Shown: positions 1-20,000 of the stretch, one piece after another
How the letters are laid out: every line of letters begins with the position of its first letter
Position numbering within the stretch: the stretch's first letter is position 1
NCBI GenBank assembly: GCA_900128585.1
Contig: LT642152.1
Location: 44,245-64,244 of the forward strand
DNA: 20,000 nucleotides
Source: Stramenopiles sp. TOSAG23-3
Taxonomy: Eukaryota
Direction: 5' to 3'
Notes under the pieces: generated by a model
The model's database searches: none
What the model was told of the DNA's origin: nothing
What the model saw: the letters and a program-made list of their open reading frames with translations, nothing else
Made by a program: the position numbers and the translations under genes

Positions 1-11
1 TTCGGGGACCG

Positions 12-79
12 NNNNNNNNNNNNNNNNNNNNNNNNNNNNNNNNNNNNNNNNNNNNNNNNNNNNNNNNNNNNNNNNNNNN
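12..79. other. Assembly gap (68 N)
   Basis: Run of N from 12 to 79. Confidence 0.99.
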
Positions 80-1669
80 TCAGAGAGTAATTTTCTTGGA
101 GGAAAGGGGCACTTTAAAGATCAAATCAAAGGACTGAAAGACATGGGTGCTGCAAACTTTTTGAAAGATGCCAAAAAGAGGAAAAAAATAGGCAAGATAG
201 CCCTAACCCCCGAATCGAGAGAGAAACGGAAGAAGCGCAAGGAAAAACGAGAGAAAGAGTTCCAGGAGAGGATGGAAAAGAAAATAGTCAAAGAAAGAGC
301 CCTATGTAAACAAATTTATGAAGGGAAAATCTTGCACTTCATGCACAAGCCAATCGGGAAGGCGTCCGTTTTGAAAAAAGGTATCGTGAAGAGGATTAAA
401 GTCGAGCTGCACAAGAAGAGGTTCCCGGTATGCATGTGCCATGTGGAAGGTTTAAAACAGCCTGTGAAATGCCATGAGGCAACCAATGCCATTGAACTGT
501 CACGAGACGCGCAAGTGCACGCCAGCGGGAAGCACCATAAAGTGATCACGCAGGATATGGAATTGTCTGAACCGGATGTGAGACGTTTTCTCCGGCTGGC
601 TCATGTTCCAGCAGAGAAATCGCCCGAAGAACGACACGATTTCGTGAAGAACACAATATACCCGCTGGTGAAGAATACTATTGTCGAAGAAGGCTTTACG
701 AAGGAGGTGGCAATGGCATTCCTTAAGCGCCACGTTCCCATCCCCACTGCGCCTAGCGATGTCACGTTTGGAAACAAGGAAGTGCCACCGCCTCCGCAAG
801 CCACGGGGGCTGCGGCCGGTGGGGTGCCGAAGGTGAAGTCTGGGCGAAGACTTCTCGCTGCAGTGCGAAAGGGAAAGAATGGTAATTGCAAATGCAAAGC
901 GAAATGGTGGTATGAGCACTTCTATTATTACGGTTGTGATGTCCGCCGCCCAGGGGGTGGAGAAGCATGGTGTTACACGAAGGGCACGTGCGAGGGCAAA
1001 CAGTACAGAACGTGTACGGATCGTGTCCAGGAGCTGGAAAAAAAAATTAAAGACTTGGAGAAAAAAGTTCCTGGGGGCAAAATCCTGAAACTCCAAAAAG
1101 CTGTCGATGCTCCAATAGCAAAAAGCTCGTTGGTCAAAAGCGGGTCTGACAAAGCACTGAAAGTAACGGACACGGATAATGCTAACTTGAACGGTGTCAA
1201 CTCGGTTGATGTGAAAGTGGGAGGGTTGAACGGGAAGACGAAGAAACTAGTGGCCGATGGTGTTACAGAAGTGCAATACATTTTCGAAATTAAAGGCAAA
1301 GAAAAATTCTTTAAGGAAGAGGAGTTGAGGTATGATAACCCCACCGGGATGATCCAGGCAGTCTATGACTGCTCAAAGAAAGGTAGCGCGAAGAAGATAT
1401 GTAGCATGCAAAAGAAGTCTGTTAAGGACCCAGTAAACCTGAAGGTGTTTGTATACCAGTCGGACTTTTTGTGCTGCAAGTACCCTGGTGGCTCAAAGGG
1501 CACCTCCTTTACCAACTGCCAAGAATTGAAGAAAGGCTGCAAACAAGACCTGACAGTATCTCGTGAATTTTCAGTAACCATCAAGGGATTTGGATATGAT
1601 GTCGCAGAGATTAAAAAGGGACGTAGAAAGCTTCTAATGCAACGTTTCCGCGGCGGTGGTGGCAGTTAA
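80..1669 (+). CDS. 5'-partial Lys/Cys-rich protein of unknown function with an FN2/kringle-like six-Cys module and RRLL/RKLL motifs
   Basis: The frame of ORF 143..1669 stays open back to the gap (80: TCA GAG AGT AAT... = SESNFLGGKGHFKDQIKGLKD-M), so the true start may be upstream. Contains CKCKAKWWYEHFYYYGC...AWCYTKGTC...YRTC (887-1015), GRRLL (842-856) and a GRRKLLMQRFRGGGGS* end. Confidence 0.8.
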   Translation, partial: SESNFLGGKGHFKDQIKGLKDMGAANFLKDAKKRKKIGKIALTPESREKRKKRKEKREKEFQERMEKKIVKERALCKQIYEGKILHFMHKPIGKASVLKKGIVKRIKVELHKKRFPVCMCHVEGLKQPVKCHEATNAIELSRDAQVHASGKHHKVITQDMELSEPDVRRFLRLAHVPAEKSPEERHDFVKNTIYPLVKNTIVEEGFTKEVAMAFLKRHVPIPTAPSDVTFGNKEVPPPPQATGAAAGGVPKVKSGRRLLAAVRKGKNGNCKCKAKWWYEHFYYYGCDVRRPGGGEAWCYTKGTCEGKQYRTCTDRVQELEKKIKDLEKKVPGGKILKLQKAVDAPIAKSSLVKSGSDKALKVTDTDNANLNGVNSVDVKVGGLNGKTKKLVADGVTEVQYIFEIKGKEKFFKEEELRYDNPTGMIQAVYDCSKKGSAKKICSMQKKSVKDPVNLKVFVYQSDFLCCKYPGGSKGTSFTNCQELKKGCKQDLTVSREFSVTIKGFGYDVAEIKKGRRKLLMQRFRGGGGS

Positions 1670-1769
1670 TTTAGAAACCTGAGTAGTAACCTTACCGGCG
1701 GCTTGAAAATAATTATACTAATGTAAATAAATTTTAATTCAAAAAAAAAGAAAAACCCCTCACTACACA

Positions 1770-1876
1770 GTACTGTTACCGAACGAATAGCCTGGTACCT
1801 GGTATTCCAACACAGTACAGCAGGTACGGTACCGGTACCTGTACCGGTAATAACTGGGGTACTGGTACCTGGTACC
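1770..1876. repeat. GTAC/GGTACC-rich quasi-palindromic low-complexity cluster
   Basis: Ten GTAC tetramers in about 105 bp. CTGGTACCTGGTA is repeated at 1792-1804 and 1862-1874. Confidence 0.75.
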
Positions 1877-2293
1877 AAGTAAAAGACCGCCATCAATTCT
1901 TTTCTTCCTCTTCTTCTTTATTTTGTGACTACTCATCGTCATCGTCGCATTCATCATTGCCAATCATCAGGAGAAGAATTTATTATTATTATTAGTCGTC
2001 GTCTCCTCGTATATTATAATACTTCTTTTTTTTAATTTTTAAAATGACTTCTTCTACTCTAGAAGATATATTATTATTCTTTTTAAAAATAGAAATCAGT
2101 GTGTACGAAAGTGTAAGTCACGAAATTTATACTTATTGTGATCAACACGAAAATAAAGGATTAGATCGCAAACTTGATAAAGAAGTACTTAAGAATAATT
2201 CGAAGCTTTGTCTCCAAATTTTCATTTGAAAGTAAAGTCCCCTCCATCCCCGCGTGCACATTGGAACGAGTAGAACACTGCAGGAAAAGACAG

Positions 2294-3637
2294 ATGCCGG
2301 CGGCCAGAAGAAAAAGCAAACGCTCGGTGAGCACGCGCAAAGCCACGAAAGCGTCTTCATCGTCAGGAGACAACGTGTCGACGAGCACCGACGTAGAAGT
2401 ACAAGAGAAACGAAAAAAATCGTGGCGCACTCGAGTCTTTTGGAGCTGGATCATGACAATCTATGCGTTGAGTATGTTTTACTTTACGCGTCAGGCCGGG
2501 TGTATGTTGACACTGTTTGTGATCCAGACTGTTTGCTACGTTGAACTGATACAGCTTTTATCGAGCTCGAAACAAGAAGCAAAAATCCCCATGTTTCGCA
2601 ACTTTTATATCTACTGGTTCTTGATATTTTCGTTCTGGAGCTGGGGCAAGGCGTTGAAGCCGCACCTGATGCGAGACTCTTTCGTGGAATCTCTTGGTTT
2701 CAGTATGTACGACTGGCTGCAATATTTTGAAATAATTTCGTATACGCTATATGTCGTTGGTATCTTGGCGTTTGTACTAAGTTTGGACGATAAGAAAATG
2801 TTCAGGTACCAGTTTCAGCAGTTTGCGTCCTGCCACTGCGCTTTACTGCTGATTGTAGTTCAAGGAACTTTAAACGTGTCCAACTTATTCAACGGCATCA
2901 TGTGGGTCCTGTTCCCAATGAGCCTCATTGTGTGCAACGACTGCTTCGCGTATATTTTCGGATTTCTTTTCGGGAAGACACCGTTAATTCGATTGTCCCC
3001 AAAGAAAACGTGGGAGGGTTTCTTGGGTGGGGCGTTGGCTACCATGATTCACGCTGTGCTATTCTCGCGCTTCTTATCCGACCCAGCATTCGACCCATTT
3101 TACCAGAGTGGGTTGGTGCCTATCCCTTACATCCAACCGGTAATGACATGCAAACCTAGAGGGGTTCTTGTCGAGTCGTTTTCCATGCACCCGCCGACGT
3201 GTGAATGGGCAAAGCTGTACAGACCCGCGAATGTATGCCCAGAGGCGTTCCCCATGGCCAGTAGAATTGCGGGGCTCGCTGGCCTTGAAAATGTTTTGTG
3301 CAAACATGTTAGCTGGTCACCCGTTCAATCCCATGCTTTAGTGTATGGACTTTTTGCTTCCGTAATTGCTCCGTTTGCTGGGTTCTTTGCGAGCGGTTTC
3401 AAACGGGCAATCAAGGCAAAGGATTTCGGTTCACTTTTTCCTGGCCACGGTGGGATGCTGGATCGATTTGACTGCCACATGCTGATGGCATCTTTTGGTT
3501 ACTTTTATTTCTCATATGTTATTGAGGGAAACGACCCGGTGTCCAAGGTGCAAAAGGCTTTAAAGGTACTATCGGAACTAGGGTTGTCGGCTATGGATAT
3601 TGACTCAATCCGTGAAAAGATTAATCTGAAATTGTGA
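2294..3637 (+). CDS. CDS1: Phosphatidate cytidylyltransferase (CDP-diacylglycerol synthase)
   Basis: Family motifs SPKKTWEGFLGG and KDFGSLFPGHGGMLDRFDC plus several hydrophobic helices. The first in-frame ATG is 2294 (MPAARRK); the track start at 2174 is a TTG. Confidence 0.95.
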   Translation: MPAARRKSKRSVSTRKATKASSSSGDNVSTSTDVEVQEKRKKSWRTRVFWSWIMTIYALSMFYFTRQAGCMLTLFVIQTVCYVELIQLLSSSKQEAKIPMFRNFYIYWFLIFSFWSWGKALKPHLMRDSFVESLGFSMYDWLQYFEIISYTLYVVGILAFVLSLDDKKMFRYQFQQFASCHCALLLIVVQGTLNVSNLFNGIMWVLFPMSLIVCNDCFAYIFGFLFGKTPLIRLSPKKTWEGFLGGALATMIHAVLFSRFLSDPAFDPFYQSGLVPIPYIQPVMTCKPRGVLVESFSMHPPTCEWAKLYRPANVCPEAFPMASRIAGLAGLENVLCKHVSWSPVQSHALVYGLFASVIAPFAGFFASGFKRAIKAKDFGSLFPGHGGMLDRFDCHMLMASFGYFYFSYVIEGNDPVSKVQKALKVLSELGLSAMDIDSIREKINLKL

Positions 3638-3663
3638 GGGACCGCGAGTGATGTCTGTGCAAG

Positions 3664-3721
3664 AAAAAAGTTCCTCTTTTAAAAACAAAAAAAGTTCCTC
3701 CTTTAAAAACAAAAAATTGGC
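3664..3721. repeat. ~24-bp tandem duplication (AAAAAAGTTCCTCYTTTAAAAAC x2) running into the dispersed TTTAAAAACAAAAAATTGGC element
   Basis: Read directly from 3664-3721. Confidence 0.8.
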
Positions 3722-3997
3722 CATGAAAATGAATCTACTTCTTTTGTCCATTAAAGGTTTACGTTCTTTCATGTACTGCGAATTTATCTCTGCTCCTGTG
3801 ATTATACTACTAATCAATATACTCGTAGATGAAACAGTCCCTGTATGATTTTCCAAGCAGCAGCGTGAATGCTTTAGAGGTGCTCGTTTTCTGTCTTGTA
3901 AATCAGTCAAGGAATTATCATTTGTGGGTTGAGTTGTCGGGGGAGGGTCGTGTGGGTCGGTGCGCATAATCGGCGGTTGCGGCTTCTGTTGTCGGCC

Positions 3998-4022
3998 TTT
4001 AAAACAAAAAATTGGCTGTTAT
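3998..4022. repeat. Copy of dispersed element TTTAAAACAA(G)AAAATTGGCTGTTAT
   Basis: Matches 6871-6896 and 14295-14320 except for one missing G. Confidence 0.8.
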
Positions 4023-4117
4023 TTGGTTCCTCCTTTTAACGAATTAATCTCTAGAGAGAGATGACCTTCTAAAAAACCAAAATATATGCAGTTATTTAGA
4101 GATATTAATCTAAAGTT

Positions 4118-6328
4118 TTATATTGACTTATCTTGAAATGTCTCCCAATTTCCTTTTGTCGGCCCAAAACCTGCAGAGTGCGACTTTTCAGCGACAGTCT
4201 TCAGCTCCACATTTGTAAAATTACACGCTTTAGCTAGCGCTTGGTATTCCCCTCGCGTTGTCGTTTGGCTAAGCAGTGAATTGTCGCAGCATGGTACAAT
4301 AGTGATGCCAGCATCGAAAAATGCTCGGGCCGGGTGGTCCGAAATGGATGAGATGCTTCCTGTGTGCACGTTACTGCAGGGGCATATTTCAATCGCAATA
4401 TTTTTTGCTGATAGTGTGCTTTGCAACGAGCCTGATGCGCGGGCTGCAACCCCATGCCCTATCCTAGTTGCGTGCAGTCGTTCCACGGCGGTTACGATGT
4501 TCTTTTCAGCCTGCTCCGACTTCCCTTCCCCTGCATGAATGGTGATGCCAAGCCCGTTGGCGTGAACAAAATCAAACGCTTCGATGAATTTCTCTGGAGG
4601 ATGGTCATATTCATTTCCTGCCAGATCAACTCCGACCACGAGTTTGTCCAAACCATGCTTGCATGCTAATTTTGCCATTACCATAGCCTCCTCAGCCCCG
4701 AAGTCCCGCAGTATAGTAACTATTTGGTAAAATGAACACTGTGGATACGATTCCATAGCCCTGCTTAAACCACGACATACGGCATCGATAATGTCATCAT
4801 CACCCAGCCCCTCCTGGCGGTGCAGACTAGGGCAATATCGAACTTCCGCGTACGTAACGTTCGACTTCAGGTATAAATCTTCGCATATTTCATACGCTAC
4901 ACGCTCCAGCGCATCTTTATCTTGCAAGACCAGCAGTGTTGTTGCAAATGATTGGAGGCATCGCGGCAAGTCCCAACCGATTTTAAAAGCGAGGTGTTTT
5001 TCTACATCATCTGTTGACTCGAAGGTATATAAGTTGCCTTCCCCACTTTTGACTTTCTGCGAGTACAATTCGAGAAACGTTTCTGGACGCAAGCTCCCGT
5101 CCAAATGAACGTGCAACTCTGCCAGCCCACAATCAACACTCTCGAACATACCCTTGAAGTGACTTGTCAGTACTAAGTCGGCGTCGAATAGATTCTGCTC
5201 TTCACGCCCTCTTTTGGTCTGTTCAGCCGAGTCGATACGCGTTAAGCCGCAGACATTGTCGTGGTGGTCGGAGCCTAAATGGTCTTTGAAACACTGCGTA
5301 CATAGTCGAATGTCTGTAAGAGCTTGGGCAACCATTTCGCTCGATGTCGGACGTCGACCGGGCGAAATCAACAAAAGCCTTCGCAGATAGCCGCATATCT
5401 CTTGCCAGCCGGCGAGTTCCCCGGCAGACGCCATGAGCTCTTGGCACGCGTCTCGAACTACTCGAATCATCCGATTCGTCCGGCCTTTAAAAATGTCCAT
5501 GTCGTTCATGGCTGATCTTGAAAATGGCCCGTTGTCTATGACGCTTTCTTGAAAAAAAGATAAACCAAACACGGTCTCCAAAAGTGTCATGCCGCAGCTC
5601 CACATGTCTCCCGCTTTTCCATCGTATTGGGTCTCTGTGAACATCTCCGGTGGGATGAAACCTGCAGAGCCTACTGCCCCAGTTAGTTTACGAAGACCAC
5701 TGTTGCTCGGTGACGTTCGAACGGCATAGTCAAAATCTATAAGGACTGGATGACTTCGGTACCATTCCTCTCCTGGGTACAGTATTACACATATGTTTTC
5801 GGGCTTAATGTCTCGATGACACCACCCGTTTGAGTGCATGAACGCCACCGCATCGAAAAGTTTCAAAAATACTCCCAAAACAACTTGCGGCTGCGCTATT
5901 TTTTGCCCTTCAATCTGAAGCAAGTGCGTTTTTAATGACCCACCGTGCCACGGGTAAACGATCCGGCAGTGAGTTGGGCTCAAAGTCGCGCTCACGTCGA
6001 GTATACTCGTAACGCTCGGGTGCCTTGCCCCTAAATCTTTCAACGCCTTTATTTCAACCAGAAGTCGATTTTTCCGTTTTGTAAGGGCTTCTCCGCCGCC
6101 AGTTGTCCCCAGGGCCTCCCAATTAACAAATTTGCAGGCTACGCTTTCACGTACGTTTTCGCCCGTGTACCTTGTGGCTTGCACCACTGAGGTGGCACCA
6201 GTGTTGTACGTTTCTGACTCAGTTTCGTATCGATATGTTTGCGTTGATTCACCGGGGCTATCGAGAAGTGGAACAGGGAAGATGGGCTTTTCCCACTCAA
6301 GTTGTACAATTTCGTTGAACTGACTCAT
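4118..6328 (-). CDS. Ser/Thr protein kinase - adenosine deaminase family fusion protein
   Basis: One uninterrupted ORF with first ATG at 6328. N-terminal kinase motifs: VACK, alphaC E (EIKAL), HRDIKPEN, LIDFDYA, GSAGFIPPE, DMWSCG. C-terminal ADA motifs: ELHVHLDGS, YAEVRYCP, GVDLAGNE, TIHAGE, RIGHG, IEICPCSN, CCDN. Confidence 0.92.
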   Translation of the reverse strand: MSQFNEIVQLEWEKPIFPVPLLDSPGESTQTYRYETESETYNTGATSVVQATRYTGENVRESVACKFVNWEALGTTGGGEALTKRKNRLLVEIKALKDLGARHPSVTSILDVSATLSPTHCRIVYPWHGGSLKTHLLQIEGQKIAQPQVVLGVFLKLFDAVAFMHSNGWCHRDIKPENICVILYPGEEWYRSHPVLIDFDYAVRTSPSNSGLRKLTGAVGSAGFIPPEMFTETQYDGKAGDMWSCGMTLLETVFGLSFFQESVIDNGPFSRSAMNDMDIFKGRTNRMIRVVRDACQELMASAGELAGWQEICGYLRRLLLISPGRRPTSSEMVAQALTDIRLCTQCFKDHLGSDHHDNVCGLTRIDSAEQTKRGREEQNLFDADLVLTSHFKGMFESVDCGLAELHVHLDGSLRPETFLELYSQKVKSGEGNLYTFESTDDVEKHLAFKIGWDLPRCLQSFATTLLVLQDKDALERVAYEICEDLYLKSNVTYAEVRYCPSLHRQEGLGDDDIIDAVCRGLSRAMESYPQCSFYQIVTILRDFGAEEAMVMAKLACKHGLDKLVVGVDLAGNEYDHPPEKFIEAFDFVHANGLGITIHAGEGKSEQAEKNIVTAVERLHATRIGHGVAARASGSLQSTLSAKNIAIEICPCSNVHTGSISSISDHPARAFFDAGITIVPCCDNSLLSQTTTRGEYQALAKACNFTNVELKTVAEKSHSAGFGPTKGNWETFQDKSI

Positions 6329-6869
6329 CGCAATACTGTAAAAATCGTTTTGGCCAGTCCGGGTATCTTCTTGTCGTGCCGTTTTTTCCAACCTTCTATA
6401 TTGCCCGAAATTGAACACCCGCAGCAACAAAACGACGATAATGTTGAAAGAATTATAGAAGATTTAAAATACGAAGTATGAAAAGATACACACCCACATT
6501 TTCTTCTGCGATTCAACTATTTTTTAAAAATTATTATTATTATTATTTATTATTAGTAGTCGTCCAATAATTAATAATATTTTCTTCTTCTCTCCTCCTC
6601 TCCTCTCTCCTCTCTCCTCTTCTTCCCTCTCTCTCTATTTTTTTCTTCTCTTTCTTCTTCTTCTTCTTCTTCGTCGTGTTGTTGGTTGTTGTGGGTGGTG
6701 TGTGGTGTATGTCGTCGGGGTTCCTTTTTTTTCTTACCCCCTTTCGGATACCTGGTAGTACGGGTACCGTTATGTAATAAACAAACGCAACCAACCGTAG
6801 TATTAATAATAGATTCACAAGTTTATCATTAATATTTTTACTGTTTCAGGAACAAATTATATAGTATGT

Positions 6870-6896
6870 TTTTAAAACAAGAAAATTGGCTGTTAT
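6870..6896. repeat. Copy of dispersed 27-bp element TTTTAAAACAAGAAAATTGGCTGTTAT
   Basis: Identical to 14294-14320. Confidence 0.85.
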
Positions 6897-7154
6897 GTTT
6901 TTACTGTTTCATATATCATATATTATATAAAAAAACAAATTATATATAGTATGTTTTAAGTCAAAAAAGAAAAGAAAAAAGAAGGTAAAACCGTTCAAGA
7001 ACCCAAACAACTAACATAAAATTGTTTGAGACAGTGGGTATTATTGTTTTGTTGAAATATGATTAATTAGTTATTACATACTATGTTATATAATTTGTTT
7101 CTTAATTAGTTATTATTATTGATGATGAAAATAAGGGTGGTGTCATATGAGTCT

Positions 7155-8231
7155 TTAGAAAGAAAATTTGAAATTTCTCAATGCATTTATGTACATACTG
7201 ACACTTGCCATAGTCCGAGACAAGCTTTTTGCGGCAGTGTTTGATCTCATTAGTTTTGCCTCTTCCGACAAAATTGCATCCCATTTCGTTTGACCGACGT
7301 AACCCCAGTACGCCGCTACGAAAACAACAATATGCATGATGCTGTGGGACGAAAAATAGTCAAACATGTTTTCTGGGAGTCCTAGCTTTTTTGCAAGGCC
7401 CGGAAACCGTTCTGGGACGCCGGTGCTAAAAATCACGCCCCCTAACGCGCCCAAAAACGAGGACACGGGCATATGCTGCAAAACCAACGCTACCTTCATC
7501 TTTCCAGACGCGCCACGACTGTGAAGGTACTCGCGGACGACTGGCACGACAATGCAGCTGGTAACGCTTGCCAACGTTAAAAATTTTGCATATTTTGGCA
7601 TACCAGCGCCAAAGAATACCGCCAGGGTAGACGCAGAACCCACCAACGACGTGCCAATAGTAAACTTCCGCAGCAACTCGTGCTCTCCACGCGTGCCAAA
7701 ATGCTGGTACCCTGCAACGATGCTGAAACAGGTAAAATAGGCGGCTATCGAGGACCGGTCGATTCGAAACATTATGTCTTCCACGAACTCTGAGTAGCAC
7801 GATGTGCAATGGGCAAGGGTTGACGCCCCGAAAAGGCCCGCCCCTCCCAAAGCAACCCATCGGGAAGGCCATGCAGGGTTGTGCTGCTTAAAACTATTGT
7901 AATAGTAAAGGGACGCAAAAAAATGAGTCCAAACGTTGCAAATTTCATTATGTCCACACCCACAACTGCACACACAGAACAGGCAGGACGGGGTGACTTT
8001 CCGGTACCCCGTGCGAACGTAAGGAAAAATTCTCCAACCATCGCCTTTTGCTTTCAATTTGTCTACATGCTCTAATTCAATATCTTTGTCGTCCAAGTAG
8101 ACCTTTTTGTAGATCTTCCAGAGTACCTTACTGGCCGCCATTGCAGCCAGTGTCTGAAGGCAGGTCTTGGTGAATACCCGCGGAGTATTCGCCGCCATGG
8201 TCCGCTCAATGCGCTCCTTTATGTAAGCCAT
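7155..8231 (-). CDS. PAQR / hemolysin-III family (adiponectin/progestin receptor-like) membrane protein
   Basis: Family motifs PYVRTGYR, HNEICNVWTH, STLAH (SxxxH), RIDRSSI, PERFPG and FDYFSSHSIMH (HxxxH), with multiple hydrophobic segments. Confidence 0.93.
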   Translation of the reverse strand: MAYIKERIERTMAANTPRVFTKTCLQTLAAMAASKVLWKIYKKVYLDDKDIELEHVDKLKAKGDGWRIFPYVRTGYRKVTPSCLFCVCSCGCGHNEICNVWTHFFASLYYYNSFKQHNPAWPSRWVALGGAGLFGASTLAHCTSCYSEFVEDIMFRIDRSSIAAYFTCFSIVAGYQHFGTRGEHELLRKFTIGTSLVGSASTLAVFFGAGMPKYAKFLTLASVTSCIVVPVVREYLHSRGASGKMKVALVLQHMPVSSFLGALGGVIFSTGVPERFPGLAKKLGLPENMFDYFSSHSIMHIVVFVAAYWGYVGQTKWDAILSEEAKLMRSNTAAKSLSRTMASVSMYINALRNFKFSF

Positions 8232-8617
8232 GCCGGAGACACCCTCGAGTCTTTCTTCTTTCCTTCCTTTCTTTAATTCCTTTCACCTTGGTAAAAGGTC
8301 TTAAGATTCTGATGCATAGATACGTAGGTATAACCATGATATGACTGTAAAATTTTAGAAAATCTTCGAAACATCTATATATTATATATTGTCCTGGTGT
8401 ATATATTCTTCCAATTATATTAGAAGACGACGACTATTATTATTATATATTTTTTGTTGCCTTTTTGTATAGTACGGTGGAGGAGTAGTATAATTATTAT
8501 AATAAAAAAATTAATAGAAATAGTGTTTTGTTTGAATAGCTTTTTTTATTAAAATGGTGTGGTTTTGGATGGTGCAGCAGCGACGAAGATTCATTAATAT
8601 TTATTCGCAAAGCCAAG

Positions 8618-8716
8618 TTCTTCTTTCTTCTTTCTTCTTTCTTTTTTCTTCTTTCTTCTTTCTTCTTTCTTCTTTCTTCTTTCTTCTTTCTTCTTTCTTT
8701 CTTCTTTCTTCTTTCT
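8618..8716. repeat. Polypyrimidine microsatellite, mainly (TTTCTTC)n
   Basis: About 100 bp of C/T only with a 7-bp period. Confidence 0.9.
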
Positions 8717-9233
8717 CCATACAATTACGCGTACTCGTAGACTAAGAAGCTTCAAGTGTTAAATAGTAGGGTTTTAGGTTTGGAGGATGAAGACTCAGAA
8801 TTCGAGAAGTAGAAATACCACTCACTACCTTACCTACCTAGACTACGTCACTACGAGGACTAACCCACTGTATTAATAATGAATTAGTGACTATTTCTAA
8901 ATTAATGAAATATCGATGAGGAGGAAAGGAAAGGGAGAAAGGGAGGGGGAATCCATTCCAAAATAGCGTGTTTTGTGCTTTGACATTAGCTTTTCGACTT
9001 CTATTTTTTTTTCGACTTCTTTTTTCTCCGTTATTTTATAATAATAATTGTTCAATGGTATTTCGGTACAAAATAAATTTTATTAAATCCAAATAGTATT
9101 AACATTAAATAGGCTTAATGCTATTTCATTATGGTCAAATTATAATAAATATATCTTCATTTTAAAAATTTTAAAATTAGGGCTCCCCTTCCTTTCCTTT
9201 AATGCTATGTGCATATTCTATTTATTTTAATTC

Positions 9234-9320
9234 TTTCTATGCTATTCAATGTTCATTCTTTTGTTCATGGGAGTGTATTCGCATGCAGTGTGAGCAAATA
9301 TTTCTATGCTATTCAATGTT
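9234..9320. repeat. 20-bp perfect direct repeat TTTCTATGCTATTCAATGTT
   Basis: Copies at 9234-9253 and 9301-9320. Confidence 0.8.
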
Positions 9321-9997
9321 AAAATCTTTTATATTTGAATTTTTTCGAATTATTTTTTTGAATTTTATAGATTCCATTTCAGTACTATACACCTGTTAAA
9401 CCAACAACATTTTTCACCTTCCTTCTTCGCGATTTCCGTATGTATTTTACAACCCTATACTATTTACCTGTAAATATAAAATTAACTTCAATGCCTATAC
9501 TATCTATATATTAATAATTTATTTACCATTGTTTAAAAGTTACATAAACATAGCATTGATAATAAGTATTTCGATCAACTTTCACCATTGTAGTAGGTAA
9601 AGTTAAGGTTTATAATTTATTTTTTTAAATTCGTAAGACTTCCTTACCAAATGGTATGTCCTTGCTATTATCCTATTATAGATTTTAAAGGAGATGAGTT
9701 TTTTAGTTAGTTGTTGTTGAATTCATCGTCAGTCAACAACAAAAAAGAAAAAAATAGAAAAGAAAGTGTCTTACAAACGAAAGCATCGATCACTTTAGTA
9801 TCCATCTTTACGAACAAACGTTTACCTCACAGGTTTTGGGATCAACAAAAAATTGTACGTACGAAGGCAAGGAAGGAGGAAAACAAAGACTAGTTTCACG
9901 TTAGTTAGTCTCTTCTCCGCAAAAGCATAAGACGGACAGTATAAACCGAGAAGCGTATTGATCCTGTTGCAAAAGGCATACGAGTTGGTACTGTACC

Positions 9998-11506
9998 ATG
10001 CAACCCTCACACGCAAAGCTCTCCGTGGACGCGTTGGCGAAACGGGCGCCTTTGAAAAAGGTCAGCCCTTCCATTGCGAACAAAATACTTCTGGCTGGAA
10101 AGAACAACAGCACCTCGGCCATGGCAAGAAAAGCTAAAATCGAACGCAAGAAGAAAGTAGTAAAACAGAGTTCGAAGAACTCAGATGGCACCCAGGCCGG
10201 CACCGTAGAAAAGAAAAAGTCGGGCAACCCGCACTGTATTAAAGGCCCCTGGACCCCGGACGAAGATAGCAAAGTCATCCAACTCGTGAAGGAGTATGGG
10301 CCGAAGAAATGGTCGGTTATTGCGTCTCACCTGCCGGGGCGCATCGGAAAGCAGTGCCGCGAGCGTTGGCACAACCACCTAAACCCAGACATTCGCAAGG
10401 GGCCGTGGACCGAGGAGGAAGACAAGACCATCCTCGCCGCACACGAAACGTTGGGGAACCGCTGGGCCGAGATAGCAAAGCTACTCCCTGGCCGAACGGA
10501 CAACGCCATCAAGAACCACTGGAACAGTTCGATGCGACGGAAAATTGAAAAGCTGAAGAACGGGGAGATTTCCTCCTACACTGCTGGAAAGATCAAGAAG
10601 ACGAAAGATAAAAGTGCTGCGGCGAAACGAAAGGCGAAGCTTTTGAAAGAGAAACGGGCACACGGCAACTCCACCGCCGCGTCCAAGGGGAGGAACTCGA
10701 AGGACTCCACAAAAGGGGTCAAAAGGCCCCCGAAGAAGAGCGCAAAGGCCAAGCGGGCGGTTAACAACTCTACCGCGCCCTCCCCCGGGTGGGACTTGTC
10801 CGGGATGGCGTTTGCCCAAGGCGGGACGCCCATGCGCGGGGACGGGGACTTGGACGACTTCTCCTTTTCGTTCACGGACAGCGAGGACATGTGGTCCCCG
10901 ATGGGGGGCTCCACGCCGAACCAGTTCCGCTTCACGCCAAACAAGAAGTACAGGACCCCGGGGGGGAATGGCAGCGCGCAACGAAAAAGGCGTCGGCTTA
11001 TCTCTGGACCAATGCCCAGCCCGGGCGGGCTACCCCCGACCCCCGACTCCACCAACAAGCTGCTCCGTACGTGGATGGGCCAGGAATTGTCCCCCATGGG
11101 CACCCCCGGGGGCAACTGGTCCCCCTCTGCCCCGGGCGGCACGACGATGAACGCCCCGACCCCGGGCTCTGTAGGCCTGACCTCGTACGGCCGCAGCGCT
11201 GGCGTCGGCGGGGGGTACGCTGCAAACCACGCAGGCAACGCTAATTCCACGCCGGCAACCAATGAATTAGAGCGCATTGACGTGCCTGCTAGAAGGTTCA
11301 AGACGTACGCCACCAAGCGAGAGAAGGAACGGATGCGTGAGCGCCAAATGCAGCTCCAAAAAGACACTGCCGTCGCAAGGACGCCTGACCGTTTGACCAA
11401 CGGCAGCAAGTACGCCATGTCGCCATTGAGCCCGTCACGCCTGGCTGGAGAAATGTTTGCCCCGGACGAACTTTACAACATTATGATGCCATCTCCTGCA
11501 CGATAA
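9998..11506 (+). CDS. Myb transcription factor with two c-Myb-type (R2R3) repeats
   Basis: KGPWTPDED...[26 protein letters not shown] and KGPWTEEED...[25 protein letters not shown]. Basic flanks and a low-complexity C-terminus rich in S/T-P. An in-frame stop at 9959 precedes ATG 9998. Confidence 0.96.
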
Positions 11507-11809
11507 GTCCTCCCTACTCTGATTCTCCGAGGTGATACCAAGAGATTGCTTTGTTGAAAATAATGTCGTTGAAGGGATCGAGAATCTTTCTTTCACGCGC
11601 CCTCCTTTTGAATGGTTAGACTTTTTCTTAAAGGAACGATTTGGCTTTGATTGAAACGAAAATTACAGCGAGAATTATTGTTTTAATAATTCTTATATTA
11701 AATACACAAGAGAGTAAAAATATATTTTGCACAACACAGCACAAGCACGTGTGGGGTCAAATAATGTGTTGCCATTTTATTTGCAGTAAAAAAATGAAAT
11801 GGCTGGTTC

Positions 11810-12772
11810 TTACAAGTCCCCGGATGGCAAGGTGTTCTTCCGGCGGCCTTTTCGGCGCCTTGTGCGCCCGCCCTCGGTCTCTTCAATCTCTGCAAACGTC
11901 TCTTCCTCGTTGCCGTGAACCTTCCTGGTGACTTTTCGCCCATTTCGTACTACCGTTTCGGTCCGTTCAAAGGTACCTCCGCTCGAGCTGCTGGATGTCG
12001 AGCTGCTGAACGAAAAGGAGCCTCCCATCATGTTCCCCAAAACGTCTCCCATACCACCTGCGCCGGCAAAATTCCCAAGGTCGCCGAACCCGTCAAATAT
12101 GGAGGGCATGCCCCGCCCCGAATCGCCCCTACTACCCGCTTTTAAGAGCGAATCTGGCGCGGCGCCGTATTTCTTGACAAGCTTTTTGTACAACGTCTTT
12201 TCCTTCCCCTTGTACTTGGACAGTATTTTGGAGATATACTTTGCGTTGCAGTTTTTGGGTTTGTGCTTTCGATAAAAGGCCAGCAGGTCGTTCTGGAGGT
12301 CTTGCAACGATGGGGAATCGTCCACCGTTTCCTCTTCGAAAAAGCTATTTTCGCCTTTAAATATGTCCCTCATTGCCTCGAATGGATCTTGACCATTAAA
12401 AAATTCTGCAAAGACGTCATTGGCGCTCCGATGGGCGCCACCGCTGCCAGTATCAAACCCAAACGCGCTGCCGATACCCCCACTGTCGTACTCTTTCCTC
12501 TTCTTGTCGTCACTAAGCACTTCGTAAGCCTCTGCAATTTCATTAAACTTCTTGGTGGCAGCCTCTTTGTTGTCCTTGTTTTTGTCCGGGTGCCACTTCA
12601 GTGCAAGTTTCCTATAGGCACGTTTAACGTCTTTCGTCGTAGCAGTTTTCTTCACCCCTAAAGTTTTGTAATAGTCTTTCGATGCGGCAGCGACAAAAAA
12701 GAGGAATTGACCCAACACGACTACCAACAGAGGAAGTAACAACTTTCGCGTCGGCGCACGAAAACGACTCAT
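11810..12772 (-). CDS. DnaJ/Hsp40 (class B-like) with N-terminal signal peptide
   Basis: Hydrophobic leader [21 protein letters not shown] domain KDYY...WHPDKN...AYEVLSD, G/F-rich region, Ser-rich [12 protein letters not shown]...[14 protein letters not shown], ending SGDL. Confidence 0.95.
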
Positions 12773-13391
12773 ATCCTTTTGTTCTAGACTAATTCCTAAT
12801 AGTGTCTGCCTTGAATTCCTAAGACGAACCTAAATAAATACATGCGGTTTTTATTGGCTCTTTTTCATTTGGAAGCCGTTCTACTACAGTACTGTATTCT
12901 ACCAAGAACAAAGTGATTCATTATTATTCTAGTTGTTATTATAAAAAGAGAAGAAGAAAGAAACACATTTTTTTCATAAAAAGTTGGCAGCAGGCACAAT
13001 ATTTCTTTTTATATTATAAATATCATTCCAATCATACGTACGTATAAATAAGATAGAAGAAGAAAAGAAAAAAGAAAAGAAGGAGGAGGAAGAAGGAAGG
13101 AAAGAAGAAGAAATCAACAACACGACGATGATGAAAAATCGAAGAAAAAAGAAAGAAATCGACTCATTTTTTTTGCTGCTGCTGTGATTATAATAATATA
13201 TTTATGTATTATATCTCTCTTGGGACTTGGGAGGAAGATGATGTGCGGTGTAAAAATTGATCGATCACAATTATACCAAGTAATAATATTATAATAAATA
13301 ATAATCGATTTCTTCTTCTTCTTCTTCTTCGATTTTATTATTTAATTATGTATTTTTTATATTTTCTATTAAAAAAGTATTTACTGTATAG

Positions 13392-13811
13392 CTAACAAGG
13401 TAGTTTGGCTTTAAATTTATCTCCTGCTGCTTTTCCTTTTGGGATTGCGCACTCAAATTTCTGCCCAGGAAAATTTGGGTTAGGGACGGTCATAATATCA
13501 CCCTCTCGAAATTGTGGGGGTACCGTGAGTTCAATTCTCTGCCACTTCGCTTCTTCGGCAGCTGTTTTCGCCTTCATATCCACCGCAATGTTCCACATCA
13601 TTTTCGTAGGACCGATCGGACTCAATTCCCAAGCTATATAGATTCCACATACTGCTGCCATTTCAGGATTCTTTTTTGCCCACTGCATTAACTGCACGTG
13701 TACCGGTTCCTCTGCATTGGCATTCACAGTGGTCATACGGCGTTTCCGAGTGGTTCGTGAGGTTGCGCGCCTCAATTTGCCTAGCAGGGTAGAGCGGGAA
13801 ACGGCGAACAT
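13392..13811 (-). CDS. Small hypothetical protein (139 aa) with putative mitochondrial presequence and a C-terminal duplicated VP/G motif
   Basis: ATG at 13811 (the track start at 13850 is a TTG). Arg/Ser/Thr-rich, acid-free N-terminus MFAVSRSTLLGKLRRATSRTTRKRRM. The ORF coincides with a GC-richer island in AT-rich DNA. Confidence 0.8.
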   Translation of the reverse strand: MFAVSRSTLLGKLRRATSRTTRKRRMTTVNANAEEPVHVQLMQWAKKNPEMAAVCGIYIAWELSPIGPTKMMWNIAVDMKAKTAAEEAKWQRIELTVPPQFREGDIMTVPNPNFPGQKFECAIPKGKAAGDKFKAKLPC

Positions 13812-14293
13812 TTTGCTTCTGCTATGGTGTGGATGGTGTGCTCGTTTCAATCGTTTGCTTTGATGTTGTTCGTTTTTTTTAATTAATGTTGTTATACAAT
13901 TTATTCTAATGGAATAGTTTCGTGCTTTTATTTTATTATATTGTTATTAGACTGACTTCATCTTTTCAATATTATGAAAAGGTTGATTGACATAATGTAA
14001 TGTTGAGAGAACAGAAGAAGAAGAGTGGGTGGAGAAGAAAAAAAGTGATGAGATAATACCATCATGGTTCATGGTGTAATAGATAGTAGTAATCATGTGA
14101 TAATATATTATAATATGATGATGGCAGCAGCAGCACAGCAGCAGAAAAATAATTGGTGCGTGATGTTTATTATATTTAGTACTATTTATATATAAAATGA
14201 TTGTGATGATGATGAATGAAAAAACAAAAAAACATTGAAGTCATCATCACATCACATTAATATTTATGGAATTACATTTTAAATTATTAGCTA

Positions 14294-14320
14294 TTTTAAA
14301 ACAAGAAAATTGGCTGTTAT
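14294..14320. repeat. Copy of dispersed 27-bp element TTTTAAAACAAGAAAATTGGCTGTTAT
   Basis: Identical to 6870-6896. Confidence 0.85.
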
Positions 14321-14394
14321 TAATAAATATATACAGTATAAAGTCAAAGAAAAGAAGAGAGAGAGAGAGAGAAAGAAGATGATGCGCTTGGCTG

Positions 14395-14422
14395 CTGAGA
14401 ACTGAGAACTGAGAACTGAGAA
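14395..14422. repeat. (CTGAGAA)4 heptamer microsatellite
   Basis: ctgagaactgagaactgagaactgagaa read directly. Confidence 0.85.
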
Positions 14423-14712
14423 GAGAAAAGAGAAGAAGAAGATGAAGAAGATGAAAGATGATATTAAGATTAAGATTAAAAATTAGGTTCATATTTATTT
14501 TATATTAAAATATATAAAAAAACATGAAGAAGAATGATGAGAAACATACAGTACTACTATAGACACTATAATTATATACACCTTCCATAATATATATATT
14601 TTTATAAAAAAAGTAGTATGTTTTAGTAAAATACACAACCTGTAAAAGACTTTTTGATTTTTAATTTTAAAAGACGCAATTCCTTACCATTTCGGTAAAG
14701 CGACATCGTGTG

Positions 14713-14765
14713 ATTAGAGTGACGTCAACTTGTTCTGTAATTACAGTGACGTCAACTTGTTCTGT
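14713..14765. repeat. 27-bp-period tandem duplication, each copy carrying TGACGTCA
   Basis: ATTA(G/C)AGTGACGTCAACTTGTTCTGT at 14713-14738 and 14740-14765. Confidence 0.85.
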
Positions 14766-14798
14766 TACCCGTTTGTTTTTGCTGTTCTCTTCGAGCTT

Positions 14799-16382
14799 TT
14801 ACCGCCTTGCTCCAAACCCGTCACCCTCGAAGTTTGTTTTCTTGTGCCCACACCTATTGAACACGCCCGTGCCATCGTTACCGTTTTCGTTCCCGTCGCA
14901 ATCTGCGTTTTCGTACGCAGTCTCGTAATAATTGGTGTAATACGTTGAATAAAACCCTGCGTAGTACATTGCATAATACAACTGTGAAGGCGCGTAGTTG
15001 CAGTACTGACAGTACACCTTCTTGTGGAAACAATAGTAGCAGTAGTAGTCCTGCAGAGGATTGTGCGTCATGGAATGCATCAGCGCTGGAATAATTGAGT
15101 GAGTCAGGGACTTTCCAAGAATAGACGAAATGCCGTTAGCGGTCAAACGAGAAATTTGGACCCCCGTGTCCTCGGTTGCTTTAACCGATGACGCCTCTGT
15201 CAACGAGCTGGTTAAACTCGAGGTCAACACCGGGGCCAAACCATCGGTAACGAGTTTAGGGACGACTTCGTGCAGGCTCCCAGAAACAGATTCTATGACC
15301 GAGTCCACCATGGATTCGTGGGCCGACTGAAGGATTTTTTCGCCCATTTGCGACCCCATACGGGGAATAAGTTCTCTGTACACATCGCGCTTTATATTCA
15401 TGGCGAGCTCCTCCGGCATTTGCATGGCTAGGGTACCGCCGACAATTAGTGCCTCGTGGGTCAACCACCTGTCCATGGTGGCCGCCCAAACTGTTGCAAC
15501 TTGTCCGTCGGCCAGGCCTGCTACTTTGTCCATGTACTCATCCACTCCCACCCACTGGGTTTGTAAGTGCGACATGTCCATAGACGACAGCTCTGCTAAC
15601 GATGTTAACTTTCCATTCATCATGTGGCCTTTTAGTTTTGCCATAAGGGCAATGTCATTTACGTCTATTTGTGTGACGGGCTTTCGCCCTGGTGTGCACT
15701 TGCCACGCTTTCCCAGACGGAAGCGCCTTGAAGTGCCCGCTACAGGTTTCCCCTGCGCGTTTGTCAGCAGTACTTTCTCGCGAATTATCTGCTCTGGCGG
15801 GGGCAGAAAGCGCAAGCGACAACTTTCAATATCCTCTTCACTCATAACGTGGTGAGAATACCCGTGCTTCAGCGAGTAATTTAAGAACAAAAACGCCTGG
15901 TATGTGTTGTTATGGACCGCAGGCCCCCCAAAGAGGCTCGGAAGCGTTGCCGGACTTGTCGTGGACAACCGATCGATTACATTTAAGTTCGTTGGCGGTT
16001 TCTCCAAGTTGAAAACAGGGTTGTGCACATCGTCTTTCTCGTCGGAGACGGGCTGGAACGATTCAAATATCCTATTCCCGCATATCATTCTGGTACTACC
16101 TGCTAATGATTTGGAAGAATCGTAATGTATCGTTTCATTGAACTGCACGGAAAAAACAGCGGCCGTGTAGTAATATGGAAGTCGAGGCTCTCCCTTGCAG
16201 TTCTGGGGCGAGTGCGACGTGCATTCGGTTTCCCACTCAAAGCCGATTGATCTTATCTCGACACTGGTTTTTTCTATGGGTATATGGCCGTGTGCGCTAT
16301 TCGACCCACCACATCCTAGACTCAGACACATACACACAAACATCAATGCCCGTGGCATCGGCAATTGTACCACGCCCCCCAT
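14799..16382 (-). CDS. Unknown, probably secreted protein with a long tetrad-repeat region and Cys/Tyr-rich C-terminal motif
   Basis: Long ORF with coding-like composition. The start is uncertain: ATG 16382 (MGGVVQLPMPRALMFVCMCLSLGCGG) gives a signal-like leader, there are other in-frame Mets nearby, and the frame is open to about 16595. Ends DYYCYYCFHKKVYCQYCNY...YYAMYYAGFYSTYYTNYY. Confidence 0.85.
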   Translation of the reverse strand: MGGVVQLPMPRALMFVCMCLSLGCGGSNSAHGHIPIEKTSVEIRSIGFEWETECTSHSPQNCKGEPRLPYYYTAAVFSVQFNETIHYDSSKSLAGSTRMICGNRIFESFQPVSDEKDDVHNPVFNLEKPPTNLNVIDRLSTTSPATLPSLFGGPAVHNNTYQAFLFLNYSLKHGYSHHVMSEEDIESCRLRFLPPPEQIIREKVLLTNAQGKPVAGTSRRFRLGKRGKCTPGRKPVTQIDVNDIALMAKLKGHMMNGKLTSLAELSSMDMSHLQTQWVGVDEYMDKVAGLADGQVATVWAATMDRWLTHEALIVGGTLAMQMPEELAMNIKRDVYRELIPRMGSQMGEKILQSAHESMVDSVIESVSGSLHEVVPKLVTDGLAPVLTSSLTSSLTEASSVKATEDTGVQISRLTANGISSILGKSLTHSIIPALMHSMTHNPLQDYYCYYCFHKKVYCQYCNYAPSQLYYAMYYAGFYSTYYTNYYETAYENADCDGNENGNDGTGVFNRCGHKKTNFEGDGFGARR

Positions 16383-17256
16383 GCTTGGTTCCAGTCGTCT
16401 CCAACGCAACGGTCCAAAGTGCCCAAACGAGCAAATGCCAGAACAGGAGCTTGGCAGTATGGTCTGTTCGAAACGTTTGAACACCTTTCCACAAAAATAA
16501 ATGGTGATGGTGAATGCTGTTAAATATCCAACCATTCGGCGGCAGCACAGAATTGTGCGGCTAACATTTATCTTATGTATTGCATGGCAGTCCACAGTTC
16601 ATCGCTTTCAACGTATTTATTATTAAACCAAACTTTAAATTTCTATTATTTGATCAGTAGTATCATCGGAATTATTTGTTTTATTATAAGAAGATAGTAG
16701 CTAGCTCATCATCATTATTATTAATTCTGTTTCTTTCTTCGTCTTCTTCTTCGGCCTCCTTTCTTCTATTACGTATATGATGGTGCATTCCTGTAAAGAA
16801 ATATTAATACAACTATGTACACTATAATACAAGCCCCCCCCCCTCTTTTCCCTTTTCCCTTTTCCCTTTTCCTCTCTCTAAAATTATTGCGTTTTTAAAA
16901 TCATCCTAAATATACAAACGATGTTATTTATATGTAGTTAAAGTTTATGATATTCATATACTTAAATATAATATTTGATAGAATTAATTGATCATATTTG
17001 GTATAAATACAGTGTTGCTAATACATTTGTATTGAAAAAATACATCTCTAGTTTACGAATTAAAGTGTACTACGAATTATTTTGGTTACAGGTACCTGGG
17101 AACTGTGACACTGTGACAAGCCAAAACAACGACTTCTGTCTTCTTCTTCCTTGGTTCCAAGTTCCTCCTCGGTATAAGTATATAGTATGGATTATTTATT
17201 CTACGATTTTGGGTTTGAAAGAGAGTGGTTGGTTGGGTTAGTGGCTATCAATTGAT

Positions 17257-18073
17257 TCACCTAACCAAATACTTGGCGATGTGCCGTTCCATTTCAGCGC
17301 GTTCCTCTTCGGTTAAGAATTTTGTGCACGATTTGCTGCAAGTGGCTGGGTCCGAAAACAATTGAAAAAGCTCATCTGGCTGTTCCGTTACATTGAAATT
17401 TCCCCAGCGCCAGGTAACTCCGGTCGGCCCATCTTTAAATAAAATGTCATGCCCCCAGTTCTTATAAAGTTTGTCGTAATGTGACACTGTCCAATATTGA
17501 AACCCTTGGGGACCATCCCATTGATCACACATGACACTGTTGGTAGCGATCATTTAAAGAGAAGAATGGTTAGTCGCTGAAGAGTGAGTTTACCGCATTG
17601 TTTCTGCGAATATACTATACTTACTTGTTTCCATACATGTCTGGCGCCGAAATATTCGTGCCTTTGTACGTGTAGGCTTTCAAGAATGCTGGAGGGACTG
17701 CCCCGACATCTTTTACAAACCGGCAGCAATCTATATCATGCTTTGGTTGGTGCAAGTAAATACCAGAATTAATAAACAAAAGTTTGCACGGTATTGCCTT
17801 CAGGGCAGACTTGATATTTACGAAAGGCAGGCAGCGGTCGACGTAGTCCACCAGCTGCGCTTGGGTAGAGTTTGGTGCTCCTGACAAATACTTGTAATAA
17901 AACATAGACGAGGCATTTTTAATGCTTGGAACGTTTCCATAGAGAGTGAAAGGGGAGGAAAACTGCGTCGGCCAGACAGGGCATTCTGTGTTGTTAATGC
18001 AGTTTGGGTTTGCCTCCACGTTTAGCGTGGTGGCAATGAATACCAACAAGGCCAATGAACACGTCGGACGCAT
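17257..18073 (-). CDS. Two-exon secreted protein (242 aa), ependymin-related (EPDR)-like; exons 18073-17625 and 17536-17257
   Basis: Signal peptide MRPTCSLALLVFIATTLNVEA, then PVWPTQF, DCC..VGAVPPAFL, CDQW..FQYW and PDELF..PATC. Splicing the 88-bp intron joins the two track ORFs in frame (449+280=729 nt). The family assignment comes from remembered motif similarity only. Confidence 0.85.
17537..17624 (-). other. Spliceosomal GT-AG intron, 88 bp
   Basis: Donor AA|GTAAGT, branch site GACTAAC (17575-17569), pyrimidine tract, acceptor CAACAG|T. The junction reads YGN-N-VMCDQW. Confidence 0.92.
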
Positions 18074-18469
18074 GGTGGTATGTTGAAAGTTCTTGTTCGC
18101 TTTTCGTACCGCTGGTTATTCTGTTTTTTCGTTCTCTTTTCGTCAAATGATTACACAGTCGGTGAAGCATATCAATCTGTTGGGCATGGTAGTCTTCTAT
18201 TTCATTATTTGATATAATATATATGTCATGTTAATTGTTGTGCCTTTTCTTTATTTGTTTGTTATTACTATTAATTAATTATTATTATTCTTTTTGTTGT
18301 TCGAAGAAGAAGAAGTATAGGTGATTTTCCGGTAGTATGTTACGTATTATACATGTTACGGTACTACTAATCAGTAACTCCCATCATTATTTTTATAATA
18401 GACCTTAATCAGTATTCTACTTAATATTAATGATTTGGGTTACATTCTCTGTTGACGGACGGACCCCCA

Positions 18470-18504
18470 GAAGAAGAAGAAGAAGAGAAGAAGAAGAGAA
18501 GAAG
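18470..18504. repeat. GAA/GA polypurine microsatellite
   Basis: gaagaagaagaagaagagaagaagaagagaagaag read directly. Confidence 0.8.
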
Positions 18505-18815
18505 ACTCTATAGTCTAATATATCGATGGATGATCGAGAGAAAGAAGAAGAAGAAAATTAAAAAAAAATAATACAGTAATAATAATTTTTTTATTTAATA
18601 TTTTTGATTATTGATTGAACGAATGTGAATGAAGAAGAAGTTAAAATATTCGTATTACCAAGTACTACTATATGATTGCCATATATTAAGTGCTGACAAG
18701 ATTTTAAATTCTTTTAATGGGTAATCTTGGCGTCATTGTACACTAAAAATATTGCCTATTTTGTTTAAAACTCCGATCTACATCTATATTGAATATAGCT
18801 ATACCGCAACTCGGG

Positions 18816-20000
18816 ATGGAATTTTTTGCTTTGGACAAGATTGACTATGACAAAATTGACTACCGTTACATTGTTGTCGTGATTATGGCAACCTTTTACG
18901 TGCTGGAGCAATATTTGCGCTACCGAAAACGTTCGGCGTTGCTTAAAGGTTTTCCTAAGGGAATGGAAGGCCTTGTCACGGAGGAGGAATACAAAAAGTC
19001 GTACGACTACAATCTGTACAAAAACTCCTGGGGATATGCCCTTGATTTGCACGCTACCGTCTACGCCGTGGTGAGCATGTATTACTGGGGCGCGCTTTGG
19101 AACTTTTCTGCCCCGCAGCAACATTATGCCCATGCCGCGCTGGCGGACAAAGTCCTTGGAAACTCGTACGCCCAGATTTGCATGTTTTTGGTGTACTCCT
19201 CGCTTGTGGAGTTTGTTGTGGGGTTGCCGAAGTCTTTGGTCATTACGTTTCACATCGAAGAAATATTCGGATTCAACAAGTACACCTTAAAATCCTACAC
19301 GAAAGAAACGATCATGAAATTCTTTGAGGGTTTACTAATCAATTTACCATTGATGTTTGGCATGGTATACATTGTTGACATCATGGGACCAGATGCTTGG
19401 TTTTACTTGTGGCTATTCTTGTCGGCGTTTGTCTTTGCATTCAACACGCTGTACCCAATAGTTTGCGCCAGGATGTACAACTCTTACACCGAGCTAGAGC
19501 CTGGAAAACTGAAAGATGGGATCGACAATTTGATCACGGAGACGGGCCTGAATTGCAAAAATGTGTTTATGGTCGATGGGTCGAAACAATCGTCGCACAG
19601 TAACGCATACGTAAATGGTATGTGCATGACGAAACGCATTGTTATTTACGATACTTTGTTAAAGGATCTGAACCACGATTGCGAAAAGACACTTGCGGTG
19701 GTTGGGCATGAAATTGGTCACAGTATCCTTCATCATAACTGGGCGCTGTTGCTTGTGACCATGGGAAACCTATTCGTCCTGTTCTTCAGTTATGGCGTCT
19801 TTCAGTCTACCCCATCGATTGTCACGAGCTTTGGATTTTCTGAAAACGAGACCGGCAATGCATTCCTAAAGATTCAGTGCTTTATGGCAGTATACGGTAT
19901 GGCGGTCATGCCGATATGGAGCATCTTGATGAATGCTTTTGTGCGCCAGCTGGAGTTTGCTGCAGACCGCTACGCAGTTCGTCTTGGGCATGATATATCC
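18816..20000 (+). CDS. STE24: CAAX prenyl protease 1 (peptidase M48A), 3'-partial
   Basis: Manual translation from ATG 18816 (MEFFALDKIDY...) is open to the window end. Motifs: TFHIEEIFGFNK, VDGSKQSSHSNAY, KRIVIYDTLL, zinc site HEIGH (19707-19721), RQLEFAADRYA. Absent from the track because there is no stop in the window. Confidence 0.95.
   Translation, partial: MEFFALDKIDYDKIDYRYIVVVIMATFYVLEQYLRYRKRSALLKGFPKGMEGLVTEEEYKKSYDYNLYKNSWGYALDLHATVYAVVSMYYWGALWNFSAPQQHYAHAALADKVLGNSYAQICMFLVYSSLVEFVVGLPKSLVITFHIEEIFGFNKYTLKSYTKETIMKFFEGLLINLPLMFGMVYIVDIMGPDAWFYLWLFLSAFVFAFNTLYPIVCARMYNSYTELEPGKLKDGIDNLITETGLNCKNVFMVDGSKQSSHSNAYVNGMCMTKRIVIYDTLLKDLNHDCEKTLAVVGHEIGHSILHHNWALLLVTMGNLFVLFFSYGVFQSTPSIVTSFGFSENETGNAFLKIQCFMAVYGMAVMPIWSILMNAFVRQLEFAADRYAVRLGHDIS

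Follow-up and report, generated by a model that had tools for sequence, protein, structure and literature searches.

A single gene of an uncultured marine protist predicted to encode a protein kinase joined to an adenosine deaminase

In the stretch of DNA analysed here (20,000 nucleotides, referred to as the window), a eukaryotic-type protein kinase domain and an adenosine deaminase (ADA) domain lie in one reading frame on the minus strand. Direct fusions of a protein kinase to a small-molecule catabolic enzyme are, to our knowledge, rare. The locus raises the question of whether the two domains belong to one genuine gene and, if they do, what their joining may serve in the host.

The fused reading frame and its recurrence

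The features of the gene and of its surroundings are listed in Table 1 in the direction of the minus strand.

Table 1. Window coordinates of the gene, its domains and motifs, and one intergenic motif copy.
Feature	Position	Strand	Remarks and basis
Whole coding sequence	4118..6328	minus	736 codons and a TAA stop, no intron evident; ORF list and translation
N-terminal segment, residues 1-33	6230..6328	minus	short conserved helix, then a low-confidence stretch
Ser/Thr protein kinase domain, eukaryotic-type, CAMK-like fold, residues 34-333	5330..6229	minus	orphan-family member
VACK, ATP-anchoring K66 (VAIK equivalent)	6131..6142	minus	translation
Catalytic loop to magnesium loop, HRDIKPEN ... DFD, H171-D200	5729..5818	minus	translation, alignment
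Interdomain linker, residues 334-393	5150..5329	minus	60 residues, poorly conserved
Adenosine deaminase domain, residues 394-725, complete (beta/alpha)8 barrel	4154..5149	minus	Pfam, NCBIfam, model
HVHLDGS, zinc ligands H406 and H408 (mouse H15 and H17), D410 (mouse D19)	5093..5113	minus	alignment to 2ada, translation
HAGE, zinc ligand H598 (mouse H214), catalytic E601 (mouse E217)	4526..4537	minus	alignment to 2ada, translation
RIGHG, catalytic H625 (mouse H238)	4451..4465	minus	alignment to 2ada, translation
CCDNS, zinc ligand D682 (mouse D295), then N683 at mouse D296	4277..4291	minus	alignment to 2ada, translation
Dispersed intergenic motif copy, AACAGCCAATTTT	4008..4020	minus	98-110 nt past the stop codon

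In the ORF listing, the stop-free frame extends over 4118..6430 with its first ATG at 6328, and both Pfam domains fall within it, which bears out the claim of an earlier note on this DNA that a kinase and an ADA share a single frame free of stops. The start region, MSxx[Y/F][E/N]Q, is conserved in the window protein, in its orthologue P0003 and in stand-alone kinases, which supports the ATG at 6328 as the start codon. M1, S2 and E6 of the N-terminal segment are common to the window protein and P0003; the predicted model forms a helix at residues 2-10 and has a pLDDT below 50 at residues 17-31. The GC3 value is 0.50 in the kinase half and 0.47 in the ADA half, and is slightly higher, 0.54-0.73, in the neighbouring genes. 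The 20,000-nt window yielded no tRNA gene and no match to an Rfam family.

The sequence of the gene recurs across many ocean metagenomes and RNA libraries. Six near-identical full-length members of its cluster, of 766-770 aa, come from ENA, JGI, NCBI and Logan on contigs of up to 63 kb. The P0003 cluster comprises six full-length members of 687 aa, 48% identical overall to the window protein, with both domains in the same order. A further fragment of 246 aa, P0068, begins in the kinase C-lobe and continues across a short linker into the ADA domain; it has 173 of its 246 residues, roughly 70%, in common with the window protein. Among 13 related loci found in metagenome contigs, the only fused one is L001, which belongs to the window's own species and has an ORF differing from that of the window by one codon. 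Another, L002, is a truncated copy. No match to P0003 was found in viral contigs. The fusion is present in DNA and conserved in at least three diverged lineages, with the catalytic residues kept in both domains.

An apparent fusion can also arise from a chimeric assembly, from a sequencing error that reads through two adjacent genes, or from a gene that is spliced differently. In the public contig L002, unrelated sequence follows after the first 244 codons, but the break lies at about window position 5595, within the kinase domain rather than between the domains. In the EukProt ab initio model P0047, the upstream HlyIII gene is joined by splicing to residue 54 of the ORF; against this model, the HlyIII stop at 7155 is followed by an AT-rich spacer of about 830 nt, residues 1-53, which the model omits, are conserved in P0003 and the kinase family, and RNA contigs cover 6189-6436. 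This public gene model, which merges the gene with its upstream neighbour, is thereby corrected.

Transcript evidence over 5330-5125 had been proposed as a check on the fusion. RNA-library contigs tile the domain junction without a joint (5001-5260, 5174-5327 and 5222-5921), and no joint inside the ORF was seen across four RNA-library contig sets; however, no single RNA contig contains sequence of both the kinase and the ADA domain. One of the tiling runs was assigned as RNA by guess only, and the RNA contigs are compatible with DNA carry-over or with a separate internal transcript from near Met394. With the full ORF found again in many independent assemblies and in an orthologue of 48% identity with the same domain order, the artefact reading is largely refuted and hardly credible, and the two domains are very probably intact parts of one genuine fused gene.

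Few population variants are visible in the RNA contigs and L001. Some RNA contigs carry joints from 4024 to 6871-6875, which would delete the whole gene. These were rejected as a real isoform because their sides are 20-22 letters long, other letters stand between them, and both ends lie on copies of the dispersed motif AACAGCCAATTTT, by which the joints are explained. The window contains the motif in three exact copies, every one on the minus strand and located downstream of an ORF of that strand; three copies were obtained in 0 of 200 shuffles. The copy behind the present gene may mark the boundary of a transcription unit.

The two domains, the linker and the architecture

The kinase domain matches PF00069 (Pkinase) over residues 58-333 with 91 bits against a cut-off of 31.7 (E 1e-25). 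Its AlphaFold2 model has a bilobal fold with a pLDDT of 85, and its best Foldseek matches are PhK gamma 2, SIK3, CaMKII and ULK1 (probability 1.00), with target-normalised TM values of 0.65-0.81 among the matches listed. The catalytic residues K66 (VAIK Lys), E92 (alpha-C Glu), H171, R172, D173 (HRD Asp), K175, N178 (catalytic-loop Asn), D198 (DFG Asp), P227, E228 (APE Glu), D241 and R326 are all kept; H171, R172, D173, K175, N178 and D198 are invariant across 37 aligned kinases. The VACK motif is the same in the window protein as in P0003, and its CK is retained across the stand-alone kinase family. The glycine-rich loop does not match GxGxxG and reads NTGATSVV, with a single Gly, and the DFG glycine is missing, the window protein and P0003 both having DFD. 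From the residues retained, the kinase is apparently active, but because the glycine loop is degenerate and DFG reads DFD, its activity is not assured.

These departures are shared with a set of environmental stand-alone kinases of about 400 aa (P0334-P0343, P0149 and P0190), which match the window kinase at E values of about 1e-31 and terminate a few residues past the kinase domain without an ADA. The glycine loop is degenerate throughout this group, and all read DFD except P0343 (DFG) and P0344. The fused and stand-alone kinases also have in common the conserved N-terminus and the motifs CHRDIKPENIC, LIDFD, GAVG(T/S)AGFIPPEMFT, YDGxAGDIWS and MxDIDVF. By sequence, the kinase is a member of a small lineage-specific orphan family.

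The ADA domain matches PF00962 (A_deaminase) over residues 403-725 with 202.6 bits against a cut-off of 27 (E 1e-59), covering profile positions 3-318 of 330. With the TIGR01430 equivalog of NCBIfam, it reaches 214.4 bits, narrowly under the cut-off of 216.55, and P0003 reaches 201.8. The predicted structure has a pLDDT of 94.8, and its Foldseek TM values are 0.87-0.90 to solved ADAs (V. cholerae, mouse), the individual values being 0.88/0.90 for 6n91 and 0.87 for the mouse and human ADA1 structures. The earlier note had recorded all zinc and catalytic positions of an ADA, and the alignment to 2ada together with the translation confirms them. The four zinc ligands H406, H408, H598 and D682 are present in the alignment to 2ada/1a4l; in alignment A4, H598 and D682 are invariant, H406 and H408 are found at 90% or more, and the catalytic residues of HAGE and RIGHG are supported, HAGE being invariant. 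G571 corresponds to mouse G184. Mouse D19, the counterpart of D410, is taken here to contact the ribose 5'-OH in nucleoside-specific ADA. From the retained zinc and catalytic residues, the deaminase is predicted to be catalytically competent.

Comparison of the ADA-domain profile with solved structures gave Add (6e-97) and mouse ADA (3.5e-87) as the best matches, whereas MAPDA 6ijm (1.8e-69), human ADAL 8qch (3.8e-59), Cad1 (about 5e-53) and ADA2 are more distant. HLNGS is the motif of the ADAL/MAPDA subfamily, and the exclusion of that subfamily, previously argued from HLDGS, agrees with the profile ranking. The deaminase thus appears closest to the classical ADA1/Add type. One position stands apart. 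Mouse Asp296, the second Asp of the TDD motif, presumably contacts the purine N7; it is Asp in every solved ADA listed (five per comparison) and Asn (N683) in the window ADA. In the corresponding column of 175 related ADA domains, Asn occurs in 134, Asp in 24 and other residues in 17. Bacterial Add enzymes of this Asp-Asn type are generally regarded as proven adenosine deaminases. Because TIGR01430 is narrowly missed and Asn stands at mouse Asp296, adenosine is regarded as the likely, although unproven, substrate.

The linker between the domains is of a different character. When the window protein is aligned with P0003, identity amounts to 37% for the kinase, 10% for linker residues 346-393 and 64% for the ADA domain, as would be expected if both domains were under constraint and the tether between them were free to vary. 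P0003 and P0068 have shorter linkers, the length ranging from about 20 to 60 residues, and the linker of the window protein contains a Cys/His-rich stretch that the orthologues lack. A linker that is unconserved and varies in length does not imply a fixed interdomain geometry. MAFFT placed kinase-only sequences on the ADA region when they were mixed with ADA-only relatives; since this mixed alignment was unusable at full length, the kinase and ADA domains were folded separately. A complex prediction for the ADA against the kinase domain, run without controls and without supplied alignments, gave a score of 0.00 (mark 0.34), which counts neither for nor against an interaction of the two.

Separate phylogenies of the two domains, as the earlier note had advised, gave a clade in each case. 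In the ADA tree, the fused proteins group in one clade (UFBoot/SH-aLRT 99/97) adjoining stand-alone eukaryote-looking ADAs; in the kinase tree, they form one clade with the stand-alone orphan kinases (SH-aLRT 97). Together, the two trees are consistent with one fusion event between genes that already existed separately.

Outside the close relatives, no kinase-ADA protein was found among the sequences examined, and the literature searched for this architecture yielded no description of it, in line with the prior statement that no characterised example was known. In the Protein Atlas, which holds clusters of 50 or more members, no cluster combines the kinase and ADA families; the whole protein matches generic kinase clusters only, and the ADA part matches bacterial ADA clusters. 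The protein has a new domain architecture built from two known families.

Possible roles of the fusion

The most likely reading is a purine-salvage ADA that is gated by, or signals through, its own kinase. In the proposed scheme, the uncultured marine protist, probably a stramenopile, would produce a single bifunctional polypeptide in which an N-terminal Ser/Thr kinase is tethered through a flexible linker to a classical-type adenosine deaminase. The ADA domain would serve purine salvage by deaminating adenosine to inosine or 2'-deoxyadenosine to deoxyinosine, and the kinase would control the deaminase in cis or between subunits, either through autophosphorylation or through allostery or dimerisation that depends on ATP binding. 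Nucleoside catabolism would thereby track the signalling or energy state of the cell. Taken as a whole, a real bifunctional protein with kinase-controlled purine salvage is the best explanation, with a chance of being right that falls a little short of even; kinase gating of the ADA as the mechanism is put forward tentatively, and the direction of control is inferred. Where a kinase-type domain precedes an enzyme in one polypeptide, the enzyme is usually the regulated partner, as in IRE1, RNase L and the receptor guanylyl cyclases. If the kinase does gate the deaminase, the protein would be a compact, testable case of signalling wired directly into purine salvage. The fusion can also be read as a "Rosetta stone", which predicts a functional link of the stand-alone orphan kinases with stand-alone ADAs in related organisms.

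The fusion may instead provide co-expression or co-localisation only, with a constitutive salvage ADA and a kinase that phosphorylates other proteins, such as transporters or purine-pathway enzymes, without direct control of one domain by the other. The long, variable and unconserved linker is compatible with such mere tethering, and stand-alone forms exist for both the kinase family and the ADA clade, so that either domain functions elsewhere without the other. Relatives of the ADA are fused to PfkB, cytidine deaminase, Nudix and nucleoside phosphorylase domains, and the number of such fusions within nucleoside metabolism suggests metabolic co-localisation as a common reason for fusing. On the other hand, the fusion is retained between lineages that are only 48% identical, which argues for a functional link beyond chance co-expression, although it is no proof of direct regulation. 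Tethering alone is considered rather unlikely.

A further possibility reverses the direction, the ADA acting as a sensor in which binding or turnover of adenosine or deoxyadenosine alters the kinase and relays purine availability downstream. An output domain would be expected to keep all kinase catalytic residues and an RD-type catalytic loop, as this kinase does, and the ADA is the more conserved half (64% versus 37%). However, all ADA catalytic residues are also retained, which would be superfluous for a pure ligand sensor, and the usual regulation of an enzyme by the kinase-type domain preceding it, rather than the reverse, speaks against this arrangement. The sensor reading is distinctly unlikely.

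The protein has finally been considered as a stress or antiviral effector like Cad1 or RdrB of RADAR, in which an infection or stress signal passes through the kinase to a deaminase that uses adenine nucleotides as substrates (ATP to ITP) and the cell is arrested. Cad1 provides a precedent: it is allosterically activated and has a sensor fused N-terminally to a domain of the ADA family, which on activation turns ATP into ITP (PMC11645235). The PADLOC CARF_ADA model matches the window ADA at E 3e-39, and the bacterial relative P0018 is fused to a RelA/SpoT domain. The CARF_ADA match is, however, confined to profile positions 261-583 of 605, the ADA portion; no CARF sensor domain was found N-terminal of the ADA, where Pfam gives kinase families only, and the ADA profile, as given above, is far nearer to Add/ADA1 than to Cad1. 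D410 at the mouse D19 position also argues against an effector. No match of the window protein to RdrB was found in its 19 NCBIfam families or in 25 of 32 PADLOC families listed, and P0003 gave only a fragment match of 21.5 bits to the RdrB model, whose cut-off is 800. The kinase matches to the defence models mad6 and PD-T4-6 reflect generic kinase similarity, and the flanking genes identified by Pfam in the window are ordinary housekeeping genes, with no defence-gene context. From these comparisons, defence appears the weakest of the three functional readings raised earlier, and an effector of this kind is improbable. Equally improbable is a eukaryotic kinase-triggered switch that deaminates nucleotides or nucleosides and would parallel the logic of bacterial Cad1 and RADAR in a protist. 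A stress or infection signal would then act via the kinase to release the deaminase onto the cell's adenine nucleotides or deoxyadenosine. Were the switch real, the cell would be reprogrammed or arrested, and abundant marine grazers would possess a hitherto undescribed class of metabolic effector gated by a kinase.

Comparison with known systems

The classical ADAs (Add, ADA1) have the same fold, zinc ligands, catalytic Glu and His, and D19 and G184 equivalents as the window ADA. They carry no kinase fusion, and the window ADA differs from them by its kinase, by N683 and by a TIGR01430 score 2 bits under the cut-off.

Other ADA fusions occur among the relatives: tandem ADA-ADA proteins of about 720-830 aa, PfkB-ADA-ADA (P0114), cytidine deaminase-ADA (P0192), RelA/SpoT-ADA (P0018, bacterial), Nudix-ADA (P0025 and P0027) and nucleoside phosphorylase-ADA (P0033). 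Their ADA is of the same Asp-Asn type subfamily as that of the window protein and stands as a module beside a domain that handles nucleotides or nucleosides; unlike the window protein, none of them has a protein kinase domain.

Cad1/CAAD of type III CRISPR, a CARF-fused ADA, resembles the window protein in having a signal-receiving domain N-terminal of an ADA-family domain. The sensor of Cad1 is a CARF domain, whereas that of the window protein would be a eukaryotic-type kinase in a eukaryotic host.

IRE1, RNase L and the receptor guanylyl cyclases have, as is generally known, the same order of parts, with a kinase or pseudokinase domain before a C-terminal enzyme. The logic proposed for the window protein would be shared with them, in that nucleotide binding, phosphorylation or dimerisation gates the enzyme; the sequence relationship does not go beyond the kinase fold, and the gating is hypothetical here. 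The effector also differs, being an RNase or a cyclase in those proteins and a small-molecule amidohydrolase in the window protein.

Gene layout and surroundings

As listed in the table, a protein kinase domain and an adenosine deaminase (ADA) domain lie in one open frame, which extends on the minus strand from 6430 to 4118 and comprises 736 codons and a TAA stop from the first ATG at 6328. An earlier note had read a single ORF at 4118-6328 with no stop between the domains, and the ORF listing and the translation matched these coordinates exactly; neither Pfam match could have arisen by chance. Because M1, S2 and E6 are conserved in P0003, a 687-aa relative with both domains, and the stand-alone kinase relatives start alike (MSLYEQ or MAYQY), the ATG at 6328 is read as the true start of the fused protein. 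Part of the linker is Cys/His-rich and by its look a possible metal-binding motif, which is not present in the shorter linkers of P0003 and P0068, an environmental fragment.

Features of the kinase-ADA gene and of intergenic spacers, with ADA residues aligned to mouse ADA (2ada numbering)
Feature	Window position	Residues	Strand	Remark
Protein kinase domain		58-333	minus	Pfam PF00069, 91 bits, cut-off 31.7
Adenosine deaminase domain		403-725	minus	Pfam PF00962, 202.6 bits, cut-off 27; profile positions 3-318 of 330
Kinase fold	6229-5330		minus	
Linker	5329-5150		minus	
Cys/His-rich linker stretch	~5296-5249	345-360		CTQCFKDHLGSDHHDNVC
ADA domain	5149-4154		minus	
ADA site		H406/H408		mouse H15/H17
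ADA site		D410		mouse D19
ADA site		G571		mouse G184
ADA site		H598		mouse H214
ADA site		E601		mouse E217
ADA site		H625		mouse H238
ADA site		D682		mouse D295
ADA site		N683		mouse D296
Dispersed intergenic motif, core	4008-4020, 6882-6894, 14306-14318		minus	AACAGCCAATTTT
26-nt form of the motif	6871-6896, 14295-14320		minus	
Purine-rich tract	6540-6720			AG/GA repeats

The neighbours assigned by Pfam are of eukaryotic housekeeping type (CDP-diacylglycerol synthase, HlyIII/PAQR, Myb, DnaJ and a Ste24-type CAAX protease), and no Pfam family was found at E ≤ 0.01 for the ORFs at 143-1669 (plus strand, 508 aa) and 14799-16595 (minus strand, 598 aa). The ORFs of the window follow one another at intervals of about 2 kb on alternating strands, with AT-rich spacers between them, and introns are not evident. 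Among named organisms, oomycetes and a labyrinthulid hold the closest relatives of the CDS1 neighbour (36-42% identity); on this weak evidence, the host is probably a marine stramenopile. Parts of the window were found in marine RNA libraries of several studies.

The long, low-complexity purine-rich tract is located in the AT-rich spacer, some 200-400 nt ahead of the start codon. The three copies of the AACAGCCAATTTT motif each lie on the minus strand downstream of a minus-strand ORF; the motif is common to many unrelated high-depth RNA contigs and may serve the organism as a promoter or 3'-end element. Its copies produced apparent joints in RNA contigs across the kinase-ADA gene, which were rejected as spurious. 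In L001, a contig of the same species from another assembly and otherwise 99% identical, some 600 additional bases (2829-3428, against window 4099-4109) follow closely after the stop of the gene, which is a 3' intergenic insertion/deletion polymorphism.

Authenticity and spread of the fusion

The kinase-ADA fusion is confirmed as genuine and conserved by its repeated assembly, the P0003 and P0068 orthologues, the pattern of identity, the conserved start, GC3 and the RNA contigs. The 90% cluster of the window protein has 15 members. Six of them reach 766-770 aa because their starts are called prokaryote-style at an upstream GTG or TTG; their sources are ENA, JGI, NCBI and Logan, and their contigs measure up to 63 kb. 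The copy in L001 differs from the window ORF by one codon, T338I. The P0003 cluster, consisting of P0003, five more 687-aa members and one fragment, shows 48% identity over 96% of the query with an identical domain order, and P0068 (246 aa) extends from the C-lobe of the kinase across a short linker to the ADA barrel, with 173 of its 246 residues as in the window protein. The identity between the window protein and P0003 is 37% in the kinase, 10% in the linker and 64% in the ADA domain, a pattern that would be expected of two domains under constraint with a free tether between them and not of a read-through artefact. The GC3 of the two gene halves (0.50 and 0.47) is slightly under the 0.54-0.73 of the neighbouring genes.

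RNA coverage of the junction, proposed earlier as a check, was obtained from the contigs of four marine RNA libraries, which span much of the ORF and contain no joint, insertion or deletion inside it. Three contigs tile the junction, at 5001-5260 (X3), 5174-5327 (X2) and 5222-5921 (X1), each ending short of linking both domain interiors, where X1 is RNA by guess only and contigs of RNA libraries are blind to strand and transcript ends and may include DNA carry-over.

That the fusion is not a real gene, as might be argued from P0047, a 1009-aa EukProt model joining the upstream HlyIII gene to residue 54 of the ORF, and from L002, a public contig in which the first 244 codons are followed by unrelated genes, is highly improbable, as the intact ORF was assembled many times and the same domain order is found in the 48%-identical P0003 cluster. 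P0047 (window 4118-8231) links HlyIII/PAQR (8231-7155) to the ORF by predicting an intron of some 1 kb, and drops residues 1-53. We judge it to be a false ab initio merger of two genes, because the HlyIII frame closes with a stop at 7155 and roughly 830 nt of AT-rich spacer come after it, the dropped residues are conserved, and RNA contigs cover 6189-6436. In L002, positions 685-1446 correspond to window 6328-5595 with 100% protein identity, and fibronectin-like ORFs and an Obg-like GTPase follow; since the break at about 5595 falls within the kinase domain, L002 is uninformative on the domain boundary, and it has the appearance of a chimera or of a truncated copy or duplicate.

When 5.8 billion proteins were searched by word index within a length range of 404-1288, PF00069 and PF00962 occurred together in 2 of the 43 proteins passing E 1e-3 (P0002 and P0003) from 8000 scored candidates. 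An exhaustive profile search over 1.84 billion representatives yielded 120,093 matches at E ≤ 1e-3. Of the best 150, the 32 that were longer than expected, matched in two stretches or matched at an offset were scanned with Pfam, and none of the 32 combined kinase and ADA, where more divergent fusions could rank below the 150. The 32 comprised proteins with two ADA domains in tandem, a PfkB-ADA-ADA and a cytidine deaminase-ADA protein (one each), single ADAs and two proteins with a kinase only. A phmmer comparison of each domain with the 333 collected proteins showed both domains in 16: nine from the window's species, including the window translation and the merged model, six from the P0003 cluster, and P0068. 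The Protein Atlas, with its clusters of at least 50 members, showed none combining the two families, and full-text searches of the literature found no paper describing a kinase-ADA protein, in line with the earlier note, which knew of no characterised example. The architecture thus appears to be undescribed and limited to a few related marine protists. Because both parts are from well-known families, the fusion is classed as a new architecture of known kinds, and the novelty is in the domain architecture.

The two catalytic domains

A search with residues 1-344 gave 51 proteins at E ≤ 1e-3 (2113 candidates), including one fragment from the window's own species and twelve stand-alone kinases of 190-404 aa (E 1e-31 to 1e-21, identity 28-37%), all from environmental assemblies or EukProt; the next match was a generic calcium-dependent kinase at 5e-10. 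Two of these stand-alone kinases, P0149 and P0190, were also among the best 150 matches of the exhaustive profile search (3e-45 and 1e-42). This orphan family carries the motifs CHRDIKPENIC, LIDFD, GAVG(T/S)AGFIPPEMFT, YDGxAGDIWS and MxDIDVF, and a quick maximum-likelihood tree, its internal order not resolved, grouped fused and stand-alone kinases apart from generic kinases (SH-aLRT 97).

The set of catalytic residues is complete: K66 and E92 are kept, and in an alignment of 37 kinases H171, R172, D173, K175, N178, D198, P227, E228 and D241 are invariant and R326 is close to invariant. The glycine loop is atypical, with one Gly (NTGATSVV), and this degenerate loop is common to the whole orphan family, in most of which, as in the window protein, the DFG position reads DFD. 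An AlphaFold2 model from the 37-row alignment (pLDDT 85, pTM 0.86) gave CAMK-group kinases as its top Foldseek matches (PhK gamma 2, SIK3, CaMKII, ULK1 and CASK; E ~1e-14). Probably the domain is an active Ser/Thr kinase of RD type whose nucleotide-binding loop is unusual.

In the ADA domain, alignment to 2ada recovered the four zinc ligands and both catalytic residues that had been recognized by eye, and the sole departure among the aligned sites is Asn (N683) for the second Asp. No solved ADA in the alignments inspected has this Asn. It is not peculiar to the fusion: in 175 ADA domains from the nearest relatives, the residue here is Asn 134 times, Asp 24 times and another one 17 times, and 11 of the 12 rows in the clade that surrounds the fused proteins have Asp-Asn. 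Actinobacterial Add enzymes are also of the Asp-Asn type.

The domain scored 214.4 bits against the equivalog TIGR01430 (cut-off 216.55). A 70-row subfamily profile, run against solved ADA-family structures, ranked Add of V. cholerae (6e-97) and mouse ADA1 (3.5e-87) first, followed by adenine deaminase 3rys (6e-71), MAPDA (1.8e-69) and 3ou8 (2.5e-69), and then by human ADAL (3.8e-59), Cad1 (~5e-53) and ADA2 (9e-29), which agrees with the earlier reading against ADAL/MAPDA. The model is a complete barrel (pLDDT 94.8) with TM-scores of 0.87-0.90 to bacterial and mammalian ADA. We read the domain as a predicted competent deaminase of classical type, presumably acting on adenosine or deoxyadenosine.

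Origin and possible function

An IQ-TREE phylogeny of 37 ADA domains, with which a FastTree of 153 rows agrees, unites the window protein, P0003 and P0066, a 267-aa ADA fragment without a known N-terminus, in one clade (99/97). Its sister (96/97) consists of the eukaryote-looking ADAs P0067, which begins mid-domain, P0070 and P0073; outside both lie environmental ADAs, including one cluster named archaeal by its source. The tree topology agrees with a single fusion event that joined an ADA and an orphan kinase which both already existed.

Other members of this ADA subfamily are joined to a PfkB kinase (P0114), cytidine deaminase (P0192), RelA/SpoT (P0018), Nudix hydrolase (P0025/P0027) and nucleoside phosphorylase (P0033); the barrel recurs as a fusion module in nucleoside/nucleotide metabolism and may do so in defence. 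Tandem ADA-ADA proteins of ~720-830 aa are numerous among the relatives (P0083, P0084, P0087, P0088, P0012 and others). In several, the second domain lacks the metal and catalytic residues (e.g., HRSREFK for HHHEHDN), which suggests that it is a pseudo-enzyme partner.

The alignments show two intact catalytic domains, carried on one chain and conserved together. As the best reading, we propose that the ADA domain would deaminate adenosine or deoxyadenosine in purine salvage and that the kinase domain would gate it, through autophosphorylation or through ATP-dependent allostery or dimerisation. Two independent activities merely tethered to each other are a possible, less favoured reading, and a role of the ADA domain as a purine sensor for the kinase is rather unlikely. 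Still more doubtful is a nucleotide-deaminating stress or defence switch, for which Cad1, the CARF-fused ADA, offers a mechanistic precedent (PMC11645235); this reading is disfavoured because the ADA domain sides clearly with the housekeeping enzymes in the 70-row profile. The protein would be of more interest if the kinase switches the deaminase, or if the substrate is a nucleotide. Kinase-type domains gate C-terminal enzymes in IRE1, RNase L and the receptor guanylyl cyclases, and gating of the C-terminal deaminase by the kinase domain would be the proposed likeness to these systems.
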